Below the pieces are notes generated by a model. The model saw only the letters and a program-made list of their open reading frames with translations, searched no databases and had not been told where the DNA came from. Positions 1 to 64,000 of a DNA stretch of 64,000 nucleotides are shown piece after piece. The DNA lies in assembly GCF_964213995.1 (NCBI RefSeq), contig NW_027590192.1, forward strand, positions 1 through 64,000, read 5' to 3'. Numbering within the stretch: the first letter of the stretch is position 1; each line of letters starts with the position of its first letter. Source of the stretch: Mustelus asterias (lineage: Eukaryota). Made by a program: the position numbers and the translations under genes.

Positions 1-2
1 AA

Positions 3-191
3 GCACATCAGCGCAGTCACACTGGGAAGAGTCTGTTCATCTGCACCGCGTGTGGGAAGAGTTTTAGTCGAATGTTCAACCTTCGCACTCACCAGCGACT
101 TCACACTGGGGAGCGGCCATTCACCTGCTCTGTGTGTATGAAGGGATTCAGCAGTTCATCTCGCCTGCTGAAACACAAGTGTGCTCACTAA
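3..191 (+). CDS. 3' end of a C2H2 zinc-finger gene (5' part outside window); further out-of-frame finger remnants run to ~312
   Basis: Frame from nt 3: [65 protein letters not shown] at 189-191. Confidence 0.8.
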
Positions 192-1199
192 CTCATCTGA
201 TCTCCTGATACACCAGCGAGTTCACACCGGGGAGAGGCCGTTCACCTGCTCCATGTGTGGGAACAGATTCACTCAGTCACAAAACCTAATGAGACACCAG
301 CGAGTTCACAAGTCTGGAGGCAGATTCCCCAGTTATTGAACAGGTAATCACATCCTGCACTGACCCATGTGCATTCTGATAGCTATGGTGTGTTTCTGCT
401 GCTGTTAATAACTGCTGTAACCAGCTTGAGTTAACAATTCAGGTATTTGTTCAAGTTCAGATGGACTAATGGATCAACCAGGGTCTAATTGAATAACAGA
501 GCAGACTTGAAGGGGTGAACAACCTATTCCATTTCCTGAGTAGTCTCTCCACAGGACTCTCCTACTCTTTAACTCTGCTCCATCGCTGGTTCCTGGTGAA
601 GTGTCTTCTCCCCACTTAAGAACAAAGAAAAGTACAGCACAGGAACAGGCTTTCCATTTATCAGCTGGTGTTTCTGCTGCTGTTAATAACCCTATAACCA
701 GCTGGAGTTAACTGTTCAGCTATTTGTTCTTCAAGTTCAGAAAGACTAATTGATCAGCCAGAGTCTAACTGAATGACAGAGCAGACTCAAAAGGCTGAAT
801 GAGCTACTCCATTTCCTGTGTTGTTTCCCCCCCGGGCCTCTCCCACTCTCTAACTCTGCTCCAGTGCTGGTTTCTGGTGAAGTGTCTTCCCCCCCAGTTC
901 TCCCATCACTTTCCATTCATCAGCTGGTGTTTGAGCCCAAGTTTATTGGGAACAGGAGGAAATCATTTCTCCCCCTTGAGCCTGTTCTCTTATTGACTGG
1001 GGTCACGGCTGATCTGTGACCAAACTCCATTTACCTAGATATTGTTTTAATCCTGACTTCCCCAGTCTGTTACAATGTGATTTAAAAATAACTTTGATTT
1101 ATATCAGACCCTTAATGTAGGAGAGTGTCCCAAGGTGAATCTCAGAAACATCAACTGACAGAATCAGACAGAACGTAACACTGAGGAACACGATAGGAA

Positions 1200-1990
1200 G
1201 GATGTGATTGCACTGGAAAGAGTGCAGAGGAGAGTCACCAGCATGTTGCCTGGGCTGGAGTGTTGGGAAGGCGATTTATTATCTAAATGGGGAGAGACTT
1301 CAGGGTGCTCCAGTGCAGAAGGATCTGGGTGTCCTCGTTCACCAGTCACAGAAAACCAGCATGCAGGTACAGCAGATTATAAAGAAAGTGAATGGAATGT
1401 TGGCGTTTATAGCTAAAGGATTAGAATATAAATGTAAGGAACTATACAAGGCATTGGTGAGGCCGCACCTGGAGTATTGTGCACAGTTTTGGTCCCTTTA
1501 TTTGAGGAAAGTTGTAGTGGCATTGGAGGCAGTTCAGGGGAGGTTCACCAGATTGATTCCAGAGATGACGGGTTTGTCGTATGAAGAGAGAGAGGCCTAT
1601 ACTCTCTGGAATTTAGAAGAATGAGGGGAGATCAAATTGAGGTGTACAAGATGATAAAAGGTATGGATAAAGTAGACGTGGAGTGGATACTTCCTCTTGT
1701 GGGGTATTCTAGGACAAGAGCTTATAGTCTTAGGATAAGGGGCAGCAAATTTAAAACAGAGTTGAGGAGAAACTACTTCTCCCAAAGGGTTGTGAATCTG
1801 GAATTCGCTACCCTGAAGTGCGGTGGATGCTGGGACAGTGAGTAAATTTAAGGAGGAGTTAGACAGATTTTTAATTGGTTATGGGGAGAAGGCAGGAAAA
1901 TGGGAATGAGGAGCATATCAGCCATGGTCGAATGGCAGAGCAGACTCGATGGGCCGAATGGCCTAATTCTGCTCCAATATCTTATGAACT
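1200..1990 (+). mobile_element. 5'-truncated, degenerate CR1 (HER1-like) LINE 3' end
   Basis: ORF fragments [24 protein letters not shown]; CR1 3' UTR gatgggccgaatggcctaattctgctcc. Confidence 0.85.
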
Positions 1991-2489
1991 TAACACAGAC
2001 TTAAATGTATTCAATGACCAAGCCTACTACTTACTGGAGAAGGGATTTCCAAAGACTAATGATCTTCATAGAGAATACGTTTCTCCTCATGGTGTAAACT
2101 GAGACCTCTTATTTTCAACTGTTCCATAATTGGATATTACCCCATGAGGGGAAACATCCTCTCAGAATCTACCCGGTCAAGCTCCCCCAGGATCTAATAT
2201 GCTTCACCAAGATCACCTCTCATTCTTCTGAATTCCAATGGGTAAAGACCCAACCTGTTCCACCTTTCCTCAGAAGCCAAACCCCCTCATCACAGGAGTC
2301 AGCCTAGTGAACATTTTCTCATCTGCTTCCAATGAAAATGTGTCCCAGCTTAAGTAATCCTGAGCCAGAAAGCAGGCAGACACAATGTTGTGAATTTCTA
2401 TCCTGGACTGAGAGTGATGGGTTTTGGAAACTTATTTTACATGGGTTAGAAGGGGAGGATTTACCCACAGCAAACTGCAATCAAGTGAA

Positions 2490-2610
2490 TGTTTAACAAA
2501 AACAAAGTGCTGGAAAATCCCAGCATGTCTGACAGCATCTTTGGAGAGAGAATAGAGCCAACGTTTCGAGTCTGAATGACTGTTTGGAGAACGGTCATCC
2601 AGACTTGAAA
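2490..2610. mobile_element. Penelope-derived miniature element with inverted, degenerate hammerhead halves
   Basis: aaaacaaagtgctggaaaat...gacagcatct...aacgtttcgagtctgaatgac / ggtcatccagacttgaaac; same family at 11640, 13593, 22555, 24495. Confidence 0.5.
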
Positions 2611-3483
2611 CAGTGACAGAGGTGAAAGACCTGATGGACCGAATGGCCGACTCCTAATTCTTGAGGTGAAACATGTCACCATGGTTGTGAACAATCATGT
2701 TCAGCCTCGGACAATTATCAGGGAGAGAGATGGAGTCGGTGGCTGGGGAGTGAAGTTTGTAGCAAAGACTGAAACCAGTGACTTCAGTCTTCCCAATATA
2801 TAAAATATCTGTTCATCCAGGACTGGATGGCAGACAAGTCAGAACAGTGTGTTTAAAGTTTTTTTAAAAAGTTTATCATGTCACGAGTAGGTTTATATTA
2901 ACACTGCGATGAAGTTACTGTGAAAATCCCCAAGTGTGTGAGACTTGAAGGTGAATTTCGAGGTGTTCATTCACACTTGTGATCCTGGTCCTTCCAGGTG
3001 GTGGAAGTTGAGGGTTTGGGAGATTCTGTCAAAGCTCCAGCTGAGTTATAGATGTGTAAAATCCCTCTCCTCCTGCCATCACCAGCACCTCCCCCATCCC
3101 CCCACAACCTCACCTCTTGCATTACTCCCCGTTCTCTCCCACTGTCTTGAACTCTCCTTAAGTAGAGGCCTGAGTCTGTACAGACCCAGACTGGGTGGTA
3201 GGTTCCTTTCCCTGATGGACATTAGTGAATCAGTTGGGTTTTTATGATAATCCAGCACTGTTCATTAGTATCAGACAAATTACCAGATTCATTCAGCTCA
3301 ATTTCACAAGCTGCCTTTGAGTTTTTGTGGGTTCTCTCTCACTTCTGTGTTTTTGTTTTAAATCAATTTCACAGGGTTTTAGAAGAGGAGGATTTACAGT
3401 CAGGAAACTGAAACCAAACATCACACCAGGAGCTGACAGAGGTGTATCATTTATCGTAACTTGAATATCATTGAATATTAAAT

Positions 3484-4521
3484 ATGGAAGGAAAAAGCAC
3501 TGTTCACAGTGAGGAGAAACCATACACGTGTTGTGTGTGTGGACAAGGCTTCAGTCGATCATCCAGCCTGTCGAGACACAAGCACAGTCACACTGGGGAG
3601 AAGCTGTGGAAATGTGGGGATTGTGGGAAAGCGTTTAGTTATCCATCTGACCTGGAAACTCATCGACGCAGTCACACTGGGGAGAGACCATTCACCTGCC
3701 CTCAGTGTGGGAAGGGATTCACTCAGTCATCCAGTCTGCTAAAACACCAGCGAGATCACAATGGGGAGAGACCATTCACATGTTCTGAGCGTGGGAAGGG
3801 ATTCACTCAGTTATCCAATCTGTTAGGACACCAACGTGGTCACACTGGGGAAAGGCCATTCACCTGCTCTGTGTGTTGGAAGGGATTCACTCAGTCATCC
3901 CACCTGATGACACATCAGCGAATTCACACTGGAGAGAGATCATTTACCTGCTCCGAGTGTGGGAATGGATTCATTCAGTTATCTGATCTGCTGAAACACC
4001 AGCGAATCCACACTGGGGAGAAACCATTTACCTGCTCTGTGTGTGGGAAGGGATTCACTCAGTCATCTCACCTACTGAAACATCAGCGAGTTCACACTGA
4101 TGAGAGACCTTTTAAATGCCTGAACTGTGAGAAGTGCTTTAAAAGTTCTGTGGAACTGACATCCCATCAACGGGTTCACTCTGACGAGAGACCATTTAAA
4201 TGCCTGGATTGTGGGAAGTGCTTTAAAAGTTCTGGGGAACTGGTGACCCATCAACGTATTCACACTGACGAGAGACCGTTCAGATGCTCTCGTTGTGGGA
4301 CTGGATTCAGGAAATCATCTCAGCTCACCGTACACCAAAGAATTCACACTGGGGAGAGGCCGCTCGGCTGCTCGGAGTGTGGGAAGGGATTCAGTGATTC
4401 ATCCAGTCTGCTGAAACACTGGCGAGTTCACACCGGGGAGAAACCGTTCACCTGCTCTGTGTGTGGGAAGGGATTCACTCAGTCATCCCATCTGCTGAGA
4501 CACCAGCGCGGTCACAAGTAA
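3484..4521 (+). CDS. C2H2 zinc-finger protein, 12 fingers (finger 4 lacks second Cys), no effector domain
   Basis: 345-aa ORF with tandem CxxC..HxxxH and TGERP linkers; acceptor tttcacag at ~3374; AATAAA at 4597 and 4645. Confidence 0.9.
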
Positions 4522-5079
4522 TGACAATGATTGGGTTTGCTGTTAATCACCTGCAGGATTGAATATCATTCACTGGAGTCTGGTCCTGCTGATGTTAATA
4601 AACACCAGGCCGGTTATAGGTGTAAATATTCTGGATAAGAGTCAAATAAATCAGCTTTGTGTTAAACACAGTGTCTTGCGTCTTTTAAATACTGCTAACA
4701 GAAGTTAATTCCTTTTGAAGGGTTCTCCCTCTCCCCATCTCTGCCATTCTCACCTCCAACAAGTGTGAGGAGCTCCATCGCAGTTTATTTTTTACAGGTC
4801 AGTAGCTGTGAGACAGGCTCCGCAGCAGCTGTCCCCCTGAGGGAGCGTATTGGAAATGCCAACAGCACCCTCGCTTTCCTCAGTGCCCGTCCCCTTCCCT
4901 CCCTCCCTACCCGGCAGCACTGAGCCTTTCCCAGTGCACGTTTCACACTGACTGCCCGTTAATCAGCCAGCCAGCATGAGATCACTTTCCGGGGCCGATT
5001 TCCAGGGCTGATTACACCCACTTCCAGGCACTCCCATGTGAGTGTGCCCAACGGATGAAAAATTCAGGCCTTGCTGTCA

Positions 5080-5480
5080 GATTTAACAACAGGATGAGTT
5101 TCTGACCACATATCCATCCCATCACTGATACCAAATATTTCAATCTCCAAAATGTCCACAGTCTCCACCCCACTCCATCTGTTACCTTTAGTCTTGATGA
5201 TTCCAATATATTTCTGAGCAGCCTCTCACATTCACCCCACTCCCCACATAGAAATGTGAGATCATCCAAAACTCTGCCGCCCGTCTGCTTTCTCACACCA
5301 AATCCTATTCATCCAAATCCTATTCATCCAAATCCTATTCATCCAAATCCTATTCATCCATAAAGCCTACATCGGCTTTAAGTCAAGTCATGTTTCAATT
5401 TTAAAATTCACATCCTTATTTTCAAATTCCTCCATGACCTTATCCCTCCCTATCTCAGTAATCTCCAATTTCACAATTCT
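5080..5480 (+). mobile_element. old L2-like LINE 3' ORF fragment containing a (ccaaatcctattcat)x4 tandem repeat at ~5298-5360
   Basis: Decayed resemblance to L2 C-terminal motifs (catccaaaactctgccgcccgt = IQNSAAR). Confidence 0.45.
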
Positions 5481-5486
5481 CTGAAA

Positions 5487-6030
5487 TCATAGAATCCTTT
5501 CAGTGCAGAAGGAGGCCATTTGGCCCATCAGGTCTGCACTGATAACAATCCCACGCAGGCCTAATCCTTGTAACCTCATATAATCCCCCTGACACACAGG
5601 GCAATCCCATCCAGACCTGTCCCATAACCCCAAGTATTTACCCTGCTCATCCCCCTAACCTACAACTAGGAGACACAGCCTCAAAATAAGGGAAGCAGAT
5701 TTAGGACTGAGTTGAGGAGGAACTTCTTCACAGAAAGGGTTGTGAATCTGTGGAATTCCCTGCCCAGTGAAGCAGTTGAGGCTGCCTCATTGAATGTTTT
5801 TAAGGCAAGGATAGATAGATTTTTGAACAGTAAAGTGCAGGTTTCCTCCGGGTGCTCCAGTTTCCTCCCACAGTCAAAAAGACGTGCTGGTTGGGTACAT
5901 TGGCCATGCGAAATTCTCCCTCAGTTTACTCAAACAGGCGCCAGATTGTGGCGACTGGGGTATTTTCAGAGTAACTTCATTGCAATGTTAATGTAAGCCT
6001 ATGTGTGACACTAATAAACAAACTATAAAC
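5487..6030. mobile_element. cluster of HE1-like SINE pieces (- then +) around a short CR1 3' fragment (~5670-5833)
   Basis: atcatagaatcc tail and ggccatttggcccatc; RRNFFTERVVNLWNSLP; gtttcctccgggtgctccagtttcctcccacagtc SINE core. Confidence 0.7.
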
Positions 6031-6684
6031 AAAGTTAACTTTTAAAAACTTCTACCAAATTGGTTTCTCGAATCCCCCTTTTTATACTTTCAAAATGTAG
6101 AAAGCCATCCTCAGCTAATTGTTGGGAATTAGCCAATTGGTCGATAACTTGTCAATAATGACATTGGTTTGGTTTTTAGCTAATTGCACACGTTGTCTTA
6201 ATTTTAAGACAATTCTTTCTCTCAAACGATATCTCTTAGCTTGGGGTAGCCTGAGTGTCAACCAATAATTGGTTCACATCAGTCATTCAATGTTGAGACA
6301 TCTTGAACAGGAGCCGATTCATTCCCTCCAGTCAAGGTTAACAAGTCCTTTCATCTTTCTTTATTCTGTCAGCATGAGAAGGGAACATCTGATAATTCCC
6401 ACAGCATTTTAACCATTCTTAATGTGTTTATAATTCTAAAAGTTATAAACTTGTGTTCAAATTTACATTTCCAGCCTTCATAACATATATATTAATGAAT
6501 CATTTATTATTTAATTGTCTTACAATTAATGCTGTCTATTTAACTAATCTGGCTGCTTTCCAATTGTGGGAACTTCAGGCCACAAAAAAGGTAGTTAGAG
6601 TCATAGAGGTTTACAGCATGAAAACAGGCCCTTCGGCCCAACTTGTCCATGCCGCCCAGTTTTTACCACTAAGCTAGTCCTAAT

Positions 6685-6850
6685 TGCCCTGTAATATTAC
6701 TCATGATCTGTGCTTCCAAGCATTTTGAATGCGCATCTACAACAAGCAAACACATGTGATTCATGAAAGGCCCCCCAAAGGCCACATGTAGTCTGGACCA
6801 CGGCCTATCAGGCCACTCCCAAGGATGAAGTGGTAATGTACCCAGTGTGT
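6685..6850 (-). mobile_element. Gypsy/Ty3-type integrase fragment
   Basis: PLHPWEWPDRPWSRLHVAFGGPFMNHMCLLVVDAHSKCLE matches the Gypsy integrase core N-terminus; first catalytic Asp changed to Ala. Confidence 0.8.
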
Positions 6851-8300
6851 TGGGGTGAATGAACTCAGAAGAATCATTCAACACTTAAACCTGATTCAAC
6901 AAATAGTTTATTGAGTTACGCCAGCGGGGAGAAGCCACAGGGGCTGACCATGTGTAACTCCATCCAACAAAGAAAATAATCAATTCTTATCCAGTTACTC
7001 AGCTCATCCCGGCTGGACACAATCCAATCAGAATGGTGATAGATTACACACATTACAGAAAGGTCCAATGAAATTAGTATTTGGACATCATGGGGCTTTG
7101 TGATCATCTCATGAACAGATAGGTGCCCCCATCATGATGTTTTCCAGAACCCCTTATCTACCATCCTTGGGGTTTTCTTTGTACATAGACTGAGTTTGAA
7201 AAGGGGTGGATTAAAAGTTTTCAAATGGATGTCAGCACTCTTCCTTTGTTCCAACCTAACGACCACACGGTCTGGGAATCATTTCTATTTAATAATCTCT
7301 CCTTTTAAACTCTTTTCTTCAGTATCCAATTCCAGAATTTTCCTTTTCATTGTGTTAATTGTGTCTTTGGACCTGACAGGAAGTTTAACCCAAGATCAAT
7401 CCAACACAGGATTGGTCAGAATCATTTCACATGTCCCAAATTTTAAATAACCATTACAAATTAAAACTCATTCTCATGAGTGAATTGTATCCGGATTAAA
7501 ATTCCCGCATGTTTAGTGAAATATCCTGGAATCCTGTCTCTGTCCAGTAAATATGGCTCCAAGTTCATAACTTTTGAAAAAAAAGCTTTATTAATTACAC
7601 TTCCTTTTTAAAAATCTGTTTGATTTAAATCACAGACAGAAAACCTCAAAGCTTAAAGCGTTCAACCCACAAATATCATCCATACACAAACAGAGAAACT
7701 TAGCATGTGCTTTACAACAACAATAACCAAAATTAATTACTTAAGCGTTCTTGTGATCCTGTTTTTAAACTCCCAAAAATGCCTTTAATTAAAGACTCAA
7801 GGTAAGGTTAATTCCCCAGAAAGATAAACCTTAACAAATGTAGCCCAAAACAATGATAAAACACATCTACAAACATCCACATAAAACAAACAAAACACAC
7901 AGATTCTCACAGCTCGTAAATTTCAAACAATGAATCCTCAGCATTCTCTCTCGCAGCTGTAGCTTCTTAAAGCGACAGAGCACTACAAACTCACAACTCC
8001 TTGATTAAAATAAGATGCAAGATCCTTCATTGTAACTTAACCCTTTTTCAGCCAACTTCCAAGGCCTGATTTTATCGGCAACATCTAATCTTTGTTGATT
8101 TAAAATCCCAAACACGTTACCACCTGCAAACTCTTTGTTCTTTATCTGGGGTTGAGGTGACAACACAATAAAATTCTCATAGTTATTCCAAATTCCTCCA
8201 GGCTACGCTTAAAATTTCCACATTTAACTGGCTCCAATAAATCCACAATTATAAACTAAAATAGACACGAGTTTCTGGGCGATTTAAAAACAAGTTAAAA
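6850..8300 (-). mobile_element. possible decayed LTR-element/ERV leader-gag region
   Basis: Strong strand-biased composition next to the integrase fragment; no clean motif. Confidence 0.25.
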
Positions 8301-8304
8301 ACAA

Positions 8305-11246
8305 GATGCCAGAGGAAAGACAGAACAGGAGGAAAGAAAGGAGGGGGAGTTGCACTTTTGATTCAGGAAAACATCACGGCAGTACTGAGAGGGGATATAT
8401 CCGAGGGTTCGCCTACTGAGTCAAAAGGGGTGAACTGAGAAAGAAGAAGGGGGAAATCACTTTGATAGGGTTGTACTATAGGCCCCCAAATAGTCGGTGG
8501 AAAATTGAGGAGCAAATATGTAAGGAGATTACAGATAGTTCCAAGAAAAATAGGGTGGTAATAGTCGGGGATTTTAACTTTCCCAACATTGACTGGGACA
8601 GACATAGTATTCGAGGCTTGGATGGGGAGAAATTTGTTGAGTGTATTCAGGAGGAATTTTTTATTCAGTATGTGGATGGCCCGACTAGAGAGGGGCAAAA
8701 CCTGACCTCCTCTTGGGAAATAAGGAAGGGCAGGTGACAAAAGTGTTCGTGAGGGATCACTTTGGGACCAGTGACCATAATTCCATCAGTTTTAAGATAC
8801 CTATGGAAAATGATTGGTCAGGTCCAAAAGTTAAAATTCTAAATTAGGGCAAGGCCAATGTTGATGGTATCAGGCAGGAACTTTCGACAGTTAACTGGGA
8901 GAGTCTGTGGGAAGGCAAAGGGACGTCTGGTAAGTGGGAGGCTTTCAAAAGTGTTTTAACCAGGGTTCAGTGTAAGCACATTGCTCTTAGAGTGATGGGC
9001 AAGGCTGGTAGAAGTCGAGAACCCTGGTTGACTCAAGATATTGAGGCCCTGGTCAAGAAGAAGAAGGAGGCACATGACATGCATAGGCAGCTGGGATCAA
9101 GTGGATCCCTTGAAGAGTATAGAGGGTGTAGGAGTAGAATTAAGAGAGAAATCAGGAGGACAAAAAGGGGACACGAGATTGTTTTGGCAGATGAGGCAAA
9201 GGAGAATCCAAAGAGGTTCTATAAATACATAAAGGGCCAAAGAGTAACTCGGGAGAGAGTAGGGCCTCTTAAGGATCAACAAGGACATCTATGTGCCGAT
9301 CCACAAGAGATGGGTGAGATCATAAATGAATATTTTTCATCATTATTTATTGTTGAGAAAAGCATGGATGTTAGGGAACTTGGGGAAATAAAGTGATGTC
9401 TTGAGGAGTGTACTTATAACAGAGAAGGAGGTGCTGGAAGTCATAAAGCGCATCAAGGTAGATAAATCCCCGGGACCTGATGAAGTGTATCCCAGAACAC
9501 TGTGGGAGGCTAGAGAGGAAATTGCGGGTCTCCGAGCAGAGATATTTGAATCATTGATAGTCACAGGTGAGGTGCCTGAAGATTGGAGGGTGGCAAATGT
9601 TGAGCCTTTGTTTAAAAAGGGCTGCAGGCAAAAGCCTGGGAACTACAGGCCGGTGTGATTCACATCTGTAAGTTGTCAGAAGGTATTTGAGAGACAGGAT
9701 CTACAGGCATTTAGAGATGCAGGGACTGATTAGGGACGGTCAGCATGGCTTTGTGAGTGGAAAATCATGTCTCACAAATTTGATTGAGTTTTTTGAAGGG
9801 GTAACCAAGAAGGTAGATGAGGGCAGTACAGGTGATGCTGTCTACATGGACTTTAGCAAGGCCTTTGACAAGGTACCGCATGGTAGATTGTTGCTTAAGG
9901 TTAAATCTAATGGAATCCAGGGTGAGTTCGCCAAATGGATACAAAACTGGCTTGATGACAGAAGACAGAGGGTGGTTGTAGAAGGTTGTTTTTCAAACTG
10001 GAGCCTGTGACCAGCGGTGTGCCTCAAGGATCGGTGCTGGGTCCACTGTTATTTGTCATTTATATTAATGATTTGGATGAGAATGTAGGAGGCATGGTAA
10101 GTAAGTTTTCAGATGACACCAAGGTTGGTGGTATCGTGGACAGTGAAGAAGGTTATCTAGGATTGTAGCATGATCTTGTTGGGACGTCTTGTTGAAGTTG
10201 TACAAGACATAGGTAAGGCCACACTTGGAATACTGTGTACAGTTCTGGTCACCCTATTATAGAAAGCATATTATTAAACTGGAAAGAGTGCAGAAAAGAT
10301 TTACTCGGATGCTACCGGGACTTGGTGGTTTGAGTTATAAAGAGAGGCTGGATAGACTGGGACTTTTTTCCCTGGAATGTAGGAGGCTGAGGGGTGAACT
10401 TATAGAGGTCTATAAAATAATGAGGGGCCAGTGGACTGACAAATGGCAGATGGAGTTTAATTCAGATAAATGCGAGGTGATACATTTTGGGCGATCGAAC
10501 CAGGGCAGGACTTACTCAGTTAATGGTAGTGTGTTGGGGAGAGTTACAGAACAGAGATCTAGGGGTACAGGTTCATAGCTCCTTGAAAATGGAGTTGCAG
10601 GTGGACAGAGTGGTGAAGAAGGCATTCTGCATGTTGGTCAGAACATTGAATACAGGAGTTGGGACGTCTTGTTGAAGTTGTACAAGACATTGGTAAGGCC
10701 ACACTTGGAATACTGTGTACAGTTCTGGTCACCCTATTATAGAAAGCATATTATTAAACCAGAAAGAGTGCAGAAAAGATTTACTGGGATGCTACCGGGA
10801 CTTGGTGGTTTGAGTTATAAAGAGAGGCTGGATAGACTGGGATTTTTTTCCCTGGAATGTAGGAGGCTTTGTAGTGATCTTATAGAGGTCTATAAAATAA
10901 TGAGGGGCATAGATCAGCGAGATAGTCAACATCTTTTCCCAAAGGTAGGGGAGTCTAAAACTAGAGGGCATAGGTTTAAGGTGAGAGGGGAGAGACACAG
11001 AAGGATCCAGAGGGGCATTTGTTTCACACAGAGGGTGGTGAGTGTCTGAAAAAAGGTGCCAGAGCTAGTAGTAGAGGCGGGTACAATTTTGTCTTTTAAA
11101 AAGCGTTTAGACAGTTACATGGGTAAGATGGGTGTCGAGGGATATGGGCCAAACGTGGGCAATTGGGACTAGCACAGGGGTTAAAAAAGGGGCGGCATGG
11201 ACAAGTTGGGCAGAAGGGCCCGTTTCCAAGCTGGAAACCTCTATCA
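8305..11246 (+). mobile_element. 5'-truncated CR1 LINE ORF2 (endonuclease + RT), frameshifted, with an internal 250-bp duplication
   Basis: [44 protein letters not shown] in broken frames; 3' UTR to ~11246. Confidence 0.95.
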
Positions 11247-11639
11247 CTAAATGAACTGTCTGCTGAAAGGGTTAACTTTTCTACAGAATCTAAAGGGGTG
11301 GGGAGTGAGCAGAAAACACTTGGCACACAATTACATCACTTTACATAATTTTTAAAAACTTGTCCAACAACAAAATAAAGTTGATTTTAAACTTAATCTA
11401 TTAATTCTTTTGTTCTCTTCCTCAACCTAATTATTTTTATTTGATCAGTTTTTGTTAGGGATAGGTAACTTCCGTTCTTTATAGACTGGTTCACTGGTTT
11501 TGTTGATTCTACATGGGCTCGGAGAATCAGAACCCAGACTTTATCATCCTTATCCTTTTTCTCCCTTTGCCACCACTCCCTCTGTTTTGCGGGAGGGTCG
11601 TGGGGATTCCACTCAGACCAAATCAAATTATCAGATAAG

Positions 11640-11810
11640 TAAAATACTGCGGATGCTGGAATCTGAAACAAAAACAGAAAATGCTGGAAAATCTCAGCGG
11701 GTCTGACAGCATCTGTGAAGAATGGAGCCAAAGTTTCGATAATGGATGACCCTTCATAACAGCTCTTATGAAGCATCATTCAGACTCAAAATGTTGGCTC
11801 TGTTCTCTAA
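11640..11810. mobile_element. Penelope-derived miniature element, palindromic, two back-to-back degenerate hammerheads
   Basis: aaaatactgcggatgctggaatctgaaacaaaaacagaaaatgctgg; inverted arms centred on AGCT at 11761-11764. Confidence 0.55.
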
Positions 11811-11842
11811 TCATTTTATCGATACATTTCTTGTTCTTAGTT

Positions 11843-12115
11843 TTAGGTTTAAAGTGAGAGGAGAGAGATACAAAAGGGTCCAGAGGGGCAGTTTTTCACT
11901 CAGGTCGTGGTGAGTGTCTGGAATGAGTTGCCAGAGGCAGTGGTAGAGGTGGGTGCAATTCTGTCTTTTAAAAAGCATTTAGACAGTTACATGGTAAGAT
12001 GGGTACAGAGGGATATGGGCCAAATACGGGCAATTGGGACTTGCTTAGTGGTAAAAACTGAGCGGCATGGACAAGTTGGGCCGAAGGGCCTGTTTCCATG
12101 TTGTAAACCTCTATA
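11843..12115 (+). mobile_element. CR1 3' end fragment
   Basis: Closely similar to 10970-11246. Confidence 0.85.
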
Positions 12116-12342
12116 ACTTCCTAACACCCTGTCACTCTGTGATCCTTGTGAAATCTGAAACCAGGTATTTGCAACAAGACTCAAAGAGCATCAGCCCACT
12201 GGAGGCAAAGTCATGAGACCGGCCAGTCCAGCAGAAAGAAACCCCCCGACCCTCCCCATTGACCAACTGTGAGAACGAACAAAATGCAGTCCTGGATGTA
12301 ATTGAGAGCAGAAACAATAACAGCAGAATCCAACCCCTGGAA

Positions 12343-13101
12343 TCACTCGTGAACTTCTTGGTGTCTCAGCAGGTGGGATGAAACTCTGAATCCCTTCCCA
12401 CACTGAGAGCAGGTGAATGGTCTCTCCCCAGTGTGAATGCGCTGGTGTCTCTGCAAGTTGGATGACTGAGTGAATCCCTCCCCACACTGAGAGCAGGTGA
12501 ACGGCCTCTCCCCTGTGTGAACTCGCTGGTGTGTCTGCAGGTCAGATGAGTTAGTGAATCCCTTCCCACACTCAGAGCAGATGAATGGTTTCTCCCCTGT
12601 GTGAACTCGCTGGTGTGTCTGCAGGTCAGATGAGTTAGTGAATCCCTTCCCACACTCAGAGCAGGTGAATGGTTTCTCCCCAGTGTGAACTTGTTCGTGT
12701 GTCTGCAGGCTGGATAACTGAGTGAATCCCTTCCCACACTGAGAGCAGGTGAACGGTCTCTCCCCAGTGTGAACGCGTTCGTGTGTCTGCAGGCTGGATA
12801 ACTGAGTGAATCCCTTCCTACACTGAGAGCAGGTGAACGGTCTCTCCCCAGTGTGAACTCGCTGGTGTCTCTGGAGGTCGGATAACTGACTGAATCCCTT
12901 CCCACATTGAGAGCAGGTAAATGGCCTCTCTCCAGTGTGAACTCGCTGGTGTCTCTGCAGGAGGGATAACCGAGTGAATCCCTTCCCACACTGAGAGCAG
13001 GTGAATGGCCTCTCCCCAGTGTGGTTGCGCCGATGAACTTCCAGCTTAGATGGGGCTCTGTATCCCTTCCCACAATCCGCACATTTCCATGGTTTCTCCA
13101 T
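12343..13101 (-). CDS. C2H2 zinc-finger protein, 9 fingers, starting MEKPWKC
   Basis: Open ORF; ATG at 13099-13101 (atcATGG; another in-frame Met 5 codons upstream); acceptor ttttccag at ~13453; fossil fingers 13110-13340. Confidence 0.9.
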
Positions 13102-13592
13102 GATGCAGGTGTCCATGCCTCTCTCTTGAGTGGACAATTAGTTGAAACTTCGTCCACACACAGAACAAGATTACAGTCTCTCCCCGCTGTGAATGGTGTG
13201 ATATTTATTCAGACTGTGTAACTGGTTAAAGCTCTTCAGTCAGTGCATTGGAACACTCTCACTCAAGTGTGGCAGTGTGTCGATGCTTTTTCAGTCACAC
13301 TGACATTTCAAATCTTTTCAAATCGACAGACTGGACAATCATTTCTCCTTCTGGATTGAAAGTCCGATGATATTCAGCTCCCAAGGAATATGACTCTGTC
13401 ACGTCTCGACGTGACGTTTGAGATTTCAGCCTGTGATTCCTCTTTCAATATCCTGGAAAATGAGTTTACAAAAGTCATCAGTGTCAGTACAGGATAGGAA
13501 TTCAGAACAGACAATTTCTATGGAACATTCTTTCCTCTCTCATTCCCCAAAAGCTGTCAAACTCCATCCCACACACTCTCTCCCCATTCTCA

Positions 13593-13722
13593 GCAGGTCT
13601 GGCAGCATCTGTATGGAGAGAAAAGAACTGATGTTTCAGAGCTTTGACAAAGGGTCATCTAGACAAGAAACATCATTTTCTCTCTTGGTTTCAGATTTCA
13701 GCATCCGCAGTAATTTGCTTTT
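13593..13722. mobile_element. Penelope-derived miniature element replacing the conserved leader block in this ZNF intron
   Basis: gcaggtctggcagcatctgtatggagag; degenerate ttgacaaagggtcatctagac..gaaac; intron homology stops at ~13592. Confidence 0.5.
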
Positions 13723-14925
13723 ATAAGGCTGCAGATACCTCCTCCCAAGTAACATGCGTGTGTCCAAGACATCATCACTTGTTTCCCTTATTTCTTTAGC
13801 ACCCATGGTGCTCTCCGCAGAAAACACAGAGGAGAAGTATTCATTAAAAATCTCACCCATCTCCTGTGGCTCCACACACAGATGGCCATACTGATTTTTA
13901 AGGGGATCTATTCTCTCTCTGTCCACCCTTTTACTCTTAATATAGCTATAGAACCTCTTGGAATTTTCTTTAATCTTACCTGCCAGATCCATATCATACC
14001 CTCTTTCTGTCCTCCTGATTTCCCTCCTCAGTATTTTCTTACACTTTTTATAGTCAGAGTAATTCACTTGTCCCCGATTGCCTAAACCCAATCTATGCTT
14101 CCTTCTTTTACCTGACCAGAGCCTCAATGTCCCTTGTCTGCCAGAGATCCCTAAATTTACCATTCTTTCCCTTCATCTTAACAGGAATATACTGCCCCTG
14201 GACTCTTGATATCACACTTTCAAAACCTCCCAATTGCCAGTCATTCCTTTCCCTTCAAACAAATTCACCTAATCGACATCTGCTCGATCCTGCCTAATGC
14301 CCACAAAAGTGGCCCTGCTCCAGTTTAGGGCCTTGACTTGTGGACCTGTCCTATCTTTTTCCAGAACTATTTTGAAACTATTGGTGCTCCCAATAGTGCT
14401 CCCTGACTGACACTTCAGTCACTTGCTCCACCTCATTTCTTAACTGTCTAATAGAAAGTGATTCCAGGAATTGATAATGAAAAATAAGGAGCTGGGAGAT
14501 GAATTGAACAAGTATTTTGCCTCGGTGTTCACAATAGAGGATAGAGTTAAAACTCAGAAACAGCTGGAAATCAGAAAACAGAAGTGTGGGATGAACTCTG
14601 AAAAAGCACAATTCCCAGGGAAGTGGTCCTCAGCAAACTGTTGGAGCTGTGGGCTGATGAGTCCTCAGGTCCTGCTGGGCTTCATTCTCGGGTCTTAACA
14701 GAGTGAGAGAGTTGATGTGTTGTTCAATTTTCTAAAATTCCCCATCGGGAATTGGATAAAGGGAAACCGGTGGATGCGCTGTACTTAGATTTCCAGAAGA
14801 CATTTGATGAGGTGCCACATGAAAGGTTATTGCAGCAAATAAAAATTCATGCTGCGGGGAGAACATATTGGCGTGGATAGAAGATTGGCTCATAGCAAAC
14901 AGTGGGCAGAAATGGATCATTTTCT
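13723..14925. mobile_element. two old CR1 ORF2 fragments (- 13723-14450; + 14460-14925)
   Basis: KENSKRFYSYIKSKR, EIFNEYFSSVF; DELNKYFASVFT, LDFQKTFDEVPH. Confidence 0.8.
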
Positions 14926-14934
14926 GGGGTTTAA

Positions 14935-15785
14935 GAGAGAGAGAAACCTGGACCAACCTTTCCAGAGTCTGCACCCTCCCTGGATTCACTTCCTTTCCCT
15001 TCAGTTGCTGCAAGTCCCCAGTTTCCCCCCAGAATGAGAAAAGAAATGGAAAGGGGGAGAAAAGAAAGTGTTTTACTCACAGATGTTTGAGATAGGAGGA
15101 AGTTTGAGTCTGTCTGAAAATCAATCTTCATTCACACAAAGCCCGCGCTCTGATTGGCTGGAAGACCAGAGTCCTTCCGGTCCTCCAACTCTTCCCATTG
15201 GTCAACACCTCAGCATGAAGATCAGAGGGTGGGTTCTCCCCCGCACATGCGCAGCTTCCCCTCTCCCTCGCACATTTTGCAGTCCCGGGCCGGGGGGAGG
15301 GGGAGATCACCGAGCGGCTTCTTGCTCTTGCCGGAGCCGTCAGCCGGTTGCCTGGAAACCTTGGTTCAAGGAGATGTAGGGGAGGGGAACAATGGGTGGG
15401 GGCGGGGCTCCTGGGTCCGCGCGCCCGGGCCTGAGCACTGGAACCCGGAGACGTCACCGCGAAGCAGAGTGATTCCTATTGGCTGATTCAGGCAGGACTC
15501 TATTGTGACGTCACAATGCGGAAGTTGTCCAATGAGCTTCAGAGTGAAACTCCCTCCTCCGGACAACATCTGGGAGGAAATCAATGTTTCCCCCTTTCCA
15601 TTTCTTTTCTCATTCTGGGGGAAGTTGGGGACTTGCAGCAACTGAAGGAAATGAAGTGAATTCGGTCTGTATATTCCACACATTTTTACTCCAGTAATGC
15701 AGACATTTATCTGTCTGGCAGCCTGCATGGAAATTTTCAGCTCTCTGCATCCAGAGCAAGAAGCAGTGAGCATGGATCTGTCAAT
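14935..15785. promoter_or_regulatory. bidirectional ZNF promoter with inverted first-exon/intron arms
   Basis: CpG-rich; CCAAT/ATTGG boxes, CATGCGCA, perfect palindrome ATTGTGACGTCACAAT at 15502-15517, CGGAAGT; minus-strand donor GTGAGT at 15075-15080; arms ~14980-15060 and ~15590-15663 are reverse complements; homologue at 62160-62850. Confidence 0.75.
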
Positions 15786-16171
15786 CACACATGAGGACGG
15801 CCTCAACCGGGATCTTGGGTTCATATCACACTATCTGTAACCCCCACGACTTGCCTGGGCTTGCAAAATCTCACTAACTGTCCTGGCTGGAGACAATACA
15901 CATCTCTTTAACCTGTGCTTAACCCTCTCTCCACTCTCATTGTCTGTACCTTTAAGACTTGATTACGTTTAAAGACTCGTATTCCAACCATTATCTTGTA
16001 AATTGAGTTTGTGTCTTTATATGCCCTGTTTGTGAACAGAACTCCCACTCACCTGATGAAGGGGCAGCGCTCTGAAAGCTTGTGGCTTGTGCTACCAAAT
16101 AAACCTGTTGGATTTTAACCTGGTGTTGTGAGATTACTTACTGTGCTTACCCCAGTCCAACGCCGGCACAT
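15786..16171 (+). mobile_element. Penelope-like element 3' end (GIY-YIG C-terminus + 3' terminal region)
   Basis: THEDGLNRDLGFISHYL*, as at 63805-63860; interrupts the conserved leader block at ...ctgtcaatca|. Confidence 0.85.
16050..16084 (+). ncRNA. minimal type I hammerhead ribozyme in Penelope terminal region
   Basis: CAC-CUGAUGA-A-GGGGC(AGC)GCUCU-GAAA-GC-UU-GUG: both core boxes, stem II with two G-U pairs, palindromic AAGCUU stem III, stem I CAC/GUG. Confidence 0.7.
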
Positions 16172-16325
16172 CTTTGGACTGTGGAAGGAAAACCGGAACA
16201 TCCGGAGGAAACCCACACAGACACGGGGAGAATGTAGAAACTCTGCACAGACAGTGACCCGAGGCTGGAATTGAACCCGGGTCCCTGGCGCTGTTAGGCA
16301 GCTGCACTAACCACTGTGCCACCGG
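16166..16325 (-). mobile_element. HE1-like SINE tRNA-derived head and core
   Basis: Minus strand gtggcacagtggttagtgcagctgcc (A box), ggttcaattcc (B box). Confidence 0.8.
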
Positions 16326-16381
16326 GACACATGTCAGTGCCATCGCCCGACTCCAGCCCAGTCTCAGCTCATCTGGAACCG

Positions 16382-16460
16382 TCACCCATTCCACTGTGAC
16401 GTCACACTCTCACCCATTCCATTGTGATGTCACACCCTCACCCATTCCATTGTGACGTCA
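16382..16460. repeat. 28-bp tandem repeat x~2.8, each unit carrying a CRE or CRE-like site
   Basis: tcacccattccaYtgtgaYgtcacacYc units starting at 16382, 16410, 16438. Confidence 0.9.
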
Positions 16461-16731
16461 GGGCTTCACTCTCCGATCACAATCCCTGCCGGCCTCCCAC
16501 ATGCAGCCTCAATGGCGGCAGTCAGCCCGGGTCTAACACTACAAGCTGTCGCTCCATTTGCTACAAAGGGGGGGACCGGGAAGTTCATTTCCGGGTTTGG
16601 GTTTGAACAACATGTTTACAAAGTCTCTCCACCCACCCGCCACATTTATCATTCCCCGCACGCCGCCCACTACCTCGTATTGATCTCCCTTCCAAACTAA
16701 AACCGGCCGTCTGTCGCCATTACCCGCACTG

Positions 16732-16815
16732 ATGTGGAGATGCCGGCGTTGGACTGGGGTAAACACAGCAACAAGTCAAACAACACCAGGTTAAAGTCCA
16801 ACAGGTTTATCTGGT
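16732..16815 (-). mobile_element. short Penelope terminal fragment, inverted relative to 16093-16171
   Basis: Reverse complement aligns to accaaataaacctgttgga...ccagtccaacgccggca. Confidence 0.8.
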
Positions 16816-16819
16816 TCAC

Positions 16820-17040
16820 CCGCACTGCGCATGCTTCAGGTCCCGACTCTCATTCACTCCGATTGGTTGGAGGACCAGCCACTCCCGCTCGGTCCTCCAG
16901 TCCCGCCCCCTCCTCCTATTGGTCCGGAGCTGCCGTCAATCAATCCCCGGGCATTGTGATGTGGAGCATGCGCAGTGTCATTGCTGTCCTTGGCGCTTGT
17001 TTGTCCCGGAGAAGCGGAGTCAGCGTTAGGCGGTGGCTGG
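16820..17040 (+). promoter_or_regulatory. CpG-rich promoter of ZNF 17964
   Basis: TGCGCATGC 16826, ATTGG 16862 and 16918, GC box, CCGTCAATCA 16933, GCATGCGCA 16966. Confidence 0.7.
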
Positions 17041-17963
17041 GAGGATTTGGAAACACTTTGTGGATCCGCAAACCCTTCAGAATCATTGTCAGCTCCCTGG
17101 TTTGCAGCTGCGGGGCTTCTCCCTCCCTCCCTCCCGGGAACAGGCCCAGGTTAACGGCCCCATCCTGGCTCAGCCACTGGAGGATGGTTCACATCAGAGG
17201 ATGGGGGAGGGGGACAATAAATAAGAGGTTACACTTTGGCCTCAAATCAATGAGGACTCTGATCTCTGGGAAGGAAGGAAACCCTGGGAGGTGGGCGGGG
17301 AGGATTCACAAACACCCGCTGGAGGCCCCAACACCCCCAATAATACCCATTGGTTTTATTGTCAGTCTGCAGACAGGAGCTGGAGAACTGAACCCAGACA
17401 GAGGAGAGGGAGGGAGAAAACTGGGAGTGGAGGAAAGAAATGGTGAGATGGGTTTGGATTTCAGCCCAGGGAGGAGGGAGAGTGTGTGGCACGGGGATTT
17501 ACTGATTTGGGGGAACAAGAAAGGAAAAAATGTTCCAGAGAAACTAGAATTGTCTGTTCAGAGTTTGTATCGTGTTCTGACAGTGATGACTTTTCTAAAC
17601 TGTTTTTACAGGATATTGGAAGTGAAAGATTGGCAGACAGAAAACTCAAACCGGACATCACATCTGACAAAGTCATTCAGTTCCTTCGGAGCTGAATATC
17701 ATCGGTCTTTGAATGTGGAAGGAGAAATATTTGTCTGTTCTGCCTGTGGGCAAAGAAATTAAACATCAGTATGACCGGAAAAGTATCGAGACAAACACAC
17801 ACCCGAGTGAGAGTGTTCCAGTGAACTGAATGTGGAAAGAGCTTTAACCAGTTACACAGCCTGAAAAAACATCACAGTTCACAGCAGGGTGAAACTACGT
17901 GTATGTTGTGTGTGTGGATGTGGCTTGAACTGATCATCCAACCTGGAGAAACACAAGGGCACC

Positions 17964-19130
17964 ATGGAGAAACCGTGGAAATGTGTGGAGTGCGGGAAAG
18001 GATTCGGTTTCCCATCACAACTGGAAGTTCATCGGCGCAGTCACACTGGGGAGAGACCGTTCACCTGCTCTGTTTGTGGGAAGGGATTCACCCATTCATA
18101 CAACCTTCTGACTCACCGACGGGTTCACACTGGGGAGAGGCCGTTCACCTGCCCTGTGTGTGGGAAGGGATTCACTCGCTCATCCCACATTGTGACACAC
18201 CAACTTGTTCACACAGATGAGAGAATGTTTACATGTTCTGACTGTGAGAAGAGTTTTAAATGCAAAAAAGATCTGCTGACGCACCAACGTATTCACACTG
18301 GGGAGAGACCATTCACCTGCTCTGTGTGTGGGAAAGGATTCATTCAGTCATCCCACCTGCAGACACATCAACTTGTTCACTCTGATAACAAACTTTTTAA
18401 TTGTTCCCACTGTGCGAAGAGCTTTAAAAACAAAAAGGATCTGCTGACGCACCAATATACTCACACTGGGGAGAGGCCATTCACCTGCTGTGTGTGTGGG
18501 AAGGGATTCAGCCGTCCACCTGCCCTATTGAACCACCAGAGAATTCACACTGGGGAGAGGCCCTTCACCTGCTCAGACTGTGGGAAGGGATTCATTAATT
18601 CATCCAACCTTCTGATACACCAGCAGCTCCACACAGGGGATCGACCGTTCACCTGCTCTGAATGTGGGAAGGGATTCACCCGTTCATACAACCTTCTGAC
18701 ACACCAGCAGGTTCACAGTGAGGAGAGGCCATTCACTTGCTACGTGTGTGGGAAGGGATTCACTCGTTCATCCAACCTATTGAATCACCAGCGAGTTCAC
18801 ACTGGGGAGAGGCCGTTCACCTGCTCCATGTGTGGGAAGGGATTCAGTCAGTCATCCAACCTGCTGACACATCAGAGAATTCACAGTGGGGAGAGGCCAT
18901 TTACCTGCTCTGTCTGTGGGAAGGGATTTTCTCATTTATCTTATCTTCTGAACCACCAGCGAGTTCACACTGGGGAGAGGCCGTTCACCTGTAATGTCTG
19001 TGGAAAGGGATTTATTCAGTCATCCCACCTGCTAAGTAACACCGGCAAGTTCACAAACGACTGCAAGGTTTGGATTCTCCACTTATCGATGCTGTTAATC
19101 ATATCCAGGTCTGAATCATGTTCTCTCTGA
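17964..19130 (+). CDS. C2H2 zinc-finger protein, 12 intact fingers plus frameshifted 13th with a novel tail
   Basis: 388-aa ORF from accATGG MEKPWKC; acceptor tttttacag at ~17610; AATAAA at ~19162. Confidence 0.9.
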
Positions 19131-20854
19131 CTTTTTTCTTCTGTTGAGGTTTAATATTCTGAATAAATGTGAAATAGACATTTGATTGAATCATTGTTGT
19201 AGATTTTTGTCTTTTCCATTTGAGTGTTTAACGTCACCAGGCTGGAGCTCAGAAAGGGCAATCTGAGGGAGGGTCACACAGTAGGAACAGAACTTCATTC
19301 TTGACCCAGTCCTTCAGGGTCTCGCTGAGAGGGACAAACAGCACTTTGGTCTTTTTCATCACTTTTCACTGACAGCAAAGTCCCCGTGTGGGTGAATCCT
19401 GAGGTGTGAAAAAAATGTGTCCCAGTCGCTCTTTTCCATGGTTCCGAGCTCCTAGACACGGAAAAGAAGCTCCTTTACAACTGTGTTTAGAGTCAGGAAG
19501 AACAATGGTGAATGCTGGAAACGTGCTGTCAAAGATTGGTGTAAAACTGGGATCTATTCCTGACTGAGAGTGAAACGGCAGGTTTAGGTTTCCAGACTAA
19601 AAATGAAAAAAAGTCTAAAACATTTTAATGTGTGTGTGTCAGTCCTGGTTTATTGAACAGAAACTGGCTTCAAATAAATTGGTTGAAGTCTGCATTAAAG
19701 TAGCAGCTGGAGACGTTCAAAGGAGCCTGTTAACTGTTGGGACAATGAGACAACAATTTGATTCCCAGATAGAGAAGGAGCTGCAGTGTGTGTCCAAAAA
19801 TTCTCAGTTTTGTTGATGTGTGCTTCCCATACACTATCCTTTTAAATAAACCTCACTCCTATCAGCCTTTAACCATTATAAACAGAACAGAGAGAAGCTG
19901 AGCAGCACCAGAGCCCTGACTGACCATTTAAGAATGAGTGATGTGTTCAGCTGAAGTTTCCTGTTGGTAGTTTTCTGGGTGATCTCCTTATTTTGATCAT
20001 TCTCAGTGACCCCTGGGTGTGAACCTGCTCTCCTCTCTTTCAGACATTCACTCACTTAACATCTCCTCTCTCTCAGAAACTCAATCGCTCAACATCTCTC
20101 ATCTCTCTAACACTCACTGAACGTCTCTCTTTCTCCAGGCATTCACTCACACTTACCTCACCTTCCACCTCTCTTACACTCTAACCTCGCTCCTCTCTCA
20201 TTTTCACTTAATCTCTCTCCTCTCAGAAACTGTCTTCGTCACTTAATGTCTCTCTATCGTTCTTTCAAACACTCACTCATTTAACCTTCCTATTTCAGAT
20301 AATGCTTAAACTTATTCATTGTTTTCTCTCTCTCATTACCTCTCTCTGAAAAAGCACAAACACACTTCATCTCTCTTCGCTGTCTGAGAAAACATTTAAT
20401 TGATGGAGATTCAATCCTCTCTGTTTCTCTCTCCCACTTCCTCTGACAGGCCTTGACTCACTTTAAATCTCCTCTTTTCTAATAACCCTCTTTGGGAAAA
20501 CTCATTTGTTCTCTAATTCCTCCTCATTTCTCCCACTGATGACCCTCAGTCCATCTCCCAATTCAGTGAATGTGTTAAAAGTCCAAATAATCTCCTTTAT
20601 TGTTTAAAATGGGAATGGAGATGAATGTAATGCTGAGACTGGCAGCAATCTGTGTGGTTGTTCTTGATGCTGTCAGAGTGAGTTCACCCTCACAGACAGG
20701 AAGACTGTTCATGGTGATAACATCAAACTGACGCCGGCTGTTTCATTCTCAGGTAACACAACTTCCTGTTTCTCTGCTGCCGGTTCCAAACCTCACATCT
20801 CACTTCTGAGCAGAAAATAAATCCAGGGACCACAATCTGGTGAGAACATCTGTC

Positions 20855-21773
20855 AATGCGGCCTGTATCGTGAATCGTGTGGAGGACGGAGAAGATCTGC
20901 AGAGAGATTTGGACAGGCTGAGTGAGTGGGCGAGGATATGGCAAATGGAGTATATCGTTGAGAAATGCGAGGTTATACACTTTGGAGGAAATAATAACAA
21001 ATGGGATTACTATCTCAATGGAAACAAATTAAAACATGCTACCGTGCAAAGGGACCTGGGGGTCCTTGTGCATGAGACGCAAAAGCCCAGTCTGCAGGTA
21101 CAACAGGTGATCAAGAAGGCAAATGGGATGTTGGCCTATATTGCGAGGGGGATAGAATATAAAAGCAGAGATGTCTTGATGCACCTGTACAGGGCATTGG
21201 TGAGGCCGCAGCTGGAATACTGTGTGCAGTATTGGTCCCCTTATATGAGGAAGGATATATTGGCATTGGAGGGAGTGCAGAGAAGGTTCACCAGGTTGAT
21301 ACCGGAGATGAGGGGTTTGGATTATGAGGAGAGGCTGAGGAGATTGGGTTTGTACTCGTTGGAGTTTAGAAGGATGAGGGGGGATCTTATGGAGACTTAT
21401 AAGATAATGCGGGGGCTGGATAGGGTGGAGGCGGAGAGATTCTTTCCACTTAGTAAGGAAGTTAAAACTAGAGGACACAGCCTCAAAATAAAGGGGGTTC
21501 AGTTTAAGACAGAGTTGAGGAGGAACTTCTTCTCCCAGAGGGTGGTGAATCTCTGGAATTCTCTGCCCACTGAGGTGGTGGAGGCTACCTCGCTGAATAT
21601 GTTTAAAGCGCGGATGGATGGATTCTTGATCGGTAAGGGAATTAAGGGTTATGGGGATCAGGCGGGTAAGTGGTACTGATCCACGTCAGATCAGCCATGA
21701 TCTTATTGAATGGCGGGGCAGGCTCGAGGGGCTAGATGGCCTACTCCTGCTCCTATTTCTTATGTTCTTATGT
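20855..21773 (+). mobile_element. young 5'-truncated CR1 LINE with 7-bp TSD
   Basis: Uninterrupted ORF2 C-terminus to 21679; (ttcttatg)2 tail; ATCTGTC at 20848-20854 and 21774-21780. Confidence 0.95.
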
Positions 21774-21902
21774 ATCTGTCCAGAGAGTCAGGGCAGAGTC
21801 ACAAAGGTCACATTGTGGTGACATTTACAAATGAGTCAGTTATTTCTGTTCAGAGTTTCCATTTGCAGATAAAACCAGCTGTGTCTGTGGATCAGTTTCT
21901 GA

Positions 21903-22252
21903 ATCATAGAATCACAGAAACCCTACAGTGCAGGAGGAGGCTATTCGGCCCATCGAGTCTGCACCGACCACAATCCCACCCAGGCCCTACCCCCATATCC
22001 CTACATATATTTACCCGCTAATCCCTCTAACCTACACATCTCAGAACACTAAGCGGCAATTTTAGCATGGCCAATCAACCTAACCCACACATCTTTGGAC
22101 TGTGGAAGGAAACCAGAGCACCCGGAGGAAACGCACGCAGACACGAGGAGAATGTGCAAACTCCACACAGACAGTGACCCGAGCCGGGAATCGAGCCCAG
22201 GTCCCTGGAGCTGTGAAGAAGCAGTGCTAACCACTGTGCTATCGTGCCGCCC
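21903..22252 (-). mobile_element. full-length HE1-like SINE
   Basis: tRNA-like head gggcggcacgatagcacagtggttagc, central core, CR1-derived 3' tail. Confidence 0.9.
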
Positions 22253-23929
22253 ACTGAGTTCCCTCTGCTCTGATGTGGAGATGCCGACTCTGCTCCCCAT
22301 AGCTGGGAACTGATAGCCTGCTCCCTTAAATTCTAGATCATTCTCTCTGTATTGCTTGTTTCCTCTGTTTCTCAGCTTTTATCTTTGACCGTCTCATCTT
22401 TCTGCTTTTTAAAATCTTTCTCAATTTTTCTCTGTCTTTCTGTCTCTCCCTTCCTCTGTATCTTTCTCAGGCTTTGTGTGTTCCTATTTGATCAAGATGT
22501 TCAAAATCATGAAGAGTTTCTGATTGATTATAGAAGGATAAACAGGGAGAAAAGCAGAAAAACCCGGCAGGTCCGGCGGCATCTGTTCAGAGAGTTAACA
22601 TTTTGAGTCCATGTAATTCTTCAGGGCAGGAAAAACATGGGTTATCCATCTTAGATTAGGGAATGTGATGGGGAGATTTAATAGAGGTGTTTAAAATGAC
22701 AAATGATTTATGATAGTGTCAATGGAGAGAAATTATCTCCCAGGAGCAGGAAGTCTGTCGATGGAGAGAATCGATTTCCTCGGTGCAGGAGGGTCTGTAA
22801 GCAGAGGACACAGAGATTTAATATAATTGACAACAGAACTGAAGGGGGTGATAAGGAGAATTTTTTGCACAATAACTTGATATGATCTGGAATGCACAAA
22901 CTGACAGGTGCTCGAAGCAGGTTTAATAGTAGCTTTCAAAGGGAATTGGATAAATACTTGCAGAAGGTAAATTGGCAGAGTTATGGTGAATGGGATTAAT
23001 TGGACAGTTCACTCATCTTTGTGACATTCTGAATGTTTCTCTCCTAAGGTTTTAATGTTTGATCTTTTCGGTTATAATGTGTCTCAAACAGAAGATTAAA
23101 ATATTGGGTTTGATGAGCTGTCAGATCTCTTTCCTGTGTGTCTGTGTAACTTGAGAACTGGAGATAACCATGAGGAGGAACTGATTATTTTCAGTTCCTC
23201 TAACAGATACACCTCAGATATCAGAAATCTCAGGAGATCCACATGTCCTCATTATTCTCGCCTCGAGTATAACAGCTCTCAGTCAGGCCGAGTCAGTCAC
23301 ATGTGTCTCTGTCATGATGTTTCCACTTGTATTTTATCACTCACCTCCCAGTGACACTCACCATAACACAGACACCTTAAAATATCATTGTTCCCTTACA
23401 CTTTGTCCTCCTATTATAATCAAATGTTTGTTGGGCCTCTTGTCTCCCTTAATGTCAGATTACCTGCAGTTAAAATGACCTCAGAGACACTGAAACCGAC
23501 CTTTGTGATTATTATACCAGACTCCAATCAGCCCCAGGAGCTGCAGTTGTAAAATACAGCAGAATTGGAATAACAGACAGGTTATTGTTTGATACTGACA
23601 GTGGGAGAGTAACACACATCGAAATTTAAATACATTATATCAATATACCATGACTCACTCACAGTATCAAATGAAACTTAAACTTTGGTGAGGGTGCACT
23701 AGATACTGACTGTATTACCATTACATTGGATCAAATGATGTGTTCACTTACATACTGCAACGTGACTCTTATTATTTGATCAAACATTGTATTTGTTACA
23801 CTGAGAGTAAGTCAGTGCTTTGCTGTGTTGTCTCTGTGCTCCATCCCCACTCTGATTGTATTGGAGCCTGTGTGTGTCATTGTTACACTCAGACTCTGTC
23901 ACTGATTATTGGACAAGCAGCAAGTCACC

Positions 23930-24335
23930 GTCACAATGCCCAGCTGATTGACGGCAGCGTGGACCAATGGGAAGAGGGGGCAGACCTGGAGGACCGATCT
24001 GGAGCAGTTGGTCCTCCAACCAATAGGAGCGAACGAGGGGCGGGGCCACCTTTGACTCGAGCATGCGCAGTGTGAGTAATGGCGATGGAAAACGGTTTTT
24101 ATTTTGGGCTCGGAAATCTGTTCGAGGTGATTGGCGTTACGGAGAGAGCAATGGATCGTCCAGGTGGGTGGAAACGCTGCGTAAGCATGTTGTGAGAGTC
24201 GCAAAATGCGGAAGAGAGCTTCCCGGACCCAGTTTGCACCGAGCAGGCCTGCAGTTCCTCATGTTCGTCCCGGGTTAACGTTCGCCATTTTTATTGGGGG
24301 CAATAGGCAGCAGTGCGCATGTGCGGCCGCCATGT
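23930..24335. promoter_or_regulatory. CpG-rich promoter upstream of ZNF 25803; its core is an inverted homologue of 16855-16960
   Basis: TGATTGACGG 23945, CCAAT 23964 and 24020, GC box, GCATGCGCA 24061, YY1-like CGCCATTTT 24283. Confidence 0.7.
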
Positions 24336-24494
24336 CTGTAGAGGGCAATGTTGTCAATCAGTGGGAGGAGCTTGTTCCCCAGTGTTCAGAATGGAGACAA
24401 CTTGGCCATCAAACTGCATCAACCCTCTGAGTCCCAATGTCTTATTGATGAGGCAGAGCGGTGACAGAGAAGGAAATAGAAAGGGAAATAAAAA

Positions 24495-24590
24495 CAATAA
24501 ATGCTGGAAAATCTCAGCAGATCTGACATCATCTGTGGAGAGAGAATAGAACCAACGTTTCGAGACTGGATGACCCATAGTCAGAGCTTG
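24495..24590 (-). mobile_element. Penelope-derived miniature element with near-intact hammerhead
   Basis: Minus strand agct-CTGACTA-tgggtcatccagtctc-GAAACGTT-ggt. Confidence 0.55.
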
Positions 24591-24699
24591 TCCACGTGTA
24601 AACAGAGCATGTAAACTTTGACACCTCCATGTACCCTTGTACACCTCAATCAATCTACTTCGCTCCAAGGAGAACAACCTCAAGTTATCCAGCCTAACA

Positions 24700-25062
24700 T
24701 TGAGGTGTATAAAATTCTGAGGGGCACAGATAGGGGGGAGAGGAAGGAACTTTTCTCTTTAGTAGAGAGGTCAATAACCAGGGGCCTGGATTTAAGTTCA
24801 GGGGCAGGAGGTTTATAGGAGATGAGAGGGAAAGCTTTTCCACTCAGATGGTGGTGGGAATCTGGAACTCACTGCCTGAAAGGGTGGTAGAGGTGGGAAT
24901 CATCATCACATTTAAGAAGAATTTAGATAAACTCTTGCAATGCCATAATATGCAAGGTTACACATCACGTGTGGAAAATGGGGTTAGAATAGAACGGTGC
25001 TTGATGGCCGGCACAAACACGATGGGCCGAAGGGCCTCTTTCCATGCTGTAAAACTCTATGA
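24700..25062 (+). mobile_element. CR1 3' fragment
   Basis: IEVYKILRG, VVGIWNSLPERVVE, gatgggccgaagggcc 3' UTR. Confidence 0.8.
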
Positions 25063-25802
25063 TCACCCACGTTGGCAGCAAGTTCAATATCATCATCAAT
25101 CACAACCCCCCTGTATCTTCACTCACTGAAACAATCCAGTTAAAACATTCTTAGTCGAGAATGTAGCCATATTTCTTTTGGACTGGCAGCCTGCATGGAG
25201 ATTTTCAGCTCTGTGTCCAGGACAGGAAGCAGTGAGCGTGGATCTGTCAATCAGCCTCAATCAGCACCTTCAGGAGAATTGGGAGGGTGAATATTAGATA
25301 CAGCAGAGTGAGAATGGAGGGAGAGTGTGTGGGATGGAGATTTACAGCTTTTGGGGAATGAGAGAGGAAAGAATGTTCCATAGAAACTAGAATTGTCTGT
25401 TCTGAATTTCTATCCTGTACTGACACTGATGAATTTTGTAAATTGTTTTCACAGGATATTAGAGGAATCACACCGATAAATCTTAACGATCACATCTCGA
25501 TCTGACAGAGTCACTCGATTCCTTGGAAACTAAATATCCTTAGCCTCTGAATGGGAAGGAGAAATGTTTGACCGGTCTGTCTACTGCAAGATTTTAAGCA
25601 GCAGTGTGACTGGAAAAACACCGGGACACAAACACACACCCGAGTGAGAGTGTTCCAGTGCACTGACAGTGGAAAGAGCTTTAACCAGTGACACAGCCTG
25701 AAAAAACATCGCTGCATTCACAGTGGGGAGAGACTGTACCCGTGTTCTGTGTGGACAAGGCTTCAAATGATTGACCTCCAATGATACAAGGAGACCGACA
25801 AT

Positions 25803-26705
25803 ATGGAAAAACCGTGGAAATGTGAAGACTGTGGGAAGAGATACAAAGCGCCCTCTCTACTGGAAGTTCATCGGCGCAGCCACACTGGGGAGAGGCCGTT
25901 CGCCTGCTGGGTGTGTGGGAAGGGATTCACTGATTCATCCACTCTGCAGAGACACCAGCAAGTTCACACTGGTGAGAGTGCATTCACCTGCTGTCAGTGT
26001 GGGAAGGGATTTACTCAGATATCAAGCCTGCAGACACACCAGCGAGTTCACACTGGGGAGAGGCCATTCACCTGCTCTCAGTGTGGGAAGGGATTCAGTA
26101 AGTCATCCAACCTACAGAAACACCAGCGTGTTCACACAGGCGAGAGGCCATTCAGCTGCTCTGCATGTGGGAAAAGATTCACTCAGTTATCTCACCTGCA
26201 GACACACCAGCGAGTTCACACTGGGGAGAGACCATTCACTTGCTCTCAGTGTGGGAAGGGATTCACTCAGTTGTACACCCTGCAGACACACCAGCGAGTT
26301 CACACTGGGGAGAGACCGTTCACCTGCTCTCAGTGTGGGAAGGGATTCACTGATTTATCAAACCTGCAGACACACCAGCGAGTTCACACTGGGGAGAGAC
26401 CGTTCACCTGCTCTCAGTGTGGGAAGGGATTCACTGATTTATCAAACCTGCAGACACACCAGCGAGTTCACACCGGGGAGAGGCCATTCACCTGCTCTCA
26501 GTGTGGAAAGGGATTCACTCAGTTATCTAATCTGCGGAGACACCAGCGAGTTCACTCTGGAGAGAGGCCATTCACCTGCGCCGTGTGTGGGAAGGGATTC
26601 ACTCGGTTATCCATCCTGCAATCACACCAGCAAGTTCACACCGGGAGAAACTGTTCATCTGCTCTCAGTGTGGGAAGGGATTCTGTGATTCATCCACCCT
26701 GCTGA
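25803..26705 (+). CDS. C2H2 zinc-finger protein, 10 fingers plus frameshifted 11th
   Basis: 300-aa [13 protein letters not shown]; fingers 7 and 8 identical (DLSNLQT); 1-nt deletion in linker at ~26643; acceptor at ~25454. Confidence 0.85.
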
Positions 26706-27429
26706 CACACCAACAAGTTCACTAGTGAATATGGGGATTAGATTCTGCTGTTATTGTTTCTGCTCTCAATTACACCAGGACTGCATTTTGTTCATTCTCA
26801 CAGTTGGTCAATGGGGAGGGTCGGAGGGTTTCTTTCTGCTGGACTGGCCGGTCTCACGACTTTGCCTCCAGTGGACCGATGCTCTTTCAGTCTTGTTGCA
26901 AATACCTGGTTTTCAATTTCACAAAGATCACAGAGTGACCGGGTGTTAGGAAGTTCAGAGATATTTAGTCAGAATTTCTGTTTGAAACCCCCCAAATGTC
27001 CATCCAATTTCCTTTGTAATTGTTTATTGTCTCCACTTCCTCCACCCTCGTAGGCAGGGAGTTCCAGGTCATTACCATTCGCTGCATCAAAATATTCTTC
27101 ATCACATCTCCACCTGCATCTCTGACCCAAAACCTTCAATCTATGTCCCCCTCATCCTTGTCCCATCAGCTAATGGGAACAGCTTTTCTTTGTCCACTTT
27201 ATCTAAACCTGTCAGAATCTTGTCCACCTCTATCAAATCTCCCCTCAACCTCCTTTGCTCCAGGGGGAACAACCCCAGCCTGACATTGACAATAAAGAAC
27301 AAACTAACAGAATATGTTAATACCTGAAATCAAATGTGCAGGTCGAATTTCTGTTTTGAAAATATTGCAAACATATTGTCCTGGACAATAAAGGAATTGG
27401 AATAACTCACCTTGGGTGTGGGTGAAATG

Positions 27430-28529
27430 TGTTATGATCCAGGTCAGAAATCCAAGGTGTTTTACAAAGTCAGCCGAGCCATAAGATTTGCACTCGAGTG
27501 AGTGTAAGGTGTTTCACTCCAGGTACGATTCAAGTGACCCACTAGGAAGCTTTTATCAAACAAAGTTAATTTAAGAACACAGTTAAAATATAATTAGAAA
27601 AAATAGCATAACTTTTACCAATTGCAATAAAAAGCAACCATGATCTTTCTTATATCAACCAGTGCAGCTTAGTGTTCCAAATCAAATAATCCCTACAAAT
27701 ATACACCCCATTCTAGGTTTTGCACAGAAAGCAGGTTTGCTCACGTGATGCTGGATTTGGCAGCTTTTTAACACCTGCTGTGAATTAGCGCTTAAAATGT
27801 TGAATTCAAACTCTGCCTTCCCTGTCCTGGAACTTCCAAAACCGAGAGAGAGAGAGACTGCTTGCTTCTATGTTCCAGCTGGCAACTCTCAGGCAGCGGA
27901 ATCTTCATTCTCGAGAGAGAGACGACAAACACTGCTTTCAGTTTGCAGTCCAGACAGCTTGTGACAAAATGAAACTAAAACTTTCTCCTGTTAAAAAAAA
28001 AACTGTCCAAAGACAGCACCTGACTTTCAATCAGGCTCCACCCAACAATTCCAAAAGGGTCATAAAACTCCAGGTCACTGTATTCACCCAGGCTGAAAAT
28101 CAACAAGATGCCCATTACATTGCTTCATTATATTCATAGAATAGAATCCCAACAGTACAGAAAGAGGCCATTCAGCCTATCGAGCCTGCACTGACAATAA
28201 TCCCAGCCTTTCTCCGTAACCCCACCTGTTCACCCTGCTAATCCCCCAGAAACTAGGGTCAATTTCGCATGGCCAATCAACCCAACCCGCACATCTTTGG
28301 ACTGTGGGAGGAAACCGGAGCACCTGGAGAAAACTCACGCAGACACAGGGAGAATGTGCAAACTCCACACAGACAGTGACCCAAGCCAGGAATCAAACCT
28401 GGATCCCTGGTGCTGTGAGGCAGCAGTGCTGACCACTGTGCCACCGTACTGCCATGTTGTTCTTTGTATTAGCTGAGTTGTAAATCAGTGAAGGCCAGCA
28501 TAATATTTGGTCTGTGAAACACTCCGACA
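27430..28529. mobile_element. solo-LTR-like insertion (TG...CA) with nested SINE
   Basis: Starts tgttatga, ends gaaacactccgaca; absent at paralogous site ~53550-53660; related to 47238-47832. Confidence 0.6.
28134..28454 (-). mobile_element. HE1-like SINE
   Basis: Same head/core/tail as 21903-22252. Confidence 0.9.
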
Positions 28530-30294
28530 TCCATGAACTTTGTTTTAAAGAAATCCACATTTGAAAGCCTGGTCACTGCATGAAATATCAGCACCATAAC
28601 AGGGGGAGATAAGAAAGACAGACACTCACTTTGATCCTTTCGTCAGCACATCTGAGAGTTAACAATGTGTGACATGATTTTGGGATACCGGAGTGAGTGC
28701 ACAGATGTGATTTGTTACATGTGAAAAATAACAAGCCTAAATTCATGGTGAGATGGAGTGAAGAGCGGGTCCCAAACACACACAGCTACTTGAGACACAG
28801 CAGGAGATGAAATGGTTAATGTGGCCAGGGGATTGAGACAACATTGTGACATCATCAAGGCATTGAAACACACTCCAGAGAAACTGAGTTCAAAACAATC
28901 AGGATCCAATTAAACACACTGCACATGGACACACAGTGAAGAAAGGTAAAATGATAATATTATAGATTAGGACAATTAAGGGCTTGGAAGAAATAATACA
29001 GAGTAAGAACTGTCCACACCTCGGATAGGGGTAAAGAGAGAGCTGGAGAATCTTTTACATCCATGCTTGATCTGTTGCTTGAAGCATCTGTCCTTATGTA
29101 CAAGTAACCTAGAACTCACGGTGCTCCTTCAGAAGCAAAAAAGATCGATCAGATGTTACCCCAGGCGGGGCCAGAACAAAACTGGAAAATAATGGAGTGA
29201 AATTGAGTGAGGGTCAGCGACATAATTTTCCTCCCCTTCAAGGTGTGGACTTTAAGAATCCTGGGAGATCCCCTACTTGGGATTTTCTTGCTAATTAGTG
29301 AATCTATGACTGGCTGTGCATTTATATTGAATTTGATTGTTACACTTCTCCTGTTTTTATTCCTGTTGTGATTACGCTCTGGGTAAGGATGGTTGACAGG
29401 TGACAGGATGGGAAATTGTGGTTTGGGTCATTGACCAAATGTTTTATTGATCTGAAAGGTGTAAAAGGGGCCAAACTTCAGCAGAAATCCAGCAGAGCTG
29501 AAAACAGATGACTTGCTGTGTGGGAACAGGGAGATAAACAATTAAATTCAATATAAATGCAGAGGACAGAGAAAACAAGAGTGCCTTGAATCCTGGATGA
29601 CACCTGGGTGTCAAGGCCACCATGTTTTCACTGTTTGGCATGGGAATGCTGACTCCCTGTACCAGGGACGGAGCGTGGGAAGACAATTGTTTGAGAGTTT
29701 GACGTGGCTTGGGCAGGTACAGATGGTTCAATGACAGGTTTTGTAATTGATCCGTTCAAACGTTGGCTCGGTAATGATTGGGTTAAATCAGTCTCCATAG
29801 ACTTTGTGATGTAAAAAAGTATAAGAAGGGATTCCCCGAGCACAGAGATTTGTCGAGGTTTTACATATTGCATTGACTGGTGCCATGGCATCTGGGGCAG
29901 AGCAGGGAGCATTTCCGTGGAGATGCTGCTTCTACCCAGAGTGTAATGGTAATGCTGCTGCACTTTGATACGACTGCTCAGACATTAGCCTGTGTCAGCT
30001 CTTATTGATACTGAATAAAATCTAACCACTGTCACCAATAAGGGTTATCACTGGCAATCATTTCAGAGTTTGGGAAAAGGGGAGAAAGGGTTAATTGACT
30101 CCCTGAACCCCATTTTCCAACATCGCTGTGTCAAAAATAAAATCCCATCTCCCCCTCTGGCTCCTTTGCCAATTACCTTAGAGGGACTCACTTTCTGTTA
30201 AAGAGCCTGCCAACCCCTCTCACCCACTTTCCCTAAAGTGCATCAATCTCATCATGAAATGCCCAGAACAATCAAATATTTTTACTGATAAAAG

Positions 30295-30964
30295 TTTATT
30301 GATGAAACAGAACATGGTTAAAACAAACAGAAAATGACTTGAGGATCAAAGACAACCAGAGTAAAGGGATGTTCACAATGTTCTGGACACAACTGGATTC
30401 TCTTCAGCTCCTCTGTCCCCTGTTCCTGTGACTCCCCGCTTTGGACACAGGGACACTGAACCCTGGGGGGTCACGTCACCATCAGCCCCGGTCACCTCCT
30501 CCGGTGCCCTGATTGGTTGGAGGCCCATTTCCCAGTCAGTTCTCCAGCAGCTTCCTGTCTCTCTGTTAGTGCGACGCCCAGGGCAGTTTCCCAACTGGGG
30601 CGCAGGCCCCGTTATTTGCAGCTAAATTCAGCCCTCAGCTCCGTTGCCTGGCTATCATTGACACGAGCAATAGAGACAGAAAGGAGCCCCAGGCTCAAAT
30701 GGGAAGTCAAAACTTGTGGGTCTAAATCAACACTTCAACATTTGTCAGTCAAACCCATGTTATTTACACTGGGAGTTTTTATGATGAGATTAATTGAAGT
30801 GTTCGGCTGGTCAGCAAACTCGAGAAGCACTGATTCCAGATTGTTCAATACTTCTGCCTTGAATCACAAAAGCTTCTCACTTTATCCCCTTCCTGAACTG
30901 AATTCCATCATCCTGAGCAGCTGTGGGTGTCACCTCTCTGTGTAAACTCCTGCCCCTTTTTATA
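30295..30964 (-). pseudogene. decayed intronless transcription unit (TATA...AATAAA), identity uncertain
   Basis: Minus-strand TATAAAAA 30957-30964, ATGATGG ~50 nt downstream, stop-interrupted frame, AATAAA 30295-30300; copy at 55410-56091. Confidence 0.35.
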
Positions 30965-31249
30965 AGGCTCTCTCATTCCTTATTGTGGGTCAATTCTTTA
31001 ATGGTTGAAGATCGCTCTGTGATGTAGTGAGTGTTTATCCGGTCAATCAATGTTTCTGATGTCAGTCACAACGTCCATCGTTACTTTTCACCTGTTTCTT
31101 ACTCTGTGTTTTATAAAAATAAAGTTTTCAAACTTTTACAGAATGGTCAGCTTTAAGGTTTCTTTAGTTCATGATGAGGTCATCCAAAGGTCAAAGCCTC
31201 TCTTTTCTCCTTCCTGTTTAACTAAGGGTTTGTGGAATATTCCATTCAG

Positions 31250-31570
31250 GGGGAGGTGGTGGGAATGTCGCTGGCCGAGTAATGCAGAGACCCAGCAAAG
31301 GATCTGGGGACAGGCAGCTGGTGGGATTTGAATTCAGTGAATCAATCTGGAATTATATAAAGTTAGTCTCAGTAACGGTGACCATGAAATTGTCATCAAT
31401 TGTTGTAAAAACCTGTCCAGTTCACCCTATTAATGCTCCCTATTAGGGAAGGAAATCTGCCATCCTTACCCGGTCTGGCCTACATGTGAATCCAGACCCA
31501 CACAGCGATGTGGGTGAATCTTAACTGCCCCTCTGAAATGGCTGAGCAAGTCACTCCATTCAAGGGCAAT
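31250..31570 (+). mobile_element. SacSINE1-like tRNA-derived SINE, 3'-truncated
   Basis: gggaaggaaatctgccatccttacccggtctggcctacatgtga core shared with 40550, 56380, 61845; family name from recall. Confidence 0.7.
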
Positions 31571-31693
31571 CATTCTAGACACCCACCACCCTCTGTGAAA
31601 AAATTGCCCCTAGAACATAGAACATAGAACAGTACAGCACAGAACAGGCCCTTCGGCCCACGATGTTGTGCCGACCTTCATCTGAAACCAAGA

Positions 31694-34600
31694 TCAAGCT
31701 ATCCCACTCCCTACCATCCTGGTGTGCTCCATGTGCCTATCCAATAACCACTTAAATGTTCCTAAAGTGTCTGACTCCACTATCACTGCAGGCAGTCCAT
31801 TCCACACCCCAACCACTCTCTGCGTGAAGAACCTACCTCTGATATCCTTCCTATATCTCCCACCATGAACCCTATAGTTATGCCCCCTTGTAATAGCTCC
31901 ATCCACCCGAGGAAATAGTCTTTGAACGTTCACTCGATCTATCCCCTTCATCATTTTATAAACCTCTATTAAGTCTCCCCTCAATCTCCTCCGCTCCAGA
32001 GAGAACAGCCCCAGCTCCCTCAACCTTTCCTCATAAGACCGACACTCCAAACCAGGCAGCATCCTGGTAAATCTCCTCTGCACTCTTTCCAGCGCTTCCA
32101 CATCCTTCCTATAGTGAGGTGACCAGAACTGCACGCAATATTCCAAATGCGGTCTCACCAAGGTCCTGTACAGTTGCAGCATAACCCCACGGCTCTTAAA
32201 CTCCAACCCCCTGTTAATAAAAGCTAACACACTATATGCCTTCTTCACAGCTCTATCCACTTGAGTGGCAACCTTTGGAGATCTGTGGATATGGACCCCA
32301 AGATCTCTCTGTTCCTCCACAGTCTTCAGAACCCTACCTTTGACCCTGTAATCCACATTTAAATTTGTCCTACCAAAATGAATCACCTCACATTTATCAG
32401 GGTTAAACTCCATTTGCCATTTTTCAGCCCAGCTTTGCATCCTATCTATGTCTCTTTGCAGCCTACAACACCCCTCCACCTCATCCACTACTCCACCAAT
32501 CTTGGTGTCATCAGCAAATTTACTGATCCACCCTTCAGCCCCCTCCTCTAAGTCATTAATAAAAATCACAAAGAGCAGAGGACCAAGCACCGATCCCTGC
32601 GGCACTCCGCTAGCAACCTGCCTCCAGTCCGAAAATTTTCCATCCACCACCACCCTCTGTCTTCGATCAGATAGCCAGTTACCTATCCAATCGGCCAACT
32701 TTCCCTCTATCCCACACCTCCTTACTTTCATCATAAGCCGACCATGGGGGACCTTATCAAACGCCTTACTAAAATCCATGTATATGACATCAACCGCCCT
32801 ACCTTCATCAACACACCTAGTTACCTCCTCAAAAAATTCTATCAAATTTGTGAGGCACGATTTACCCTTCACAAATCCGTGCTGACTATCCCGGATTAAT
32901 CCGCATCTTTCTAAATGGTCGTAAATCCCATCCCTCAGGACCTTTTCCATCAATTTACCAACCACCGAAGTCAGACTAACCGGTCTATAATTACCAGGGT
33001 CATTTCTATTCCCTTTCTTAAACAGAGGAACAACATTTGCCACTCTCCAGTCCTCTGGCACCATCCCCGTGGACAGCGAGGACCCAAAGATCAAAGCCAA
33101 AGGCTCTGCAATCTCATCCCTCGCCTCCCAAAGAATCCTAGGATACATTTCATCAGGCCCAGGGGACTTATCGACCTTCAGTTTATTCAAAACTGCCAAT
33201 ACATCCTCCCTCCGAACATCTATTTCCTCCAGCCTATTAGCCTGTAACACCTTCTCTTCCTGAAAAACATGGCCCCTCTCCTTGGTGAACACTGAAGAAA
33301 AGTATTCATTCATCACCTCGCCTATCTCTACTGATTCCATACACAAGTTCCCACCACTGTCCTTGACCGGCCCTAACCTCACCCTGGTCATTCTTTTATT
33401 CCTCACATAAGAGTAAAAAGCCTTGGGGTTTTCCTTGATCCGACCCGCCAAGGACTTCTCATGTCCCCTCCTAGCTCTCCTCAGCCCCTTTTTCAGCTCA
33501 TTCCTTGCTAACTTGTAACCCTCAATCGAGCCATCTGAACCTTGTTTCCTCATCCCTACATAAGCTTCCCTCTTCCTTTTCACAAGACATTCCACCTCTT
33601 TTGTGAACCACGGTTCCCTCACTCGGCCATTTCCTCCCTGCCTGACAGGGACATACCTATCAAGGACACCCAGTATTTGTTCCTTGAAAAAGTTCCACTT
33701 TTCATCAGTGCCTTTCCCTGACAGTTTCTGTTCCCATCTTATGCCCCCTAATTCTTGCCTAATCGCATCATAATTACCTCTCCCCCAATTGTAAGCCTTG
33801 CCCTGCCATCCGGCCCTATCCCTCTCCATTGCAATAACAAAAGACACCGAATTGTGGTCACTATCTCCAAAGTTCTCTCCCACAACCAAATCTAACACTT
33901 GGCCCGGTTCATTTCCCAGTACCAAATCCAATGTGGCCTCACCCCTTGTCGGCCTATCCACATATTGTGTCAGGAAACCCTCCTGCACACACTGCACAAA
34001 AAGTGCCCCATCCAAACTATTTGACCTACAAAGGTTCCAATCAATATTTGGAAAGTTAAAGTCCCCCATGACAACTACCCTGTGACCCCCACACGTATCC
34101 ATAATCTGCTTAGCAATTTCTTCCTCCACATCTCTATTACTATTTGGGGGCCTATAGTAAACTCCTAGCAGCGTGACCGCTCCTTTCCTGTTTCTAACTG
34201 CAGCCCATATTACCTCTGTGTGCATATCCCCCTCAAAGTGCTTTTCCGCAGCCGTTAAACTATCCTTGATTAACAATGCTACTCCTCCACCTCTTTTACC
34301 AGCTTCCCTACACTTACTGAAACATCTATACCCCGGAACGTCCAACAACCATTCCTGTCCTTGTTCTACCCACGTCTCCGTAATGGCCACAACATCGTAG
34401 TCCCAAGTAGCAATCCACGCCCCAAGTTCATCCACCTTGTTCCGGATGCTCCTTGCATTGAAGTAGACACACTTCAACCCATCTTCCTGTCTACCGGTAC
34501 CCACCCTTGACCTTGATACCTTCCCCAATATCTCACCACCCTCAACACTGACTTCCGGACTACAACTCCTTTTCCCACTCCCCTGACAAATTAGTTTAAA
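31694..34600 (-). CDS. CR1 ORF2p: APE endonuclease + reverse transcriptase (no AUG upstream of the endonuclease domain)
   Basis: NARS, ITETW, GDFN, SDH; [14 protein letters not shown]; stop-free frame 34711-31694; start placed at the putative slippery site. Confidence 0.9.
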   Translation of the reverse strand, partial: FKLICQGSGKRSCSPEVSVEGGEILGKVSRSRVGTGRQEDGLKCVYFNARSIRNKVDELGAWIATWDYDVVAITETWVEQGQEWLLDVPGYRCFSKCREAGKRGGGVALLIKDSLTAAEKHFEGDMHTEVIWAAVRNRKGAVTLLGVYYRPPNSNRDVEEEIAKQIMDTCGGHRVVVMGDFNFPNIDWNLCRSNSLDGALFVQCVQEGFLTQYVDRPTRGEATLDLVLGNEPGQVLDLVVGENFGDSDHNSVSFVIAMERDRAGWQGKAYNWGRGNYDAIRQELGGIRWEQKLSGKGTDEKWNFFKEQILGVLDRYVPVRQGGNGRVREPWFTKEVECLVKRKREAYVGMRKQGSDGSIEGYKLARNELKKGLRRARRGHEKSLAGRIKENPKAFYSYVRNKRMTRVRLGPVKDSGGNLCMESVEIGEVMNEYFSSVFTKERGHVFQEEKVLQANRLEEIDVRREDVLAVLNKLKVDKSPGPDEMYPRILWEARDEIAEPLALIFGSSLSTGMVPEDWRVANVVPLFKKGNRNDPGNYRPVSLTSVVGKLMEKVLRDGIYDHLERCGLIRDSQHGFVKGKSCLTNLIEFFEEVTRCVDEGRAVDVIYMDFSKAFDKVPHGRLMMKVRRCGIEGKLADWIGNWLSDRRQRVVVDGKFSDWRQVASGVPQGSVLGPLLFVIFINDLEEGAEGWISKFADDTKIGGVVDEVEGCCRLQRDIDRMQSWAEKWQMEFNPDKCEVIHFGRTNLNVDYRVKGRVLKTVEEQRDLGVHIHRSPKVATQVDRAVKKAYSVLAFINRGLEFKSRGVMLQLYRTLVRPHLEYCVQFWSPHYRKDVEALERVQRRFTRMLPGLECRSYEERLRELGLFSLERRRLRGDLIEVYKMMKGIDRVNVQRLFPRVDGAITRGHNYRVHGGRYRKDIRGRFFTQRVVGVWNGLPAVIVESDTLGTFKWLLDRHMEHTRMVGSGIA

Positions 34601-35517
34601 TCCCCCTGAAGAGCCGTAGCAAATTTCCCTCCCTGGATATTGGTGCCCCTCTGGTTCAGGTGCACCCCGTCCTGTTTGTAGAGGTCCCACCTTCCCCAGA
34701 ACGTGTTCCAATTATCCACGTATCTGAAACCCTCCCTCCTGCACCATCCCTGCAACCACATGTTTAAGTGCACTCTCTCCCTGTTCCTCAACTCGCTATC
34801 ACGTGGCACCGGTAGCGTACCAGAGATGACCACATGTTTTGTCTTTGCTCTCAGCTTCCAGCCCAGCTCCCGAAATTCCTGTTTTAAATCCCCGTCCCTT
34901 CTCTTACCTATGTCGTTGGTACCAATGTGTACCACGACTTGTGACTGTTTCCCCTCCCCCTTAAGAATCCGGAAAACACGGTCCGAGACGTCACGGACCC
35001 TGGCATCCGGTAGGCAACAAACCATCCACGAGTCTCTTTTGCTGCCACAGAACCTCCTATCTATCCCTCTAACTAACGAGTCCCCAATAACTATTGCCCT
35101 CCCGCTCTCCTCCTTACCCTCCTGAGCCACAGGGACGGACTCAGTGCCGGAGATCCTCTCACTGCGGCTCACCACTGGTATGTCGTCCCCCTCAACCGTA
35201 TCCAAAGCGGAATACTTGTTGCTAAGGGGAACGACCACAGGGGATCCCTGCACCGACTGCTTCTTCCCAGCCCCTCTCACCGTCACCCATCTATTTTCAT
35301 TCCGCGGAGTAACTGTATCCCTGAAGCTTCTGTCTATGGCCATCTCTGCATCCCTAATGATCCTAAGTTCCTCCAACTCCAGCTCCAGTTCCCTTACACG
35401 GTTTTGGAGGAGCAGCAGATGGATGCACTTCTCACAGGTATAATCAGCAGGGACATTGACGTCGTCCCTCACCTCGAACATAGTGCAAGAGGAACATTGC
35501 ACTGCCTTCACGCCCAT
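34591..35517 (-). CDS. CR1 ORF1p: zinc finger/leucine zipper + SGNH esterase domain
   Basis: CSSC...CEKC, LLQNRVRELELELEELR, GDSLVRG, GTND, DGVH. Confidence 0.9.
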   Translation of the reverse strand: MGVKAVQCSSCTMFEVRDDVNVPADYTCEKCIHLLLLQNRVRELELELEELRIIRDAEMAIDRSFRDTVTPRNENRWVTVRGAGKKQSVQGSPVVVPLSNKYSALDTVEGDDIPVVSRSERISGTESVPVAQEGKEESGRAIVIGDSLVRGIDRRFCGSKRDSWMVCCLPDARVRDVSDRVFRILKGEGKQSQVVVHIGTNDIGKRRDGDLKQEFRELGWKLRAKTKHVVISGTLPVPRDSELRNRERVHLNMWLQGWCRREGFRYVDNWNTFWGRWDLYKQDGVHLNQRGTNIQGGKFATALQGDLN

Positions 35518-35861
35518 CCCCTCTAGATACCTTGCCAGTACCAGGTAGAAACAGCAAAAAATGAATTCAACTCACCCCTGCTCGCCCTTTCTGCCTAAGC
35601 CCTGTGAGCCAAAGCCCTACAACTTTCACTCTGCCTCCTGCTCACTCTGCTGCCCGCTAACGACGCTGCCCGCTCAAAAGTGCGGCCTACTTTTAAACCC
35701 TCCAAAAACCTTCCCAGACTCCTGCTGGGCCCACTTCCTGTTTTAAAAGAAAACCTCCGATTTTTTACACAACTTTAACTTAAAATAAATAAATAAATGT
35801 AGTGAACAAACCAACTGCCTTCTCCTCAGCCTGGTCCTGTGGAACAATGAACAATGCCCCT

Positions 35862-36928
35862 CTGGACCCTTTTGTATCTCTCCCCTCTCACTTTAAACCT
35901 ATGCCCTCTGTCTGTGTGGAGTTTGCACATTCTCCCCGTGTCTGCGTGGGTTTCCTCCGGGTTCTCCAGTTTCCTCCCACAATCCAAAGATGTGCAGGTT
36001 TGATGCATTGGTCATGCTAAATTCTCATTCAGTGTACCCAAACAGGTGCCGCGGTGCAGCGATTAGGGGATTTTCACAATAACTTAATTGCAGTGTTAAT
36101 GTAAGCCCACTTGTGACTAATAAATAAACCTTACTTTACTTAGACCTCTATAAGATCACCCCCAAGTCTCTTACGCTCCAGGGAAAAAAGACCCAGTCTA
36201 TCCAGCCTCTCCTTATACCTTAAACCATCAAGGCCTGGTAGCATGCTAGTAAATCTTTTCTGCACTCTTTCTAGTTTAATAATATCCTTTCTATAATCGG
36301 GTGACCAGACTGTATACAGTATTTCAAGTGTGGCCTTACCAATGTCTTGTACAACTTCAACAAGACGTCCCAACTCCTGTATTCAATGTTCTGACCGATG
36401 AAACCAAGCATGCTGAATGCCTTCTTCACCACTCTGTCCACCTGTGACTCCACTTTCAAGGAACTATGAACATGTACCTCTAGATCTCTTTGTTTTATAG
36501 CTCTCTCCAACACCCTGCCATTAACTAAGTAAGTCCTGCCCTGATTCAGTCTACCAAAATGCATCACCTCACATTTATCTAAATTAAACTGCATTTGCCA
36601 TTCATCAGCCCACTAGCCCAATTGATCAAGATCCCGTTGCAATCGGAGATAACCTTCTTCACTGTCCACTGTGCCACCAATCTTGGTGTCATCTGCAAAC
36701 TTACTAACCATGCCTCCTATATTCTCATCCAAATCATTATTATAAATGACTAATAAGAGTAGACTCAGCATTGATCCCTGTGGTGCACCACTGGTCACAG
36801 GCCTCCAGTTTGAAAAACAACCCTCTATAACCACCCCCTGTCTTCTATCATCCAGCCAATTTTGTATCCATTTAGCTACTTCACCCTGGATCCCATGAGA
36901 TTTAACCTTATGCAACACCTCCCTTGCT
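35862..36928 (-). mobile_element. older CR1 fragment (continues at 31571-31611) interrupted by a SINE at ~35908-36140
   Basis: RT motifs FADDTKIGG, LVRPHLKYC; the two flanks of the full-length LINE rejoin into a CR1 3' ORF. Confidence 0.85.
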
Positions 36929-37019
36929 AAAGTCCTCATTAGATATCAATTCTACCTGTTACCTACATTTCACTGAACCAGTCTATATTTTCATCACCAG
37001 ACTACACTGGCAGCAATGT

Positions 37020-38243
37020 CAACATCTTTCTAACTTGATTGATTCTATTGAGGAGCTGACAAGGGTGACCATTGAGGGTAGAGCAGTGGATGTTGTGTAC
37101 ATGGATTTTAGTGAGGCTTTCAACAAGGTCCCTCATGGTCGGCTCATCCAGAAGATTAAGATGCATGGGATTCACGGTGACTTGGCCGCTTGGATTCAGA
37201 ATTGATTTGCCCATAGAAGTCAGAAAATAGTGGTGGAGGGTGTTTTTCTGACTGGAGGTCCGTGACGAGTGGTGTTCTGCAGGGATCCGTACTGGGACCT
37301 GCGCTATTTGGGATACATATAAATGACTTGGATGAAAACGTGGATGGGTGGGTTAGTAAGTTTGCAGACAACACAAAGCTAGATGGAGTTGTAGATAATG
37401 TAGAAGGTTGTCAAAGGATACAGTGGGATGTAGATCAGCTGCAGATATGAGCGCAGAAATGGCAGATGGAGTTTAATCCGGGCAAGTGTGAGGTGCTGCA
37501 CTTTGGGAGATCAAATGTTAAGGGTAAGTATCCAGTTAATGGCAGACCCCTGAACAGCAATGATCTTGGGGTTCAAGTCCAGAGCTCCCTGAAATTGGTC
37601 ACACCAGTAGATAGGTGGTAAAGAAGGCAGATGGCATGCTTGCCTTTATTGAGTCTGACATCCTTTATTCAGGATGTCATGTTGCAGCTTTATAAAACCT
37701 TGGTTAGACCGCACTTAGAATCGTGCATTCAATTCTGTTTGCTACATTACAGGAAGGATGCAAAGGATTTGGAGAGGGTGCAGAAGATGTTTACCAGGAT
37801 GCTGCCTGGATTGGAGGGGATGAGCTATAATGAGAGGCTGGACAAACTAGGGTTGTTTTCTCTGAAACTGCAGAGATTGAGGGTAGAGCTGATTGAAGTC
37901 TATAAAATTATGAGAGACAGAGATAGGGTTGACAGTCAGAATCTTTTTCCCCAGAGTTAAAATTTCTAATACTAGGGGGCATGCACTTCAGGTGGGAGGG
38001 GGAAAGTTCAAAGGAGATGTGAGGGGCAAGTTTTTCCTTTACACAGAGAGTGGTCGTGTCTGGAACACGCTGCAGCACAGGTGGTGGAGGCAGATACGAT
38101 AGGGGCGTTTAGATAAACACATAAATATGCAAGGAATATGGACCAAGGGCAGGCAGAACGGATAAGTTTAATTTGGCATCATGTTCGACCCAACATCGTG
38201 GGCTGAAGGGTCTGTTCCTGTGCTGTACTGTTCTATGTTCTAT
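37020..38243 (+). mobile_element. CR1 RT/3' fragment (pre-duplication; paralogue 57390-58700)
   Basis: YMDFSEAFNKVPH, GVLQGSVLGP, ttctatgttctat tail. Confidence 0.9.
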
Positions 38244-38325
38244 TGTGATCTCCATTTAGATTAAGGAAATAAAGGCACTGGAGAAGGGGCAAGAAAGATT
38301 CACAAGAATAATCCCAGAACTGTAA

Positions 38326-39251
38326 TCACTTGTGAACTCGCTGGTGTTTCACCAAGTTTGCTGACCGAGTGAATCCCTTCCCACAGTCAGAGCAGGTGAA
38401 CAGTCTCTGCCCAGTGTGAACTCGCTGATGTACCCGTAGGTTGCATGACTGAGCGAATCCCTTCCCACAGTCAGAGCAGGTGAACGGTCACTCCCCAGTG
38501 TGAATGCACTGGTGGGTAATCAGTTCATGAGAGCTTTTGAAGCCACTCCCACAGTCAGAACATTTAAAGGGTCTCTCCTGGGTGTGAGTGAGATTGTGTC
38601 TGCGGAGGCTGGAGAACTGAGTAAATCCTTTCACACACACCGAGCAGCTGAATGGTCTCTCCCTGGTGTGAACTCGCTGATGGTTCAGCAATGCTGAAGA
38701 TATTCTAAACCTCTTTGTGCAGTGAGAGCAGCTGAACGGTCTCTCCTCAGTGTGAATGCGCTGGTGGACGATCAGTTTCTGAGAGCTTTTGAAGCCATTC
38801 CCACAGTCAGAGCATTCAAAGGGTCTCTCATTGGTATGAATGACTCGGTGTGTCTTCAGGCTGGATGACTGAGTGAATCCCTTCCCACACACAGAGCAGG
38901 TGAACGGTCTCTCCCAGTGTGAACTCGCTGGTGAATCTGCAGGTTGGATGAAGTTCTAAATTTCTTTGTGCAGTGAGAGCAGCTGAACGGTCTGTCCTCA
39001 GTGTGAATGCGCTGGTGCATCATCAGTACCTGAGAGCTTTTAAAACCACTCCCACAGTCACAGCATTTAAATGGTCTCTCATTGGTATGAGTGAGATTGT
39101 GTTTCTGCAGGCTGGATAACTGAGTGAATCCCTTCCCACACACAGAGCAGGTGAACGGCCTCTCCCCAGTGTGACTGCGTTGATGAATTTCCAGCCGAGA
39201 TGGGGATATGAATCCCTTCCCACAGTCCCCACATTTCCACGGTTTCTCCAT
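38326..39251 (-). pseudogene. C2H2 ZNF probable pseudogene (about 11 fingers), paralogue of 59164-60537
   Basis: 1-nt deletion at ~38912 after finger 4, in-frame TGA at 38488-38490; promoter missing beyond 41620. Confidence 0.8.
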
Positions 39252-40549
39252 GGTGCGGGTGTCCTTGTGACTCTCCAGGTTAAACAATCAGTTAAATCTC
39301 ACACAGAACACGGGTACAGTCTCTCCCCACTGTGAATGCTGTGATGCACTTTCAGGCTGTGTAACTGGTTAAAGCTCTTTCCACACTCAGTGCACTGGAA
39401 CACTCTCACTCGGGTGTGTGTATCTCAGTGCATTTCTCGTCACAGCGATGTTTACAATCTTTTGAAGCCAAGAGGCCAAACAAACATTTCTCCTGTTAGA
39501 TTCAAAGGCCGATGATATTCAGGTCCCAAGAAATCGAGTCACTCTGTCAGATCTCGATGTGATGTTGGAGATTTCTGTCTGATTTCTCCTTGTCTAATAT
39601 CCTGTAAGTCAATTTAGAAAAAACATCGCAATTCAGAATATGATCGAAATTCAAATCTACATTTCTAGTTCATGGAGCATTCATTAAAGACACAGTCATG
39701 GAGCATTAAACCTGCCCAGCAGGGCCTCCCGTATCAGCACACAGGCAGCTGCTTTGTGAGACTGCCAGCAGTACAGACAAGTCAGAGATAAGGGTGGCCT
39801 CAGAAGTGGGATTCATTGTGAAAGCTCAGGGACGGTTGATAAGATGCAGCAATTCTATGATTCTAATGAACATTCTTTCCCCTCTCATTCCCCAAAAGCT
39901 GTGAATCTCCATCCCACACACTCTCCCTCCATTCTCACTCTGCTGTATCTAATATTCACCCTCCCAATTCTCCTGAAGGTGCTGATTGAGGCTGATTGAC
40001 AGATCCATGTTCACTGCTTCCTGTCCAGCACAGAAATCAGAACAAATAGGAGCTGCAGTCAGCATTCGGCCCATCGAATCTGCTCAACCATTCATTGAGA
40101 TTATTGGTTGATCTACCTCTGCATTATTTTCCCCACACTGTCCCCCATATCCATCGATATCTTCAATATCTAGAAACCTATCAATCCCTCTCTTGAAAAT
40201 TCTTGATGACTGAGGCTCTATAGTCCTCTGGGGTAGAGAATCCAAAACATCACCACATCCTTGAGTGAAGAAATCCTTCCTCATCTGAGCTTTCTCTCCA
40301 TTTTCCAGCCTGTTCCCAATAATTATTGACTCCCTTGTCATTCAAAAACTGTCCAACTCATCCTTGAATATATTCAATCCCTCCACTGGTCCCTATGGAA
40401 GAGAAATCTAGATATTAACAATTCTCTGAGGGAAGAGATTGTTGGAAATATATAATATAGCTGCAGTCCAAAATTACACAGCCAGATATAATAAGTGTAT
40501 TTTATTACAGAGCTATAAATAATATATCGAACCATATAACAACAGGGGA

Positions 40550-40935
40550 GCGGATAGCCTCGCGGTATTATCGCTAGACTATTAATCCAGAAACTTAGCT
40601 GATGTTCTGGGGGACCCGGTTCGAATCCCACCATGGCAGATGGTGGAATTTGAATTTAAAAACAAAATCTAGAATTAAGAATCTACTGATGACCATGAAA
40701 TCATTGTCGATTGACCAGAAAAACCCATCTGGTTCATTAATGTGCTTTAGGGAAGGAAATCTGCCGTCCTTACCCAGTCTGGCCTACATGTGACTCCAGA
40801 GCCACAGCAATGTGGTTGACTCTCAACCAGCCTCTGAAATGGCCTAGCGAGCCATTCAGTTCAAGGGCAAATCGGGATGGGCAATAAATGTTGGCCCAGC
40901 CTGCAATGCCCGTGTCCCAAGGATGAATAAAAAAC
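40550..40935 (+). mobile_element. near full-length SacSINE1-like SINE
   Basis: B box ggttcgaatccc, conserved core, gaataaaaaa end. Confidence 0.75.
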
Positions 40936-41619
40936 ACCATCAGACACGTCTCTGTCCGATATTAGTTTACTGTCCCCTTTAATATATTTCAGAAATTAGA
41001 TGGGCACATGAAGGAAATAAAGTTGTCGGAGGAAAGGAAATATAGAAAGGAATGGGACTGACTGGATTCTTCTACAGAGAGTCGGCATGGATTCGAGTTA
41101 CTGAATGGACTCCTTCTGCGCTGTAATGACTCGATGAGTGGAAATATATCACATAGCTTCAGTGTTACATTACAAGATGAGAAATAATAATAAACGTACT
41201 TTGTTACAGAACCATAAATAATATATCAAATCTACAATGTAACAACACTAAGCATATCTCTGCCCTATATTAATTTATTGTTCTCTTAAATGTCAGCCTT
41301 CTCCTGGGGAAACCAGCCCTTTAATTGTGAACATTCGGAAAGGGACCATCCTTTTAGCCAGACAAATCAATGTGTCAAGCTGAGGGAGCAAAGGATGTCA
41401 ATGTCTTTAAGTCAGAGAGAGGGGGACCTGAGCCAACCTTTCCAGAGTCTGCAGCCTCCCTGGATTCACTCCCTTTCCCTTCAGTTGCTGCAAGTCCCTA
41501 ATTTCCCCCAGAATGAGAAAAGAAATGGAAAGGGGGATAAAAGAATGTGTTTTACTCACAGATGTGGGGGACAGAAGGAAGTTTGAGTCTGTCTGTACTC
41601 AATATTCATTCAGAGAGAC

Positions 41620-43207
41620 CTCTTTTTAGGTCAAACCAAACCAAGTAAACAAACTCAGATTAAATCAGGACAAAGTAAAAGGGGCAGCTCCCCAAAAAGG
41701 AGGGGGAACAGCCCGAACAGAAATCAAAATACAAAGGAAACTTAAAAACATCAAATTAAAATGTGATTATTAGGGTCAATAATGCACCCCAACCCCTGCG
41801 GTGCCCAGCGGGCGCGGAAGGCGTCAACCTCGCCCGTGGACACCACATGCTCCCTCTCCAGGGACACCTGGCCGCGAACGTAGCCGCGGTAGAGGGGAAG
41901 ACAGTCAGGATGGACGGCCCCCTCGATCGCCCGCAGCCTGGACCGGTAAATGGCGCATTTCGCCAGGCCCAGGAGCAGGTTCACGAGGAGGTCGCCATCC
42001 CGACCCTCCCCTCTCCGCACCGGGTGTCCGTAGATCAGGAGCGTGGGACTGAAGTGCAGACAAAACATCAACAAAAGGTTCTTTAGGAAAACAGAAAGGG
42101 AGTGCAGCCTAAGACACTCAACATAGACATGGTCCACGGACTCCACAAGGCCGCAGAAAGGGCAGTCTTCGGAGCCCGTGAACCAGTGAATCCTACGGTT
42201 GTGCGGAACTGCTGCATGCATCACCCTCCACCCCAGGTCCCCGACGTAATTGGGGGAGATCCCTCCGTAGAGGGACCTCCACTGAGGACCTCCACTGCCC
42301 GGCAGCAACAAGGCCCGCCAAGGTGTATCCGGGCGACAGGCGAGGAGGCAGTAGTGGAGGGTGTGCAGCAGCAGCCCGCACAGGAAACGCCTCTGCGCGG
42401 TAGAAAAAGGCACGGATGACATTTCCGCGAGGCGGCTCAGGCTGTGGGGCACCTCACCCAGGGGAGGGGGCTGAGGCTTTGGGCCAATGCGGAATTCCGC
42501 CCGAACAGGGGAACGCTCGGGCGGGATTCCACCGCAAGCATGTGCCGCCTCAAGACCGCGTGCACTTTTGGGGCCGAGCATGACCGTCCTAAGGTCTTGG
42601 ATGGCTTTGGCTTTGGACACCCCCGCGCGCTCAGCACGTCCCCGATTCTGGTCACCCCGGCGTCCACAGCCCTCCTCTCCGCCAGCCACCTGAAGTTATA
42701 CGGCTGGAGGAGCGGATTCCTGAGCAGCGGCTCTCGCACGAGAGCCGCTACTCCTGACGGGGGAGAGCTGCGTCGCGAGTCGACCGTGTTCCAGACAGTG
42801 AGGAGGTCCTGGTAAAAGACGGGCAACTCCTGCAGGGCGGTCGAAGCACGCCCCAGTTCGATATGCAGGAGCTGCACGTCATAATTGAGGCCGTGCCACT
42901 GGCGGAAGAAATACGTCGCCATGGCACACCACTGTGGAGGGGGCTCAACGTAAAGGTACCTCTGCAGGGCCTGGAGGCGGAAGGTCGCTATCTGAGTGCG
43001 GAGGCACACCAGACCTTGTTCGCCCTCCCCAAGTGGGAGATGCAGAACCACGGCAGGGACCCAGTGCAGTCGATTGTCCCAGAAGAACCGCAGGAGGGTT
43101 CTCTGGATATTGGCTACAAAGCCAGGGGGAGGGGTCAAAGGGACCAGCCGGGACCACAGCATGGAGGCGAACACCTGGTTTATGACGAGAACCCGCGCCC
43201 GTGAATG
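41620..43207 (-). mobile_element. 5'-truncated Tx1/L1-clade LINE (RT C-terminus, CCHC zinc domain, 3' UTR)
   Basis: RVLVINQVFASMLWSRL, FFWD, LPLGEGEQGL, DLGWRVMH, CPFCGLVESVDHVYVEC; GC-rich; 3' end ...taaaaagag. Confidence 0.85.
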
Positions 43208-43544
43208 GTCACAAACACTCACCTCTGAAAGAATTTAACTGATTTTAATATTAAAATCTCCTGCTGGAGCCTGCAGCTGGAAAGATATCAGAAGCACTGG
43301 AGTCAGAGAAAAATCTCCCAGTTGAGCAAATCCCCGGGGAGCAGGGGTGATGTCACTGTGCAATTGTAAGTATGTGATGAGATCACAGACAGGAACACAG
43401 AATACCTGGGTCTGTGCAAACCAGTGATCACCACACATTATGGAGGATGTGAGGCTCCTTGACCAGGTGCAGAGGAGATTTATCAAAGTGGTTCCAGGGA
43501 TGAGGAATTATAGTTCCAATGTTAGGCTGGATAACTTGGGGTTG

Positions 43545-45195
43545 TTTGTCTCGTCACTGGACGCAGGTGAGGTCCCAGAGGATTGGAGGATAGCTAATGT
43601 GGTCCCGTTATTTAAGAAGGGTAGGAAGGATAACCCGGGTAATTATAGGCCGGTGAGCTTGACGTCCGTCGTGGGGAAGTTGTTGGAGAAGATTCTTAGA
43701 GATAGGATGTATGCGCATTTAGAAAGGAATAAACTCATTAACGATAGTCAGCATGGTTTTGTGAGAGGGAGGTCATGCCTCACTAACCTGGTGGAGTTTT
43801 TTGAAGAAGTGACCAGAATGGTTGACGAGGGAAGGGCCGTGGATGTCGTCTATATGGACTTTAGTAAAGCGTTTGACAAAGTCCCTCATGGTAGGCTGGT
43901 GAAAAGGGTTGGATCTCATGGGATAAAGGGGGAGGCGGCTAGATGGGTGGAGAACTGGTTTGGTCACAGAAGACAGAGGGTCTTTTTCCGGCTGGAGGCC
44001 TGTGACTAGTGGTGTTCCGCAGGGCTCTGTATTGGGACCTCTGCTGTTTGTGATTTATATAAACGATCTGGAAGAAGGTGTAACTGGGGTGATTAGTAAG
44101 TTTGTGGATGACACAAAATTGGCAGGACTTGCAGATAGTGAGGAACATTGTCAGAGGCTACAGAAGGATATAGATAGGCTGGAAATTTGGGCAAAGAAAT
44201 GGCAGATGGAGTTCAATCCTGATAAATGCGAAGTGATGCATTTTGGTAGAAATAATGTAAGGAGAAGCTATACGATAAATGGCAGAACCATAAAGGGTGT
44301 AGATATGCAGAGGGACCTGGGTGTGCAAGTCCAGATCCTTGAAGGTGACGTCAAAGGTGGAGAAGGTGGTGAAGAAGGCATATGGCATGCTTGCCTTTAT
44401 AGGACGGGGCATAGAGTATAAAAGTTGGGGTCTGATGTTGCAGATGTATAGAACGTTGGTTCGGCCGCATTTGGAATACTGCGCCCAGTTCTGGTCGCCG
44501 CACTACCAGAAGGACGTGGAGGCTTTGGAGAGAGTACAGAGGAGGTTTACCAGGATGTTGCCTGGTATGGAGGGGCTTATCTATGTCCCTCTGTAACCTG
44601 CCACTTCCCTCCACACTGTCTACAACTCCACCGACTTTAGTGTCATCCGCAAATTTACTAATCCATCCTTCCACGCCCTCATCCAGGTCATTAATAAAAA
44701 TGACAAACAGCAGTGGCCCCAAAACAGATCCTTGCGGTACACCACGAGTAACTGAACTCCAGAATGAATATTTCCCATCAACCACCTTTGTTTTCTTACA
44801 GCTAGCCAATTCCTGATCCAAACCACTAAATCACCCTCAATCCCCTGTGTCTGTATTTTCTGCAAAAGCTTACCATGGGGAACATTATCAAATGCTTTGC
44901 TGAAATCCATATACACCACATCAACCGCTTTACCCTCAAACACCTCTTTGGTCACCTTCTCAAAGAACTCAATAAGGTTTGTGAGGCACGACCTACCCTT
45001 CACAAAACCGTGCTGACTATCCCTAATCAAATTATTCCTTTCTCGGTGATTATAAATCCTATCTCTTATAATCCTTTCCAATACTTTGCCCACAACAGAA
45101 GTAAGGCTCACTGGTCTATAATTACCAGGGTTGTCCCTACTCCCCTTCATGAACAAAGGGACAACATTTGCTATCTTCCAGTCTTCTGGCACTGT
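43545..45195. mobile_element. two CR1 RT fragments fused convergently at ~44580 (+ then -)
   Basis: PEDWRIANVVPLFKKG...FVDD on +; PEDWKIANVVPLFMKG...FADD on -. Confidence 0.9.
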
Positions 45196-45836
45196 TCGGT
45201 GGTAAGATCTAAATCTGTGTATGACGCCAGGAAGCCTTAAGCCCAGAGTGAGAATATTTCAGAACCAGGATTCAAAATACATGGCTGTGGAGGGTGAATT
45301 CACCCTCAAAAGGGCCGTGGAAATTCTGTCATGGGTGGAACTACTGGAAGAAAAATCACCCTGTACATGGGAGAGACAGAAACTATGAGGACCATCTCCT
45401 CCAATCACAGATTCTGTCTCTCCCGATGTTGCTACATCTGCAGAGACAGAGTCGCAAATTGGAGGAACAGCTTTGCCACCTATTTTGAGAAAGGAAGGTC
45501 ACTGACTCAGCAGCCTGTCTGTGATGTGTGGAGGAGTTGTGTCTTCCTGCTATAAAACTAGTTTCATAGCAATGTGAACCTCAAAAGGAATGATCCAACC
45601 ATTGACAGCACGGAGCTTTCCCCATTCTGCTGAACATTATTTTTCTATATCTCAGTAGGTGGGGTGTACAGCTCAGGAATTTGAGTAACCAGGTATTCTG
45701 AACTTACTTACAATCACTAGGGTCATCACATAGAAATTAGATACATTCATCCAGGTTCATTACCTGAGAATGAACAAAATGCAGTCCTGGATGTAATTGA
45801 GAGCAGAAACAATAACAGCAGAATCCAACCCTGGAA

Positions 45837-46331
45837 TCACTCGTGAACTTGTTGGTGCCTCAGCAGGGCAGATGAAGCTCTGAAACCCTTCCCACACTGA
45901 GAGCAGGTGAATGGCTTCTCCCCAGTGTGAACTCGCAGGTGGGATGACCGAGTGAATCCCTCCCCACATTGAGAGCAGGTGAACGGTTTCTCCCCAGTGT
46001 GAACTCGCTGGTGTGTCTGCAGGTTGGATAACTGACTGAATCCCTTCCCACACTGAGAGCAGGTGAACGGTCTCCCCCCAGTGTGAACTCGCTGGTGTCT
46101 CTGCAGGTGGGATAACTGAGTGAATCCTTCCCCACACTGAGAGCAGGTGAACGGCCTCTCCCCAGTGTGAACTCGCTGGTGTATCTGCAGGCTGGATAAC
46201 TGAGTAAACCCTTTCCCACAATCAGAGCAGGTGAATGGTCTCTCCCCAGTGTGGCTGCGGCGATGAGTTTCTAGCAGAGATGGGTAATTGAATCCCTTCC
46301 CACAGTCCCCACATTTCCACAGTTTCTCCAT
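45837..46331 (-). CDS. short C2H2 zinc-finger protein, 6 fingers (finger 5 has an in-frame 12-bp deletion removing a His)
   Basis: 164-aa ORF MEKLWKC...RSSHLRVH...; acceptor at ~46690; exon-1 donor 48215-48220. Confidence 0.8.
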
Positions 46332-47237
46332 GGTGCGGGTGTCCTTGTGACTCTCCAGGTTAAACTATTAGTTCAATCTCACACAGAACACGGGTACAGT
46401 CTCTCCCCACTGTGGATGCTGCGATGTATTTTCAGGCTGTGTAACTGTTTAAAGCTCTTTCCACAGTCAGTGCACTGGAACACTCTCACTCGGGTATATG
46501 TGTGTCACGGCATTTTTCCAGTCACATTTATGCAAAAAGAAAGTCTGAAGCAGACAGAACAGAAAAATATTTCTCCTTTTAGATTGAAAGGCCGATGGTA
46601 TTCACGTCCAGATGAACTGAATGACTGTCAGAATTTGACATGACATTTGTTCGAGATTTCTGTCTGTCAATCCTCACCACCTCATATTCTGTGAAAGGAG
46701 TTTACAAAAGTCATCACAGTCAGCACAGATTAGAAATTCAGAACAGACAATTCTAGTTTCTATGGAACATTGTTTCCTCTCTCATTCCCCAAAAGCTGTG
46801 AATCTCCATCCCACACACTCTCCCTCCATTCTCACTCTGCTGTATCTAATATTCACCCTCCCAATTCTCCTGAAGGTGCTGATTGAGGCTGATTGACAGA
46901 TCCATGCTCACTGCTTCCTGCCCTGGACACAGAGAGCTGAAAATCTCCATGCAGGCGGCCAGACAGATATATGTCTCTATTACGGGCCTAAAAATATGTT
47001 TAATGGATAGAATTGTTTCAGTTGGCTAAGATACAGGGGGCTACAATTGATCATGATCTTGAACTACTTGTGAGGGTGTCCAAGCAGAGATGATCAATAA
47101 CTTGGAAATGAAATTGGAGGTGCTGCAGAATGGGATCCACTCGACACTGACAGAAAGTCGGCATTGACCCAAATGGTCCAATGGACTCCTTCTGTGCTGT
47201 AATGACTCTATTACTGGAAATATATCCCGTAGCTACA

Positions 47238-47832
47238 TGTTAGGGCTCAGGTTAGAAACTCCAAAATGTTTTATGGAACCGGCCTGAATCATACGTTTTA
47301 CATCTTGAATTTGGCATGAAATGTTTCACTTCAGGTATGATTCAAATGACCCACCTTTTCACAAAGTTTACTTAAGAATATAGTTAACATGTTTCGTAAG
47401 AAAATTAGCAAGAACTTTTAGCAATTACAAACAAAACAAAACAACCAAGATAATGCCTAACCCATCAACAGCAGAATATTTTCTTCAGGAAGGCAAGACC
47501 TTGCTTTCAGATAACCAACGGAATTTCCAAATAAAACAGGGGAGAGAAAGCGAGAGAGACGTCTCTTTTCAGCGTGATGCCCCTTCTAAAACTAAACTGC
47601 ATCTCAGAAGTGAAAATGAAAGAACTTCTGTCACCTGACCTGCAACCAGTTTTTTATCCACAAATCCCAAAGTAAAAACAAACAACCTCTATATAAGCCA
47701 CTTAAGGAGCAAATAAAGGACTCTTTGTAGACAAGCCGGTGCCATAATGTAAAAAAAACTGAAAGGTTTATTTACAACAGCAGGATCATGATTTTGAGAT
47801 TAAAAAATTCGTAAAGAAACACTAATGTCACA
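47238..47832. mobile_element. solo-LTR-like insertion in ZNF intron 1
   Basis: TGTTA...TCACA ends; empty site at ~41160; shares tgtttcactYcaggtaYgattcaaRtgacccac with 27430. Confidence 0.6.
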
Positions 47833-48214
47833 CGACCGTACGATATTACAGATTAGAAATAATAATAAATGTACATTACTGCAGAACCATACATGTCTAA
47901 TCTTGCCATATGACAATACTGAACATATCTCTAATCTATATTAATTTACAGTCCCCTTAAATGTCAGATATTTCCTGGGGAAACCAGCCCTTTAATTGTG
48001 AACATTAGGAAAGGGACCTTTGAGCCAGACAAATCAATGTGTCAAGCTGAGGGAGCAAAGGATGTCAATGTCTTTAACAGAGAGAGACCTGGGCCAACCT
48101 TTCCAGAGTCTGCAGCCTCCCTGGATTCACTTCCTTTCCCTTCAGTTGCTGCAAGTCCCCAATTTCCCCCAGAATGAGAAAAGAAATGGAAAGGTGGAGA
48201 AAACAAAGTGTTTT

Positions 48215-48829
48215 ACTCACAGATGTTGGAACAGGAGGAAGTTTCAGTCTGTCTGATGCCCTATCTTCATTCACGCAAAAAAGCCACGCTCCGATTGGCT
48301 GGGAAACCTGAGGCCTTCCGGTCCTCCAACTCTTCTCATTGGCCAGAGCTAGACAGTGAATCAAAAATGCGCATGTGCGAGTTTTTAGGGTAAATGCGCA
48401 TGTGCGGGTGTGGGGCGGGGCCCGGACAAAGCCGGCGCACTGACCATTGTCTGTCCGGGTCTTCCAGCCTTTCCCCTTGGACAACAGCTCAGCGCGGCTG
48501 GAGGGCAAAGTCCCGCCCACCCCCACGTGGGGCTCCGCCCCTCATTGTCTGTCTGCGGGGGATTGACCAATGGGAACTCTGGAGGACCGGAAGGACTCTG
48601 CTCCGGTCCTGCCTCTCACAGGCTCTGGCCAATGGGCATCCTGGAGGACCGGAAGGACTCCAGCCTCCAGCCAATCAACGCTCCTCCATTGTCTGAATGC
48701 GGAAGTGGACAATGAGCTTGTTCAGCTGCTCATTCCTGCCCAGCAAAACTAACTGCTGCTCTCTCTCTGAATGAAGATTGAGCTTCAGACAGACTCAAAC
48801 TTCCTCCTGTCTCTCCAACATCTGTGAGT
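48215..48829. promoter_or_regulatory. bidirectional promoter and both first exons of divergent pair ZNF 45837(-)/ZNF 51593(+)
   Basis: Donors GTGAGT at 48215-48220 (-) and 48824-48829 (+); two TGCGCATGTGCG, CCAAT boxes, GC boxes, CGGAAGT. Confidence 0.8.
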
Positions 48830-48903
48830 AAAACACTTTCTTTACTCCCCCCTTCCATTCCTTTTTTCATTCTGGGGGGAAACTGTTGACTTGCAGCAAC
48901 TGA

Positions 48904-50699
48904 TCACGAGAAATAGAAGCAGGAGTGGCCACCAGGCCCTTCTGGCTGATCTGTGCCGGCTTCAACTCCTTTTGTGTGCCTTTTCCCATAGCCCTCTCCT
49001 CAATCTATCAACTATTTATCCACCTCCACTTTAAATACTTATCGTGGTCTAGCCTCCACCTGTGGGGGAGAGAATTCCAGAGATTCACCACCCTCTGGGG
49101 GAAGAAATTTCTGTGCACCTCAGTTTTAAATGACCGACCATTTAGCTTGTTCGAGACTTCCGCACTTGTAAAAATATCTCACCGTCTATCCTGTCAAGCC
49201 CCCCTCAGGATCTAATATTTCAATAAAGTCACCTCTTTGTCTTCAAAGCTTCAAGGAATACAGACCTAGACAATTTATTCTCTCTTGATAGGACAACCCT
49301 CTCACCCAGGAATTTGTCTGATGAATCTCCTTTGGACAACATCCAATGTTACTGTATCCTTGTTTAAGTAAAATCAAAACTACGCAGTATTCCAGGTGAG
49401 GCCTCACCAACACAACCCCCCTGTTTTTAAACTCCAACACCTTTGCAATAAAGGTCAAAATTCCATTTTTCTTCTTACCTGTTGTGGGACCTGCCTGCTA
49501 GCATTTTGTGATTCATGTGCAAGAACATCCAGATCCCTCTGTACTTCACTCACCTGCAGTGCCGTTCCATGTAGATAATCTCCCTTTTGATTTCTACATG
49601 ACCTCCCACTTCCCCACATTAAACTTCATTTGCCAGGTTTTCATCACAATCTATCTATATCCCACTGCAGAATCAAAATATCCTCATCACAACATGTCCT
49701 TCCACCTATCTTTGAATCATTTGGAAACCTTACATTCTGTTCCTTCCTCCAGGTCATTAATTGAATCATGAATTGCAGGCCAAGAACTGATCCAAGTGGT
49801 ACTCCACTAGTTACATCTTTCCACTCTGAAAATGACCCATTTATTCCAACTCTCTGTTTTCTATGTGACGGCCAGTTTTCAATCCATGCTAACACACTTG
49901 CACCAATTCCATGGACCTTTACTTTATGCACCAGCCTCTTATGTGGCGCCTTGTCAAATGCCTTTTGGAAATCATAGAACCCCTAGATTGCAGAAGGGGG
50001 TCATTTGGCCCATCGAGCCTGCACCAACTTTCCAACAGAGCATCTTTCCGAGGCCCTATCTCAACCCCACATTTTTACCCCACAATCCCCCGAATCTACA
50101 CATTTTAGAACATGAAGGGTCAATTTAGCATAGCCAATCAACCTAACTTGCATATCTTTGGAATGTAGAAGAAACCAGAGCACCCGAAGGAAACCTACTC
50201 AGACACGGGGAGAATGTGCAAATTCCACACAGACTGTCACCCAAGGCCGAAATTGAAGCTGCATCCCTCGCGCTGTGAAGCAACAGTGCTAACCACTGTG
50301 CCGCCTTACCACCCTATCTAAATACACTACATCTACAGATTGAACTCGATCTACTCTTCCTCTTGCATTCTCAAAGAAATCGAGCAAATTTGTTGAACAT
50401 GATTTATCTTTCCGAGAACCATGTTGCCTTAGTTTGATTATATTCAGCTTTCCTAAATGATTAGCTATTTCCTCTTTGATTATTGACTCCAGCTTCTTGC
50501 CAATAATAGATGTTAAATTAACTGGCCAATAGTTCCCTGCCTTCTCCCTTTTTGACCGAGGGAATCACATTGGCTGATTTCCAATCTTCTGATACTCTCC
50601 CGGAATCTAGCAAGTTAAGAAACATTTCAACAAAAATCTCCATTATCTCTCCAGGAACCACTTTTAAAAGTCTAGCGTGCAGTTCATTGGGTCCTGGCG
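48904..50699 (-). mobile_element. old CR1 in intron 1 with nested HE1-like SINE (49971-50305)
   Basis: ACTGA duplicated at 48899-48903 and 50700-50704; removing the element restores the intron cassette. Confidence 0.8.
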
Positions 50700-51592
50700 A
50701 CTGAAGGGAAAGGAAGTGAATCCAGTCTGTACATTCCACACATTGTTAGTCCAGTCAGATAGACATATATCTGTCTGGCAGCCTGCATGGAGATTCTGAG
50801 CTCTCTATGTCCAAGACAGGAAGCAGTGAGCATGGATCTGTCAATCAGCCTCAATCAGCACCTTCAGGAGAATTGGGAGGGTGAATATTAGATACAGCAG
50901 AGTGAGAATGGAGGGAGAGTGTGTGGGATGGAGATTCACAGATTTTGGGGAATGAGAGAGGAAAGAATGTTGACGAGAATCAGAGAATTCCTCCATCTTA
51001 TCAGCCATCCCTGAGCCATCATAATGAATCCCTCTTCTCAGTATACCCTTATCTCTGACTTGTCTGTGCTGCTGGCAGTCTCACAAAGCAGCTGCCTGTG
51101 TGCTGATACGAGAAGCCCTGCTCGGCAAGTTTAATGCTCCATGACTGTGTCTTTAAAGAATGTTCCATAGAAACTAGAATTGACTGATTTGAATTTTGAT
51201 CATGTACTGAATTGTGATGTTTTTCTTAAATTGAATTACAGGATATTAGATGAGGAGAAATCACAGACAGAAATCTAAAATGTCAGATCTGGATCTGACA
51301 GAGTGACTCGATTCCTTGGGACCTGAATATCATCAGGCTCTGAATCTAGAAGGAGAAATGTTTGCCCGGTCTATCAGCTTCAGAAGATTTTAAACATCAG
51401 TGTGACTGGAAATGCACTGAGACACACACAGCCGAGTGAGAGTGTTCCAGTGCACTGTGTGTGGAAAGAACTTTAACCAGTTACACAGCCTGAAAATACA
51501 TCGCAGCATTCACAGCGGGAGAGACTGTACCCGTGTTCTGTGTGAGATTTAACTGATTGTTTAACCTGGAGAGTCACAAGGACACCCGCACC

Positions 51593-52351
51593 ATGGAGAA
51601 ACGGTGGAAATGTGGAGACTGTGGGAAGAGATACAGATTCCCATCATATCTCGAAGCTCATCGGCGCATTCACACTGGAGAGAGGCCATTCACTTGCCCT
51701 TGGTGTGGGATGGGATTCAGTATTGTATCCACCCTGCAGAGACACGCACGAATTCACACTGGGCAGAGGCCGTTCACCTGCTCTCAGTGTGGGAAGGCAT
51801 TCGCTCATGCATCCACCCTACAGGCACACCAGCGAGTTCACACTGGGGAGAGGCCATTCACCTGCACTGTATGTGGGAAGGGATACACTCAATTATCCAG
51901 CCTGCAGTCACACCAGCGAGTTCACACTGGGGAGAGACCGTTCACCTGCTCTGTATGTGAGAAGGAGTTCACTCGGCTATCTAGCCTGCAGGTACATCAG
52001 CGAGTTCACACCGGGGTGAGGCCATTCACCTGCTCTCAATGTGGGAAGGGATTCAATGATTTATATGCCCTGCAAACACATCAGCGAGTTCACACTGGAG
52101 AGAAACCATTCACCTGCTCTCAGTGTGGGAAGGGATTCACTCAGTTATGCAACCTGCATACACACCAGCGAGTTCATACTGGGGAGAGACCATTCTGCTG
52201 CACTCAATGTGGGAAGGAAAACAGAGATTCATCCACCCTGCGGACACACCAGCGAGTTCACACCGGGGAGAGGCCATTCACCTGCTCTGTGTGTGAGAAG
52301 GGATTCAGAGTTTCATCCAGCCTGCTGAGACACCAGCGAGTTCACAAGTGA
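51593..52351 (+). CDS. C2H2 zinc-finger protein, 9 fingers
   Basis: accATGG MEKRWKC; open to TGA 52349-52351; acceptor ttacag at ~51241. Confidence 0.9.
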   Translation: MEKRWKCGDCGKRYRFPSYLEAHRRIHTGERPFTCPWCGMGFSIVSTLQRHARIHTGQRPFTCSQCGKAFAHASTLQAHQRVHTGERPFTCTVCGKGYTQLSSLQSHQRVHTGERPFTCSVCEKEFTRLSSLQVHQRVHTGVRPFTCSQCGKGFNDLYALQTHQRVHTGEKPFTCSQCGKGFTQLCNLHTHQRVHTGERPFCCTQCGKENRDSSTLRTHQRVHTGERPFTCSVCEKGFRVSSSLLRHQRVHK

Positions 52352-52981
52352 TTACAGGGGTTGGATTCTGCTGTGACAATTCAGCTCTCAAATACGTCCA
52401 GGACTGCGTTTTGTTCATTCTCACAGATGGTCAACCGGTCGCACGATTTTGCCTCCAGTGGGCTGATGCTCTTTGATCCTTGCTGCTAAAACCCTGTTTT
52501 CAAATTTCACAAGGATCAGAGTGACAGGGTGTGAGGAAGTTCAGAGATATTTAGTCAGCATTTCTGTTTTAAACTCCCCCAGATCCTCATCCAATTTCCT
52601 TTGTAATTGTTTATTGTCTCCACTTCCTCCACCCTCGTAGGCAGCGAGTTCCAGGTCATTACCATTCGCTGCATCAAAATATTCTTCCTCACATCCCGCC
52701 CCCCCCCCCCCCCCCGCCCACCTACCTACATCTCTGACCCAAACCCTTAAATCTGTGTCCCCCTCATCCTTGTCCCATCAGCTAATGGGAACAGCTTTTC
52801 TTTGTCCACCTTATCTAAACCTGTCAGAATCTTGTCCACCTCTATCAAATCTCCCCTCAACCTCCTTTGCTCCAAGGGGAACAACACCAGCCTGACATCG
52901 ACAATAAAGAACCAACTAACAGAATATGTTAATACCTGAAATTAAATGGGAATGTTTAATTTCTGTTTTAAAGATTTGGAC

Positions 52982-53022
52982 TGTAAGAGTGAATTAATGG
53001 ATTTGGTGGTGGTGGTGGTGGT

Positions 53023-53055
<33 letters not shown>

Positions 53056-53509
53056 AGATTTAACGCTCTCACCCCCCACTCCTCATTAGAGTAAAATCAC
53101 AGGCTGGTCAATTGCTAATACCTCAAGGTGCTGACATCAGCATACTTGCCATCAAGGTTGTTTACTTTCTAGAAAAACGGACCATTTTCTCACAAACGTT
53201 TGAGTGAAGGTTTAAGAACAAACCTACGTAGGCAAGATTGGAATTTTACATGTTCTGTGTATTGAATAATTGTGTAACCTGTCTGTATCTGTGACTTGGA
53301 TTAGAGTTGTATTAGAATGCTGTCTCTGTGATTACTCTGTTAGAGAGCTGTGTCAGAGCTGTGACTTTGAGCTGTGAGAGCTGTGTCACAGGAGGGTGCT
53401 CTTCCAGAGCATTCTCTGGGGTTGTTCCCTCCAGGCGTGAATCATGAATAAACTATTGTAACATGTTCCTGGGTCTCCTGTGGTTAGTTGGAAGAAATAC
53501 ATCACAACA
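52982..53509 (+). mobile_element. solo LTR, 528 bp, 4-bp TSD GGAC
   Basis: TGT...ACA ends, GGAC at 52978-52981 and 53510-53513, AATAAA at ~53447, single GGAC at empty site ~27383. Confidence 0.85.
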
Positions 53510-55409
53510 GGACAATAAAGGAATTGGAATAACTCCCCTTGGATGTGGTTGAATGGAATATATCAATCTGATGTCCACCTGCATTCTAGTGAAAGTCTGG
53601 AATGTGTAGATGGGATGAATAAGTCGATCACTTTCTCTTGGTGATATTTACATCCTTGTCCATGAACTTTGATTTAACAAAATCCACATTTGAAAGCCCG
53701 GCCAGTACATGAAATATCAGCACCATAACAGGGGGAGATAAGAAAGACAGGCACATTTTGATAATTTCATTCGTGCATCTGAGAGTTAAGAATGTGTGAC
53801 ATGATTTTGGGATACCGGAGTGAGTGTGCAGATGTGATTTGTTACGTGTGAAAAATAACAAGCCTAAATTCATGGTGAGATGGAGTGAAGAGCGGGTCCC
53901 AAACACACACAGCTACTTGAGACACAGCAGGAGATGAAATGGTTAATGTGGCCAGGGGATTGAGACAACATTGGGACATCATCAAGGCACTGACACTCCA
54001 GAGAGAAACTGAGTTCAAAACAATCAGGATCCAATTAAACACAATACACATGGACAGAAAGTGAGGAAAATTACAGTAAAATGAATAATATTATAGATTG
54101 GGACAATTAAGGGCTTGGGGGAAATAATACTGAATAAGAACTGTCCACAACTTAGATAGTGGTAAAGAGAGAGCTGGAGAATCTTTTACATCCATGCTTG
54201 ATCTGTTGCTTGAAGCATCTGTCCTTATGGACTAGTAACCTAAAACTCACGGTGCTCCTTCAGGAGTAGGAAAAATCGATTAGATGTTACCCCAGGCGGG
54301 GCCAGAACAGAACTGGAAAATAACGGATTGAAATTGAGTGAGGGGTCAGAGAGAGAGTTCTCCCCCTCAGGGTGTGGACTGTAAGAATCCTGGGGGACAC
54401 TCTACTTTGGGTTTTCTTGCTAATTAGTGAATATTATATTAGATTCTATAACTGGTTATGCATTGATTTTGAATTTGATTGTTACACTTCTCCTGTTTTT
54501 ATTCCTGTTGTGATTACGCTCGGGGTAAGGATGGTTGACAGGTGACAGGATGGGAAATTGTGGTTTGGGTCATTGACCAAATGTTTTATTGATCCGAAAG
54601 GTGTAAAATGGGCCAAACTTCAGCAGAAATCCAGCAGAGCTGAGAACAGGCGACTTGCTGTGTGGGAGCAGGGAGATAAACAGCTCCCAGAGGACAGAGA
54701 AAACAGGAGAGCCTTGAATCCTGGATGACACCAGTGTGTCAAGGCCACCATGTTTTCACTGCTTGGCATGGGAATGCTGACTCCCTGTACCAGGGACGGA
54801 GCGTGGGAAGACAATTGGTTTTAGAGTTTGATGTGGCTTGGGCAGATACAGATGGTTCAGTGACAGGTTTTGTTATGTTAGCTGGACAATGATTGGGTTA
54901 AATCAGTCTCCATAGTCTTGGTGATGTAACAAAGTATAAGAAGGGATTCCCCGAGCACAGAGATTTGTCGAGGTTTTACATATTGCATTGACTGGTGCCG
55001 TGGCATCTGGGGCAGAGCAGGGAGCATTTCCGTGGAGATGCTGCTTCTACCCAGAGTGTAATGGTAATGCTGCTGCACTTTGATACGACTGCTCAGACAT
55101 TAGCCTGTGTCAGCTCTTATTGATACTGAATAAAATCTAACCACTGTCACCAATAAGGGTTATCACTGGGAATCATTTCAGAGTTTGGGAAAAGGGGAGA
55201 AAGGGTTAATTGACTCCCTGAACCTCATTTTCTAACATCGCTGTGTCAAAAATAAAATCCCACCTCCCCCTCTGGCTCCTTTGCCAATTACCTTAGAGGG
55301 ATTCACTTTCTGTTAAAGAGCCTGCCAACCCCTCTCACCCACTTTCCCTAAAGTGCATCAATCTCATCAGGAAAAGTCCAAAACAATCAAATATTTTTAC
55401 TGATAAAAG

Positions 55410-56091
55410 TTTATTAATGAAACAGAACATGGTTAAAACAAACAGAAAATGACTTGAGGATCAAAGACAACCAGAGTAAAGGGATGTTCACAATGTTCTG
55501 GACACAACTGGATTCTCTTCAGCTCCTCTGTCCCCTGTTCCTGTGACTCCCCGCTTTGGACACAGGGACACTGAACCCCGGGGGTCACTGAACCCTGGGG
55601 GTCACGTCACCATCAGCCCCAGTCACCCCCTCCCGAGCCCCAATTGGTTGGAGGCCCATTTCCCAGTCAGTCCTCCAGCAGCTTCCTGTCTCTCTATTAG
55701 TGCGACGCCCAGGGCAGTTTCCCAACTGGGGCGCAGGCCCCGTTATTCTCAGCTAAATTCAGCCCTCAGCTCCGTCGCCTGGCTGTCATTGACACGAGCA
55801 ATAGGGAGACAGAAAGGAGCCCCAGGCTCAAATGGAAAGTCGAAACTTGTGGCTCTAAACCTTCAACGTTTGTCAGTCAAATCCATCTTATTTATACTGG
55901 AGTCGTTACGATGAGATTAATTGAAGTGTTCGGCCAGTCAGCAAGCTCGAGAAGCACTGATTCCAGATTGTTCAATACTTCTACCTTGAATCACAAAAGC
56001 TTCTCACTTTATCCCCTTCCTGAACTGAATTCCATCATCCTGAGCAGCTGTGGGTGTCACCTCTCTGTGTAAACTCCTGCCCCTTTTTATA
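55410..56091 (-). pseudogene. second copy of the decayed TATA...AATAAA unit
   Basis: Homologous to 30295-30964; TATA 56084-56091, AATAAA 55410-55415. Confidence 0.35.
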
Positions 56092-56379
56092 AGGCTCTCT
56101 CATTCCTTATTGTGGGTCAATTCTTTAATGGTTGAGGATCGCTCTGTGATGCAGTGAGTGTTTATCCGGTCAATCAATGTTTCTGATGTCAGTCGGAATG
56201 TCCATCGTTACTTTTCACCTGTTTCTTACTCTGTGTTTTATAAAAATAAAGTTTATAAACTTTTACAGAATGGTCAGCTTTAAGGTTTCTGTAGTTTGTG
56301 ATGAGGTCATCCAAAGTTCAAACCTTTCTCTTTTCTCCTTCCTGTTTAACTAAGGGTTGTGGAATATTCCATTCAGGGG

Positions 56380-56760
56380 GAGGTGGTGGGAATGTCTCTG
56401 GCCGAGTAATGCAGAGACCCAGCAAAGGATCTGGGGACAGGCAGCTGGTGGGATTTGAATTCAGTGAATCAATCTGGAATTATATAAAGTTAGTCTCAGA
56501 AACGGTGACTATGAAACTATCGACTGTTGTAAAAACCCATCCAGTTCACCCTATTAACACCCCCTATCAGGGAAGGAAATCTGCCATCCTCACCCGGTCT
56601 GGCCTACAAGTGAATCCAGACCCACACAGCGATGTGGGTGACTCTTAACTGTCCCTCTGAAATGGCCGAGCAAGTCACTCCGTTCAGGGGCAATTAGGAG
56701 CTGAGCAACGTGTGTTGGGGCTTTGCCAGCAGTGTCCACATCCCAGGGAAGAATAAAGAA
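56380..56760 (+). mobile_element. SacSINE1-like SINE
   Basis: Complete paralogue of 31250-31570. Confidence 0.7.
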
Positions 56761-57389
56761 TATTCCACGGAAAGTGATGGGTGATTTGAAATGAATTGAA
56801 AGTAGGTCAGGAGGTGCTCATATCGCCCAGAGCTGCTTTTCAATGGATCCTCCTGTTTAAAATAAAAACACATCAGTGTGCCCCTTTCCCAGACACAGTT
56901 GACCTTGGAATATCACAATGCTGTTTTTAAACATTCCTATGTTAAAGAATCAGTCATTTAGAATTGTGAAACAGACAGAAATTAAATGTTCCATTTTTCC
57001 TGGGATCCTCCTGTGCCTGGCACCGGTGTCCTGAACAAGGTCATTAACATTCTCTGTGTTAAAGGTTCCTCCTGGTTCTTGCTGTCTGTTGTGTCCTTTG
57101 TCACAGTCGGTACCAGGACATTTCTATTGAAAGGTTGTTAAGAAATTCCAGTGAATTCCAGCCCCTTGTGTAACGTTCCATTTGGTGTGTGTCAGATTCA
57201 GAGATGTCCACGTGTGTGTGAAAAGGGTTCTGGGTAAGGGTTTTAACCCTTCTTTACCCGTTAGTAACAATGAGCCCTGTATTCAATTCTAAAGTATAAA
57301 GTCCTCATTAGATATCAATTCTACCTGTTATCTACATTTCACCAACCAGTCTATATTTTCATCACGGGACTGCAGTGGGAGCACCGTCA

Positions 57390-58700
57390 ACATCTTACTG
57401 ACTTGATCGATTTTATCGAGGAGGTGACGAAGGTGATCGATGAGGGTAGAGCAGTGGATGTTGTGTACATGGATTTTAGTAAGGCTTTCGACAAGGTCCC
57501 TCATGGTCGGCTCATCCAGAAGATTAAGATGCATGGGATTCACGGTGACTTGGCCGCTTGGATTCAGAATTGACTTGCCCATAGAAGTCAGAGAGTAGTG
57601 GTGAGGGTGTTTTTCAGACTGGAGGTCCATGACTAAAGAATATTCTTTATTCTTTCCTGGGATGTGGACACTGCTGGCAAAGCCCCAGCACACGTTGCTC
57701 AGCTCCTAATTGCCCTTGAACGGAGTGACTTGCTCGGCCATTTCAGAGGGACAGTTAAGTCAGACTAGCAGGGATCCGTACTGGGACCTGCGCTATTTGT
57801 GATATATATAAATGACTTGGATGAAAACGTGGATGGGTGGGTTGGTAAGCTTGCAGACGACACAAAACTAGATGGAGTTGTAGATAATGTCGAAGGTTGT
57901 CAAAGGATACAGTGGGATGTAGATCAGCTGCAGATATGAGCGGAGAAATGGCAGATGGATTTTAATCCGGGCAAGTGTGAGGTGCTGCACTTTGGGAGAT
58001 CAAATATTAAGGATAAGTATACAGTTAATGTACAGAGGGATCTTGGGGTTCAAGTCCATAGCTTCCTGAAATTGGCCACACAAATATTTAGTCGGTAAAG
58101 AAGGCATATGGCATACTTGCCTTTATTGAGTACAAGAGTCAGCATGCCATGTTGCAGCTCTATAAAACTTTGTTTGGGCTGCACTTAGAATATTGCGTTC
58201 AATTCTGGTCGCCACATTACAGAAAGGATGCAGAGGCTTTGATGAGGGTGCAGAAGAGGTTTTTCAGGATGCTGCCTGGATTGGAGGGTGTGAGCGACTG
58301 ACAAACGAGGGTTGTTTTCTCGATAGCGGCGGAGGGTGAGGGGAGACCTGATAGCAGTCTATAAAATAAGAGACATAGAATCTTTTCCTCAGAGTCGATA
58401 TGTCTAATACTAGGGGACATGCACTTAAGGTGAGATGGGCAAAGTTCAAAGGAGATGTGAGAGGTAAGTGTTTTTACAGCGAGAGTGGTAGGTGTCTGGA
58501 ATGCGCTGCCAGGGATGGTGGTGGAGGCAGATACGATAGGGGTGTTTAAGGGGGTTTTAAATAAGCACATGAATATGTGAGGAATAGAGGAATATGGACC
58601 AAGGGCAGGCAGAAAGGAATAGTTTAATTTGACATCATGTTCGACACAACATGGTGGGCTGAAGGGTCTGTTCCTGTGCTGTACTGTTCTACGTTCTATT
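57390..58700 (+). mobile_element. CR1 RT/3' fragment
   Basis: Paralogue of 37020-38243. Confidence 0.9.
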
Positions 58701-59163
58701 TGTGATCTCCATTTAGAAAAAGGAAATAGAGGCACTGGAGAAGGGGCAAGAAAGATTCACAAGAATAATCCCAGAACTGTCATCACTTGTGAACTCACTG
58801 GTGTTTCACCAAGTTTGCTGACTGAGTGAATCCCTTCCCAGTCAGAGCAGGTGACCAGCCTCTGCCTGGTGTGAACTCACTGGTGGGACATTAGTTCCTG
58901 AGAGCTTTTGAAGCCACGTCCACATTTAAAGGGTCTCTCCTGGGTGTGATGATGTTGTGTCTGGGCAGGCTGGATAACTGAGTAAATCCTTTCGCACACA
59001 CCAAGCAGGTGAATGGTTTCTCCCCGGTGTGAACTCACTGGTGTTTCAGCAGTGTTGATTATATTCTAAACCTCCTTGGACAGTGAGAGCAGCTGAACGG
59101 CCTCTCCCCGGTGTGAATGTGCTCGGGGATCATCAGTTCCTGAAAGCTTCTGAAGCCGGCCTC

Positions 59164-60537
59164 TCAGGCAGAGCATTTAAAGGGTCTCTCCTTGGAGTGA
59201 GTGGCTTTGTGTCTCAGCAAGCTGGATGAATGAGTGAATTGCTTCCCACACACAGAGCAGGTGAACGGCCTTTCCCCGGTGTGAACTCGCTGGTGTGTCT
59301 GCAGGTTGTATAATGTTCTAAATCTCTTTGTGCAGTGAGAGCAGCTGAACGGTCTCTCCTCAGTGTGAATGCGCTGGTGGGACACCAGATCCTGAGAGCG
59401 TTTGAATCCACTCCCACAGTCAGAGCATTTAAACGGTCTCTCATTGGTGTGAGTGGCTTTGTGTTTCTGCAGGCTGGATGACTGAGTGAATCCCTTCCCA
59501 CACACAGAGCAGGTGAATGGTCTCTCCCCAGTGTGAACTCGCTGATGTTCCCACAGGCTGGATGACCTTTTAAATCTCTTTGAGCAGTGAGAGCAGCTGA
59601 ACGGTCTCTCCTCAGTGTGAATGCGCTGGTGGGACACCAGATCCTGAGAGCTTTTGAATCCGCTCCCACAGTCAGAGCATTTAAATGGTCTCTCATTGGT
59701 GTGAGTGACTTTGTGTGTGTGCAGGTTTGATGAATGAGTGAATCCCTTCCCACACACTGAGCAGGTGAATGGTCTCTCCCCGGTGTGAACTCGCTGGTGT
59801 CTCCGCAGGTCAGATGAAGTTCTAAATTTCTTTGAGCAGTGAGAGCAGCTAAACGGTCTTTCCTCAGTGTGAATGCGCTGGTGGATCATCAGTTCCCCAG
59901 AGCTTTTGAAACCACTCCCACAGTCAGAGCATTTAAATGGTCTCTCATTGGTGTGAGTGAGATTGTGTTTCAGCAGGTGGGATAACTGAGTGAATCCCTT
60001 CCCACACACAGAGCAGGTGAATGGTCTCTCCCCAGTGTGAACTCCCTGGTGTGTTTGTAAATGGGATGACTGAGTGAATCCCTTCCCGCACACAGAGCAG
60101 GTGAATGGTCTCTCCCCAGTGTGAACTCGCTGGTGTATCTTCAGGTTGGATGAAGTTCTAAATTTCTTTGTGCAGTGAGAGCAGCTGAAGGGTCTCTCCT
60201 CAGTGTGAATGCGCTGGTGGGACACCAGTTCCCCAGAGCTTTTGAAGCCACTCCCACAGTCAGAGCATTTAAATGGTCTCTCAATGGTGTGAGTGAGATT
60301 GTGTTTCTGCAGGCTGGGTAACTGACTGAATCCCTTCCCACACACAGAGCAGGTGAATGGCCTCTCCCCAGTGTGATCTCGTTGGTGTCTCTGCAGATTA
60401 GGTAAGTCAGTGAATCCCTCCCCACACACAGAGCAGGTGAATGGCCTCTCCCCAGTGTGACTGCGTTGATGAATTTCCAGAAGAGATGGGAACATGAATC
60501 TCTTCCCACAGTCCCCACAGTTCCACGGTTTCTCCAT
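59164..60537 (-). CDS. C2H2 zinc-finger protein, 16 intact fingers; degenerate fingers continue to ~58782
   Basis: accATGG at 60535-60537; ORF ends FKCSA*; acceptor at ~60888; exon-1 donor 62288-62293. Confidence 0.9.
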
Positions 60538-61844
60538 GGTGCGGGTGTCCTTGTGACTCTCCAGGTTAAACAATCAGTTAAATCTCACACAGAACACGGG
60601 TACAGTCTCTCCCCGCTGTGAATGCTGCGATGTATTTTCAGGCTGTGTAACTGGTTAAAGCTCTTTCCACACTCAGTGCACTGGAACACTCTCACTCGGG
60701 TGTGTGTATCTCAGTGCATTTCTAGTAAAAGTGATGTTTACAATCTTTTGAAGCCAAGAGGCCAAACAAATATTTCTCCTGCTAGATTCAAAGGCCGATG
60801 ATATTCAGGTCTCAAGAAGTCGAGTCACTCTGTCAGATCTCGATGTGATGTTGGAGATTTCTGTCTGATTTCTCCTTGTCTAATATCCTGTAAGTCAATT
60901 TAGAAAAAAAATCACAATTCAGAATACGATCAATATTCAAATCTACATTTCTAGTTTATGGAGCGTTCATTAAAGACACAGTCATGGAGCATTAAACTTG
61001 CCCAGCAGGGCCTCCCGTATCAGCACACAGGCAGCTGCTTTGTGAGACTGCCGGCAGTACAGACAAGTCAGAGATAAGGGTGTCCTCAGAAGTGGGATTC
61101 ATTGTGAAAGCTCAGGGACGGTTGATAAGATGCAGCAATTCTATGATTCTAATGAACGTTCTTTCCTCTCCCATTTCCCAAAAGACGTGAGCCTCCATCC
61201 CGCACACTCTCCCTCCATTCTCACTCTGCTGTATCTAATATTCACCCTCCCAATTCTCCTGAAGGTGCTGATTGAGGCTGATTGACAGATCCATGCTCAC
61301 TGCTTCCTGTCCAGCACAGAAATCAGAACAAATAGGCGCTGCAGTCAGCATTCGGCCCATCGAGTCTGCTCAACCATTCATTCAGATTATTGGTTGATCT
61401 ACCTCTGCATTATTTTCCCCACACTGTCCCCCATATCCATCGATATCGTCAATATCTAGAAACCTATCAATCCCTCTCTTGAAAATTCTTGATGACTGAG
61501 GCTCTATAGTCCTCTGCGGTAGAGAATCCAAAACATCACCACATCCTTGAGTGAAGAAATCCTTCCTCATCTGAGCTTTCTCTCCATTTTCCAGCCTGTT
61601 CCCAATAATTATTGACTCCCTTGTCATTCAAAAACTGTCTAACTCATCCTTGAATATATTCAATCCCTCCACTGGGAGAGAAATCTAGATACTAACAATT
61701 CTCTGAGGGAAGAGATTGTTGGAAATATATAATATAGCTGCAGTCCAAAATTACACAGCCAGATATAATAAGTGTATTTTATTACAGAGCTATAAATAAT
61801 ATATCTAATCTGTACCATATAACAACAGGGGAGCTGATCGACTC

Positions 61845-62050
61845 GTGGTATTATTGCTGGACTATTAATCCAGAAACTCAGCTAATGTTCTGGGGACCCA
61901 GGTTCGAATCCTGCCACAGCAGATGGTGGAATTTGAATTTAAAAACAAAATCTAGAATTAAGAATCTACTGATGACCATGAAACCATTGTCGATTGACCA
62001 AAAAAACCCATCTGGTTCATTAATGTGCTTTAGGGAAGGAAATCTGCCAT
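61845..62050 (+). mobile_element. SacSINE1-like SINE truncated by a ~535-bp deletion relative to block A
   Basis: ctgccatc|tcctggggaaacc joins the equivalents of ~40768 and ~41301. Confidence 0.75.
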
Positions 62051-62287
62051 CTCCTGGGGAAACCAGCCCTTTAATTGTGAACATTAGGATAGGGACATTT
62101 TTGCCAGACAAATCAATGTGTCAAGCTGAGGGAGAAAATGACTTTATGAGAGAGAGAGAGACCTGGGCCAACCTTTCCAGAGTCTGCAGCCTCCCTGGAT
62201 TCACTTCCTTTCCCTTCAGTTGCTGCAAATCCCCAATTTTCCCCAGAATGAGAAAAGAAATTGAATGGTGCAAAAAAAAACTGTTTT

Positions 62288-62850
62288 ACTCACAGATGTT
62301 GGAGAGACAGAAGGAAGTTTAAGTCTGTCTGAAGCTCAATCTTAATTCAGAGAGAGAGCAGCAGCTTTGCTGGGCACGAGTGAGCAGCTGAACAAGCTCA
62401 TTGCCCACTTCCGCATTCAGACAATAGGGGAGCTCTGATTGGCTGGAGGACCCGAGCCCTTCCGGTCCTTCCACTCTTCCCATTGGCCAATACCTCAGCA
62501 TGAAGGTCAAAGGTGGGCACTCCCTCGCACATGCGCAGAGTCCCTTCTCCCTTGGACATGCGCAGTCCTAGGCCAGGGGTGGAGGGGGGAGATCACCGAG
62601 CGGCTTCTCGCTCTGGCCGGAGCCGTCAGCCGGTTGCCTGGAAACCTTGGCTCGAGGAGGTGCAGGGGGAGGGGAACAATGGTGGGGGCGGGGCTCCCGG
62701 GTCCGCGCGCCCGGGCCTGCACACTGGAACCCGGAGACGTCACCGCGTAGAATTCTGATTCCTATTGGCTGATTCAGGCAGCGCTCCGTTGTGACGTCAC
62801 AATGTGGACGGTAGCCAATGAGCTTCAGAGCGAAACTCCCTCCTCTGTCC
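62288..62850. promoter_or_regulatory. bidirectional ZNF promoter, homologue of 15075-15560
   Basis: CATGCGCA x2, CCAAT boxes, TTGTGACGTCACAA 62789-62802, CACTTCCG. Confidence 0.8.
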
Positions 62851-62852
62851 AT

Positions 62853-63021
62853 CCTCTACCGCGGCTCCGTTCGCGGCCGGGTGTCCCTGGAGAGGGAGCA
62901 TGCGGTGTCCACGGGCGAGGTTGACGCCTTCCGCGCCCGCTGGGCACCGCAGGGGTCGGGGTGCGTTATCGACCCGAATAATCACATTTTAATTTGATGT
63001 TTTTAAGTTTCCTTTGCACTT
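62853..63021 (+). mobile_element. Tx1-like LINE 3' fragment
   Basis: Closely matches the reverse complement of ~41730-41895 (VSLEREHAVSTGEVDAFRARWAPQG). Confidence 0.9.
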
Positions 63022-64000
63022 TGTACCATGCCTCGGGACATCCTTTCTTGCAGCGTATCAGGTAGACAACGTTGGCCGAATTGCAAGAGTATGTACCGTG
63101 TACCTGGAGGATGGTGTTCTCACGTGAGATGATGGCATCTGTGTCGATGATCCGGCACGTCTTGCAGAGATTGCTGTGGCAGGGTTGTGTGGTGTCGTGG
63201 TCACTGTTCTCCTGAAGGCTGGGTAGTTTGCTGCGGACAATGGTCTGTTTGAGGTTGTGCGGTTGTTTGAAGGCAAGAAGTGGGGGTGTGGGGATGGCCT
63301 TGGCGAGATGTTCGTCTTCATCAATGACATGTTGAAGGCTCCGGAGGAGATGCCGTAGCTTCTCCGCTCCGGGGAAGTACTGGACAACGAAGGGTACTCT
63401 GTCCACTGTGTCCTGTGTTTGTCTTCTGAGGAGGTCGGTGTGGTTTTTCGCTGTGGCGCGTTGGAACTGTTGATCAATGAGTCGAGCGCCATATCCTGTT
63501 CTTATGAGGGCATCTTTCAGCGTCTGGAGGTGTCTGTTGCGATCCTCCTCATCCGAGCAGATCCTGTGTATACGGAGGGCTTGTCCCGAGGCATGGTACA
63601 TTGGGGAAACTATGCAGACGCTGCGACAACGGATGAATGAACACCGCTCGACAATCACCAGGCAAGACTGTTCTCTTCCTGTTGGGGAGCACTTCAGCGG
63701 TCACGGGCATTCGGCCTCTGATATTCGGGTAAGCGTTCTCCAAGGCGGCCTTCGCGACACACGACAGCGCAGAGTCGCTGAGCAGAAACTGATAGCCAAG
63801 TTCCGCACACACGAGGACGGCCTCAACCGGGATATTGGGTTCATGTCACACTATTTGTAACTCCCACAGTTGTGTGGACCTGCAGAGTTTCACTGGCTGT
63901 CTTGTCTGGAGACAATACACATCTTTTTAGCCTGTCTTGATGCTCTCTCCACTCACATTGTTTTGTTTCTTAAAGACTTGATTAGTGTCTTTATAAGCTC
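63022..64000. mobile_element. Penelope-like element with inverted 5' part (- 63022-63583; + 63582-64000)
   Basis: Minus: GQALRIHRICSDEE...CNSANVVYLIRCKKGCPEAWY; plus: CPEAWYIGETMQTLRQRMNEH...GLNRD (GIY-YIG). Confidence 0.9.

Follow-up and report, generated by a model that had tools for sequence, protein, structure and literature searches.

Human non-allelic gene conversion has been estimated to proceed in tracts of 250 bp at about ten times the mutation rate, with a small average effect (Harpak et al., 10.1101/135152). Non-coding identity within a large gene family has been described in the mouse V1R genes, where peaks of 500-1,000 bp, particular to each subfamily, lie at the start site and the authors raise gene conversion (Stewart and Lane 2007, PMC1955453). 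The 5' region of the zebrafish FiNZ-ZNF genes is matched by a single morpholino in 447 of 684 cases, and autoregulation has been proposed (Wells et al. 2023, PMC10547256); that paper mentions neither gene conversion nor sharks. DECA-CCAAT is described as a composite element of PBX/PREP, NF-Y and Sp2 (10.64898/2026.02.16.706105). Species without a full PRDM9 have stable, promoter-directed recombination hotspots, and some cartilaginous fish are reported to lack SSXRD (Baker et al. 2017, PMC5519329).

Here we describe a 91-nt block in a cluster of C2H2 zinc-finger (ZNF) genes on contig C160 of the shark Mustelus asterias; the whole stretch analysed, 64,000 nucleotides long, is referred to as the window. 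The block is the core of an identity island of about 100 bases in more than 1,000 C2H2 genes, which, judging from the sequence and with a probability of roughly 0.75, is kept uniform across ~1,500 assembled copies by non-allelic gene conversion biased to well-matching donors. It would work like non-allelic gene conversion elsewhere, and would differ in its copy number, its shortness and its near-perfect identity across subfamilies. It shares with non-allelic conversion and concerted evolution in duplicates and repeats (10.1101/135152; Fawcett and Innan, PMC6598467) mosaics, variants found in more than one copy, a slowing with divergence and a final escape. Unlike the loci behind the human estimate (10.1101/135152), the block is about 100 bp long, non-coding, present in ~1,500 copies on several contigs, dominated by singletons and free of detected GC bias, and the conversion/mutation ratio inferred for it (110-160) would be about ten times the human average. 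As in the V1R genes (PMC1955453), the identity is non-coding and sits close to the 5' ends of the genes in a large family; the block, however, is shorter, near-perfect, shared across subfamilies and found 0.2-3 kb downstream of the exon-1 donor, and a second island in the window, here called type Z, is closer to the V1R peaks than the block is. The FiNZ-ZNF genes (PMC10547256) also have a uniform 5' region in a huge fish ZNF family, but there the uniform part is a coding effector exon, whereas the block has neither an effector domain nor a coding signal. The block contains a DECA-type decamer, and the ZNF promoters have DECA and then CCAAT, yet the DECA-CCAAT spacing of about 10-11 bp (10.64898/2026.02.16.706105) is not that of the block, where CCAAT lies within 20 nt of the decamer in 0 of 63 cases. 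Like the PRDM9-less hotspots (PMC5519329), it would be a region at the 5' ends of genes that stays hot over time; those, however, are allelic crossover hotspots, whereas the zone described here is deduced from sequence, and the block contains no CpG. Among openly accessible papers, a literature search found no published description of the block.

Positions are numbered from the start of the block, +1 being 50833, and its copies in the window are the following.

50833..50923, + strand: the 91-nt block, core of the identity plateau (exact match; 53-mer counts)
25239..25329, + strand: identical block copy (exact 91-mer)
39917..40007, - strand: identical block copy, with an upstream flank of type D (TE-derived, unrelated to the flank at 50833)
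46814..46904, - strand: identical block copy (exact 91-mer)
61203..61293, - strand: identical block copy, also with a type D flank; the following 48 nt hold 9 differences
15713..15787, + strand: block copy cut short at +15, where a Penelope-like insertion begins (sequence comparison)

The first-pass annotation of the window had listed five exact copies, and all five agree in position and strand, with 0 differences at 910 compared sites. Outside the block the same copies differ by 10% at +92..+139, 22.6% at +218..+400 and 6% at +401..+530. The identity claimed for the 91 nt stands; the length does not, the plateau extending from about +3 to +102 with a shoulder from -18. Within +3..+102 diversity stays at 0.008-0.026, whereas it is 0.10-0.33 across most of the following 300 nt, +92..+139 forming a mosaic shoulder downstream of the block. 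Per-site variation (~0.8%) is uniform over the exon half and the intron half, and G skew reaches 0.79 over +49..+139. The sixth copy, said to be cut by an insert, does end at 15787. That insert, which we take to be Penelope, matches the end of the window's Penelope-like open reading frame (ORF) at 83% over 179 nt; no Pfam family was assigned to this ORF.

In the 3.68-Gb genome there are 1,024 matches to the exact 53-mer in the exon half (+2..+54) and 1,099 to one entirely within the intron (+49..+101), with 147 to the next 53 bases (+108..+160). Reversed control patterns gave 0 genome-wide matches, against 1,024 for the pattern itself, hence the copy number is far above chance. Whilst the five copies are real, the scale of a block thought to be family-wide needs revision in both directions, as they belong to a set of more than 1,000 and many ZNF units are without it. 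A metagenome scan for the block returned 0 loci. Copies were counted in contiguous stretches of C160 and contig C71 totalling 1.264 Mb, the C71 stretches having been picked for holding exact block matches. Of 70 BLAST matches there, 11 shorter than 85 nt were dropped; 59 were near full length and 32 exact. Scaling from the 39 exact 53-mers in these 59 copies gives ~1,550 assembled copies, which is an upper limit, since 36 kb of sequence from the window (12349-48811) recurs on C71 at 99.75% identity, apparently as a haplotig or very recent segmental duplication. Differences per copy number 0-3 in 53 of the 59 and 8-16 in six, none having 4-7. All six of these escaped copies carry G at +20, and two escaped haplotypes have diverged in the 5' half only (8/48 differences there and 0/43 in the remainder for one, 10/48 and 1/43 for the other).

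The genes are arranged as promoter, exon 1, intron, candidate 66-nt exon 2 (-18..+48), intron 2 and exon 3, with the block made up of the 3' part of candidate exon 2 and the start of intron 2.

48817..48829, + strand: end and donor of exon 1, about 2 kb upstream of the block; not homogenised like the block
about 50815..50880, + strand: candidate cassette exon 2 (66 nt) in the 5' leader (sequence); upstream AG mutated here
50881..51241, + strand: intron 2, of which the first ~54 nt belong to the plateau; this copy carries a subfamily insertion
51242..52351, + strand: exon 3, with degenerate leader fingers and then the C2H2 array ORF from the ATG at 51593

The donor-like GAGG/GT reported in the block is present, and the exon-2 acceptor AG is kept in 27 of 59 copies and absent from 32. 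Candidate exon 2 preserves the frame and is open in the frame TGSSEHGSVNQPQSAPSGELGG, which hints at a once-coding N-terminal exon, no present constraint having been found. Loose contig ends connect the exon-3 acceptor with sequence resembling the end of exon 1 in 6 cases in run X1 and 11 in run X9, both guessed to be RNA; one X9 contig spans the block and the intron unspliced; and a block-to-exon-3 joint is missing from the joints listed (15 of 93), which does not establish its absence. On account of these three observations exon 2 remains a candidate. The upstream flanks of block copies fall into several mutually unrelated types, and six copies without a homologous exon 3 have 0-1 block differences. 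In a head-to-head subfamily (G000:C160:70943 and five relatives), a near-perfect block has no homologous exon 3 behind it, and about 150-230 nt upstream a neighbouring gene begins on the opposite strand. A degenerate leader finger (window ~51410-51420 and paralogues) has an in-frame TGA in 39 of 44 copies matching the test pattern.

Retroelements are also found in these genes. The 3' end of a Tx1-like retroelement lies inside a ZNF exon 1 (window 41560-41900, - strand), and non-tandem Tx1-like ends in 1.26 Mb are mostly at two points of exon 1. Window 31694-34711 (- strand) has a 1,005-codon open frame, labelled from its sequence as a LINE-type reverse transcriptase. The block as a sequence-specific retroelement target was rejected, with 0 of 35 Tx1-like 3' ends inside it and the junctions scattered.

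Identity exceeding that of the flanks, noted for the window's copies, extends to many more, with flank differences of 3% to 30% and about 1.2% in the block. The relationship was followed in 39 copies, namely the 59 less six without a homologous exon 3, nine near-duplicates and five escaped copies. Across their 741 pairs, block distance is 0.6% in the 3% flank bin and 1.1-1.8% in the six bins that cover flank distances of 8% to 31% (Spearman 0.07). Eleven disjoint twin pairs differ by 0.9% in the block, 3.1% upstream and 3.9% downstream; an excess of twin divergence at +140..+217 proved to be an alignment artefact of the subfamily insertion, direct alignment giving 2.6%. On a tree made from half of exon 3 with 92 of 116 copies, for which the copies with G at +20 had been obtained by searching for G, the retention index is 0.09 in the block, then 0.20, 0.28 and 0.31 down the intron, and 0.51 at held-out exon-3 sites. 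Sites +20, +105 and +137 take as many steps as shuffled labels do (ratios 0.94, 0.89 and 0.98), the median step ratio of 36 held-out exon-3 sites being 0.495. One clade of 11 copies contains all four allele pairs at both +123/+136 (4, 3, 3 and 1 copies) and +20/+105 (5, 4, 1 and 1), and within it consensus alleles replace clade alleles patchwise.

50852..50852, + strand: position +20; C here, mostly G in organism E, always G in the six escaped copies

At this position both G and C are found in three or more subfamilies whose upstream flanks are unrelated, and one 300-kb cluster accounts for 6 of the 27 G copies. Exact 53-mers in this genome have G in 27 cases and C in 1,024, with G accounting for 1,749 of 1,893 depth (92%) in organism E, 0 of 45 in D, 13% in A and 2.6% in F. 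The majority of G in organism E and its rarity here point to family-wide turnover of the kind known from concerted evolution, as seen at the one site +20. Gene conversion, which the first-pass annotation had offered as an alternative to a control cassette, is therefore supported by flank-independent identity, tree discordance, the allele pairs, escape and the turnover at +20.

The window also contains an island in genes without the block.

16956..17488, + strand: second identity island, type Z, unrelated to the block (sequence comparison)

Type Z characterises a block-less ZNF subfamily, and runs from below a DECA-CCAAT promoter via exon 1, intron 1 and exon 2 to the point homologous to +94. 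It is 390-530 bases long; most full copies are 99-100% identical over about 390 nt, and near-identical up to the +94 homologue. The 100 nt upstream are 2-8% different or unrelated, and exon 3 differs by 10-20% between sub-lineages. A CpG-containing 53-mer from type Z has 554 exact copies genome-wide, the decamer at the island edge carries variants, and G skew at the intron start is 0.61-0.65. Intron 1, at its start, and the 3' UTR hold additional short islands of exact identity, at 48079-48194, 62153-62228, 12277-12339, 26775-26857 and 45765-45831, and the finger repeats also hold smaller ones. As islands recur in the family, homogenisation needs neither the uORF of the block nor its sequence.

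Under match-biased conversion, breaks in or near the island would be repaired from any of ~1,500 near-perfect donors, of which the best-matching would be favoured; new mutations would be reverted to the majority before spreading, and copies losing too much similarity would escape. If the variant share equals mutation/(mutation + conversion), conversion would proceed at ~110-160 times the mutation rate. Candidate triggers are promoter-like open chromatin, a G-skewed intron start that may be prone to R-loops in both islands, and donor abundance or self-reinforcement. A more speculative extension, which we consider unlikely, is that the 5' ends of shark ZNF genes are dedicated, PRDM9-independent conversion hot zones that start from a PBX/PREP-bound site and an R-loop tract with G skew, where the leader of ~1,500 genes is synchronised by majority rule and promoter modules are re-paired with finger arrays at a swap point, in a KRAB-less transposon-sensing family. 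A search for PRDM9 through SSXRD gave no match in this genome, nor in any control.

The readings to be weighed against conversion invoke function in the DNA, the peptide or the RNA, or recent common origin. Two features at the block bear on the first two of these.

50838..50847, - strand: PBX/PREP-type decamer TGATTGACAG, CCAAT partner absent, not preferentially protected
50832..50891, + strand: uORF MDLSISLNQHLQENWEGEY followed by a stop, unspliced (translation; no codon-position constraint)

That each copy is kept by purifying selection as a family-wide cis-element (PBX/PREP, a multi-finger repressor platform or a splicing element), conversion merely assisting, we consider improbable. Star-like variants in the block, the sharp 3' edge at about +103 and a consensus nearly unchanged across the four organisms compared would all fit such selection; moreover, the antisense decamer TGATTGACAG is exact in the block, as had been claimed, and both islands start at or beside such a decamer. 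However, when either the 8-nt decamer core or a motif-free neighbouring 8-mer was freed from 1,197 exact 35-mers, the core added 78 copies and the neighbour 89 (p 0.44), so stronger conservation of the core was not found. In the promoters, TGATTGACGG sites are followed by CCAAT 9-10 nt later in 32 of 35 cases (for example at window 16915-16942 and 23945-23968), and what we presume to be NRF1-like and GC-box motifs are also present there. With an unprotected core, and CCAAT in 0/63 against 32/35 in promoters, the PBX/PREP site fails as the cause of the identity. Nor would selection per copy readily explain why the intron half is as invariant as the exon half, why identity persists without the acceptor AG (32/59) or without exon 3, why many ZNF units do without the block, and why block distance does not track relatedness. 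By our inference, the ~0.8% variant share would imply a selection strength of the order of 100 times the mutation rate, which is too low to be effective; at that strength distance should scale with relatedness, which is not seen, and selection is disfavoured for this reason. A regulatory function beneath conversion is possible.

Translation and selection of the uORF, or of the in-frame 22-codon exon peptide, seems to us extremely unlikely, even though the uORF is as described, with GTG as its start in the copy at 25239, its start context is good and its frame is open in most copies, the 66-nt exon preserves frame, and the change at +20 alters no amino acid of the uORF. Freeing ten third positions of the uORF, against the 1,197 exact 35-mers, adds 92 copies and freeing ten second positions 74 (p 0.19), which is no excess of synonymous over amino-acid-changing variants; as uORF second positions are the third positions of the exon-frame peptide, neither frame shows periodicity, and the micropeptide was discarded as the cause of the identity. 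Invariance is the same at synonymous sites as in the intron, the peptide has no Pfam family, no longer homologue of the 40-aa frame was found (weak evidence), and contigs of two runs join the exon-1-like end straight to exon 3. Homology acting at the RNA level, with the block as a small-RNA source or target or with repair templated by nascent transcripts, is very unlikely: type Z begins right below the promoter motifs and spans what is presumed to be the initial 500 nt of the pre-mRNA, block and intron are crossed unspliced in contigs of runs guessed to be RNA, and head-to-head genes could yield antisense RNA, but folding is weaker than that of shuffles on both strands (z +1.5 and +1.1), introns are homogenised rather than lost, and small-RNA targeting tolerates mismatches. 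The small-RNA or structured-RNA option was set aside, and a structured ncRNA or miRNA precursor with it, in view of the lack of an Rfam match or a stable hairpin. We give least credence of all to copies alike merely through recent duplication or assembly polishing; the 36 kb of the window recurring on C71 means that the counts include duplicates or haplotigs, yet flanks are up to 30% different or unrelated, and contigs of independent runs contain the same block, with a depth in run X15 of 13,600-17,400 as against 300-1,500 in diverged flanks.

Several observations sit less easily with conversion. Of 21 block variants 20 are singletons (Tajima's D -2.58), an excess that is unexpected under unbiased conversion and expected under purifying selection; in a toy simulation (short runs, unfitted) all-singleton samples arose only with match-weighted donors. 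The block consensus is well kept across the organisms compared, which is predicted equally by match-biased conversion and by selection. Organism E has at least one majority difference in the block as against about 15 in exon 3, among 40 of 244 listed, which fits selection too. The frequency of alleles common to different clades is not raised in the shoulder, at 0.041 as against 0.043 in exon 3, and breakpoints are not in excess at the block (12 and 10 per 60 nt, vs 11-24). No GC bias was detected in block or shoulder, where variants are few and power low, and such a bias is no strict requirement. The divergence spike beside the block is due to one clade (9.7% in 4 pairs vs 4.1% in 7 others). 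Site +115 follows the tree, and 6 of the 36 held-out exon-3 sites also look random.

Extreme identity in the leaders of a gene family may hence reflect recombination and not function, and calls for caution in its interpretation. With more than 1,000 copies and two independent islands, these genes form a natural data set on donor choice, tract length and escape. The near-invariant 100-mer also means that one guide or probe could reach most of the shark ZNF family, and the island may mark recombination sites in cartilaginous fish.
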